DNA of 64,000 bases from assembly GCA_951406725.2 (NCBI GenBank), contig OX597820.1, positions 12,214,001 to 12,278,000 on the forward strand, given 5' to 3'. The stretch is from Octopus vulgaris (taxonomy: Eukaryota). Below, in pieces: positions 1 to 64,000 of this stretch. Below the pieces are notes generated by a model. It did not search any database. It was not told the DNA's origin and saw only the letters and a program-made list of their open reading frames with translations. The position numbers were made by a program, and so were the translations under genes. Positions within the stretch are counted from its first letter, which is position 1. Every line of letters starts with the position of its first letter.

Positions 1-137
1 TTTTTCGGTGTATTTCAACCAGAAAAATATTCACCCAAAGAGAATATTAAGCTACATAATGCAAAATTTTTACTTTTCAAAAATTCCAATTCTAAAGGGT
101 CGAAACAAACCCGAGCAACGCCGGCCGATACTGCTAG
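1..137 (+). mobile_element. 3' end of non-autonomous Helitron (runs off window start)
   Basis: Ends ACAAACCCGAGCAACGCCGGCCGATACTGCTAG|T: GC-rich subterminal hairpin plus CTAG then T. Same terminus as the complete copy at 21850-22254 but different upstream body. Confidence 0.75.
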
Positions 138-568
138 TAACTGTATAAAGGAAGACACGGTTATATGTTTGATGTACTGCTGTAACCCAACTATTTACAT
201 AGAAGAGAAGGCAGAAGGAAACTCTGGTAGAATTGAAAATATCTATGCAAATGTACGGTACTAAATAGCGTCAATGTAATCGACGTAATCCAGCTTTCTG
301 TTCACCAGAGTTGAAAATAATCACAATCAATACAGCAATACTAAAATTATCACAAAAATTGTTTCTTGAATCTAAAGAATGTGATTTCAAAATAATGTTA
401 CCTATTCTATCGATTGTAGAAATGTGAACTGGGAACGGAAGACAGCATTACCGCAATGGAAGTGCCCTACTGTTTCTAGCATTTCACCAATTATGAAAAT
501 AGCGTTTCAATACGGTGATGCTAAAATGATTACGTTGGCACATCGTTCTCTCTGTCTGTCTCTCTCTC

Positions 569-631
<63 letters not shown>

Positions 632-1161
632 GTGTATGTGTGTGTGTATACTTATGCATATATATATATATACATATATATATAGTTGCATATATAGTTG
701 CATATATAGGTTTATATATATATGTAGGTCCCGGGTTGATTCGGGGTTAACCACAGTAAATAAGGTATATATAGCAGAGTAAAATTATATATATGTGTGT
801 GTGTGTGTGTGTGTGCATGTGTATGTTTGTGTGTGTGTATGTGTATGTTTGTGTGTGTAGGTGTGTTTGTGTGTGTGTGTACATATGTATATATACGTGT
901 TTGTCTTTACGTATCTACACCACACGCACATACACACTAACGCACATGCGCATATATGTATACATACATACATACATGCATACACACATAGTTTTAGTTT
1001 ATATCATGTTTTACCAAAGAATCTCCATTTTCGCTAAACAAAAACTAAAATATGTGAATCTGTAAACGCAGTACATTACATTCTAATTCAAGTATTCACA
1101 CACGCTGATTAAAGAGAGCATTGTTTAGATATTTTGGCCGAATATTTACTTTTATTCCATA

Positions 1162-1552
1162 CTAGCAGTATCGCCCGGCGTTGCTCGGGTTTGTAAGGGA
1201 AATAACTATATAAGCATTTTTAGAGAGTTATAGCCAAAAAATAGCAAAAAAATGCATTAAAAATGGAAAAAAACATTATAGTAATTTTTTTAAAAATCGT
1301 TAGCTCATCGTAGACAGTTTTAGAGAGTTACTTCCCTTATATAATAGCGAAAAAATGCATTAAAATGGAAAAAAATGATGGTAAATTATTTTTAAAATCG
1401 TAGACTCATCGTAGACGCGCGCTAATACCCAGAAGGGCTCGATATGAATCACGACTATAAGATACCTGGTTTTGGTTACATTGCACCGCAAAATGTGGGA
1501 GTAGTTAGGAATCTAAATCGTAGGAGACAGACACACAACTTCACTTTTATAT
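1162..1552 (-). mobile_element. Non-autonomous Helitron, family H1
   Basis: Reverse complement of the 21850-22254 element; intact CTAG/hairpin end at 1162; last few 5' bases missing. Confidence 0.85.
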
Positions 1553-1582
1553 ATTCCATATATAATATTCAAAACGTGTGTA

Positions 1583-1915
1583 AGGCGGCGAGCTGCAGAA
1601 ACGTTAGCACGCCGGGCTAACGACTTTGCCTTCATCCTTTCGGGGTCGATTAAATAAGTACCAGTTACGCACTGGGGTCGATGTAATCGACTTAGTCTGT
1701 TTGTCTGTCCTTGTTTGTCCTCTCTGTGTTTAGCCCCTTGTAGGTAGTAAAGAAATAAGTATTTCGTCTGCCGCTACGTTCTGAGTTCAAATTCCGCCGA
1801 AGTCGACTTTGCCTTTCGATAAATTAAGTACTAGTTGCGTACTGAGGTCGATATAATCGACTGGCCCCCTCCCCCAAAATTTCGGGCCTTGTGCTGAGAG
1901 TAGAAATTAATTTTT
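1583..1915 (+). mobile_element. SINE family A dimer (head-body-long tail + body-short tail)
   Basis: Head GGCGGCGAGCTG, B-box-like GAGTTCAAATTCC, central GTCGACTTTGCCTTTCATCCTTTCGGGGTCGAT...AGTACC domain; flanked by AAAACGTG(T/A)GTA direct repeats at 1571 and 1916. Confidence 0.85.
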
Positions 1916-2007
1916 AAAACGTGAGTATATATATGTGTGTGTTTGCTTGTGAGTGTGTTAGAAATTCAAATCTCACTAGATGCATCTCCATAAATATCAA
2001 TAACTGC

Positions 2008-2372
2008 ATTTCGTCTGCAGCTACGTTCTGAGTTCAAATTCCGCCCAGTTCGACTTTGCCTTTCATTCTTTCGGGGTCGATTAAATAAGTACCATTTACG
2101 CACTGGGGTCGATATAATCGACTTAATCCGTTTGACTGCCCTTGTTTGTCCTCTCTGTGTTTAGCCCCTTGTGGGTGGTAAAGAAATAGGTTATTCGTCT
2201 GTCGTTACGTTCTCAGTTCAAATTCCGCCGAGGTCGACTTTACCTTTTATCCTTTCGGGGTCGATAAATAAAGTACCAGTTTTGCACTGGAGTCGATGTA
2301 ATCGACCTAATCCCTTTGTCTGTCCTTGTTTGTCTCATCTATGTTTAGCCCCTTGTGGGCAATAAAGAAATA
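2008..2372 (+). mobile_element. SINE family A, two tandem headless body+long-tail units
   Basis: Two ~180-bp units, each starting (A)TTCGTCTG and ending GCCCCTTGTGGG..TAAAGAAATA. Confidence 0.85.
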
Positions 2373-2399
2373 AATTAAAATACTAAAACTATATATATC

Positions 2400-2433
<34 letters not shown>

Positions 2434-3002
2434 TGAGAGACTGCGTGTGTGTGTATTTTCTTATTTGTATGTACGTATAGTGTATATATAAAACTAGTTA
2501 AATGGGTCACGTGAACCGACGTTGATTTACATAGAGTCTTGCTAAAAGTACGAATTTAATTCGAATCAGTCTTAGTAATTTACATGAATTTACTTATGCA
2601 AATAAATATTTTTAGCCGTTACCATGAAAAAAAAAAAATCAATAAATTGATCGTATATGTCCGCTATAGCAACGTTACTGGCGCACTGCTCTTATACCGG
2701 ATTTGTAAAATTTAACGCTTTATATCGCATTTTAGAATATTTTTCTGTTGTTTATTCTAAAGAGAATGATTAATGATTAAAGCAATGAATATCAAAATTA
2801 CTACAGTAATGCTAATTAATTTGTTAGAATGATTAAGGGATTATTCGTGGTGATGACACTATTCTAATGATTAAAAGTGTTTCGCCGATGTAATAAAGAG
2901 CATGGCTTAAATTTGTGACACAAGAACATCCTAAATGACACGCTCTGTTCTCTAAATTTAGGTATAGACACATTGTCTCAGATGTCTTCTTTTTTTTTTT
3001 GG

Positions 3003-3403
3003 TTTTACTTGTGTCAGTCATTATACTGCAGCCATGCTGGGGCAATGCCTTGAAGAATTTTTTGTCGACTGATTCGATCGATCTGGTATTGCTTTTTAAA
3101 GCCTGGGACTTATTCCATCGTTCTTTAACCGAACTGCTAAGTTGCAGGGATGTAAACACACTGCCACCGGTTGTCAAGCGCTAGTGTGGTACTAACACAC
3201 ACACACACACTCTCTCGCACACACATACTCTCTCACACACACACACATACGATGAGCTACTTTCAGTTTCCGTCTACCAAATCCACTCACAAAGTTATGG
3301 GCCCGAGGATATAGTAAAGACACTATCTCAAAGTATTACACGATGGGACTGCTACCGGAAATATGTCGTTGAGAAGTAAGCTATTCTACTACACAGCCAC
3401 GCC
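3003..3403 (-). mobile_element. SINE family B (CORE-type), diverged
   Basis: Contains TTTCAGTTTCCGTCTACCAAATCCACTCAC and an internal (CA)n, matching the reverse complement of 9749-10169. Confidence 0.8.
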
Positions 3404-3552
3404 ATTGGTCGGAAAAAACCGTCCCTTTACTTTTAAATCAGCAATATATCGACTTCGATATCGAGAAATTTAGCTTTAAAGAGTGTAGTATTTTCCGAAA
3501 TAGGATTATTACTTAATTAAGCCAGAATTATCTTTTAGCAAGACAAATATCC

Positions 3553-3882
3553 CTTTCTATTATAGACATATTTTAGTTGAATAGGAGGGCTAGTCGATTA
3601 CATCGACCCCAGTGCTTGACTGGTACTTATTTTACCGAACAAAAAAGGATAAAAGTCAAAGTCGACTTCGGCGGAATTTGAACTCAGGATGTAAAGACGG
3701 ACGAAATGCCGCTAAGTATCTTATCTGGCGTACTACCGATTCTGCCAGCTCGCCGCTTTTAGATAGATATTGGTTTCAAACTTTGGTACAAGACCAGCAA
3801 TTGTGTATGGGAGGGGATGAAAATCAATTACATCGATAATAGTAGTCAACTGGTACTTATTTTATCGACCCTGAAAGATAAA
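3553..3882 (-). mobile_element. SINE family A, one diverged full copy plus adjacent 3' fragment
   Basis: GTCAAAGTCGACTTCGGCGGAATTTGAACTC...CTGCCAGCTCGCCGC at ~3655-3757; second ACTGGTACTTATTTTATCGACCC at ~3850. Confidence 0.75.
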
Positions 3883-4455
3883 TGTTAAAAATTAAATATT
3901 GAAAAGTTTACAAAACAAAATTCATAAAACACTTCTTTTATGATATTTACGCTTGATACAATTTATTTCCATAAACGCAAATGTATTATTTATAAACTTT
4001 CTGTTATGCCGTAGTCGAACGGTAAACTCGATATATATATTTTCTATTCTAATTTGTTCGTGTTAAATTTTGATTGGAACTTCCTTTCAGGCAAATGCGT
4101 TTCTTCTATTCTACATTGACTTCAAATTAAAAAAAAAAAATGTCTAGACGTTTTTATATATACGGTGTACAATACCAATACAGTTAAATTTCAACGATTT
4201 TATAAGAGAAGAATTATTCATAGCATTTTATTACAACAGTTGGTCTTTGAAAATGCTTTGATGCCTTTTCTATGAACAAAGGTTTAGTTGAACATATTCA
4301 GGAAATACATCTACAGTCCAGTTATAAATTACATTTTTGTTACGTCTTTCAATCACTTCCGCTTTCTGTACGACCTAAATCTTTGATTCAATATGTTTTA
4401 TTTTTCTCCCAAATTCATCCATAGAACTGTGTCCTTCAAGTGCAAGGATTCCCAA

Positions 4456-4512
4456 CAGTGGTTCCCGACACTTTTATTTAGATGAGTTTTTCCACGGACC
4501 CCTTTTAATATG

Positions 4513-4556
<44 letters not shown>

Positions 4557-4637
4557 GTTTTGAATTTTGTTCACGGATCCCTAGTACTACCTTTGCGGAC
4601 TACCCGGGATGCGCGACCCCCTTATTGGGAACTACTC
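4456..4637. mobile_element. hAT/Charlie-like MITE
   Basis: Terminal inverted repeats CAGTGGTTCCC ... TTGGGAACTACT, typical of Charlie-type hAT ends; internal (TA)n; no clean 8-bp TSD. Confidence 0.55.
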
Positions 4638-5479
4638 TTCTAGTGTTTAATCGATCGTACTGACTATAGTACTTATTTTAATGTGCTACTGATTTTATCT
4701 AAATCTATTTATTGATCCGCTGCTTCATAGCACATTAAATGACATTACACCAAAACACGGTGCAAGCAAAAAGTACAGAAAACACACGTACAATCACACA
4801 CACACAAACACATTCATCCACATGATCGAGATGATAATTACAATACTTAGAATATTGCAAAGCAAGCTAAAGACATACTAAATCATTATAAATAGGTCTA
4901 CCCTGATTTGCATAAACACAGTTATTTGTTTCCGATGCTAAAATTGGCGTGGTTTTAGATCATGAGAGTTATATAATCTCTTCATGGACACAACCTAACG
5001 CCAATGACAAAATATAAAGAAGCCAGCTTTCTTTTGATGTTTTCTGTTCAATAGTATTCTATTGATTTAATTCCATAAAATTCAACAGTGTACACACAAA
5101 ACAAATAAATTTAAACTTTCTTCTACACCTTTTATTAATATTTTTCTCATATTTTTGAAGGTACAAAATAACAATCACATACAAAATCATAATGGTTTAA
5201 AATTATGCAGTGTGAAGCTACTGCACTTATGTGATACTTCATAAATGCGTGTAGTTAAATATGCTAAATATTTTCCTAAGAACTTTGGAAACATTGAAAT
5301 GACTTAGAATATCTTTATATTTGCTCTGTCAAATTATGATTAATTGAAGCTGTGATATATTTACAGTGCTTATATTTACGCATGTACTTTTACGGTACTT
5401 ATAGAATTGTGAGTGACAGAACTATAATCCTTAGCTTTTCGCTACCTCTTCTTATGTTGTACTACCTGAGAAACAGAAA

Positions 5480-7380
5480 TATTTTATATATTTACATCAG
5501 TCTAGTAAATGAACTGCATAGTAAGCAGGCATCAGCGCGAAATAATCTTCTTACCGCACAAGCCGGAACTTCGTATACCGTTACATTCATTTCTTTGACA
5601 GAAGTTCGAAACAATCCTTGAGTTAGCTGAGTTTATATAACTTAAGATAACGATTTAGTAACAATAATGTTCAATGATTTATATGATGTTCAATGATTTA
5701 AAATGTGTCAGTTCATATGCGATTCACGTTCATGATTTTAAATTATACAAGAGTGGATATTAATGTAGTAATTATTAATAAATTTATTATGTATATTTTC
5801 ACCTCACTGCGGCATTAGACAAAGGTTTTCTTTCTGACGAAGCAGATATTGTAGGGAAAGATAAATTAGAAGCCAGATATTCATGCACTACTAGAGCATG
5901 CAAAGCTGTATGACTTCAAGCGAAGACAGAAAGTGCCTTACAGCATATTTCCGTAAGGAAATTGCTGTTTTCAATGCAACACTTGTCTAAAAGCTGTAGA
6001 TAATATCTATATTTCTCAGTTAAATTGAGCGAATGAAAAAGCGTATTTTGAAAAATAAAGGTGAATTTTTTTCTTTGCTTGATTTAAGATTCAATAGATT
6101 CTAGAGCGTAAACAAACGTAAACAAACATAAACAAACATAAACAAATCTATCGGAACAACTTTTTATTTGTTCGTTTATAATATGACACTACAATGGTTA
6201 GGGATTGTTTACCCTTATTAATAGGATAAGCAGTGTGGGAGAATATATTAAACACATCTCACTACAAAATGTTTAAAAAACGCTTTTCACTGCAACTCAT
6301 GTGAATCTTGCAAAATTTTACTGCGTTTAGATTTTAAAGCACCTATGAGGCCATGCGATTTATACATTATTTTAGTAAATGTTTTCCAATCATTTTACCA
6401 TATTCAGTGCATCATTATTCTTGTAATTAGTTGGCTAGTAAGTAGTGCTGATGGTAAACATGAGATAAATTTTATTTTAGTGCTTGTGGATGACCGCAAT
6501 GAATATTTATGACAGTCTTTAAAATACATTAACTTGTTTTGCTCTTGGGACGCATTTGGCTTTCACAATGTGCTTAATGCACATTATGTGGGTTATTTAG
6601 AAACTGGTGTGGAAAAGTGGTGTTAATCGAGTTAGAAACTGGTGCTTCTAGTCCAGAAGAGTTTTTATAGACAGTAATTTGCTTTACGTACGGACATATA
6701 TTCTTCTTCTTAGCCATAATGAAAATGAATATTTCAGGCGAATAATAAGATAGCGCCTCAACTACTGTTTCTTTCTGCTAATACAAGAAAATGTAACAAT
6801 AAAGGCGGGAAAAGGCCACATTATCTTGATGGCAGTAATCCGATACAGGCGCAGTTTGAATATCGCTGGAAAATGACTTCAGTAAAATTTTGCCAAATTC
6901 CGAGACATCAATGACAACCAAAAAATATCTCGGCTCATCTCACCTACTATAATATTCAACCATTTCGCTTCGTTTGCACTACAACTATGAAGAGCTTCGT
7001 ACGCAGGAAATATTCAATATTATGAGGTATTTATGAATACTTTGCTTATTCGGAATTGAAACCACAGTTTCTCCTTATTGCCAAATTTATATTGAGTTCA
7101 CTCAACCATTTTTGCGTTGTAGTATTGATTTCACATTCTCTAACACTGAAAAATAATGATATTGATCAAACTAAAACTCCATACCATCTAACTGAAATCA
7201 GCTGAGTCGAACGTTGACACGGAACTTCATGAAGAACTAAAATCTTTGCCCTTCGTGCTAGAAAAACGTTTGTGACGTTTTAGAGAAATCGTTCGATGCC
7301 ATTATGCCCCCCCTCTTTGCACTGTGATTATCTATGCATCTCCTGAGATATTATTTATCATTCAGATTCCCATATAAATG
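5480..7380 (+). pseudogene. Possible highly decayed hAT (ZMYM1/DUF4371-like) transposase relic
   Basis: Scattered peptide remnants by hand translation (HSKQASARNNL, FLSDEADIVGKDK, a C-terminal LRYYLSFRFP-like stretch); many stops and frameshifts. Confidence 0.3.
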
Positions 7381-8306
7381 AGACAGTATTTACTTGGATA
7401 GCTCTCTGAATACAAGAGTCTTTCCTAAATGGTTCAATGATTCGGTGTTTAAATCGACACGACAGTCTCAACTAAAGATATATACCGATCTAGGGGATAG
7501 TGGTATATCTTTAGTGTGGATTCTGGTTCCACTGAAGAGACAATTATTTGGAATTGTCGTAATGTTGTCGTAATGTTGATTGCTGAAATGCAGAGAATTC
7601 GGTAAGACACAGAACACATGTAAGCATAAATCTGGTGTATATCACTGCTACTTCACTTAAAATTCCTCATCTTCTAACAAAGATTCAGAAATCATCTTGG
7701 AGGCTACACTTTTATCTCGTAATTGTAAAAGAAATCATGAGCCCTTCACTTAGAATTCCTCATCTTTCTGCAAAGATCCGGAAAGCAACTTAAATACTAC
7801 ATCTTTAAAGTGCCGCTGAATGTTACGAATCGCTATTTCTTGTCCAGTTATTTTGGAATGCTAACGTTTCAAGCAATGATTTGCTTTACATATGGATGTA
7901 TGTACTTATGCTGAACAATAGCGTCTCTGCTATTGTACGTTTTGTATGCTTTGCTTATTTTGCTTTTGTGAAATTTTAGTAAACCATAGAAATATTAGAT
8001 TTACATTTAAAATTAGTTTTTGCCCTCTAGATAGATAAAACAAAATTAATTTTGTGTTTAGTATTCATCTCTTTATCACCTTGTTTACTTGTGAATTCAT
8101 TAGCATTTTCAATTCACAAGTGTTAAAGATTGATTTATTCTTTGTTTATATAAGGCACTATATAAGGAATTATAAATGTAACTAAAATTATTTGTGTCCT
8201 TGGGTGATGATCATTAAATGTAGTTATAGATTCGAAATTGGGCGTGTTTTAAATTAATTTCGTTTATCTGCGTTTGTTGGAGAAATATTGATTTTCTATC
8301 TTCTTG

Positions 8307-8425
<119 letters not shown>

Positions 8426-8479
8426 CATATATATACATATGTATGTATATTCGTATGTGTGTAATACAATATATAAGTA

Positions 8480-8878
8480 TTCTTTATTACTCTAGGCAGA
8501 AGGTCCGAAATTTTTGGGGAGGGGAGTCTATTGATTAGATCGACCCTAGTACCTAACTGGTACTTAATTTATCGATCCCTAAAGGAGGAAAGGCAAATTC
8601 GACCTCGGCGGAATTTGAACTAAGAACGTAACGACAGACGAAATACCTATTTCTTTACTGCCGACAAGCGGCTACACACAGAGGGGACAAACAAGGACAG
8701 ACAAACGGATTAAGTCGATTACATCGACACCAGTGCGTAACTGGTACTTAATTTATCGACCCGAAAGGATGAAAGGCAAAGTCGACCTCGGCGGAATTTG
8801 AACTCAGAACGTAACGGCAGACGAAATATTGCTACGCATTTCGCCCGGCATGCTAACGTTTCTGCCAGCACGCCGGCT
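8480..8878 (-). mobile_element. SINE family A dimer
   Basis: Same head-body-long tail-body-short tail layout as 1583-1915, on the minus strand. Confidence 0.85.
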
Positions 8879-9424
8879 TTATATAATATAAATATTACAA
8901 GTATAAAATACACAATAACGTATAAAGACTGTCGTCTGTAGATGGTTAAGTTGGTAATAACTGTCGCCATATATCTTAAAATTCTCTTTAATTACTGCAT
9001 ATCTTGTAAACTTTCATGTCTTTAAAACACGGTATATTTCATAAAAATAGTTTAAAGGATTACTTTTCTATTCTCGAATGACGGTATTTGTCAAAATTGG
9101 AAGTAGTCTGGATAAGAGGTCTTTCAGTCGACCCATTGTGACTGTTAAAAATCAATATTTAATTAGATCGCTTGTGTTCAAATCCTTCCACAATCAACAT
9201 CGCATTTTATCTCTTCATGATCAATAAAATAAGTGCCATCAATTATAAAGATCAATATTGCTTCAAAATTTGAAGCCTCGTATCAAAGTTAGAAATCTTT
9301 CTTCGCAGATGTTATGAATATGCCTAACATTGTAATGATTCCGCAATCCTTTGCTTAGAGCGTAAACTTTACTCAGACGCTCTCTCGTTAACATCTAGAC
9401 TCTAATTTATATAATTGCTCTTGT

Positions 9425-10336
<912 letters not shown>

Positions 10337-10393
10337 ATTGAAGCTTATTAAAAATGTGGACTGTGCTAAAAATTATTCTCAGAATACAAGTAA

Positions 10394-10810
10394 AGGCGTA
10401 GGAGTGGCTTTGTGGTACGTAGCTTGCTTACGAATCACATGGTTCCGGGTTCAGTCCCACTGCGTGGCACCTTGCGCAAGTGTCTTCTACCATAGCCTCG
10501 GGTCAACCAAAGCCTTTTGAGTGGATTTGGTAGACGGAAACTGAGAGAAGCCCGTCGTATATATGTATATATATATATACATGTATGTGTGTGTATGTGT
10601 TTGTGTGTCTGTGTTTGTCCCCCCAACATCGCTTGACAACCGATACTGGTGTGTTTACGTCCCCGTAACTTAGCGGTTCGGCAAAAGAGATCGATAGAAT
10701 AAGTACTAGGCTTACAAAGAATAAGTGCTGGGGGCGATTTGTTCGACTAAAGGCGGTGCTCCAGCTTGGCTACAATCAAATGACTGAAACAAGTTAAAGA
10801 GTAAAAGAGT
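10394..10810 (+). mobile_element. SINE family B, full length
   Basis: Colinear with 9749-10169. Confidence 0.9.
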
Positions 10811-11201
10811 GAAGAAATGAAGAGTTAGAAAAATTTATAATAATAATTGGGGAAATAAAATACTTCCTTGCTATTATTAAATATTTGAAATTTTTAAATA
10901 TTATCTTACATAAACACGAAGTTACCACTGCATGACAACCTCAAATTACTATACCTTTAAACAAGTGTTAATTCCATTATCACGCACAAGCATCTTTCAT
11001 GCTAACAAAATGAACACGGAATTTTACAAAGTAGATTTTAAGTCGAAATATCAGAACTAATTAAACAATTCTAAGATAACATTGCAGTGCCTTTATTATT
11101 GTTTTTATATATCTAATGTTCTACCTGACTTGCTATCACCTATAACATACGAAGTCACTTTCTCACTCTCTCCTAACTCTGTGTGCACATATAAATGCAT
11201 G

Positions 11202-11277
<76 letters not shown>

Positions 11278-11300
11278 AATGCATATATCTATATATATAT

Positions 11301-11679
11301 GAATGTTACTGTTATTTAGCCCTAGGAAACATCGTCTCCAGTTGGTTATCTGCATCCTTATATATTCGAAGAAGGGACCTTGGTGTCCCCACTCAGCTCG
11401 AAGCAGCATCTGTTTACCAATGGTTTCTGGGTTATTTTACTTCATCACCACAGAATAACTGCTCGGCTAGAGATGGTGACACTAGATTCTTGCTCGAAAT
11501 ATATACTTTTCAAAGTGACACACAGTAGCTGAAATCATAAAGAGAAAAATATTATTTCTAAATCTCTGAACGAGAAACAGCCAGTAACAGTATTCTAGAA
11601 AGATTTTTTAGCAAAATAATGTCACAGTGCTGAGTAGGACGAATGTTATTGTTATTCAGCCTCAGGAAACATCATCTCC

Positions 11680-11680
<1 letters not shown>
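11301..11680. mobile_element. Small element bounded by ~40-bp imperfect direct repeats, set in (TA)n
   Basis: GAATGTTACTGTTATTTAGCCCTAGGAAACATCGTCTCCA (11301-11340) vs GAATGTTATTGTTATTCAGCCTCAGGAAACATCATCTCCA (11641-11680). Confidence 0.5.
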
Positions 11681-11710
<30 letters not shown>

Positions 11711-13279
11711 TAAATCCCCGTATTCTTCTCTAAAAATTTATATCTTATTGCTTTCTTATTTAATTCCTTAAAAGTTCATATATTACTCACAATAGATTAT
11801 TATTACTTTCAAAGACATAGATTATACATTCGATAAAATCTTACATACATGGTGATGCCGAAATATTTTCTATTATTTTTCTTCTTGTAAATGATTTTAT
11901 CAATTTCTCAGCAGATCTAACACTATTTTTACTGGTCCTTAGGAAGTTATTACTAAGGTACACGGGACTCTTCATAATCCCCAAATAGAGGTGCTCAGGA
12001 ACATAACTGTATATTCCAGAGTTATTTAATGGAGTGTTTTGCACAGAAATCTGGCATTTACAAGGAAAAATGTGTTTTGAGCTCATCCATGGAATATCCA
12101 TAAAACATCTGCTAAAATAGTTGTTATTAATATACTTTCTATTAATGTTACCGCCATTGCTGTTTCATTTAGCGCTACCTTTTATGTTGTAGTCTATTGC
12201 TGCAGACGCTTCTGCTGTTTCAAGTTCTACTCGTGTTGATATCCTTGCTTGAACTGAAAATAAAGACGGTCTTCTTTATCTTACAACACCTGTTTTTAAT
12301 TTTTCCACCTCACAATCTTGCTTTTTGAAATTGCTCAAGTTGAAATCAACGTACATGCGCTATGCAATCAAGAATTCTTGGTAAAAGTCACGCAAAAAAC
12401 AAAATATATTAATAAAAGTATAAGAAAACTGAGATGCCATTCTAGGAGGCGAATTAGCGTGAAACGAATTGAAGTGTTTTGAAAGAATGAACTGAAGCGT
12501 CACATATGCGCACGCTTATATGTTCTCTTTAATGCGCATATATGCAACATGTAATTTTTGAATCCTCGTTAAGTATACAGGTGGTTGCTGTGTTGTTGCG
12601 TTGGGAAAGCACAGTAGAATGAAATCCGAAGATTGTGGTACGAAATTAGAACGGTGATTGCTGTTAGTAATGAAAGAACTGTGGTCGTGTAGAAAGCTGA
12701 TTTTCTCAACCATCAAAAAGGAAATAGTCTTGTGGCAAATGCAAAAAGTGGTATATACAGTAAATTTCATATTCATGCACTTGTTATGTATTAACATAAA
12801 ACAGTTAAGCTCATGCATACACTCCTGTCACGATTTTATTTATACGTTCATATATGCATGCACATCTATTAAGCACTTGTAAAAATGAAGCAACGGTGAA
12901 TTAATAAACAATTTCCTATATTTAAATATATTCAAACCCATACAACAAGCATTGAAATTAGTTGAATGCTCACGTATACAAACATGTATACATACGTGGA
13001 CACAACATACATTTACTCTGCAAGTATTAGAAAGAGCGTGAAGGAGGGGAAATGAAATGCATGTATGTGAATAGATAATCATAATGTAAAGGCTGAAATG
13101 TTGTGATAGGAAAATCACAGACAATAAGAAAGTAAACCGTGATGAGAGAAAAAGTAAGAAGGAAGAGATTACACAAAGCTGGAGTGTAGGATTAGAAGGG
13201 AAAATAAAGAGATAAAAAATATCGTGTTTCTAATATATTAGGAAAATCAATAAAGAGGAAAATTGTACATATGTACATG

Positions 13280-13346
13280 TATGTATGTATGTATGTATGT
13301 ATGTATGTATGTATGTATGTATGTATGTATGTATGTATGTATGTAT
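13280..13346. repeat. (TATG)n microsatellite
   Basis: Direct reading. Confidence 0.95.
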
Positions 13347-13439
13347 GCAAATATGTGTGGATATATATTTGTGTGTGTGTGTGAAATATATACACATATC
13401 CATTTAGTATTAACTATTGGAAAAGTGTACTCAAAACTA

Positions 13440-14050
13440 TGCTGGTGATTAATATTTTTGTTTTGGTAGAGACAGTTACTTGTTTTTCCGATTTTCACGA
13501 GTAGATGCGAAGAATCTTCAGGCAAGTAGTGAGAGCAGTGGGTGTGGTTTCAGTTGGTGTGACTGTAGAACACTTACGGCCAACACAAAGCACTCACCAT
13601 CTGGTTGTGATTTCGGGTCCTGACTGGATATGAATTTCTATGAGGGAGTTGTATGTCGGACGACCAAATTCATTCTCTTGCCTCAGATTTTCCGACAGCG
13701 CTAGCGTGGGGGAATTGACTGAAATTATATTAGGGATACAATAGAGTGACTAGGTTGATCTGCGTATCTTCCATTTATTCTACGAACACATCGTAAAGTG
13801 AATATCTCGTTTCTGGTCGCTGAAACTTCACCATTTATTGTGTTTCTCAGCATAATCCATTAGAAAATCCAGGGTGCCTATGAATCTTATATATACAACG
13901 TTGGCTTGCTGGTCACTCTCCATAGTTCAGCCATCCTCTGACAAGTTTTGGTATTAATCCCACAGTGTATCCGTTAATGGACGTTGCCCTGCCTCCTTTG
14001 TTTAAGCCATAAGTAAATTTTAATAGCGTTTGCTCCTGTGGTTCGGAGAG
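13440..14050 (-). mobile_element. Decayed Penelope-like element 3' part (GIY-YIG remnant plus pLTR-like end)
   Basis: Minus-strand peptides GE(C)-QQANVVY and a C-terminal Cys/LL..H-like stretch; followed by ACTTG-CCTGAAGA...GGAAA-AACAAGT hammerhead-like remnant. Confidence 0.4.
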
Positions 14051-14102
14051 AATAATAGAACAAAGATAAGAATAAAAGTATATTTGTTGCTAGCTTGCTA
14101 GC

Positions 14103-14113
14103 TAGATAGATAG

Positions 14114-14183
<70 letters not shown>
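14103..14183. repeat. (GATA)n microsatellite
   Basis: Direct reading. Confidence 0.95.
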
Positions 14184-14184
<1 letters not shown>

Positions 14185-14358
14185 GAGAGAGAATTTTTAA
14201 AATTTCAGGCGCCATCCATTTGGTAGGTAATCATTAAATCGGTGGAAGCTTTATTTTATTGTCATGGGTAAGTTGAAAGGAAAAAGAGATAACTTATTGA
14301 GTTCTCTGTTCAAATCTTCCTCCATTCTGCTTCTCGTATATCAATGATAAACATAATA

Positions 14359-15340
14359 ATTTCTTTTATTGGCCACCAGGGTATAAAACCCTGGGGATAG
14401 TGCAAATATAATATACAAGACAGTGGAGAATTTACAGCGAGTAAAAAGAATAAATGAACAACATATGAAAATGGCAATATTAAAGAAACACCAATAAAAA
14501 CTTAGATAAAACTTAGATATGTTTCGACCAGAGATTGGTCCAGGCCATGTCTAACTTAATAGCACCACCTGATAGGATTATTCGAATCCTGTTTAAGTCA
14601 AGTTTTGTTCAAGTAGTGAGTTCTTGTTGGGTGAGTTGTATCCAGTTTTGTTCAAGTAGTGAGTTCTTGTTGGGTGAGTTGTATCCAATTATGGGTGGCT
14701 TATCTGGTATTCTTTGAAGGAATCTATCCAGACTCTGTTTGAAGTTGATGGGATCCTTTTCCTCTTTGATCTCCCTCGGGACAATGTTAAATAGGGCAGG
14801 GCCTGTTGAGGAAAAGAAATTATGTTGCAGTGTACATGTATGTTGTGATCTTGAATTTGGCAGGGGACGTATAGCCCGTGGTCCAAGTCTCGGATGAACC
14901 TTGAAGCTAATGTTTAGGTCGTTTGGGCAAAGTTGGCGGTATATTTTCCACATCGTACAAATGATGTACCGCTCACGGCGACGCTGGAGGGAGTAAAGTT
15001 TCAAGGCTTTAAGGCGTGTCGAAAACACAAGAAATAATACAATGACATGAAAGACTCCCCCCACCCAAATGAGGAGCAGTTAGAGGTACGCACACAGAGT
15101 TCCGGATGACTCTGACACGTCAAAGAAAATATTTCCTTCCAGTTCTTACTACTAGTCAATTGCCGCATGTTTACAATAGGCCCATTTACTACTCTCACCA
15201 AGTACCCCATTTACGCCAACTTTAACAAAATGCATCCACCCACTTTTTATGAAATTTACTGGAAAGTAGCGCCCTCTTTTAACTTTCTCTTCATTAAGGG
15301 CACGGCATGAGAAGAAGAGCCATACCTGAAAGTCTTTTAA
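14359..15340 (-). mobile_element. 3' end of Tx1/L1-like LINE, interrupted by a CR1 fragment
   Basis: Minus peptide QVWLFFSCRALNEEKVKRGRYFPVNFIKSGWMHFVKV resembles Tx1 ORF2 C-termini; 3' end reads CCCTGGTGGCCAATAAAAGAAAT. Confidence 0.5.
14498..15017 (-). mobile_element. 5'-truncated CR1-clade LINE (ORF2 C-terminus, 3' UTR, tail)
   Basis: ORF 14609-15064 carries RLKALKLYSLQRRRERY...GPALFNIVP...FKQSLDRFL, the CR1/L2-group C-terminal signature; 3' stem-loop GACCA-ATCTC-TGGTC and (ATCTAAGTTTT)2 tail. Confidence 0.9.
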
Positions 15341-15692
15341 GTAAATACAATACATATTGGCTGTCGACATACCTTCTACTCATGCAGTCTTTGTAATATA
15401 ATTTTAGAAAAATTATATATATATATATTTCTGTTTTATTTATATACACATATATGAAAATAGGCTATGATATAATCACAGATTGTTACACTTACAATCT
15501 GTAGCAAATTTAATGGTATTAGCTGTGTATTATCCTATATTAGAGGATATGACGCACAAAAGCCTTTTTTTTGGTATGTGTAGTGATTTAGTTATTGTCA
15601 TCTTCGAAGAGAAAAGTCTGTCATAACCACACAAAATAATGCTGTAATGTTTCTATTCTTCGATTGGTGTGAGGTATATAGTTTGCGTGTAG

Positions 15693-15901
15693 AAGGCGGT
15701 GAGCTAGTAGAAACATTATCACGCCGAGCGAAATGCGTAGCCGGAGTTCAAATTCCGCCGGGGTCAACTTTGCCATTCATCCTTTTGGGGTCGATAAATT
15801 AAGTACCAGTTACGCACTGGGGTCGATGTAATCGACTTAATCCGGGTGTCTGTCCTTGTTTATCCCCTCTGTGTTTAGCCCCTTGTGGGTAGTAAAGAAA
15901 T
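15693..15901 (+). mobile_element. SINE family A with 21-bp TSD
   Basis: AGGTATATA(G/T)TTTGCGTGTAG at 15672-15692 and 15902-15922. Confidence 0.9.
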
Positions 15902-15929
15902 AGGTATATATTTTGCGTGTAGGTGAGGC

Positions 15930-17200
15930 ATGTGCACGGGATGTTAAGGCGGGAAACCAGATATCATCTGCAAAAGAGTATGTTTTGCTAGTGTAAGATC
16001 TCAATGAATTGAATAAGAGTTGGAGATGCGGCAGCCATTACAGCTACTTAAAGTTCGGGGACATCAAAGATGAATCTATGCAAGAGTTAACATATCAGCA
16101 CTCACTGCAGTGGTATAATTTCTCAGCTTCTAATCCAAGATATGGAGAATGGATGTAGACTGTAAACAGAATACTTTGCCAACAGCAATTTATGTTCGTC
16201 ATGGCAATTCTACGTGAATATTTTGCCATCGAAATTTTCAAAGGGGATATATGTAGGGCGTGTACTATAGAAGAGTAAATCTCTTGTGGTTCCGAATCAA
16301 ACTTCATTCACAAATTCTTCACAACTTACCCGTAGCCTCAGATAGTTCTGTTGCCATTTTCTCATTCTTTAATTATGTAATATGTAGTTAAACAGGTAGT
16401 GTTTACACGAAAAAAGATTTTTTAAAGAGTTAAAGATTTTTGCAAAGTTGTTCGCGAAAAGCTTGACGCTGGTCGTGTACACGCAAGCTTGTGCCAACAC
16501 CAGCAGATCTATTCACTGCAAATTGCATCTCTTATATGCTCCATAGAATAAAATTATAAAAAGCATCCCGCTCTAACTAGGCCACAGAAGTATCGTTTCT
16601 GCATTTGTGGTTGTCTTTGTTGTCATAACGTTAGCACTTCATATATAAAATCTGTTCACACAATAGTGGAGCAATACCAGGTGTATATGAAGTGCACATC
16701 AACATATACTAGTCTCTATGCTTGCAATTCGGGAACTGGAGAGGAAAGTCCATACCGTCCAGCGGTGATTTCTGTTGCTGGACCGAGGCTGCGGTTATGG
16801 TCTTTAGGAAGATTGTTAAGTCAATGAATATGAACATCTTCCAAGGATCCTTGTGGTAGTACTATCAGGAGTCATGAATGAATCTGTCCGAGATGTCTAT
16901 GGAGAAACGAAACTATCCCGTATGCCGTCTTTCAGAGTTCCGGCATTATCGATTTGTGAGATTGTATTAAACAGCTGTTGTCGCATACAAGACGAAACGA
17001 GATAACATGATAATCAGCATGCCACTACCTTTCGGCATGGAAGGATGGCTAATCTTCCTCTGTTTGATAGTTGTAGCAAAAGACGTCATGACTTCCCCAA
17101 AGTTTGAAGTTAAGCGACCAAACTCACAAAACACCTTCTTCCAATACCATTTGCAGAGAAAGAGTTGGGTAAATTGGGATGTGCTGCCTTCTAATGGATT
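15930..17200 (-). mobile_element. Decayed RTE-like LINE reverse transcriptase relic
   Basis: Minus strand HTLFADDI at ~15965-15990, with degenerate upstream RT motifs (DQ...R.QL, G-D-G linker) in the expected order. Confidence 0.5.
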
Positions 17201-17324
17201 CAATGAAAATTAGATGAGAGCAGCAAGAGAAGCAAGTCCATATAATCGACTTCGCATCCCATATCCCAGCAGTGCTAGCCTTGCGCCAAAATTAGATATA
17301 CTCATCATCATCATCATCACCACC

Positions 17325-17380
<56 letters not shown>

Positions 17381-17676
17381 TATTATTATTAATATTTAAT
17401 AGACAAGTTCTTGAATACTTGACTGAGAAAGTCAATTTTCCACCCTTGTTTCATAATAATTAGATGAGAAAATCGTTCTTAATTCCCAACACCCTTATAA
17501 TATTTGATAGAGAATGAAGTTGCCAGTTTCCCACATTCTATACAATGTTATTTGACTGAGAAAAATGTTCTCAATTTCCCACCTTCTCTACTATAAGAGT
17601 GACTGAGGGCATTATTGTTATTGCTGCTGCTTTTGCTGTTGTTAGTTACCTATATTTTTGGTATTGTTGTTTATCC

Positions 17677-17719
<43 letters not shown>

Positions 17720-18435
17720 TGTGTATGTGTGTGTGTACCGATTTTAGATTTATGTTTTTTTGACGTCAAGAATATTTTATTTACATTAGAGACCTACATT
17801 TTGAGACCCAAGGTTATCTTTCAATAAGCATTATCCTCCCTCGTAATTTAAAACGAAAACATGGTCAATATTTTACTTTGGGATAGAATGTGACTGTAAC
17901 ATAGGTACTTAGAATAGAAATACCTTCTTCTCATATCCGAACGGTCATAAATGTGGAGGAGTAAAATCTAGGTGTTTATTTTGTCAACGTTTTGAAGTGT
18001 ATCTGATAATTCCTTTCTTGAAGCCAATCTTTGTACGTTCCCGGCTTGCTTTTTTCTATGCATTAGATTAACAGAACGAATTCTCTTTTCAATACTGGAC
18101 TAAATGATATTACTTTATCGATATTTAACAGTTCTGGGTGTAAGTGTTCTGAAATAGTGTGGTGTTGATATCACCAGTGTTTCGACAATGTGTTATCATC
18201 GGGTTTGATTAACATCCATCAGTGTGAACATTTATGACGCATAAATTAGATGACGCAAGATCAATAGATTTTACAGGTATATTACTTAAACAGGTATCTT
18301 TCAATCTTGTTCGTCATATTTTGCAACTTGATAGATTGATCTTTAATAGGGGTTGATAGATAGTTATGCAGCAGTCAGGAAGCAGTATACCATGTCCATG
18401 TTAAACTTTCCTCTGAATTTCTCTCTCTGTTTATC

Positions 18436-18474
<39 letters not shown>

Positions 18475-18476
<2 letters not shown>

Positions 18477-18670
18477 CCTGACGTCATGATAGACCGTTAG
18501 CTACTACACAGATTTTTTTGTCTCCTTGTTTTTTCTGTGTTCTTTTCTGTAGAAGAGCGTAGGCTCGAAACGTAAAATACTTTTTCTATTTCTGAGCGTT
18601 ATACTAATACATCTGTTTGTTTTGTACACCACCTGTCTTCGTCTTTTGTTTCTTTTTCGTAAACTCTCCC
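18475..18670 (+). mobile_element. Penelope-type pLTR fragment with minimal hammerhead-like motif
   Basis: Between (TA)n tracts; TTTTCTGTAGAAGAGCGTAGGCTCGAAACGTAAAA at ~18543-18577. Confidence 0.5.
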
Positions 18671-18679
18671 TATATATAT

Positions 18680-19096
18680 AAACTTAGATAAACTTAGATA
18701 TGTTTCGACCAGAGATTGGTCCAGGCCATGTCTAACTTAATAGCACCACCTGATAGGATTATTCGAATCCTGTTTAAGTCAAGTTTTGTTCAAGTAGTGA
18801 GTTCTTGTTGGGTGAGTTGTATCCAGTTTTGTTCAAGTAGTGAGTTCTTGTTGGGTGAGTTGTATTCAATTATGGGTGGCTTATCTGGTATTCTTTGAAG
18901 GAATCTATCCAGACTCTGTTTGAAGTTGATGGGATCCTTTTCCTCTTTGATCTCCCTCGGGACAATGTTAAATAGGGCAGGGCCTGTTGAGGAAAAGAAA
19001 TTATGTTGCAGTGTACATGTATGTTGTGATCTTGAATTTGGCAGGGGACGTATAGCCCGTGGTCCAAGTCTTGGATGAACCTTGAAGCTAATGTTT
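18680..19096 (-). mobile_element. 5'-truncated CR1-clade LINE, near-identical to 14498-14916
   Basis: By eye only two substitutions and one tail indel versus the 14.5-kb copy; shares its 43-bp internal duplication. Confidence 0.9.
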
Positions 19097-19122
19097 ATAT
19101 ATACATATATATATATATATAT

Positions 19123-19198
<76 letters not shown>

Positions 19199-19199
19199 A

Positions 19200-19720
19200 G
19201 GCACCCGTGTCAGATGTAACGAAATACGCCGAATCATTGTTAAAATATCTGCTTAAGTGGGGTCAAGATAATGATCTTGCCACTGTCTACCAGTCCCTTT
19301 CCTGATACAATATTGGCTAGCGGTCAGTATAAATGTAATATTTTATAATTTTACCACTCAATCGATTTGAAAGTCAATGTTGACTTTCAAATCTTCTACG
19401 ATAAATATTAATTAGCAAGTCAATCCATTATCTTTAACAATGACGTGTTGTGCCTGCTTATCTTTCGATAAATTTGACCCACTTTGTTTTATTCATGGAA
19501 CATCGTGCAGTGAGAACTGCAGACAACTGGGCAATAGTGATAAGCGAGGCATGTTTTGCATATAGCATCTCACGTGAGATAGAGCTGAATATTGATTCAA
19601 AGAAAGTGCTTAGATGCATTGCAGACCAGAATCTCTTGAATTTAAAGTAACGATCAGAAATTCAGACCTGTGATAAAGAATAACTATAATCATCTACGTC
19701 AGTCATTTTATTAGTGCTCC
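19200..19720 (-). mobile_element. Decayed RTE/BovB-like RT relic
   Basis: Minus peptides REMLYAKHASL (cf. RELLFADDAAL) and downstream PILYQ..W / IRRI remnants. Confidence 0.35.
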
Positions 19721-20279
19721 AGCTTTACAAATCTAATATATATAGATGGATAAGATGTACTGAATTTATTACCGGCGCCACGTGGCGCTGGTAATCTTCA
19801 CAATCATATACATTCTTCGCTGCATTCGATGGTTAAGACAAATTTTGTGATTCTTTCCTGCTTTTTAGCTTCTCATCGAATGCATCCTGAATGCTTTTCA
19901 TTTAATTTAGAATAATTTTGAGACTGATCAATTACTCTATCATGTACTGTACTTTCAAATTTGATGTACAGAATGTTGCTTATTTCCTATGTAGCCAGCT
20001 ACGAGTACGAAGTTCTTGACACTTCAAGACATGTGAAAGAATGTTGAATAATATATGGAAGTCAAAGGCTAACGAGTATTATAGGATGTACACGAAAATA
20101 AAACACTTTCAAGGGTCACACCACTTTTTGAAAAGTCACAGATCGCGCGCACATACACCTAAGCCCTCCCTGTACATGTATATATGTACGTACGTACGTA
20201 CGTACGTATGTATGTATGTATGTATGTATGTATGTATGTATGTATGTATGTATGTATGTATGTATGTATGTATGTATAT

Positions 20280-20830
20280 GTCAGGTCACTTTCGAGTGCT
20301 ACTGGTAACATGTAACCCAGTACAACCTGTTGCATGGTCGGGTAGTGGGCGACAAAACCGGCAACCCCACCAAGCTTGCTTGGTGAGGAGGGTGTTTATT
20401 GGACACCCTGCGGGATGAAAAACAAAACCCGTCAAAGGGCGGAGGAACTCTTGAGAGTCAACGGCCATCCAATAAATGTCTTAAGGCTGTATCATGCGCG
20501 GGGACATAGAAATAATCGGACTGAATACCCGATCGCGCGGTTAAACCATTGGGAGTGAAGGACTCCTAGTCTTTATTAGGGCATCCTTCTACGAGAAGGT
20601 AACTCAGGTAACTGGGATAACTCCGATATAAAACCTGTGGCTCAGTGGTTACCGATGATGTTGACTTGTTCTTCTTTTCGGATTATGACTACTGTTGCTT
20701 AGTGAGTGGGATTGACTCAGTGCACAGCCTTTCCTCACTTAAAAAATCTTCTTGCACAGGCATTGCACGATAACAACATTGATTAAGCTTCTTGCAATGG
20801 CCATACTTGATAACGAGGGGCCAGCCACCA
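20280..20830 (+). mobile_element. GC-richer structured insert in a (TATG)n array, probably an RTE LINE 5' UTR fragment
   Basis: (TATG)n on both sides; several hairpins; ends GGGGCCAGCCACCATG. Family call is from recall only. Confidence 0.45.
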
Positions 20831-20919
20831 TGTATGTATGTATGTATGTATGTATGTATGTATGTATGTATGTATGTATGTATGTATACACACACACGCA
20901 CACATATAATTTATATTCA

Positions 20920-21500
20920 GTACTTAAATTGTGACACCTCGCTAGTTCGGTATAATCTGCACACACCAATAATATTATTTGGATAGTGAATATCAAGACT
21001 CCTTGTAGGGGTATTTGTACCCAATATTCCTGTCCTGTGTGTAGACAATGTAACCCAGCTAAGTGAAGATATCCGCTCTTGGTAATTCAGACATGTTCTT
21101 TCTATAAAGGTACTTTCTAGAGTGTTTCCGAAGTGCAGATGTGCAGGTATCAATTCATTACGGTCTTTCATTATATTCCCCTTTATTTGATAATCTAAAT
21201 AAGTATTGGCCATCACCATCCTTCTTTCTTCTTGCTACCACTCCTTCCCCAACAGACATTCTCTCACTACCAACCTTGCAACCCACTCTTTTATGTAGAT
21301 AACGCTTGATATATGGTTGCAGTACATTGGTAATCTAGTAGATGGGCTGGCATTAATTGATTTATCACCATTATCTAGAATACAGTTGACAACTCCCAAT
21401 GGATTGAATTCTAAATGGTTGAAGACTACATACTACATAAAGTCTTCTAAACATAATTAACTACGTCACCACTCCTTTATATCTTGACTCCCACTATTTT
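20920..21500 (-). mobile_element. Decayed CR1/L2-like LINE ORF2 C-terminal relic
   Basis: LNYQERISSLSWVTL (cf. L.Y.ERL..L...TL) in ORF 20917-21219; upstream LEFNP remnant. Confidence 0.4.
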
Positions 21501-21777
21501 CTCTGCTACTCTCTAAATTATAGTAGGCTTAACAAGGTATGCATTATTTTTAAAACTCAGTCTGCCGCAGATGTAACAAAAGGAAACAATGTAAATATTT
21601 TGGCTTCTATTATTGATATAAATTTATTAAAGAATAGTTTATGCTTTATGTTTGAAGTCTATGCGGCCAACTGACGAGAAAGGTTTCTTTCAAATTGATG
21701 TAAGGTTTTCATTAATCAATTAAATGGAGCCGCCTGAAACCACCGTAATGAATTGACACCTGTACATCTTTGCTACT

Positions 21778-21846
<69 letters not shown>

Positions 21847-21849
21847 ATA

Positions 21850-22254
21850 TCTTTATATATAAAAGTCAAGTTGTGTGTCTGTCTCTTACGATTTAGATTC
21901 CTAACTACTCCCACATTTTGCGGTGCAGTTTAACCAAAACCGGGTATCTTATAGTCGTGATTCATATCGAGCCCTTCTGGGTATTAGCGCGCGTCTACGA
22001 TGAGTCTACGAGTCTATTAAAAAAAAATTACCATCATTTTTTTCCATTTTAATGCATTTTTTCGCTATTATATAAGGGAAGTAACTCTCTAAAAATGTCT
22101 ACGATGAGTCAACGATTTCAAAAAAATTTACCATCATTTTTTTTCCAATTTTAAAAAATTTTTTCTATTTGCTACTTTTTGGCTATAACTCTCTAAAAAT
22201 GCTTCTATAGCTATTTCCCTTACAAACCCGAGCAACGCCGGGCGATATTGCTAG
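21850..22254 (+). mobile_element. Complete non-autonomous Helitron, family H1 (405 bp)
   Basis: A|TCTTTATATATAAAAG ... CCCGAGCAACGCCGGG hairpin ... CTAG|T: canonical TC/CTAG ends in an AT dinucleotide with no TSD; internal duplicated block. Confidence 0.92.
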
Positions 22255-22287
<33 letters not shown>

Positions 22288-23517
22288 ACACACACATATA
22301 TGTGTGTGTGTAAATGTATGTATATATGGATGGATGTATATATAGATGTATGTATACACGTATGTGTGTATGTGTGTATGTGTGTGTAGATAAAGATATA
22401 GAGATATATATGTACATACATACAAAGAGTCATGAATACACCTGGTCTTGTGTGGGCGGACGTGTGTGTGTTTGTATGTTATACAGAGATATGGGTAATC
22501 GCACTTCATGAGAGAAGCGCACAATGGGAATGATGTCTACATAAATTAAGACACAAGAGAAAACGGTGATATGAGGAAAAATGAGAAGATTGATAGGTGA
22601 AGGTGTATAATAATGCATACAATTTGCTGGTGAATCTACTGAAAAGAAGTAGTAAAAAGAGAAAACAACAAAATCGACTGATATTGGAAAGAAATTTAAT
22701 GAATAGATAAAAAAGAAGAAAACTATTTATAGCGTCATATGACGAACATGCCATGCTTTCGTTGGATCCATTATTTGGTAAAAGATCGACAGATAGCTGA
22801 TACGCTGCTGGAAGACAAGAAAATAGGAAAATATATATATACACAAAGAAAGCTTTGAAACAAAGAACATACTTTGAGCGAAAATGTATGTTCATAATTT
22901 TCTTTTAAAAAAAATTTTAACCTTTTTTCCACTTTTAAATAACATTTCTTGGTGCTATCATTGATTTCTTTCTCAGTTGTATGAGCAAGGCACATTGCAC
23001 CACCCGTAGTTCGGTTTTGAAACTTTCACAGTATTTTCCAACTTTTCTTATTTCTTTCTATCTCTATTTCTCACCTTCTAGTGTTTCCCTCTGTCTGCTA
23101 ACCCCCTTCTGTTTCCAACAATTCCAATAGATTTCGGTTGTACTGTAATTCCCTTTAACGAAACATCAAATGTCAGAACCTGATATTCATCAGCAAATCT
23201 TAAACAAGCATGTTTGATATTGTGAAGATTTCAGAGAAACTGTGATATTTAAAAACACAATAGATTCTTTTGATAAATTTTACAAATGTTCTACATACAC
23301 AAGGATGTACTTCTACGAACATATACATATGCTGACGTTTAAAACCCAAATATTCATTTAATTAGTAAAGACGGCGAACTCCATTAATAAGATTTTGAAA
23401 AAAAATGCCCTTTATCTTTCATATACATCACGTTGCTGATTTATACAAATTACTTTTCAAAATCTATTTCTGCTGAATATTATAGCCAATGATTAATTGC
23501 GTACTTGGAACGAGTAT

Positions 23518-23894
23518 TTGCTCGGGTTTGTAAGGGGAATAACTATATAAGCATTTTTAGAGAGTTATAGCCAAAAAATAGCAAAAAAATGCATTAAAAA
23601 TGGAAAAAAAATGATGGTAAATTTTTTTTTAAATCGTTGACTCATCGTAGACATTTTTAGAGAGTTACTTCCCTTATATAATAGCGAAAAATGCATTAAA
23701 ATGGAAAAAAATGATGGTAATTTTTTTTTAAATCGTAGACTCATCGTAGACGCGCGCTAATACCCAGAAGGGCTCGATATGAATCACGACTATAAGATAC
23801 CCGGTTTTGGGTAAACTACACCGCAAAATGTGGGAGTAGTTAGGAATCTAAATCGTAGGAGACAGACACACAACCTTACTTTTATATATAAAGA
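23518..23894 (-). mobile_element. Helitron family H1, 3'-truncated
   Basis: Intact 5' TC end at 23894; sequence breaks inside the 3' hairpin at ~23518. Confidence 0.88.
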
Positions 23895-24130
23895 TTTCTA
23901 TAATTCATTTCTATCATTTAGGTTAATTAAAACAGGAAAAAGAGCGTGTCAATATTTTTTCTATATATAACCTTGTACTGGGGAATATGAATCATAAACA
24001 TCCGAATGCCATTTATGACTACACAACGTGTAAATTAAATAGTGACGATGTTAAGCAATACCACATTTTCACTTGTAGAAGAGGAGTCGGCAAATATCCA
24101 ATTCCTATGAAATTATCCATATATACATAC

Positions 24131-24436
24131 TGGCATTCCGTCGATTACCCGAGTTCCAGTTGATTCGATCAATGGAACAGCCTGCTTGCAAAATCAACGT
24201 GCGAGTGGCTGAGCACTCCACAGACACGTGCATCCTTAACATAGTTCTTAGGGAGATTCAGCATGACACTGGGTGTGACAAGGATTGGCGTTTTGCATTA
24301 CAGGCTGAACTGAATTTTGCCAGCTGGAGAAACGTGGAATAAAGTGTCTTGCTCAAAGACACAACATGCTACCGGGAATTGAACTCAAGATCTTACGATA
24401 GGAGCCGACTATCCTAAAGAATAAGTCACGCGCCTT
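24131..24436 (-). mobile_element. SINE family D (tRNA head, tail Y)
   Basis: Minus head with GAGTTCAATTCC B-box and AGCAAGACACTTTATT; tail GTGGAGTGCTCAGCCACT shared with 42379-42676. Confidence 0.75.
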
Positions 24437-24581
24437 CATTCACACGCTCACACACATATACATACATACATACATACATACATACATACATACATTCATA
24501 CATGCATGCATGCATACATACATACATACATACATACATACACACATATATACACGCACATTATGTGTGTGTGTGTGTGTT

Positions 24582-24619
<38 letters not shown>

Positions 24620-25746
24620 CGTGCAGGGGGCGGTTGGTAAATTACTAAGCTTTCTGTGAGATTTCGCGAACGGACATGCGTGTTGTATCTATTTATTGGT
24701 AGTATTAATGAGATCGTTGTCTGATATAAAATCTGCGGCTGAAACATCCACCTGTCATCTTTCTCCTTTCTTGATATGTGATAATGGATTCTTGAGAGTT
24801 GCACACATTTTGCAAATGAACATATCTCTCAAATCCAATAACATATGGGCGACACATAGCTTCATTAATTAGAAGGTATCGTCTGACAAAAGGAAGCAAT
24901 GAACATCATAATGAAATATACGCAAACACACAAATATAATATGCATGTACGCACAAGTATTTGTATGAGATTATCTTCTCACCTCATATGGAGTTGTCTC
25001 AATTGGCATGTGAAAATTCCCACATACCCCCTAGAATCCGAGATGCTTTTAATTATTCAAGAATGCGCGCGCGCGTGTGTGCTTGATTACATTCTAGTCT
25101 AATTTATTATTCCTATATGTGTTACTGATGCGGTGCAATTTGAATTTTACTTTCTTGTAATTATTAAAAATGCTGAAGGGTTCAACAAAAGGATTATTCG
25201 TATTTGATCCTTGCTCCTTTTCTGTCGTTCATAATAATGTAATAAACGTTTGCTGCTTCTGTATGCTTGATTTATGTCACGATTTCGATCTGGGATTTAT
25301 TTTACTTTCAAAGATATGGCTAATTGAATTTACTTTATCTTGAAAGCTAATGAATCCCCTTTGTTTCAAGTACTAGTCATTCAATTAAATGCTACAATAT
25401 ACTAAAAGTTGTGGTCCCTCGTGTATAGCTGTCACCAGTATTCTGTAATGAAATTTGTAAAGTAATGAATCACATTTTCTTTTCAGCATTATGATAGATT
25501 ATACAAGAGAAACCGAACTATCACTGCAGAAATTGATTCATATATACTCAAAATAAGAGAGCACATTGTTGAATTTATTGCAAAAGTTAAAATCATTAAC
25601 AGTCGCTTACATATAACAAATAGCGCCGAAGGTTTCAATGAAAATATCGTTTAGCTGGCGATCAAGGCTCTTTTTCAGTTCTTAGAATATAAAACTTCAT
25701 GCATCCTTAAAACTGAATTATTATGAGAGGTTTATAATCATCACAA

Positions 25747-26134
25747 TTATTTAAGCCTATCGGTCGGTATGAAGCATAGGCTACTGACGATTGCTTTCCC
25801 TTCTGTTCTTTACTCTGCGCTGTCAGGACCACTCAATCAGTATGAAGGTTACTCTAATCAGTGTGTTCGGAGATGTTTTCCCTCAGGGAAGGGCTTCATC
25901 TCCCAGGTCTTCGTTGGTTTTAAATTATCATCGATGCTTTTGTAACTTTTTTAAAATTTTCTTTGTAGGGTTGGCCCTACGCATATCCATTTTTATCTCT
26001 AGCAAGGAGTGGTCCATATTTGTCTGGACTCCATTCTTTGACCTGTCAAACGTATGAGACCCTAAAAGGATCTTACTGTTCGTTGGCACCAATCTTAGGG
26101 TCATTGAGATATACAAGACACCACACTGGACAAG
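25747..26134 (-). mobile_element. Short bipartite RTE-derived element (5' UTR joined to 3' end)
   Basis: Minus 5' CTTGTC..GTGG..TCTTGTATATCTCAATGACCCTAAG...TAGGGTCTC..GACAGGTC..CCAGACAAA resembles RTE 5' UTRs; 3' GCCTATGCTTC...ATAGGCTTAAATAA resembles RTE 3' ends. Confidence 0.55.
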
Positions 26135-26276
26135 TAACAGGACCTTGTAGGGAGCAAGTACTATTGCGTATTTGAAAATAGATTCACAAATGAGTTTGGA
26201 TAAGACCTGTACCTAGCAACGTTCAGTTTTTATTGTATACATGTACCCTTTCCATTAATTTTAAACATCTAATATT

Positions 26277-26712
26277 GGTTTCTCATTTTGGCACAAGGCG
26301 AGCATTTACAGGAAGGGCTAAATGAATTAGATCGATACCAGTACTGAACTGGTAATTATTTTATCGACCCAGAAATGATGAAGGGCAAAGTAGGCTGGGC
26401 GGTAAATGTAACCGGCATATAAAAACGAACGAAATACTGCTAAGCATTAAACCCGACGTCCTAACGATTCTGCTAGTTCGCCAAGTCATTTAAGAATCTA
26501 ATATTGGTATGGTATAAAATGTTGGCACAGGGCCAGAAATTTTATGGGAAGGGTAAGTCGGTAACATTGACCCCAGTATTCAACTGGTACTTATTTTATC
26601 GATCTCGAAAGGATGAAAGGCAAAGTTGTCCTCAGTCAAGAATGTGATGACGGACGAAATGCCGCCAAGCATTTAACCCGTCGTACTAAGGATTCTGCAT
26701 ACTCACCGCCTT
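26277..26712 (-). mobile_element. Two tandem SINE family A copies
   Basis: Copies at ~26277-26484 and ~26506-26712, separated and flanked by three ATCTAATATT repeats. Confidence 0.8.
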
Positions 26713-27185
26713 ATTTAATAATCTAATATTAAAAACACATATATTTGCAAATCGTACATCTGGTGTTGCTTTTTTTAATGTTGCGATAGTATATTCAATC
26801 ATTTAGATACCCATTGTGTTTTGTGAATTGTAATTCGAATATCATACAAAGTATTCAAGACGATTAAATGCTTTACTACCGAATATCAAAATATGACCAA
26901 AGCTTTTCATTTTGCTTTTTAAAGTATGTGTTTTAGTTACCAAAAGAATAGTCTACTAAGGATTATCGATGCAGAAGATACAGTGAGACTAATGTTTACA
27001 TTGCAGAATCTGATAGATTTTATGAATCTAGTTTTCAGAGTTTTCTGTCAGAAACTTATTGTTCGATCTTAGTTGGATATTTGCATATTCCTCATCCTCT
27101 TGACAAGTAAGCGCATTGTTGTACGAACATAATTAGCATACATAGGTACTAATAAAAGCTCGTATGTCCCTCTATTTATATCATA

Positions 27186-27561
27186 CTAGCAGTATCGCCC
27201 GGCGTTGCTCAGGTTTGTAACTATAAAGCATTTTTAGAGAGTTATAGCCAAAAAATAGCAAAAAAATGGAAAAAAAATGATGGTAAATTTTTTTTGAGAG
27301 TTAAAAAAGGTGGAGTTGCGTCCCCTAGACGGTCTGTGGTTTGGGTTTCTGATTCTCGACCCCATGTCGAATTTATCGATTTTTTTCAGAACTGGGGGAA
27401 CTTTTCAAAATTTTCGCTGCGTTAGTTTTGAATTATGACATTGGGCTATGTGTGTGTCAAGTTTCATCAGAATCGGTTGAAAGCCGTGGTCAGGGTGAGG
27501 GTACAAGCAAACAGACACACAGAAACACGCACAGACAAACTGCCGTTTATATATAGAGAGA
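27186..27561 (-). mobile_element. Complete non-autonomous Helitron, family H2
   Basis: On minus: A|TCTCTCTATATATAAACGGCA ... hairpin-CTAG|T. The 3' ~110 bp match H1; the rest does not. Confidence 0.85.
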
Positions 27562-27813
27562 TATTATAATGCCAGTGAAAACTACCTTTTATTGCATTGA
27601 TTCAAGAAGTTTTCTGTATCTTTGTCAACTCCATTACATTACTAGCTTTAGCTTTGGCTAAGATTTAGGAACATTTGTTCATTCATATGTTACCTTTTCC
27701 CCAATACATTTATCTGAGCAAATATGCATTGCATTAGCTCCTTTGAGACAGAGACACTTTGTACAATTTAGATAGGAATCGAATATACCAACCGCATTAA
27801 CTGATAGCTTAGG

Positions 27814-27851
<38 letters not shown>

Positions 27852-28706
27852 GTAGTAGTAGAATACTTGTTTCAGCAGCAGTCGTAGTAATAGAAAAAGA
27901 GAAAAAATATGATGAGGAAATGTGAAAAAAGATGAGAACAAAAAAATCAACTTAACATGTGTTGGAATTATCGACAGATACATGTGTAGGAATTATCGAT
28001 AGATATATTCAAGCAAGTTCTGAATGCAAAAAGTAATGCTTCAAAGAGAAGGTATAATTGGTTTGGCTTCGAATGTAAAAGGACAGCGTCGTGATCTAAT
28101 AAAGCTGCAATTTGCACATGGTTTGTATTCTAGATCTAATTACTCTTGTTGAAAACACATTCTATGAATGAGACGAAAGAAAACACGTAGAAAATAGTCA
28201 CTTCCTGACAAACAATGAATACGAAAAGAAAAGAAATATAAAACATTTCCCTCCTAGGAGATAACTTCTATTAGATTTGTAAGTAATTTAAATCACAGAA
28301 TACTTATTACGTGATACGTTGCTTAAATGGATAAATCTCGCAACTAGAAAAAGGTGTAATTGGCCCCGGACATGGACGGGAAATAGAAAAAAATATAAAC
28401 GAAAACTTAAAAAGAAAAGAATAAAAGAAATCGAAAGAACTAAATGTAGAAGTTGTTATACCTGCGTATCTATGTATATCTGTCTGAATGTGTGTGTATC
28501 AGTGTGTGCATACATGTGTGTGGATGCAGTCTCTTTAAATTTGTGCGTGAAGTTCAACTAACTTATAATTTTTTCTGTTCCTTTGAGGTCTATATTAGCT
28601 TTCTGGAAACCAGTGAAAAAAAAATAGGTATATGTATGAATATATTTCTAAAATGTTTCAAGTCTTTCTTGAAAACAGACACAAGCGCACGTACACGCAC
28701 ACAGAG

Positions 28707-28740
<34 letters not shown>

Positions 28741-28915
28741 TGAAAGTGTGTGTGTGTATATATATATATGTATATATATATGAATATATATATATACATT
28801 TATATATACATATATATATATATACACACACACACATATATATATATATATAATTTGTTTTCAGAATGAGATAAAAAAACCAAGGCTGTGAAGATTTTAG
28901 AACATTTATAAATTG

Positions 28916-28963
28916 GCCTTACGGCTGTTTCCGGGATATTTTTTATATCCCTTCACCGGAGAC
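28916..28963 (-). ncRNA. Type I hammerhead ribozyme-like motif (variant core)
   Basis: Minus: GUCU-CCGGUGA-A-GGGAUAU[AAAAA]AUAUCCC-G-GAAAC-AGCC-GUA-AGGC; stems I and II pair. Confidence 0.55.
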
Positions 28964-29206
28964 TGTGTGAGAAATTAGTTAAGCAATAGTTAATTTAGAT
29001 AAGACATGAAATAGAGAGTGAAGTGGAGGAATGAAAATAGATGTGAGATATGCAGGGATATTGTATATGTAGATCCATTATTTAGGCAGAATGGCATACA
29101 TATAAGATTCCAACACCTTGTGAGTAAATTCCAATAGTATATAAAAATTGGTCGTTCCAAGTATAAAATTTGTACACAGTGCTATTGAATCGAGAGTTTA
29201 TTTAAA

Positions 29207-29254
29207 GTGATCGATGAAGGGATATAAAAAATATCCCGGAAACAGCTGCAAGAC
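29207..29254 (+). ncRNA. Type I hammerhead ribozyme-like motif (variant core)
   Basis: GUGA-UCGAUGA-A-GGGAUAU[AAAAA]AUAUCCC-G-GAAAC-AGCU-GCA-AGAC; palindromic loop III. Confidence 0.5.
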
Positions 29255-29549
29255 ATTTTATTCATAAATGTTCTAAAATCTTCACAGCCTTGTTTTTTTT
29301 TATCTCATTCTGAATAAATTTTCCTTTATATATACACATGCTGATATATGACCTACGTTGGACTCCTTATTCGCATAATCACCGAACTTGGAGCTTAACC
29401 ATGGTCTTCCACTGCACTTACATTACCTAACACCTTTGGGTCTTATTGACACCATTACCTCTCATAACATATATATATATATATATACATATTCGTATGT
29501 ATGTATATGTGTATATGTGTGTATTTGTGTGTGCCCCTGTGTAAGTATA

Positions 29550-29589
<40 letters not shown>

Positions 29590-30142
29590 CACGCGCACGC
29601 GCGCACACACACACATACACATGTAATGTGTGTGTTAAAAGGAGTTCAATAAACAAAACTGACTCTTCACTACGTAAAGGACTCTGCGCGTGCTCGTTGA
29701 GTGAATAATATAATTAAGTTAATAAATGCTGTATATGTAGATTTATTTAACTTCTGGGGGGGGGGGGGATTTTCAAGCATCGAAAATGTATTTCTACGTA
29801 TAAATATCTGTGTGACTGTAGAACAAACGCTGGAACTGGCTAGGCCTTGTAAGAGAGAATTATGTAGGTATATATATATTTCTTTACTAAAAAATATCTA
29901 TACCAAAACCAAACACAAAATTAGTTCTAAAACTAATCCCATGAGTACAATTCTTTTCTCTTGGTTTGTATTAAACATACCGCTCATTCTGATTTGTACT
30001 AAATACACTGAACTCTCTCACACACCCAGATATAGCCACGCATTTCCGAAAATATCGACACAAACTTTTCAACGGTGTATTCACTATTATACATCAAGTC
30101 ATCAATAACTGACGCAAAGTGTATAATACTGTCCCACTGAAA

Positions 30143-31190
30143 ATGGCCAATAATATTCCAAAGCGCCACTGGGTAGAAAACGAAGTCAGTGCAATGATAA
30201 ACGCTTGGTACACTCATCATAACGATTGTGTAAAAGCTAATGTCTACGGTAAAATCGCTGAAAAATTAGCGTCTCAATCCTTTTACAGATCTATGAAACA
30301 GATCGAAAACAAAATAAATCACAAGATCATTTCATATTTTACACACGCACATGGCAACACTAGAAGCCATACTTGTCAATGGGTGTAGTGCACCGATTGA
30401 CCCAACTCCAACAGGTCAGGGGTCACTTCAACGACCCGCTAGCCAGCAACAAACAACATCCTCATTGATATCGCTATCTGACCTAATTCCACTGGCAAGC
30501 CAAGACTCACTACCACAACAACAACAGCCTGCTACTGCCACTACATTAGAGGCACCTTGTTTGGTACCACTATCTGACCTGATTCCACCCAGCCCTACTG
30601 TTGCAAGTCAAGTTTCACTGCCGCTACAGCAGCAGCAACAACAACAACAACAACAACAGCAACAACAACAACTGTCTGCTACTGCTACTACAGTAGGACC
30701 ACTGACCAACGAGCCTGCCAGTATAGCAAAACCTCTACTATACTCACGTCAAAAACCCTGTCGTTACCTTTCTCAAGGTAGCTGTAGATTTGGTCCCATT
30801 TTTCTATCCTGCCTTATGCCGTAGACTTGTTAAGGACACCTGTCCGTATGGTATAGCGGGAAAAAAACTGCTCTCACCTCTACCCCAAATATTGTCCTAA
30901 ATGCAGATTCCATGGTCCTGATCCTAAATATGGATGCACAAAAGGCAATGGATGCACCTTCTTAGATCCTAAACTATGCCAAATGTCTGTATCCCTAAGG
31001 CTGTGCTTGAACCCAGAATGCAACTACCACCATCTGAAGGGTAGAAAACGATCAAAAAATAAATATAAACAGCATTAGAGACCTACGACAACAGCAAAAA
31101 CAAAATACAGCCACATTTCACCTCCTACAACCAAACAACGAAGACAGTACTATGGGAAAACCATAACACCAAATAACATAAACATGAACT
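30143..31190 (+). pseudogene. Frameshifted LINE ORF1: Myb/SANT-like (trihelix) domain, poly-Q linker, tandem CCCH zinc fingers
   Basis: RHWVENEVSAMINAW...VYGKIAEKLASQSFYRSMKQIENKINH; then Q-rich ORF 30351-30824; then across frameshifts CRYLSQGSCRFG / LCRRLVKDTCPYGIAGK-NCSHLYPKYC...GCTKGNGCTFLDPKLCQMSVSLRLCLNPECNYHHLKG. Confidence 0.75.
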
Positions 31191-31823
31191 ATGTATCCTT
31201 TGACTAAGTGGCAAACCAAAGAGGCAACTCTTTTTACTAACTTATCTAGAAAATATGAAAGCCGACCTAAGCCAGGCGATCCAACGAGCTATCAGCAACC
31301 ATTTATGCAAAACACAAGGAACACCCACCCACCACCAACTAGAGAATCATACACACACAGTTCCATACAAAAACTACCCTCATTGCTACCTCTGATCAAC
31401 ATAAAACATAACTTAGAGCAATGCAAACATCAAACTACCCTTACGTCGTCATTCCTGTTAAATGTATGTGGCATCAACCCATCACTCATTGCCCTAAAAT
31501 GGAAGATCGCATATATAGAGAGTTCGCTTGCCGAAACGACACATTGCTTCCATTTCTTTATCCTTACTGAAACTCACCTAAACAACACACATATGGATGC
31601 CGAGGTGAAAATAAAAGATTTCACCATCGTTCGTGCAGATCGCACAGACCGAAATAAAGGAGGAATAGACATCTTTCTCCATGACTCCTTTTCAGTTGAT
31701 GCCAAGGACATATTTTCCAATGGCTATTGTGAATCTATATCACTGTTCAACAAAGCCAGGCCTCCCCAAGCACCTCTAAAGTGCATTGAAGAGTGCCTCA
31801 ACAAAATCAAGTCCTTCCTTTAA
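31191..31823 (+). pseudogene. LINE ORF2 N-terminus, truncated APE-type endonuclease
   Basis: Motifs LLNVCGI, ILTETHL, IVRADR...KGG, (Y)RPP; stops at the deletion junction. Confidence 0.85.
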
Positions 31824-32666
31824 AAATATAAAAGAGGAAAGGATCCCATCATCTTTAAACGGTGTCTGGACCGATTTCTTCAAGGAATACCGGATAAACC
31901 ACTCATACCTGAATACAACTCACTCAACAAGAACTCACTACTTGAATGGAACATCATATCACAAAACTTGACTTAAACAGTATTTAGATAATCCTATCAG
32001 CTGGTGCTATTAAGTTAGACATGGCCTGGACCAATCTTTGGTCGAAACATATCTAATTTTTATCTGAGTTTTAAAAGAAGTGAAAACAAAATCCAGAAAT
32101 GAATAGAAATAATAAAAATCTAATGAAAGAGAAATATTGATACATTAAATGTTGGCAATGAAATCTTGTCAGGAGATGTTTGCTAGAAAATGGTTAATGT
32201 ATTCAATATCTAGTAGCGTGAATATTGATTAAATTATTGGCTTATTTCCATTGATTTGATATAGATATTTTTAACAATATGGTGAATTGCATTGCGGGTT
32301 TAAGGAAGTTAAAATGATATTAAAATGGTAAATTACATTGTTGGTTTTGAATAGCTTGAAATGGTATTCCACAAACATTACCAATACAGCAATACTTTTC
32401 ATTCTACTATAGCCACCTTTGTAAAGATACTAGCTTGTTCTAACATACATAAAATAAATGAAATCATCGACCGACCATAACCACAACTACAAATGAAATA
32501 TACGGACAAACCGACAATTTCGGTCCGAATGATTAGAGAAAGATATGTACCCACATCAAAATAAAGCCCGCAGTACTGTGAAACTGTACATTTCACTTCG
32601 ATCCCCTTTAAAATATACTACATCAAACAACTGCGCGAGCACACACATACGCACACACACACACAC

Positions 32667-32718
<52 letters not shown>

Positions 32719-33460
32719 CACTCATACACAACCTTTACAGAGTAAATCTCTCCGTCTAATAAATAAGAACTTGAACATGCAATATTCACCTCAATATACA
32801 ATATTAACTGGAACCACATTAACCGCCAGTAAAATGTATCTGTACATCTGAATCATATGAAATGCATTTCATTAACAAGTATTCAGAAATAATATGCATG
32901 CAGGTCAAAAATATATAAAGCTTATAACTAGTTTACATTCATCTCTAACAGATAAAAGGGTTACTAATGGCTCGCCAGTTTAACTTGTTCACTTCAACTT
33001 CATTTACCGTTTATCACGGAAATGCAAATCATATTTTAATTACTCCATCTCTTTATATAAAGCACCACTTATACAAATTCACAGCGATTTAAATAAGATG
33101 TCCAACATTTTTATGATTTAATCCGTACGTTAGTGGAAAAAGAAAAATTCAAGAGTAAAAGAAATTAAAGCAGAGGTTTATGCGAAGTGAGAAAGGATGA
33201 CGAATACTAGACCCTTGGTGTTTTTAATGAGCCATTTTCCTGCCTTATTCGCTGGTTTGATAGCAATGTCACGGACGGTCATTGCGATAATCGACTGCAA
33301 CAAATTCTAGAAAAGAAATGTTAAGACCACTCTATTTTTTGTAGAAATTGATAAAATCTAGTTCATAATAGTTTTTACTTAGAAAAAGTTCTGTAGAATT
33401 ATATATTTTCCCAATTTGAGTGTCCAATTAGGTGTGTGGATTGCGTAAGATGAAAAAGTA

Positions 33461-33840
33461 GCAGGAGTGGGTGTGTGGTAAGTAGCTTGCTAACCAACCA
33501 TATGGTTCCGGGTTCAGTCCCATTGCGTGGCACATTGGCCAAGGGCCGACCGAAGCCTTGTGAGTGGATTTGGTAGACGGAAACTGAAAGAAGCCCGTTG
33601 CATATATGTGTATGTATATATATATGTGTGTGTGTGTTTGTGTGTCTGTTTCTCACCGCAACATCTCTTGACAACCGATGCTGGTGCGTTTACGTCCCCG
33701 TAAACTAGCGGTTCGGCAAAAGAGACCGATAGAATAAGTACTAGGCTTATAAAGAACAAGCCCTGGGGTCGATTTGCTCGACAAATATCGGTGCTCCAGC
33801 ATGGCCGCAGTCAAATGACTGAAACAAGTAAAAGAGAGAG
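33461..33840 (+). mobile_element. SINE family B
   Basis: Colinear with 9749-10169, with a small deletion in the CORE. Confidence 0.88.
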
Positions 33841-33931
33841 TTAAATATTATTATTACTTTTATTCAACAATTTGGTTCACAACTGTAATTTCGTTTCGCG
33901 TTTACGTGTGATAAAAACAATAGGAAAAATA

Positions 33932-34118
33932 TTGGTTTTAAATTTTTTCAGAAGGGCAACAATTTTGGGGTCGTGATGAAAGCCGATTACATCGACACCA
34001 ATGCTCAACTAGTATTTATTTTATCAATCCCGGAATTTGAAATCAGCTCGTAAAGACGACCGAAATACTGGTAAGCATTTTATCCGGCGTACTAACGATT
34101 CTGCCGGCTCGTTGCCTT
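33932..34118 (-). mobile_element. SINE family A, diverged and internally deleted
   Basis: CGATTACATCGACACC...ACGATTCTGCCGGCTCG; AAAAATATTG on both sides. Confidence 0.7.
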
Positions 34119-34233
34119 ACTATAACAAAAATATTGTGAGAAGGAAGACAGCACTTTTACATTTATAAGAAATGCGTAATGACTTAATAAACCTGGTATG
34201 TAAAGCTTGCGTCTGAGTGCTTGTTTATTTGTT

Positions 34234-34310
<77 letters not shown>

Positions 34311-35191
34311 GAGTGTGGAAGAACATCTATAACGCGGTCAGAAAACCAGAAATAGTCCGTTACGGATGCTGTTAGGAAACAGTCACTGTTTGGCTCAACG
34401 TTTTTGTATTTTGATAACGCATTTAACATTTCTTAATATGAGAATGTATCTTAGTTCGATATTGCATCTGGTTTGCAAGATCCTTGATGTGAATTCGTGT
34501 GATGAAACAAATTTTGTTGTGTCTAGGGTGAGTCATTTTGCCAATATTAATAATACATGCACTGGTTCAATTCTACCCCTTTATTATTAGTCAAATGGTT
34601 AAATATCCAACTAACTAATCGATTGTTTGTTTAACAGGGTTAAGCAATAATTCATTTGTTCTGTTTTTGCTCGTTTATTATTTTTTTTTGTCAAAGCTTG
34701 TTTGTAACTATTTACAACATCTTCAATGACTTCTCTCTTAGTCCGTTACGGATGCTGCATTTGTCTGGCTGAATGCGTAAGTTATTGATATTGGCATAAT
34801 GGCTCTCCCTAGACACAACAAAATGATTTTTTTTTCTGAAGAAAAAGCTTTGTCGGTCGCCATACGTTTTAATATTAAAATCAATAAAAATAGGTTTTAC
34901 AAACTAAAAATTCCTGGTTATTCAACAGTAATAGAATAGTGTAAACTGACCATTCTTTCTCCATTCGCTCTACTAAGGGAAAACTTAAAGATACACTAAA
35001 TGTAAAATGTGTCGTTTTATGTAGCCAAACAAAAACACATTCATATTATAAATGAAGATATTCAAATATGCAGAATCTCAGAAACTCAGATTATTCAAGT
35101 TCTCTATATAATTCATAGTTTCATATTTGATTTAAGACAGGATGTGAATATGTGAGCAAATTAAACTGCGGACAAGCTTAGCATGTATGTA

Positions 35192-35450
35192 TTCAAAAGA
35201 AAAGTAAAGTTCTTTCTCGAATCATAGCGATTCAAGGCTAGTCTCCCGCTTTTCATGGCACATATATTCCCCTTCTGGACGGGACGTCGGTCCGCCTCAG
35301 AATTACTCGGTTTTGTCAGCTGAGTGGGCTGGAGCAACGTAAAATAAAGTGTCTTGCTCAAGAACACAACGCATCATCCGGTCCAGGAATCAAAACCACA
35401 ATCTTGCGATCATGAGCCCAACACCTTAATCACTAAGCCGCGCGCCTACA
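35192..35450 (-). mobile_element. SINE family D head with V-like tail; 10-bp TSD
   Basis: CATGTATGTA at 35182-35191 and 35451-35460; minus tail CTGAGGCGGACCGACGTCCCGTCCAGAAGGGG. Confidence 0.75.
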
Positions 35451-35965
35451 CATGTATGTATGTACTTCGTTTTCAACTATTCGTATTATTTCTGTAAAGA
35501 ATAGGTTTCTAACAATGAGACAAAGCTGTATCAAGAAATTTTGGATTACAACAACAATGATGAGTTACTTACCATGTCCCACTTTCAAATTGTAACTTCT
35601 ATTTGCGTGCTGCTGGTCAGTATCTGCCTAAATACCCCGAGTTTAAAGATTGATGCATAGACATTAATTAAGATAAACAAGCGCACCACTAATTGAGGGC
35701 ATAAATGCAAATTTTAAATGTAATATAGGATAATCGATATTTCGAAATGACTTTCAATTGTCACTCTCTCTCTGCTGGGTAATTAATTACTACATGTAAT
35801 TTTCTTTTCTGTCTCCAGCAAGAGTATGCAGCTAGTTAAATATGCAAATTTTCATTGGAATAAATCAGCAATATTAATTGTATTAATAAGTGTGTATTTA
35901 GCAACGGAATTATTTTATACTTTTCTACAGATGGTATTATATATTGCATCGGATGGCAATATATC

Positions 35966-36170
35966 GGTTTCAAAATTTGACACATTGCCAGCAATTTCGA
36001 GGAAGGTGGATAATCGATTAGATCGACCCCAGTACTTGATTGGTACGTAATTTTATCGACCTAGAAAGGATAAAAGGATCTCAGCGGAATTTGGACTCAG
36101 AACATAAGACTGACGAAATGCCGCTAAGCTTTGTGCCCGGCGTGCTAACGATTCCCCCAACTTGCGGCCA
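35966..36170 (-). mobile_element. SINE family A, diverged
   Basis: GATCGACCCCAGTAC...GCGGAATTTGGACTCAGAAC...CCCGGCGTGCTAACG. Confidence 0.75.
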
Positions 36171-36320
36171 TAAAGTAATATACTACCGGTATTATTCAGC
36201 AGCTGGTGATTACGTGTTATAAGGTCCGCAGACATACAATTGATCGGTAGTTCTTCGCCACATGACTGGATTTCTTGTCTGGTTTGAGAAATGCTTCTGA
36301 TAACGCCAGTCAGTTTTGCA

Positions 36321-36612
36321 TACCTACCTACCTACCTACCTACCTACCTACCTACCTACGTACCTACCTACCTACCTACCTACCTACCTACCTACCTACC
36401 TACCTACCTACCTACCTACCTACATACCTACCTGCATACATACATAAACACACAAACACAAACGCACACACATACACAAACACACACCGACAGAGAGCAA
36501 ACTCGTAAAGGTCAGTAAGATAGCCGTCATAAAAGTATGCATCCATGTATGTATGTATGTATGTATGTATGTATGTATGTATGTATGTATGTATGTATGT
36601 ATGTATGTATGC
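36321..36612. repeat. (CTAC)n and (TATG)n microsatellites
   Basis: Direct reading: 36321-36430 and 36547-36612. Confidence 0.9.
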
Positions 36613-36872
36613 ACGTATATATAAATATATTTATGTATGTATGTATGTATTTAGGAAAAAAATAAGTGTAGAAACGCATCTAAACTGATAAACAGGTGAA
36701 ACGATATAGACAAGAAAGCAAATATAGAACCATTTTATCTATTCGCACCCTTCATCAATGCCTTTCACTAAGTATGCATGCACGCGCGTGCAAGATTTAA
36801 TAATAACAGAAAAATTGACACAGAATTGTACTCACATGTAAACACAGTTCTTTTTACTTATAACTCATCCCC

Positions 36873-37033
36873 CAGGAGTGGCTGTGTGGTAAGTAGATTG
36901 CTAACCAACCACATGGTTCCGGGTTCAGTCCCACTACGTGGCACCTTGGGCAAGTGACTTCTGCTATAGCCCCGGGCCGACCAATGCCTTGTGAGTGGAT
37001 TTGGTAGACGGAAACTGAAAGAAGCCTGTCGTA

Positions 37034-37078
<45 letters not shown>

Positions 37079-37280
37079 GTGTGTCTCCCTAGCATTGCTT
37101 GACAACCGATGCTGGTGTGTTTACGTCCCCGTCATCTAGCGTTTCGGCAAAAGAGACCGATAGAATAAATATTGGGCTTGCAAAAGAATAAGTCCCGGGG
37201 TCGATTTGCTCGATTAAAGGCGGTGCTCCAGCATGGCCGCAGTCAAATGACTGAAACACAAGTAAAAGAGAGTAAAAGAG
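36873..37280 (+). mobile_element. SINE family B, full length
   Basis: Colinear with 9749-10169. Confidence 0.9.
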
Positions 37281-37899
37281 AATGTGTTTATACATTCTAT
37301 TTTTATACCTGTATGTCCGTTTAGCATTTCACTACATTACATTGTTTAATTCACATGGAATTTTCTTTTTCTGTCTTCGTCCTACTTCTCGTATATGTGC
37401 GTGGGCGTGTGAATGTATGTATATATATATATATATATATAATATATATATATATATAAAACTGTACACACCACACTCACATACACATACATACATATGC
37501 ACAAATACATTAACACATACCTGTACCCGATTTCCAGCTGTTGGCTTTTTGTTTAAATCTCAAATATATAGCTAACTATCTCTCAAATAGATAACATAAA
37601 ATAAAATAAATGAATAAAAGAATTTTCTCTCATCGCGAAATATATAAATAAACTAAGATTCATAATACTAGAACCTTACACTGTGCTGTCATATACTGTT
37701 TATTTTTTTTTTAAATTTCTGTATATAACTCATTTTCTTCATCTCCCTATCTCAGCTACGAATCTCTTTTTGTGTATTTCAATCACAATAGCCTTGTTGT
37801 TCACTTCAACATCTCCTGAAGCAACAGATAAAATGAAATTATTCCATATTAACATTACTTTCAAGTGACTTCATAAACACAAACATGCACATACAAATA

Positions 37900-37939
37900 A
37901 ACATGCATATATACATATACATATGTATGCATGTGTATG

Positions 37940-37994
<55 letters not shown>

Positions 37995-38106
37995 ATGTGT
38001 GTGTGTGTGTGTATATATATATATACATATATGCATGCATATATATATGTGTATATATATATATACATATGCATGTATATTTATATATGCATATATATAT
38101 ATATGC

Positions 38107-38181
<75 letters not shown>

Positions 38182-38263
38182 ACATATATGCATATATATA
38201 TATATATATATACATGCATATATATATACATATATGCATATATATATAATATATATATATATA

Positions 38264-38303
<40 letters not shown>

Positions 38304-38445
38304 TATATACACACACATACCTATTTATATAAATACACGTATGTATGCATATAGGTATATATATGTACATATATCAGTATGTGTATCTATTCATATGTAT
38401 GCATACCTATATATATATGTATATATGCTTACATTTGTGTGTGTA
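37900..38445. repeat. Compound (TA)n/(TG)n microsatellite
   Basis: Direct reading; source of the YI-repeat ORFs. Confidence 0.95.
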
Positions 38446-38741
38446 TGAGAGACAAAGAAAGAAAGAGAGAGCGAGAGAGTCAAAGACTGAGACAGAGGGA
38501 GAGAAACTGCTTGCATAGGAATGCGTATGTATTAATGCAAGCCTAAAAACTACAATACAATGGCACAAAAGTTGGTTCAATATGTGGGTCTCTATTTGTT
38601 TGGAGAATTATTTACTGTTGACAATTTTCGTGGAGTAAAGATGTACACTTCCAGCTACACAATGTCGGAACTCCAATGACCAACAAACGTTCCGCAAAAT
38701 CTTAGATTATTAAGGAAAAATAACAATACAGTAATGGATTT

Positions 38742-39108
38742 TAACATTTCGGGGTTGGGGGTGGTCGATTACATCGGCCCTGTATTACACTGGTGCTTAT
38801 TTTACCGACACCGATGTACTGGAAGGTTACGTTTTTGACGAAATTTGAACTCTGAAAGTTAAGATGGACAAAACATTGCTAAGTATTTTGCCCGGAATCC
38901 GAATGACCAGGCCAGCTTGCCGTCTTAGAAGAACGTATTATAATCCTTACTGTTATTGGCACAAGGCCTGAAATTTTGGGTGAGATTGCTAGTCGATTAC
39001 ATGGACCCCACTGCCCATCTCGTACTTATTCCATCGACTTTGAAAGGATGATCGGAAAAGTCGTCCTCAGCAGGATTTGAACTCAGAGTGTAAAGACGAA
39101 CAAAATAC
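38742..39108 (-). mobile_element. Two diverged tandem SINE family A copies
   Basis: GTCGATTACAT and ATTTGAACTC motifs each occur twice (~38742-38925, ~38945-39108). Confidence 0.7.
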
Positions 39109-40964
39109 GAGAACATAGAATAACGAGGTCTTTGTTAGGATATCACATATTTATCACATTAGTTCAAATATTACATGCAAACACAGTCATGCACTATTTG
39201 ACATATATACCTACGCATATACATATATAGCTTACTGAGTTGATGAGGACAAGTTTCATGACTTTTTATTGTGGGCTCCTAGACTGACAGGAGGAAGCGA
39301 ATTATTTATAATCTCACTGGACACCTGATCGGAATGCATACATTAAAATGAATGCCTTTAAAGTCACACAAAGACGAGGTGCTGTGAGACTGGGCAATTG
39401 GATAAATCTATGAAGTAAATTCTAACACAGTCCTTGCGAAGGAATATACAAAGTTCCAAGGCTATAATAGAAAACACTTTCCCAAGCTGCTGCTGTATCC
39501 AGCTAGTTCGTAGTTTAGAACAAAATTCGTAGTTTAGATCAAAGTTATTTCATACATACATTTACACATACATGTACACGCACATGCTCATTTATGTATT
39601 TGTGTGCTTATAAATATGTATGTATATATTTGTCTTATTAGCGTGTAACCTTATGCAAACATTTCTAATAAATTGATATTTTCTTCTCAAAATAAGGAAA
39701 CAAAACTCTTGCAATATTCCCTAGTTTTTCGCATGTTTCAGGCGAAACCGAATTGTGATAAGGGCGGACAGTAACCACACGTGGCATGTTTCCATCTCAC
39801 TGAACCTCATCAGCAGGGCAGAGACAACAGACAACTGCTTGATGAATAAACAACTTCTTACATTATTCATATCTTCAACTTAAGTACATCCTCCTGTTAG
39901 TTGATCAAGCGGGTTAGGGTTAGGGTTTCGCTTACGACATCAAACAGATTGAAGCACGCACATTATTGTTAATGTTCTGCCGACAAAGAAGAGATTTTCA
40001 ATTAAGCATGGAAAGTTATGTTTCGTTATTAATTTATTGAATATTTTCCCTCATTTGTTTGGGTGTCGCCATGTTTGCAACAAGATTTTGGTTTTTTTCT
40101 TCAAATAAGAGGATAATGTCAATTCCTTAAAAAGTTTTGTGCATAGAAAATATTGTTTCCCTTATGCATTATGCTAGTGAAAAAAAATAGAATGTCTTTT
40201 AATGAATTTAATGTTGAACTGTTTACTCTGTTAAACATATTCCGCAATGTATAGGAAAGATGTATGATATGTGTAAAGAAGAGGATGATTGACAGAGTGT
40301 CTAGATGATAATAAATCTATCTTCAAAACAGGAATACTATAGCAAGTTTCAATTCAGGGTGTTAGTAAGCAAACATACAAATTCTCTTTCTTAAGATCAC
40401 AGGAGGGTAAATATGTTAATCGATCCAGAAAATTGGCGTAAATATGTTTTAGATTAGATTTGGAGCTTGATATTGAATTATCACTGACTGGCCTTCAGGG
40501 ATGCCTTACTGGTAGGATTTAAATGAAAAACGCTTGGCTATTATGTAGTAGGTGTGAACATACTATAAGTTACATTAATGCGTTAATTTATAAATTTATA
40601 AGCTGAAATTATTTCATTTAATCTATTCATTTATTTTCTTATTTTATATAAATCTAAATTGTTTAACCACCCGGCATGATGCTTCTTGCCAAATCTTCAA
40701 AGTAGACAATTTATCATCATTTACAGGGAAATGATTTCAGGAAGTTTCATAACAGTCTTAAACGTTTAACTCAATAGAAACAATTCCACGCTTTTAAATA
40801 TATGTAAGATGAACGTTCTAATGTAATAAAATAGCTGTTAACCGGGAGTTTCATCCAAACAATTATGTAATTTGTAGTTATGTTAATTACCTGTCTGTCA
40901 GTGTATAACAGGGTTCGTAAAACACTGAAAAAAAATCTTTCCTAATCTTTCCTCTTTGCGCCTC

Positions 40965-41280
40965 AGGAGGTGCAATGGCCCAGTGGTTAGGGCAGCGGAC
41001 TCGCGGTCGAAAGATCGCGGTTTCGATTCCCAGACCGGGCGTTGAGTGTGTTTATTGAGCGAAAACACCTAAAGCTCCTCGAGGCTCCGGCAGGACGTGG
41101 TGGTGACCCTTGTACTCTTTGGCCCCAACTTTCTCTTACTCTTTCTTGCTGTTTCTTGAGTAACACTGCGATGGACTGGTGTCTCGTCCAGCTGGGGGGA
41201 ACACATACGCCACAGAAACCGGGAGACCGGGCCCATGAGCCTGGCTAGGCTTGAAAAGGGCGCATAAATAAAAAAAAAAA
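40965..41280 (+). mobile_element. SINE family C (clear tRNA head) with V-like tail and poly-A
   Basis: TGGCCCAGTGG A-box, GGTTTCGATTCC B-box; tail CTGCGATGGACTGGTGTCTCGTCCAG; approximate TSD AATC(T/C)TTCCTCT. Confidence 0.85.
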
Positions 41281-42378
41281 TCCTTCCTCTGGTTAGTAAC
41301 ATCTTTTTAGTTCGTGCGTCCCAAACCCAACGAGGTCAAGTTTATGTGTGTATTCAGTATCGTTACGTCAGAAAGAAAATAATTATCATGAATAAAATAA
41401 ATAGCGAAATATTAGCTTCTCGTACAAAGATTTGTGGTTGGTGGTTGGAAATTATGTTAATTTATATTATATTGCGTTTTATTTTTAGTGTTTAGTTTAT
41501 TTTTATTGCTTTGCTTTCCATAATATTAGTCTCATTCTCAAAGTAAATGTACTATAGTCATTAGAACCAGTTTTGGCAATCTATGACGTAAGATTAAAAA
41601 GTAATGGATAACTATATAAATAAATGATATTTTTCTACTATTTGGATTTATGTAGGATATATTTAGGAGTTTAATACGATATAGGCCACAAGATACTGAA
41701 ATTTTTGCGATGTGTAGCATCTTTTTGATAAGGTCATAAACTGTACAACTTATTTAGAAATGTGTTCGTTTTCGCTGTTTGTAGGAAAAATAAGGACAGT
41801 ATATACCCCCAAATATCCAAACAGAAATTGGATAAACTGACCTACAATAATTATTCACATGGGTTAATTATCTAAATTAGAAGAGAATACTGAAAAATAG
41901 AAAATTAGAATTACAATTGTTTTTCTTTTCCTATTTTTCGAGCATTTTTATGATACTCAAGCTCACTTGTTTTCTAAATTCCATGAATGCAACAATTCTC
42001 ATTCTTTATTTCCCATCAGTATCTTTCTGAAAATAGCTGATGGAAAATACAAAAATAAGGAATTGTTTGTAAAAATTATAAAACTCCAACAACAAATGCT
42101 TATTTCCACCTCAGCTGGACCTACCCAGTGTAATGCCGAACCTTATTTGAAACAAGATTCTACCGTAAATTTTAAATTCTTCTCTTTCTGTAAGCCTCAG
42201 CATCGTCCCTGGCGACTGTCATCAGAAAATATCAAGAGTATATTTACGCTGCACTATAGCCCAAACTTGGAATCAAGAGAAAATAGTGCGAGCGGAAAAG
42301 TTTCCGAGTACATACATACATACAAACTATACATGTGTACACACAAAGATATATACATAAATACATACATACATTCAC

Positions 42379-42676
42379 GCACTCCATCAGTTACGATGAT
42401 GAGAGTTCCAGTTGATCCGATCGTGAAATTAACATGCCAGTGGCTGAACACTCCAGACATGTGTACCCTTACGTGGTTCTGAGGAAAATTCACTGCGACA
42501 CGGAATGTGATAAGATTGGTCCTTTAAAATACAGGTACTACTTATTTTTTCCAGCTGAGTTGACTGCAGCAGCATGGAATAAAGTGTGTTGCTCAAGGTC
42601 ACAATGCGTCGTCGGCAATCGAACTCACGACCTTACGAGTGTGAGCCAAATACCGTAACCACTAAACCTCGGGCCT
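42379..42676 (-). mobile_element. SINE family D (tail Y)
   Basis: Colinear with 24131-24436. Confidence 0.78.
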
Positions 42677-43239
42677 TTACTCGTACATATATACATACTT
42701 ATCGTTGTCTCAGAGACAATATCTCTCATTTGAAGTACCAGTGCCGATAGCGATGTTTGGGATATTTCACTAGTCTCTTTGAAGCCCCAACAAAATTAAA
42801 TACTGGTCCTATAAAAATGAAGTGAATAAGACTGCGGATCGATAGTGAACTCCTTTAGAAGCATTCAGTTGCTGATGACCGTCTACGACTTAGAAATGCA
42901 ACGTTAGCACATCTCGGTAACAGTGAAATACAACCACTCTGTTTACATCAAAACGTTATGCATAGGTGTATTTCCTGTAAATTTGAAGAGGCTACCCCTA
43001 TTAACATGAAGTGTAGTCTGACATGACGCGTGACTGCTATATTACGTCACTCGAAGGTTATCCAAGAGCAGGAGATAGCTATGAAATACCGACTCAAAGC
43101 TATGAAATGCCGACGCAAACACAAATACCGATTTGGTCACTATTCAGTAAAGAGCATAACATATATAATCCCTATTTGCTACTAAAATATCGGTCAAGAT
43201 AGAACCTTCCAACGCAGAAACGTGTGTCCGTGTATAAAT

Positions 43240-43544
43240 CACCGTGAGCACCGTGACCAACCAGATGTTGCTACACATCGCTGGTCACAATGCGAAGCGC
43301 ATTGTCTTTTAGCCTTCAAATGACGCCACCCCGCTGGCTAAGCGAGCAGGCCAACAGAAGAAAGGCTGAGAGAAATTTGTGGCAAAAGAGTACAGCAGGG
43401 ATGGCCTCCCCTCTGCCGGAGCTTTGTAGAGCTTTAGGTGTTTTCGCTCAATAAACACTCACAACGCCCGGTCTGGGAATCGAAACCGCGATCCTACGAC
43501 CGCAAGTCCGCTGCCCTAACCACGGGGCTATAGCGCCTCCACCA
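43240..43544 (-). mobile_element. SINE family C head with a different tail (tail X); 10-bp TSD
   Basis: GTGTATAAAT at 43230-43239 and 43545-43554; first ~130 bp match 40965-41095. Confidence 0.85.
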
Positions 43545-44399
43545 GTGTATAAATACAAACAGTATATATTTTATTGTTCACTTACATGCACCAACACAAG
43601 GAATATTGGGAGAACATTCCCATCAAAACGTCTGTCAGGTGCTAACATAACAGGCCTGAGATATGCATTTGGAACTGGAAGAAATGTTATATACAGTCAT
43701 GTAGGTTAGGTGCTCTGCCGATATGAACATATCTTCGAAAATTGGTGAGAAGGAGAATATTTAAAGTCAACCGCTTCGAGATCCACAGATCTTATCTAAT
43801 AATTATAATTCACATTGATACTATTAACCATTGGTACACTTGTTTAGGTTAGTAAATATCTAAACGACAATCTGGGAAAAAAAAAGATACTGGTTAACAC
43901 GCACTTTACATATACAATTTAAACGAAACGGTAAAGAAAAAAAAAGCAGGGTCTTACTAAAATTCAGTATGTAACAATTATTGCAGTTGTTATCCAAATT
44001 CCAATGTTAGAGCTTTGTTTTATTGTTAGAAATCAAATTCCTCCCTTGCAGGGAAAATACTAACAGATACTAGAAAATACTAACAAAATACATGTACAAA
44101 CATACGTGTGTGTTTTTATGTGTGTTAATGCTATTATAGAGATATTATTGATTGGGCAGCAATGCATCATATTATAGCATATTATTAATTTTCCATGTTT
44201 GAAACCCTCGTATCTATTGTTACTTTCGTATCATAACCCATGTTCATTCCATTGATTACTACAATTTACAACCATCATAATAGAATTTATAGTAAAGGTT
44301 TCTAAACCGTTATGCTTTTTTTTCAATTCCAATATTGTAATGTTTAAATAATACTTGCAGCTGACCTCGAACTCGTCCGAATTGATTCATGCCTAATAT

Positions 44400-44542
44400 G
44401 ATATAATACAAAATGTAGTATAACGTAATATAATATAATATAATATAATATGATATAATATAATATAATATAATATAATATGATATAATATAATATAATA
44501 TAATATAATGTAATATAATGTAATATAATATAATATATAATA
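44400..44542. repeat. (TAATA)n pentanucleotide repeat
   Basis: Direct reading. Confidence 0.9.
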
Positions 44543-44579
44543 CAATACATGCATACGACCACGTGAATTCTAAAAGCTT

Positions 44580-47070
44580 TGCGTTATTTCTTATGGCTCT
44601 TCATACTGTGCGTTCAAATCCAAATCAATTCTGGTATATAAAAGTGGAACTCATAGGGAAGACACTCCAAACCAGGCGATTAACAATGTGTGCCATTGTC
44701 CATCACCCATTGTTTCCCGTATGTCCGTGGCTGCTGTCAGCTTTTAGCAACACTCTGCTCTCTTGCCGAAAGTTGCGGTAGGCGTTACAGGTAGGCATTG
44801 AAATGCATTCTGCGTTCGGGTTTGTGATACGCCTCAAATGGTCAACCAAAGTGCTGCTGAAAGGCTTTACGCATTTGCTTGGGGTTACACGTAACATGCG
44901 TCCATTATGGTGCATTAAAAACCGAATTGTAACTTTGTTTCCACATTGCACCTCCTCTACTAAGGTCCATCGAACGGCTTTCATCCACCCGTGTCTTAGA
45001 GCTTGCACATTATCTCTGACAAAACAGGTTTTGTACCTCACGCTGAAAGATTAGCCGAAGGACATTCACACCGCGAATACGTCGATTGCAATGTCTGCTA
45101 AGCGCCTCTTCTAAGCTTCTAAGTTTTCCATTGTTCCATTTTCCCAATCACTACAATTTTACTAAACCGAAACGATTCTATTTTAATCACTCTTTTCAGA
45201 ACGAAACACCATTTATTGATGATGATTACCTCCATCATCATCAGCATTACTTATTCTTTCACCCACTTTCTAGATTAACAAATCAATCATGCAGGGAGGG
45301 ACGCGTTCAGCTTCAAGTCACTGGCTCCCTGCCTACGAACCTGTCAAGGTTGACCGTACGGGTGATTATTTGCGGTCTGTGTACAACTCATGCCATCTCT
45401 GTCTATTGGCCCTTTAAATAGCTGTGTAGATACGATCTAGATGTTGATTGTCCACATTAACACATTCGGGAAATTCAGTTGAAAATTGTCAGGTAATTGG
45501 AAACATATGAACTGGTCTGTGAGGCTTTTGTCCTCCCGTCTCTTATCGGCCAGTCCCACACAGACCTTGCGTGCATCCAGGATACGGTTCCAATCAATCA
45601 TTAGTACTAAAGAGCGGGCGTTCCAAATAAAGACTCAAAACCCTGAAGAAATTCTCACATGCATTTATACTGCCTATTGTGAGTTTGGAGGAGGCATTGA
45701 GATGAAAAAAATATCTTATTTCAGTGGAAGGACATGTGTTCCGTCCTTCCGATTATATATGCTATAAAGCATTTCTTTATAGTCTTTATTGTATTTATTT
45801 ATAGTTCCCCGAAATCTCCTGCTCCCTTCATCTAATTTGTTTTCAATTTGTTGTAGGTTTCCTCTGTTGTTTGTGTTATGCTTATACGATTAGGGATGTT
45901 ATGTGTTGTGACGTATTGATTGTGATTAGTGTTTGTGCACTGATGTATTCGTTTCATTAAGTCCTTGCTATTTGTGTCTATGGCCGTATAATTGATGAAA
46001 GGTTTTCTGTTTGTTCGGCTTGGAGAAGCTGTTCCTGTAGGTGTGGATTGAAGTGCGTTTCCATTTGCTTTGTTGTAATATTTGGCGGTGTTTTTAGTGC
46101 TGGAAATGTTTCTAGCTGTGTCTAGCTGTGTCTAGCTGTGTCTAGCTGCATTTGTGATGTCAGTGTGTAATTGCTTGTCGCTTTCTCTATCGCTCCCTAT
46201 GAGCTGTTCATTTTTATCTGGTGCAACGCATTTCATTTTCCACTTTTATTTCTCTTCCTCTTCGTAGTTATCCTTTATGATGATTCTTTCGAATTGATTT
46301 CCTTGGGAGGTGAGTTTTTGCAGCCGGAGAAATGTCTCCAGCTGCGTGGAAGGGATATCTTTGTAGCTTGGTTGATTGATGAGGGTGAAATGTTTTGGGG
46401 TTTTGGTGGTGTTGCTGGTATATTTTCTGGGATGTAACGTTGAAGTCTACTGCTATTGCTGTTTACTGTATTTCTCTTATTTATCCCATTTAGTGCTGCC
46501 TATCTTGATAATGCTACTCTTGGTGCTGTTGATGTCGATAATACTGCTGAATTTTTGCTGACACTGAGCAGTAACGAAGGCGTTGGCAGCAGAGGAGGTC
46601 TTTATTCATGGAGCGCTTATGTAGTTTGCATCCCCACATAAACGGCATATTTTCTCTCCTCAGCTATAATGAAAAGCCGAAAGTCATTTGAGAGATTGAT
46701 ATGATCATGGATGGTCCCAATATTTTCTTGGTCTCTTTCAATTAATAGTTATATCCATGTGTTTCACTTAGATTCTGTTGCCAGTAAATACACTCGCAGA
46801 ATACTCGTATTGTTATTTTTCTATGTCGTATATTACCACCTACACAACCAAGGAAATATCTGCTTCAGATTTTACCTTAATTCTTTATATTTTTATCACT
46901 CTCCGACCAAGGTACGTTGTAATCAGAAGCAGTTCGACAATTTTTAGTGTTGTTGAATTTTCCTTCGCTTCCCCTTCTGTTTGAAACCACCTCAACTGTG
47001 CTGTATGATTTTTACTTGAAACTGATTTTTAGTTACTTGTCAGCGTGAGCGAGCGTCACTCGCTCAAGCC
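44580..47070 (-). mobile_element. Decayed Tx1/L1-clade LINE (ORF1, APE, start of RT), 3'-truncated
   Basis: Minus peptides in order: CRLCGDAN zinc knuckle (~46640), DWNRILDA and KLN (APE end), IINKW..LKRVIK, ORF 44703-45041, SPGLECLPYEF (cf. KSPGLDGLPYEFY). Confidence 0.7.
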
Positions 47071-47579
47071 ACATTCTTTTGAGTCTAATACATGTGGTGT
47101 AATACATGTGTATGGTATTAATTTACTGTAGATTTTGCTTGAATTTGCTGCAATGTATTTAGGCATATTGTCCTACCGTTTTTGATAAGATGTGTTTTTA
47201 CACTTTTCCTTAGTTCTTCTGGTAGTAGAACAGATTATTATTTTCTGCAAACATTTTTAAAGTCATTTCAACTTTGTTTGCAATAGTCGCTGCTTACCAC
47301 GTTTATAGTATTTATTTTTTTGCTAGAAGAGGCATAAATCATGTTAAATTCAATGTTTTTTCATCGTTGTCACTGTAGTTATTGGTGTTATAGCTATTGT
47401 CTTTCGTACATTGTCTTTTAGTACTATTAGGTGGCGATGGGTAACTATTTTCATAGTGGCTCTTCCAAGAGTAAGTTCCTCCCCAATTTGAAGAGCCATG
47501 CCGATTTCTTTCAAATATGTAACATAGCAATCAAAAGTTACAACAACAATAACAACAACAACAAAAACAACAGTAATAA

Positions 47580-47723
47580 TTGTTTCAAATTTTGGCATAA
47601 AGCCAGCATGTTCAGCGGAGGTGGAATCGATCTCGGCGAAATTTGAATCTAGAATGTAAAGACGTTCGAAATGCCGCTAAGCGTTATGCCCTACGCAGTA
47701 ACGACTCCGCCAGCTCTCCGCCT
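47580..47723 (-). mobile_element. SINE family A, internally deleted
   Basis: CTCGGCGAAATTTGAA...CCGCCAGCTCTCCGCCTT. Confidence 0.7.
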
Positions 47724-48238
47724 TAACGACGATGACGCCAACAACAAGAACAACAACATTAACTACTACAACAACAATAGTTATTATCACAATCAACCTT
47801 GCGTGAAACTGTAGTGAATGAAAATAAAATAATATAGAAAATAATAGAAATATATTTACTGTATTCAAATATTTGGTATGCCATAATTTTTTCTAGTTAC
47901 GCATATATATGTTTGTGTGTGTGAGTGTGTGTGTGTGTGTTGATGTGTGTGTGTATGTGTGTGTGTGTGTTTGTGTTGATGTGTGTGTATGTGTGTTGAA
48001 AATGTACATTTACAAACGTCTACTGAGACAAGCCAGTAATATAAAACTTTACACAGAAATAAATGCGCGCACCCTCACACACATACACCCACATATATAA
48101 AGATTAAATTTACTTAATGCGTTTGCCTAGAATTAATGTTACGAATTCCATCAATAACGCAATCCTTAAGTGATGTAGGAACCGACCTACTTGTATATTG
48201 ATTCGGTTCAATAAAATAATTTATAAACATACAGTTAC

Positions 48239-48601
<363 letters not shown>

Positions 48602-50369
48602 CGCGCGGTTGTGTGTTGATATATTCGTATGCATACCAAAAATGTGCATACATCAGCTTTCTGATATCTGCGTGTTTTTCTATAATTATCATTAGCCAAT
48701 ATTTGTTATAAAATTGAATTGTTCTGTACTTCAGTATTTTATTTCAATCCGTTAGTGAAACAATATGTATATTTTAATGTGATTAATATGTCACGTGCTA
48801 AAATACATTTCGATAACGTTATTCTAAATTCGTTTTGCCTTGTTCTTAGTAATTCTTAACTGATCCATATTCTTAATAAAATTAAATATGAAACTCAATG
48901 TTGCACATTACGAAGCTTGCTGAAGTACAATGTAGACATAGAGTTTTAGGAATGATGAAATTTTCTTTATCGATAGATTTATGAGTATATATACATGCTA
49001 CCCAGGCGGTAGTACAGACCATTGAAGGATTCGCCCAGAAGGACTTCAAGAACAAATACAACAACAAAAACCTAGGGCTGTTGCTTGTTCTAAAGGGGCA
49101 CAGTTGTATGGAACGACATTGCAACATATGCACTTCAAAAAATATCATCCCGTCTGCATTGCCGAAAGCTAGCCAAGAGGCCCAACAACCTCTTAATCAT
49201 AACCGGCAGAGAAAATGCTATAACTATAGCGATAATAGCAGAGAGTGAACAAAGAAGTTGTCGCTACCTCATAATAGTGCCACCCAACCACGTATGAGAA
49301 TGGGGGTCCTGACGATGGTAAACAGAGGTCAGTATATTACCCAAACAAATAAAAGGTAATAAACTTTTGCAATAAGATTTTTCAAATATCACAAAGAGAA
49401 AATTTCCATTGACGAGGAATTCCTATGTCAGACAGTTATATCCTTAGAAGAGGAAGAGAAGTCTTTTACTATTTAGGAGGAGTCCACTTCTGTGAAAGTA
49501 GCATCTGTCGCGTGAATACCTCTTTTTGAATAAAAATGAAGTTCACATCCCATCGCAAGGCTAAGAAGGATCTAGTAGATCACCTGCATAAAATTTGCTG
49601 ATAATTTCAGAGCGAAGCGGAGATCAACGAAGTGGTAAAATCACACATCAATATCAATACAATCTATATAAGGGTGTCTTTTAATGAGGGAACACATCTT
49701 ATTTATATTATTTGTAATTTATTCGTTATCGAGTTCTTGTTCCAGCACGAGTTACTTGCGTTTTTAGTTCATGTGTCAGTGTTTGTGTATGAAAGTTCAA
49801 AATGTAACTATGAGGTGAAAATGAAAGACGTAGAATATGCATACTTATCCCCTGCTCATATGCATGAATGCATGGACAAACACAAACATACAAACATATA
49901 TACAAAAACACCCGTTCAAAGTAACTTACGGACTGAAAATGATAATATGAAGTGAAAAAAGTAATATAAAATGTAAAGAAAGCCCATAATAACGTATACT
50001 TGTTCAAATGACCTGAGAAAAATGTTTAAGTAAAACGGATGAACCTACACACCCGGACATGCAGTCACACATTGAATCACATATCAAATCATGTACATAT
50101 GAGCACGCTTGTTATTTTGATTATAAAGGAACTTAAGCCATATCACCTGGAAATTAATGCTCTTTCATAATTTGTGACTTATGCCTTTGATAGATTTCTG
50201 TACAATGACAAGCTCGGATTAATTTAAAATCCTTTGATTTAAATCCTAATTTAAAATCCCAACGTTGGACAAGTGTCAGTCCTACACATGCTTCAACACC
50301 AGTTTATTATATTTCATGTCGATGTTCTCGATTGTCTCTCGCCTCTCATGAAAAGTAAATGAAATGATT

Positions 50370-50620
50370 GCTTCAAATTGTGACACAAAGCCAGCAGTTT
50401 TAGTGAAAGGAGTTAATCGATTTTACCGACCTCAGTACTTAACTGATATTTATTTATTGACTGCAGTCTGTCGTGGACTGCCTTGAAGCCTTGCCTAAGA
50501 GCATGAGAATACAAGATTATGGCTGGGATTTGAATCTCTGATGTGGTGAATGTAAACACTAAAACACGGTAGAAATACTGCAATGTCTTACGTTCGGCAC
50601 TTTAATAATTCGCCCTGAAA
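50370..50620 (-). mobile_element. SINE family A, heavily decayed
   Basis: TTCAAATTGTGACACAAAGCCAGCA tail, CCGACCTCAGTACTTAACTG, GATTTGAATCT. Confidence 0.5.
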
Positions 50621-50753
50621 TGGTGAATTATCGATTGTGAAAGGCTGCTGAAAGGGAAAAGTATTTGAAAATACGTATTTGAAAAAAGTATTTGAAAATA
50701 CACGGCGTATTTGAAAAACTGCATGCAAACTTATTCAGTATTATTATATTCAG

Positions 50754-51143
<390 letters not shown>

Positions 51144-51754
51144 CGTACATATATATATATATTTATCTGTATATCTGTGGGTGTGTTTCTGTGTACGTGT
51201 GATTATGCGTATATGCATGCACATGCACACATTATCGAATTCTGCATGTATGTAAATATGCAGACACTTGAGGTCACTTGCTTGGAATCGACACCAATTT
51301 ACAAACCGATTCACAGTCTCCCTTCTGTCATCGTACCGTTGAACAATGAACTACTAACGAGCTACATCTACATAATGTTGGCTACCTGGCCACTTCAGTG
51401 TTTCAATGCTGATTGAAGCGAGAAATAATTGGAACCATATATCGTTCCGAAACAATATCAGAAAATTTGTTTCCAAATCCTTTCCATTTCTGTCGCATAC
51501 TCAATACACATAGCAAACAAGGTAATCTTTAATTAAAGATTTTAGAATTGACTTGTTAAATATTTGCACGAAACAGATGTTGTAACAAATTGGTACATGC
51601 GTATACATAACTTTATTTAGACATAGATATATTCATGCATAGAGCTTTCGACTTTTTCTCTGACCCCTTAATCTATAAGCTATCTTTATAGCTTCATCTA
51701 CTTCGACTTTCACCGCTAAGTAACTTATTATAATTGAGAACAGTCTATGCTATT

Positions 51755-52283
51755 AGAGTGACTCGGGGTACAAATATACGTAGCCCAATATACCTATCAT
51801 GACTACCCGTCTGATAAGGATACACCAGGCACATGCGTCACAACGACTATGTGCGCGACATGGTAGTTTCATATTGAGATAAACATCACATGGCCTTGTA
51901 GGTGGGCCCAGTTAGAATTTCTTTTAAGTCCAGTAGCTCATCCCGCTCCAAAGGTTCCTGAATTAGGGCTGTTTAAAGATATGGAACGAAACACGTTTCC
52001 ACGTTTGCAAAGGTGAGTTATTCAAACCCAACTAAATCCCTTTCAACACATGGCTATGATGCTCCTCTACTACTTCTACTCAGGATCAAAGACAGAGATA
52101 TTAACAGCCACTAAGAGACATGCTCATTTGGTTAAGGTTAAGCAAAAGACAAGCAAATCTGTGGTACTGAGCAGAATATTTGCTGTAGCACATAATTTTT
52201 ATACCAAAACAAAACATGTACATGATAACACTTCCAATCAGTTCAGACCAGAAGCCATGAGTGCCAGTACCTGATACTGCATT
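51755..52283 (-). mobile_element. Probable R4/Dong LINE 3' UTR copy 1
   Basis: Homologous to 52320-52778, which adjoins Dong coding sequence. Confidence 0.6.
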
Positions 52284-52319
52284 ATAGTTATTTTTATTAT
52301 AAATATTGTTATAATTGAC

Positions 52320-53189
52320 TGAGAAAGCAGTGCATGCCATCAAAGTGACACAGGGGTAAAATGTACGAAGCCCAGTATACCCATCAACACTACCAGTCTG
52401 ATAAAGGTATACCAGGCACATGCATCACAACCATATGTACGCGACAGAGTGATCTCATATTAAGATAAACAGCACATGACCTTGCAGGTGGGGCTCAGTT
52501 AGAATTTTCTTCAGGTCGAGTAGCCCATGCCGATGAAGAGGTCACTGAATATGGGTTGTTTAAGGACTTTGAACGAAACACCCCCCACTATTTCTGCTCG
52601 GGATCAAAGACGCACATATCGTCAGCCACTAAGGAAAATGCTCAACTGGTTATGGTCAAGCAACTGACAAGCAAATCTGTGGTACTGGACAGAATATTTG
52701 CTGTAGCTCATCTTTTATACCAAGACAAAACAATGTACATGATAACATTTCCAATTAGTTAATATGTGAAGCTATGATTTTTGCATCCGTTTGGTTTCAG
52801 CACAAGACATCCCGAGACGAGATGGTCTAATGTTTCTTCAAATGTATCGCAGAATATTCATTTAGGGTCAGAACCGTTTTGAACGACGTTAGCCCAGTAG
52901 TGACTGGTAATCAAGCTTTGATCTTCTGCCACGAATATGAAACCTTCTGCCTCTGCTTTTGGTTCTGAGCTTCTCAGATACTGATAGGTTGTTGCTTGGT
53001 CTACATCAGCATTTCGTCTTCGAAGTATATACTGTCCACGCAGAGGCTTCTGGTTCCACTCTCCTCAATTTGTTTATGCCCGTTCTTTTTTGCAGTCTGA
53101 TCCGTTTTGATTTTTTTGTGGTGGTGGTTTCAGGTTCTTCATCTGCTTCAGGGTTAATGTCAAGTTCCATTGCGAATTTGCAAGCTTCC
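52320..53189 (-). mobile_element. R4/Dong-clade LINE fragment (post-RT CCHC region joined to 3' UTR)
   Basis: Minus peptide WNQKPLRGQY...DVDQATTYQYLRSSEPKAEAEGFIFVAEDQSL...DPK*IFCDTFEETLDHLVSGC, diagnostic of R4/Dong. Confidence 0.85.
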
Positions 53190-53286
<97 letters not shown>

Positions 53287-53287
53287 T
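53190..53287. repeat. (TTA)n array, tail and target of Dong
   Basis: Pure trinucleotide run; source of the poly-Leu ORF. Confidence 0.95.
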
Positions 53288-54080
53288 CAGGTCTTGCTGG
53301 AGCTTCTGGGATGTTGCATGAGTAGTCGGTTTGTTACCTGTAGCCTACGGTACAACACTATTTGCTCTTATCAAATATCTAATACTCTTTTGATAATTCT
53401 GGCCTATCCAAGGAGACAAACGTTTTGCAGCAACTCTACCGGATACTCTATTCCCATTTTATTTACGTCTCTCTCAAGATATTTTGATACTGCTCTCAGG
53501 GCCCCAACAAAAATCGGTACTGTCTTCACTTTTTTCACCTTTCATCGTATTTAAGTCGGTCGTTCACGTCTACGTTCTCGCCTTCCTTCTTAATTATCAG
53601 TGAATCAAATGGGTATGCAACAACAATTACAGAGCAATCATGCTTTACTGTGTCCACCACGACTATTTTAAGTTTGTTGTGCTCAAGCACCTGGACCGTT
53701 GGAATTGGGAAATTTCACAAGATTTTGTGTGTCTCCGACTCAGCCACTCTCTGGGCTTTGTCGCTGTACCACCTACTACCTTTCTCTAATCTCCACCTTT
53801 TACACAATTTTCAATACAGAACTTTTGCTACAGCATTATGTCACCACAACGCATACTGGTTTCGGTTATGCCGAGGACATTAATTTACAAAACGGGCAAT
53901 AGTTTCATCAAATTTATGACATATTTTGCACAGCGTAGACACTTGTGGAAAATATTTGTCTTGCGCGACCAACATAATGCTCGTAGTCTCCTTTTTAACT
54001 GCTTCTTTCTGTAACCAGTCCTTCCATTTTTTTGTTGTTTTTGTACTGCTTAAAGGCACGTTTTTTTCCTGCCAAGCTTA
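53288..54080 (-). mobile_element. R4/Dong-clade LINE 3' end (CCHC plus restriction-like endonuclease)
   Basis: Minus peptide VAQD...LCKICHKFDETI...HNAVAKVLY...RWY...VPIFVGALRAVSK...LLQNVCLLG*ARIIKRVL, short UTR, then (TAA)n tail. Confidence 0.85.
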
Positions 54081-54329
54081 CTATTTAAACCATGTTTGTA
54101 TTCTCCCAGTCAACAGCCTTATCATTACTGGTACTTTAAACTCTTCGGTTGTATATGTATATGTGAAAAAATCGTTTTTCTTTGGAATAGAAAAAAAGAA
54201 TATCTTTATTTCTTCTTTTGCTGGTGTCTCAAATTTAGGTTAAATCAGTGTTTCTCAACGGACGGTCGGACAAGTTGTTTTGGAAAATTTGGTTCAAACG
54301 TTTGACAACTCAGCACCGTCGTTTTGCTC

Positions 54330-54332
<3 letters not shown>

Positions 54333-54391
<59 letters not shown>

Positions 54392-54430
54392 TGATATGTA
54401 TGCATGTATATTTATATATATATACATATT

Positions 54431-54477
<47 letters not shown>

Positions 54478-54527
54478 GCATATATATATAAATATACATA
54501 TATATATATACATGTATGTGAATATGC

Positions 54528-54579
<52 letters not shown>

Positions 54580-54593
54580 GTATGTATGTATAT
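54333..54593. repeat. Compound (TA)n microsatellite
   Basis: Direct reading. Confidence 0.95.
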
Positions 54594-55228
54594 AAAGAGG
54601 TAGTGGGGTCAATTCCCGTGTGTGGCGTCTTTGACAGGTCTCTGTTACCACAGGTAAGGGTAGACAAAATCAGTATATCGAAACTTGTCGGACGGATCGT
54701 ACCTGTACCTGTTAGTATGTAGTTCACACTTGTCACGTTCTGTGTAAGGTGATTCTCTTTGCGAAAAACACTAGAAATACACGTGTCTATAGAAATAAAT
54801 TGTGAACTGGGTGTGAGTTGCGATAATTATTGTGCCACACCCACCTCACGTTTTAATTCAAAGACTGAATACATCATTTAGCAGATGAAAGAACTGAAAT
54901 CTCATTACCGATAATCCGTGGACAATCTCTTACGCACTTCACCTCCCCCCCACAGCACATACACAAATATACACATATGTATGCTTGTCCACACACACGC
55001 AAACACATACTCACACACATATATATATGTAAAGCATCTACATACATAAATACATATATGCAGACAGACAAACAGATATGTTTTGAGACCAGCTTTTGAA
55101 CTCTCTCAAGAACTTAAAAATCAAACAAAGATATTTTCTGCGTCTCTTTCATGATTTTTCTCTCTCCTTGTATATCCATTTTTCAATCTATTTATCAACA
55201 ATCAACCTATACACACACACACACACAT

Positions 55229-55261
<33 letters not shown>

Positions 55262-55355
55262 CGCTCACACATAAACAACATTCACGTTTACATTAAAAAG
55301 GATGAAAGAGGGAGATAGATAGACAGAAAGACAGCGAAAGAAGGAGCTGGAATGT

Positions 55356-55394
<39 letters not shown>

Positions 55395-56432
55395 AGTATG
55401 TGTGAGTCCTCGTGTGTATATACGTGTAAGAGTGTGTGAACCGCTTAGGATTCCGGTTGTCGTCAGGCTGCTTCACCACACACAAACACACACACACACA
55501 CAGACACACACACAGAGACACACACACAGACACACACATGTACACACACAAACAAATGCGTGCACACATTCATACAAAAATGTCACTATGCTGTTACTTC
55601 ATATATATTCATAATAGATACTGCTACATTACTGAATTCAATGTGGCTTTGTAACATCGTTTTAAATTATCAACCAGCTTTTTTTCCGTATATATCTCAT
55701 TTTTTTAATCAACTTTATGTAATTATTTTTACGTTATTCATTTGGGAATGGTGCTTATTAGTGGGCGTATATAAATGCATATACCCCAGGAAATCAATTT
55801 AAATAATATGTGTGTAAATTTTCATAGAATTAATAATTATTCATCCAACCAGGGAAAATATCATTGTTTTACGTAATTTGTAAATATAGTTTTATGGTTT
55901 TTTTTATTGATTTAGAAACACCTTTAAATAATTCGCACTAATTATGTCTTTGTACTTCTCCAGAGATTATACTAAATTAAATTTTTAGCAATGAAACCAT
56001 GACATTTTTTCACAGTTTTATTAGTTTCCACTCAGAAAACTGTCTCTTTAATATAATTATTTGGAAAATACAAAAAAACTCAATAGAAATAGTGAGAAAA
56101 TGAGACAGGAAGAGAGTGACTTTTAGAAAAGATGAGGAGAGGATAGAATACAGGCAAACAGACTTCACGTAAAATGACGAGCGTGGATAAAGATATAGCA
56201 AATGCAAAAACACTTTTTTATAATCTAATGAAACTAGACGAAATTTCACATGTCTATATTATCTGATGTAAATAAACGAGAATGTGAGAATGTTCGTGTT
56301 TTTATTTAGCTCAGGTTGTATTAAGATCACACTAGAAATGCATTCCTGTTGTCAATTACTGGAAATTATGAGTGCGTGTACATGTACGTACACGCACACA
56401 CATACACACATACACACACTACCCACTCACAT

Positions 56433-56478
<46 letters not shown>

Positions 56479-57436
56479 TCCTCACATACGCACATACACT
56501 CACCTCCCACCCACATACATAAATTATAGTTTTCTGCCAATTCATTTTCTGAAATACAGTGTGAATGTTATCATGCAATATCCTCATCATTACTGTCACC
56601 CATCAATAATGTACCATTATTAATGATATAATATGATTCGTAATATACAAAAATATAAGGCAGAATTATAACAGTAAATCTGTATGAAGATGATTGAAGG
56701 CATCATTTCGTATTAGGGGATAAGTCACTCACTATAAATTTCGAAATTTCATGCCAACATATCAAACCAAAATTAAAATATATATTTCTACTTTTTTATT
56801 TTTTACTATACTTTTTAAAGAGTGCAACATAATTTCCTACACTTTAAAATAAGATAATTGGTTTGCTTTGAAGAAAACAGAAAAGTCTAACATTTTGACC
56901 AAAGTCCTGTATTTGACCCCATAAACCCCGCACCAAATACTGTATTTGACCCATAAGCCCCGCGCCGAACAAATTCGCCTAACTCTTCCTTCTTAAGATG
57001 TCATTTTCCTGGGATTCTCTACTCACCCACCTAAGTTTTTCCTGCAGTCAATTTACAGATGTTCAAAATGAACGGCAACAGTATTGACCGCAACAATGTA
57101 AAATAAAAACGAAAAGGTTAGAGAATAATCTCATGAGATGTCCATGTAATTCAGAAATTCATACAGGTTAATTACATTAAATGCATCTAAAACAGAATAA
57201 AACAGGATTGCATAAACAATTTGTTCGGACATAAATCTACAAATCAGTGATCGCCATGTAATATAATTTTGAAATAGAGCACTTTCCTGTCTTATAAAAC
57301 AACGTTTACCTTTGTATCATTATAATATCGGTATATTAGACGAGTATAATAATAATAATGATAAAAAACAAAGAAGACTTCCACATATGTATTATAGTGT
57401 GTAAAAATTCTTGTACATAACAAATCAACAGTAATG

Positions 57437-57710
57437 ATTGAACAGAACACATATTTAAAAACAACTTTAGAATATACGTACTCTTAGACTTCAAATTCTA
57501 ATTGCTTGAGAACTTAAGAATATTAAAATGTCATGCTTTATATTTAAGCTTTGAAACCATTTCGTTACTTTATATACTCAATCGAAATGGCTTCAAAGCA
57601 CAAATATAGAGAGTAACATCATAATATTCTTAAGTTTTCTATCAATTATGAACGTGAAGTCTAAGAATACATATAGTCCAAAGTCGTTTTAAATCTGTGT
57701 TCTGTTCAAT
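57437..57710. repeat. ~275-bp imperfect palindrome (foldback/MITE-like)
   Basis: ATTGAACAGAACACA...CCATTTCG [~17-nt loop] CGAAATGG...TGTGTTCTGTTCAAT. Confidence 0.85.
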
Positions 57711-58845
57711 GAACCAAGAAGATGACACACAAAAAGTCCTCAGTCGAATTTGAAATAAATTCGGACCAGGTGCGATATTAATGCGATATTAACTATATTG
57801 ATAACACTATATCCATTACCACCACATATTGGAAGATGATGTGTAACTGAATGAGATGCACTTACTATGCAGCTCTCAACATGCTTTGTTTAATTCTGAG
57901 TGGCGCCAACCATATTTAGGTAACACCTATCATCTAATTCATTTAGCTTTTCGTTTCATTCATAGACATACACATATTGCCCTTACACGTATTTTCATAC
58001 ATGCACAAAAATATTTTCATACATGCACAAAACATGATAGCCATACGAACTCAGAAGTATACACATATTACCTGAGTTCATTTACATATACAGCTTGATT
58101 TTCACATTTGCGTGGTTCATACATATAAATACAAGAGTGTACAGATTCTAAGCCATACTACATAATTCTTGCAGGATTAATTCCTCCAACTTTGCATTTC
58201 ATTCGGCTTTTGCTACCTCTGGTTTTATATTTAGTCTTATGAATTACTATTTTTGATGGTAACCAAGAGAGGGTAAATGTGACGACGTTAGTTTGACTAC
58301 TGACATTCCTTGTCGATGCACAGTTCGGCACAAAATTGAATCTATGTCAAATACAGTGACATTCACGATTCTTAGCAGTGGGGAACACACATGAAGTTTT
58401 GTAGATGTATGTAGACGGAATACGACAGAGTAGCTTTACCTTGACTGATTAGTGAACTTGATATTGGCATCACCAAGACGATGCTAATGTGATATTCTCC
58501 ATATTGCATAAATGATGTAATGTTCATAGTGGTGTAGAGAAAGCATAGATTTGGAGCTTTTTGAAGCAGTCGGAATCATAAAAAATATCCTGCTATTTAT
58601 TTATTTATACTTTTGATAGATATTTAAGGTGCTTTTTTCTAATAATATATTGTTATGCATAGAGACAGCAACCGGCAGAAATATTCTAGGTGCAAATGGA
58701 AGAATTGCTGATAACTGGAAAATATTTATGAGCAGTTTCTGAACTTTATTATGGCTATGTCCACTTCAGTCTAGGTTGTTGCTGACAGTTAGAACTAAGT
58801 ACCTGATATATGACGTGATCAAAAGCTCTCCCGATGAAAAAGTGC

Positions 58846-58899
58846 ATGGTTATTTCAGTTTATAAGTTTATCCTCTTTTCCAGAACTGATAAGCTCAAA

Positions 58900-58954
<55 letters not shown>

Positions 58955-59239
58955 GAATAGCCTTCGCGTAAACCAATTTGTTCGTTTTGTTCTCTTACTT
59001 TATTATTATTATCATCTTATAATCATCTCATAATAATGACCTTTATGACTCGTATTACTACCTCAGTCAATCTAAATGTATATATTTGTCACTGCCTGTC
59101 ATAAATAGCCTTTTTCTATCTGCAATATGCATTTTCGTTGATGTTTCATATTTTACCCCTATATATATATATATATATACACAATTTTGAGCTTATCAGT
59201 TCTGGAAAAGAGGATAAACTTATAAACTGAAATAAGCAT
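58846..59239. repeat. 59-bp inverted repeat pair enclosing (TA)n-flanked spacer
   Basis: 58846-58904 is the reverse complement of 59181-59239 with one mismatch. Confidence 0.85.
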
Positions 59240-59464
59240 ATATATATAACTTTACATAATATTAAACATTCATATGTATTCTTTTGGAATTGGTTCCTGA
59301 AGTATATATATATATATATAACTATAAATGGTTGTTATGTATATATAACAATTTAATGGTTGTTTTATATGTACATTGAGAAACAATTCGAAAAAGGATT
59401 ATTCTCCGTCCTCTCGAAAGATTGTATATTCTTATAACGTCAATTCATATATATGTGTGTCTGC

Positions 59465-59566
<102 letters not shown>

Positions 59567-60299
59567 TTGAAAAGATATAAACAAATATTGATTAAAAGAT
59601 GAAATTATTATATATTTGAGATCAACATATTATTTTCTACACTTGTGAAATAATGGGCAATTAATCGCTATTGATTGAATTTCTTTCGTTCTGAACCCAC
59701 TACCTAGTGTTCATATACTATCTAAATATTGTTCTATATAAATCAGCTTACAAATATTAAAACTGTTAAAATGTGTTCCAAATAGATGTAAGCATATGCA
59801 AGTGTTCTAAGAATAGTTAACCGGTTTAGTGTGATTATCACTGTGCTTTCTCCCTAGAATTATGTTCAGAGTACACAAGTGCATTGATTTCATTTCTTAG
59901 GATAGCAACTATAACAATTTCCATAGCACTAAGCTAAATTCCTCACTTTGAATTTGACATACATTTCTTTTATTATTAGATGTAACACAAGTAGAATATC
60001 CAGCGTTACCCAGATTCAAAATTGGCTATAAATAGACTGCAATTTTTATTAATGAAAGAAAATTCGGTTAATAGAACATCACTGAATTCGTCTTTAAAGC
60101 AATTTTGCATTTGCAAGTAAAATCGGAAATGATTTCCAATGCATATATATATTAGTCGTGTATCTTAAGCCATAAATATTACTAACATAGCTATATATTT
60201 AGTCATAGATTGACTTATATATCTAATTCAAACATGAAAATAAAAACACAAAATTAAATGATTTAATTTCATTTAAAAAAGATATATTTTGCGTAATAC

Positions 60300-61980
60300 A
60301 TGATATTGTATCGTATCCTTGAACTCCAATAATACTTCAAACACTGAGAAATGAGGACAAATTGGTGTCTCAGGTGAAAACCACCCATGAAAATATAGTC
60401 ATTCTTATAAATCAAGGAAACCGGATACATGCAGTAATTATATAAATAGTATCAATGACTGAAAGCGCAAACGTTGGCAGAAACGTTAGCACGCCGGGCG
60501 AAATGCGTAGCCGTATTTCGTCTGCCGTTACGTTCTGAGTTCAAATTCCGCCGAGGTCGACTTTGCCTTTCATCCTTTCGGTGTCGATAAATTAAGTACC
60601 AGTTACGCACTGGGGTCGATATAATCGACTTAATCCGCTTGTCTGTCCTTGTTTGTCCCCTCTGTGTGTAGCCCCTTGTGGGTAGTAAAGAAATAAGTAT
60701 CAATGACTGAGATCAGCCCAAACTTATATGACATTAGATTTGCACCCATCACATTCTAGGCAGTTCTGAATATTGCCATGGAATATTATATCATGGAATA
60801 TATTGTCATGGAATATATTCTGAATATTGTCAGGATATATGTTTTGTGTTTTACCAATATGGGCAAATATATAATGAAATTATTGTCACTTTCAGCTCTT
60901 CAGCAAAGCAGTATTTTTCAAATTTTAGGAGTAACTCTCAAAATTAACTTTGGTGGGTAAGTGGATCTTTTGACTGATAAGGTAAAATTCAGATATTCTT
61001 GAGTCTGAAGTATTAGCGAAATTCTGGCTATAATGACATTCTATCATTTGGTGCACTCTGTACAAATAATAGAATCAATGACATATGGTATAAACTTTTT
61101 AACCATTAGTCTTGTGCTATTTCTTAACACAGCAGATCTGAATTATGCAACATCGTTATTGGAGATCCTTTATTCAGAGATGAAATCTGTGTGTCGATAT
61201 GTATTGAGAATACTAATTTATGCACGGTAGTGAACGGGTGTCTATTGATTTGTAGCTATGTCTATTTCCTGGAAGTGCTTGCAACAGCTGCCATCTGATA
61301 CTTTTCAACCAAACACTTCTTTTGACACAGATACTAGTGAATGTTAAAAGTTGTACAGATTCTGTAATATGCTACACAGGTCCTCAAAAGATTTCTGGAT
61401 GCCAATCAGAGATCATCCCAGATGATTATTTGGCATTTCTTAAAATTATCCAATTCCCGAATGGTTTGCGATATTGCAAATAATTGTATCATTTTAGATT
61501 CAGTTGATAATTCTCAACACATGTCTGTATATTCTACTATATGTTCACTGAGAGATATCTGTTTGTAGCTGGGAAATAGAATTTATGCTTCAGGCAGCGT
61601 TATTTATTTTCTGAATGTGTTTATTCCATAAAATTCTTGCTACATACTAAACAAGTTATTACAAGAATTAGTTTTCTCGACGAAAAGTTAAAATTAATTG
61701 ATTTGAAAGATTGTCTTTATTGAAAATGGAATTCTGAATCTTTGGATAATTTAAGACAAATTCCACAGTTGGGTAGCACATACTTTTTTAAGTGATAGTT
61801 CTCATGTCGTTTAATAGTATTCAGCATCTAGTAACGTTCTCTCATGATTGTGATTGCTTTTACATTCAGAATCGTAAATTTTTATAATTGTTTTACTGTA
61901 TTTACGTAAATTCTTTTAGTTTCTTTATGTCTGCAGAATCCGATTAATCCTGGCATCATTTTCCAGCATCGGTACATTTT
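60300..61980 (-). mobile_element. Possible decayed Penelope-like RT relic, split by the SINE
   Basis: Weak minus-strand remnants (VMGANL, NDYIF-like); heavily mutated. Confidence 0.25.
60463..60695 (+). mobile_element. Young SINE family A with 15-bp TSD
   Basis: AGTATCAATGACTGA at 60448-60462 and 60696-60710. Confidence 0.92.
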
Positions 61981-62071
61981 GAAGAATATTATTATAGGAT
62001 ACGTTTTTTGTAGGATGCGGTAACATTTTGTAGGATATGTGGTGTTTTGTTTTTATTGCTTAAGTATTCAA

Positions 62072-62111
<40 letters not shown>

Positions 62112-62305
62112 GGTAGAATTATAAAAAGAAAGTTCTGGGTCAGTATAATATATTTGAAAAAAATGAGTAGAGATGTTTTTTTTATAGGATAATATTTACT
62201 TTAATAATAAAGCTTCACCTACTGTAAACATTATTATTAAAATAAAAAATATCCCTGTAAAAGCCATATTTACTCATGTTTTCAAATACATACATACAGT
62301 ATGTA

Positions 62306-63049
62306 CAGGATGCGGTGGATAAACTGTAGTCTAAATTACGTAAAAATGAAAATAACACTGACATTTAATTTTAACAGATATATTAACCAAAATTACATAA
62401 AAATATCTTGAAATACTAATGAGTAAATATATTCAATAAAATTCCCATAAGCTTCAACTGCGGCCTCCATACGACTTCGGAATCGTCTGCAACTCCTCTG
62501 GACGGTCTCTTTGCTTAAGTTGGTGAATGCTGCCATAATCATTACCTTCAGTTCATCTTTGGAGTTACAAAAAGTTATGTTGGTCTCTCGCTAAAACTGC
62601 GACCCACACATAATAATCAAAGAGGGTGCAGTCTGGGGAGTTAGGTGGTCAAATGTGAGGGGTAATATGGTCGCAGATATTGTCTGACAGCTATGACTGC
62701 TATCTTCTGCTTGTGTGGAATGGTGCAGAGTCCTGTTGTTAGGTATAGTGTCTTCCAGCACCCACCCTCTTGACCCAGGGCAGCACTGTCTCTTCCAGTC
62801 ATTTCATGTAGGCCTCCGTGTTGAGTCTGAGGCCGTGTGAGAAGATGAATGGAAGTATAACGTCAGAGGAAGATGAATGGAGGCATAACGTCAGAGGAAG
62901 ATGAATGGAGGCATAGCGTCAGAGGACTGTTTTTCTCACAGACGGTTCCCAACTAACCCTGCGATACTGTGTATTCAACAAAATGCAAAAGAATGCACCT
63001 GCGCGAAATTAGAAATATAAAATGGTGGCAAATTACCAATAGCACACTG
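62306..63049 (-). mobile_element. Internally deleted Tc1/mariner (maT/DD37D-like) transposon
   Basis: TA|CAGGATGC ... GCACACTG|TA imperfect TIRs; minus peptide PFIFSHGLRLNTEAY...QQDSAPFHTSR...PPNSPDCTLFDYYVW...SCRRFRSRMEAAVEA with stops; N-terminal half missing. Confidence 0.85.
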
Positions 63050-63894
63050 TATGTGTGTGTGTGTGTGTGCTGTGTGTGTGTGTATAAGATTCAGAGATCG
63101 AGGCGTAGGAAGAAAGTTAGCTTCAAGCAATCCGTAGTAAATATAAAACACAATTTTTTATTGAGACGGAAGGTTGCGCATTTTTTCGTATCGAAATACG
63201 ATAAACTGAAAAAAAGTTCTTTTTATATTTCACGACAGGCGACCAGGGTTGCTGGGTATGCGAATAAGAATAAAAGAGTTAAGGAATGGAGTAGATAAGA
63301 CCCGGGCTACATATGTTTCATAGCGAACGGAACCTCGGAAGCGGTAAATATCCAAGCGGGATATATATCGTAGGCTACTATTTAAGTCAAGGATATCTTG
63401 ATTAACTGAAAATTTACATTGTCACAAAGAGGTACACATTAACACATGGAATATATATATATATGCACACACACACATATATGTATATATATATATATAT
63501 ACTCCAAACTCACAGACACCCACACACGCACACACACACATACACACACACACGGACACACACACAGATACACACACAGACACACAGACACACCTCCACA
63601 AAACGATCATAAAAAGTTGAAATAATTCTTAAACCCCAAAAAGCATTTGAACATTAAACACACACACTCTCTCACAATGATAAAAGGAAATAAATTTATG
63701 GCATCCCCCCCCCGCCACCACACACTCAGTGACACTGTGAAGTGGTCAAAGCTGAAATTCCTCTTTTCTTCTTTTTTTCCTAAGGCCTTAGAACCCGCTT
63801 GGAGTCAATATTCTGTCCAGCAGACCAAAAAAATTGTTTTCTTCTTCTTCCCTCTCTCTTCCCCTCTTTCTCTTTAGCACTTATCCCAGATACA

Positions 63895-63934
<40 letters not shown>

Positions 63935-64000
63935 TACATGTTCTCTCTCTCACTTTCTCCTCATCTATCATCCTCTTTTACTGTCTTATATTCCTCCCCA

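Follow-up and report, generated by a model that had tools for sequence, protein, structure and literature searches.

Does the first open reading frame (ORF1) of a LINE in Octopus vulgaris really join a Myb/SANT-like trihelix domain to CCCH zinc fingers, as a reading of the letters alone had proposed, and if so, how might the domain have been acquired and what could it do for the element? The host genome is 2.8 Gb and microsatellite-rich, and the DNA analyzed here, referred to as the window, is a 64,000 nt stretch of contig OX597820.1. Positions 29890 to about 32071 of the window hold a decayed member of a CR1-group LINE family, designated family A. It is about 85% identical to the nearest family A copies, and so is old and dead. 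Its parts, and two younger relatives nearby, are as follows.

14500–15016, minus strand: young, 5'-truncated family A copy, 99% identical to genomic copy L142.
18682–19097, minus strand: young, 5'-truncated family A copy with TA repeats on either side.
29890–30142, plus strand: remnant of the family A 5' UTR, about 190 nt lost, with a (TA)5 run just upstream.
30143–30318, plus strand: Myb/SANT-like domain (Myb_DNA-bind_4, trihelix) at the N-terminus of ORF1, from a PF13837 match (E 3.4e-9) and alignment to a natural copy.
30319–30758, plus strand: low-complexity linker of Q, P, S and T with duplicated SDLIP units and poly-Q, differing between subfamilies.
30759–31033, plus strand: four CCCH fingers, from alignment to intact copies and weak Pfam zf-CCCH matches.
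31034–31398, plus strand: basic linker and C-terminal helix of ORF1, common to PHD-type relatives and overlapping the ORF2 frame.
31455–31825, plus strand: N-terminal part of the ORF2 APE endonuclease, by alignment (in an intact copy, Exo_endo_phos_2 at E 2e-16 and RVT_1 at E 1e-30).
31826–31958, plus strand: C-terminal end of ORF2, following the loss of about 2.4 kb of internal sequence that included the RT (tblastn, residue 181 to 977).
31959–32071, plus strand: 3' UTR and degenerate (TTTTATCTAAG)n tail.

Alignment of the window copy to natural copies reveals three lesions in ORF1: 5 bp are deleted near 30318, where the frame of the Myb domain ends, 26 bp are deleted near 30800, and 1 bp is inserted near 30862. 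Because of these three lesions the parts of ORF1 lie in different frames, and the latter two disrupt the finger region, which in intact copies shows spacings of 7-12-3, 7-8-3, 13-5-3 and 8-4-3. Further stops follow the lesion near 30862, and ORF2 residues 181–977 are deleted (tblastn and alignment to natural copies), a loss of about 2.4 kb; the roughly 190 nt missing at the 5' end is judged against full-length family A copies, which begin about 440 nt ahead of the ATG. The elements named by the sequence-only reading, namely a Myb-like stretch at 30143, a repeated LSDLIP motif, poly-Q (here (CAA)n at 30636–30672), four CCCH fingers and a downstream APE, were all recovered, except that ORF1 extends to about 31398 rather than ending at 31045. 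A tandem duplication of 43 bp close to the 3' end is common to the two young copies and to family A copy L039.

The profile search favored by that reading gave PF13837 in the window copy at 37.4 bits, against a Pfam gathering cut-off of 27, along with weak matches to zf-CCCH. Family A copies L045 (43 bits) and L031 and L039 (29.9–30.1 bits) also exceed the cut-off, as does the domain of the sister family B when taken alone (27.6 bits); the youngest family A copy (L142, 23.9 bits), the whole family B ORF1 (23.6 bits) and a third family, D (17.3 bits), fall below it. Aligned by hhalign with five host Myb domains, the LINE domain gave 95.3% (E 2e-8). In the Atlas search, the first match was PF13837 (0.91), and all 10 family matches belonged to the same family or clan; the whole ORF1 returned no usable match there, and sequence searches of the PDB found no Myb, only chance matches to coiled coils and viral glycoproteins.

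Two genome-wide surveys bear on whether the Myb and the fingers belong to one element. With the Myb DNA as query, 134 candidates were obtained, 40 were scored and 30 loci were taken, all 30 of which continue into the same LINE linker. This also speaks against a PIF/Harbinger element, since the domain is not found as a separate Myb gene. Among 30 loci selected by the CCCH region, 20 keep a full Myb, two a partly deleted one, and the remaining eight are 5'-truncated with unrelated flanks. Copies that regularly start downstream of about 30350, which would have made the Myb an unrelated neighbor, are thus not the pattern found. In 13 distinct genomic copies of family A, the Myb ATG opens a natural frame that reaches the fourth finger without a stop; three of these copies lie within 180 kb of one contig and may be duplicates. 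The separate frames in the window copy could have been read as a chance juxtaposition or assembly artefact, with an unrelated Myb fragment beside a LINE. That explanation is refuted by the single open frame of these 13 copies, and by a family B contig from a public run that covers the Myb-coding region to the start of ORF2. The Myb/SANT plus CCCH architecture, in a single ORF of a CR1-group LINE, is real with near certainty.

The eight loci without a Myb were considered as a possible Myb-less subfamily, which was rejected as they are 5' truncations with unrelated flanks. Four of them (L054, L058, L066 and L073) are independent truncations whose starts, all in finger 1, fall within a span of 15 nt; TA arrays adjoin two of them, and a shorter TA run adjoins a third.

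Other properties of family A are those of CR1-group LINEs, with an ORF2 carrying APE and RT behind ORF1, a short tandem-repeat 3' tail, (TTTTATCTAAG)n, and frequent 5' truncation. Pfam matches to APE and RT were obtained for the ORF2 of L039, and long open ORF2 frames are also present in L141, L142, L145 and L158. The 3' ends of the youngest subfamily were 99–100% identical in 40 of 40 scored, from 1044 candidates, and the family is present in public runs under three organism labels. In this youngest subfamily (L101, L105, L106, L109 and L142), an extra half finger, from an internal duplication, precedes finger 1. In several copies of families A and B (e.g., L147, L208 and L234), ORF1 and ORF2 form one continuous frame (1036–1491 aa), probably through single-copy indels in a homopolymer.

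The Myb is found in three families of this genome, A, B and D. Family B has a Myb and two fingers; 150 of 150 scored Myb matches, from 760 candidates, were 96–100% identical, giving at least 150 near-identical copies. Among 16 copies picked by best Myb match, ORF1 is intact in all and both ORFs are intact in 11. The family is probably recently or still active. Full-length, near-identical copies of family B (e.g., L275:900-5700) number in the hundreds and often lie within very long (TA)n arrays, and the 5' UTR contains a tandemly duplicated unit. Family D is older, decayed and B-like. Identity between the ORF1s of A and B is only about 25%, and the 5' UTRs of the two families have no alignable DNA similarity. 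Among named proteins, the closest relative of ORF2 comes from Argonauta hians (60% identical), and in an RT tree of 38 rows, hand-picked from 120 listed matches and built with no L2, Crack or Jockey references, families A and B group with the Argonauta protein (support 100/99), while family C, introduced below, sits on a long, unsure branch. The RT region is 39–41% identical, over a long branch, to stork ORF2 proteins named hypothetical in the source, which we take to be CR1. The Proto2 and RTE-X clades were dropped on this RT likeness to the stork proteins, a choice made without reference sequences for either clade.

The likely origin of the Myb emerges from relatives of the finger module, which matches 1555 clusters. 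None of the best 150 of these has a Myb-family match by Pfam; 134 of the 150 fit the finger pattern, and 130 or more residues precede it in 85. In 77 of these 85 long relatives, a profile match shows a PHD-like finger at the N-terminus, and six of the other eight have a similar cysteine pattern by eye. Metagenome data agree: of 80 loci, four contain the CCCH module and none a Myb, and in three of the four (L351, L353 and L355) the module is accompanied by a PHD and followed by an APE-RT. The protein and metagenome collections searched are poor in animal transposon proteins, making the absence of Myb from them weak evidence, and the closest outside proteins (P0001, P0003 and P0004) have their N-termini missing. 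The converse also holds within family A, as our own PHD profile matched none of four family A ORF1s, and Pfam found no RRM, CCHC, Tnp22, PHD or esterase (ORF1 types I–IV) in the ORF1s of the family. With Myb in 0 of 150 relatives and a PHD-like finger in 77 of the 85 long ones, the Myb was very probably gained in place of an ancestral PHD, and the earlier proposal that a LINE had captured such a domain is borne out to that extent by the PHD its relatives carry at that position.

The alternative that the N-terminal helical domain of these relatives is itself a remote Myb was not supported, the best E-values being 0.03–0.08 in a set of 154 sequences. The helical-PHD-3xCCCH type of ORF1 (P0005–P0150, and L351, L353 and L355) is widespread, with 1555 clusters, and does not appear in the ORF1 table of PMC4120745, in the portion of that paper available; an OTU-like protease domain is additionally present in P0095, and two PHD units in L353.

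The octopus genome itself holds such an element. Family C has a helical-PHD-3xCCCH ORF1, which by sequence comparison appears to be the ancestral form, and an RT 47% identical to that of family A. Its 5' UTR is 72–80% identical to the 5' UTR, Myb and linker of family D, and the match stops 15 nt before the ATG of family C. The Myb relic has no start codon, and stops or frameshifts interrupt it in the seven family C loci with a full relic. These matches show transfer of a 5' module from D to C. The simplest reading would be that the common ancestor of A, B and D gained the Myb once and lost the PHD, and that the head of D later moved to C, where the PHD already present would have made the Myb redundant. 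The case shows how such heads move between LINEs, one 5'-module exchange being caught in the act. In L274 (reverse strand, 774–2036), the family C 5' UTR derived from the D promoter, Myb and linker includes a tandem duplication, and a stop two codons ahead of the PHD ORF1 keeps the Myb relic untranslated.

Decay in family C after such a capture is what might be expected if the Myb were a functionless passenger of a captured promoter. Comparisons between subfamilies of family A argue strongly otherwise. For the Myb of L142 and L154, dN is 0.09 and dS 0.555 (dN/dS 0.16, Fisher p 4e-5); for L142 and L031, dN/dS is 0.22 (p 6e-4), and for L154 and L031 it is 0.32, from few changes. Between families A and B, where dS is saturated and the finger alignment is poor, dN is lowest in the Myb among the parts of ORF1 (0.54–0.61 against 0.82–1.16). 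These ratios (0.16–0.32 between A subfamilies) indicate that the Myb is under purifying selection, and the domain is in frame in three families even with A and B ORF1s so diverged. A passenger role is largely refuted by the selection test and is very improbable.

The predicted fold of the domain varied with the alignment. From LINE rows only, AlphaFold gave one long helix (pTM 0.34); with 13 rows that included host Myb domains, an alignment that biases the outcome, it gave three helices (pTM 0.65). Foldseek matched the three-helix model best to the DNA-binding domain of Arabidopsis GT-1 (TM 0.75, E 0.09), with no match reaching E 0.001; the DNA-binding Zeste domain was also among the best fold matches, and SANT domains were found as well. 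The helix-1 tryptophan is kept in all aligned LINE rows except the single family D copy. At the position of the helix-3 tryptophan, LINE domains have I, T or L, host domains L113 and L114 have M, and host domains L111, L112 and L115 have W. The presence of SANT domains among the fold matches, the location of the Myb at the PHD position and the lower Pfam scores of young families compared with old A copies would all suit a SANT-type binder of proteins or histone tails, or an oligomerization surface, that replaced the PHD like for like and does not read DNA. Set against this are the DNA-binding nature of the GT-1 and Zeste domains and the conservation of helix-3 basic residues in families A and B, and we regard it as rather improbable.

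The closest motif in the genome to the LINE Myb is in an intron-containing, trihelix/MSANTD-like host gene (L114) with the domain at its start, which has the NWSDNE motif in common with family B. By motif similarity it is the nearest match, and as a donor it is an unproven candidate. L113 and L114 (G000:C26:2398725-2416923) are host exons for Myb_DNA-bind_4 that share 67% identity and are separated by 18 kb; a coiled-coil exon follows them. A search of the Myb alignment against longer proteins for a donor returned nothing at E 1, which is weak evidence, and no Harbinger donor of the LINE Myb was found. Acquisition may have occurred by 5'-end recombination, probably with the first exon of a host MSANTD/trihelix-type gene or with a Harbinger-type gene.

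Insertion sites were scored for (TA)n runs with n of at least 5 lying no farther than 30 nt from a junction, for which the background is 3.9–5.3%. At the 3' junction such runs occur in 15/16 family B copies, 14/30 of family A (14/25 in the long-locus set) and 5/27 of family C (30 loci, three without a junction match). Families B and C differ at p 2e-6 and A and C at p 0.03, in samples made up of full-length copies for B and of copies chosen by the 3' end for A and C. Family C, without a working Myb, is itself above background (p 0.004). At the 5' junction the counts are 11/19, 6/17 and 4/17 for B, A and C, with no difference between A and C (p 0.7). Target-site duplications are not reliably callable since the flanks are TA repeats. 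The sequence-only reading had suggested a possible coupling of RNA binding to target selection, and of this the bias stands, toward (TA)n and stronger in the Myb families A and B than in the PHD family C, whereas its dependence on the Myb does not follow, C being biased too.

In families A and B the terminal sequence of the tail is able to pair with AT repeats. A start in ATAT or TATA by itself gives a site a 43–50% chance of being at a long TA run. Nulls based on such short motifs reach 43–63% and are clearly exceeded only by family B (p 2e-4 to 6e-3; p 2e-4 for the TATA-start null). TA arrays may also grow after insertion. Because family C is biased as well and tail microhomology explains part of the effect, the contribution of the Myb is a correlation, with which the order B > A > C fits.

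In another explanation, the endonuclease, microhomology of the tail and later expansion of the microsatellites would account for all of the TA bias, and the Myb would regulate transcription by binding the 5' UTR or promoter of the element itself. The bias of family C without a Myb and the pairing capacity of the A and B tails are as it predicts. It also fits the movement of Myb and 5' UTR as one module and the faster divergence of the 5' part between A subfamilies (78–84% identity, against 90–98% in ORF2; dS 0.48–0.67 in the 5' part against 0.12–0.25), as expected under promoter turnover. It accounts less well for the excess of family B over the short-motif null, and for the retention of the Myb while the 5' UTRs of A and B have diverged beyond alignment. 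We consider it unlikely. We lean slightly toward the Myb being a DNA- or chromatin-docking module of the RNA-protein particle, kept by selection in the position of the PHD. In such a particle the CCCH fingers would bind the element's RNA and the C-terminal helix would oligomerize ORF1p, roles suggested by domain type, and the Myb would tether the particle to DNA or chromatin in the PHD's stead, possibly with longer residence on AT-rich DNA. The nick would most likely be set by the APE together with microhomology between tail and target. Specific reading of (TA)n by the Myb is doubtful. Equally tentative is the fullest version, in which a LINE captured a host-type trihelix into ORF1p and homes on (TA)n, and a mobile promoter-plus-Myb head underlies the recent burst of full-length copies. 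If true, target selection would lie with an RNA-chaperone protein and not with the nuclease. On whether ORF1 proteins help to choose LINE insertion sites, this genome offers a natural comparison, as it combines Myb families that are young and intact, a PHD family whose Myb is dead, and a graded (TA)n bias.

Several known systems resemble parts of this arrangement. In R2, the Myb is on the RT protein with zinc fingers, a single 28S rDNA site is targeted and the nuclease is restriction-like. TRAS has been ascribed a Myb-like region in ORF2, which the available passages of PMC2868851 do not confirm, and both Mino and TRAS belong to the R1 clade, their specificity being ascribed mainly to the endonuclease. 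The Myb-like accessory protein of PIF/Harbinger and host MSANTD/trihelix proteins are of the same Pfam family, the Harbinger one serving its mobile element as a separate helper that binds DNA. In family A, by contrast, the domain is fused to putative RNA-binding fingers in a retroelement with no DDE transposase, and unlike in R2 it is on a separate ORF1 protein of an APE element with a loose bias. Assignment to the R2 clade was rejected, as family A has two ORFs, an APE nuclease and dispersed sites. Mino and TRAS, as here, are APE-type elements that prefer simple repeats. The Myb of R2, a non-LTR element, is used in target-site recognition according to the available part of PMC11204384, and Mino is described as a microsatellite-targeting LINE (AC repeats) in that of PMC3124438.

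For the CR1 lineage, the accessible text of Metcalfe and Casane 2014 (PMC4120745) describes ORF1 types I–V, with PHD, RRM, CCHC, esterase, Tnp22, zf/lz and coiled-coil domains. It likewise describes two ORFs, an APE-RT ORF2 and a modular ORF1 shuffled between lineages, proposes that the PHD may help genome targeting (no functional study of the CR1 PHD being available at that time) and that ORF1s can move via 5' truncation and nested insertion. Unlike the ORF1 described here, those in its main text are nowhere associated with 'Myb' or 'CCCH', both terms occurring zero times, and 'Myb' is also absent from the main texts of PMC10294476, PMC9115989, PMC13343379 and PMC5203782, as far as these were available. 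LINEs with a PHD + 3xCCCH ORF1 are like family A in the CCCH module, C-terminal helix and ORF1/ORF2 overlap, and have a PHD, often after a helical domain, where family A has the Myb; no paper naming this type was found in the literature searched. Nor was a Myb-bearing LINE ORF1 found described there, within the freely available text; Repbase, Dfam, further supplements and subscription papers could hold such families. The combination is apparently an undescribed ORF1 architecture in a known kind of element. Copies of these families are also found inserted into each other and into another LINE (the 3' flank of L307, the 5' flank of L223, and L163).
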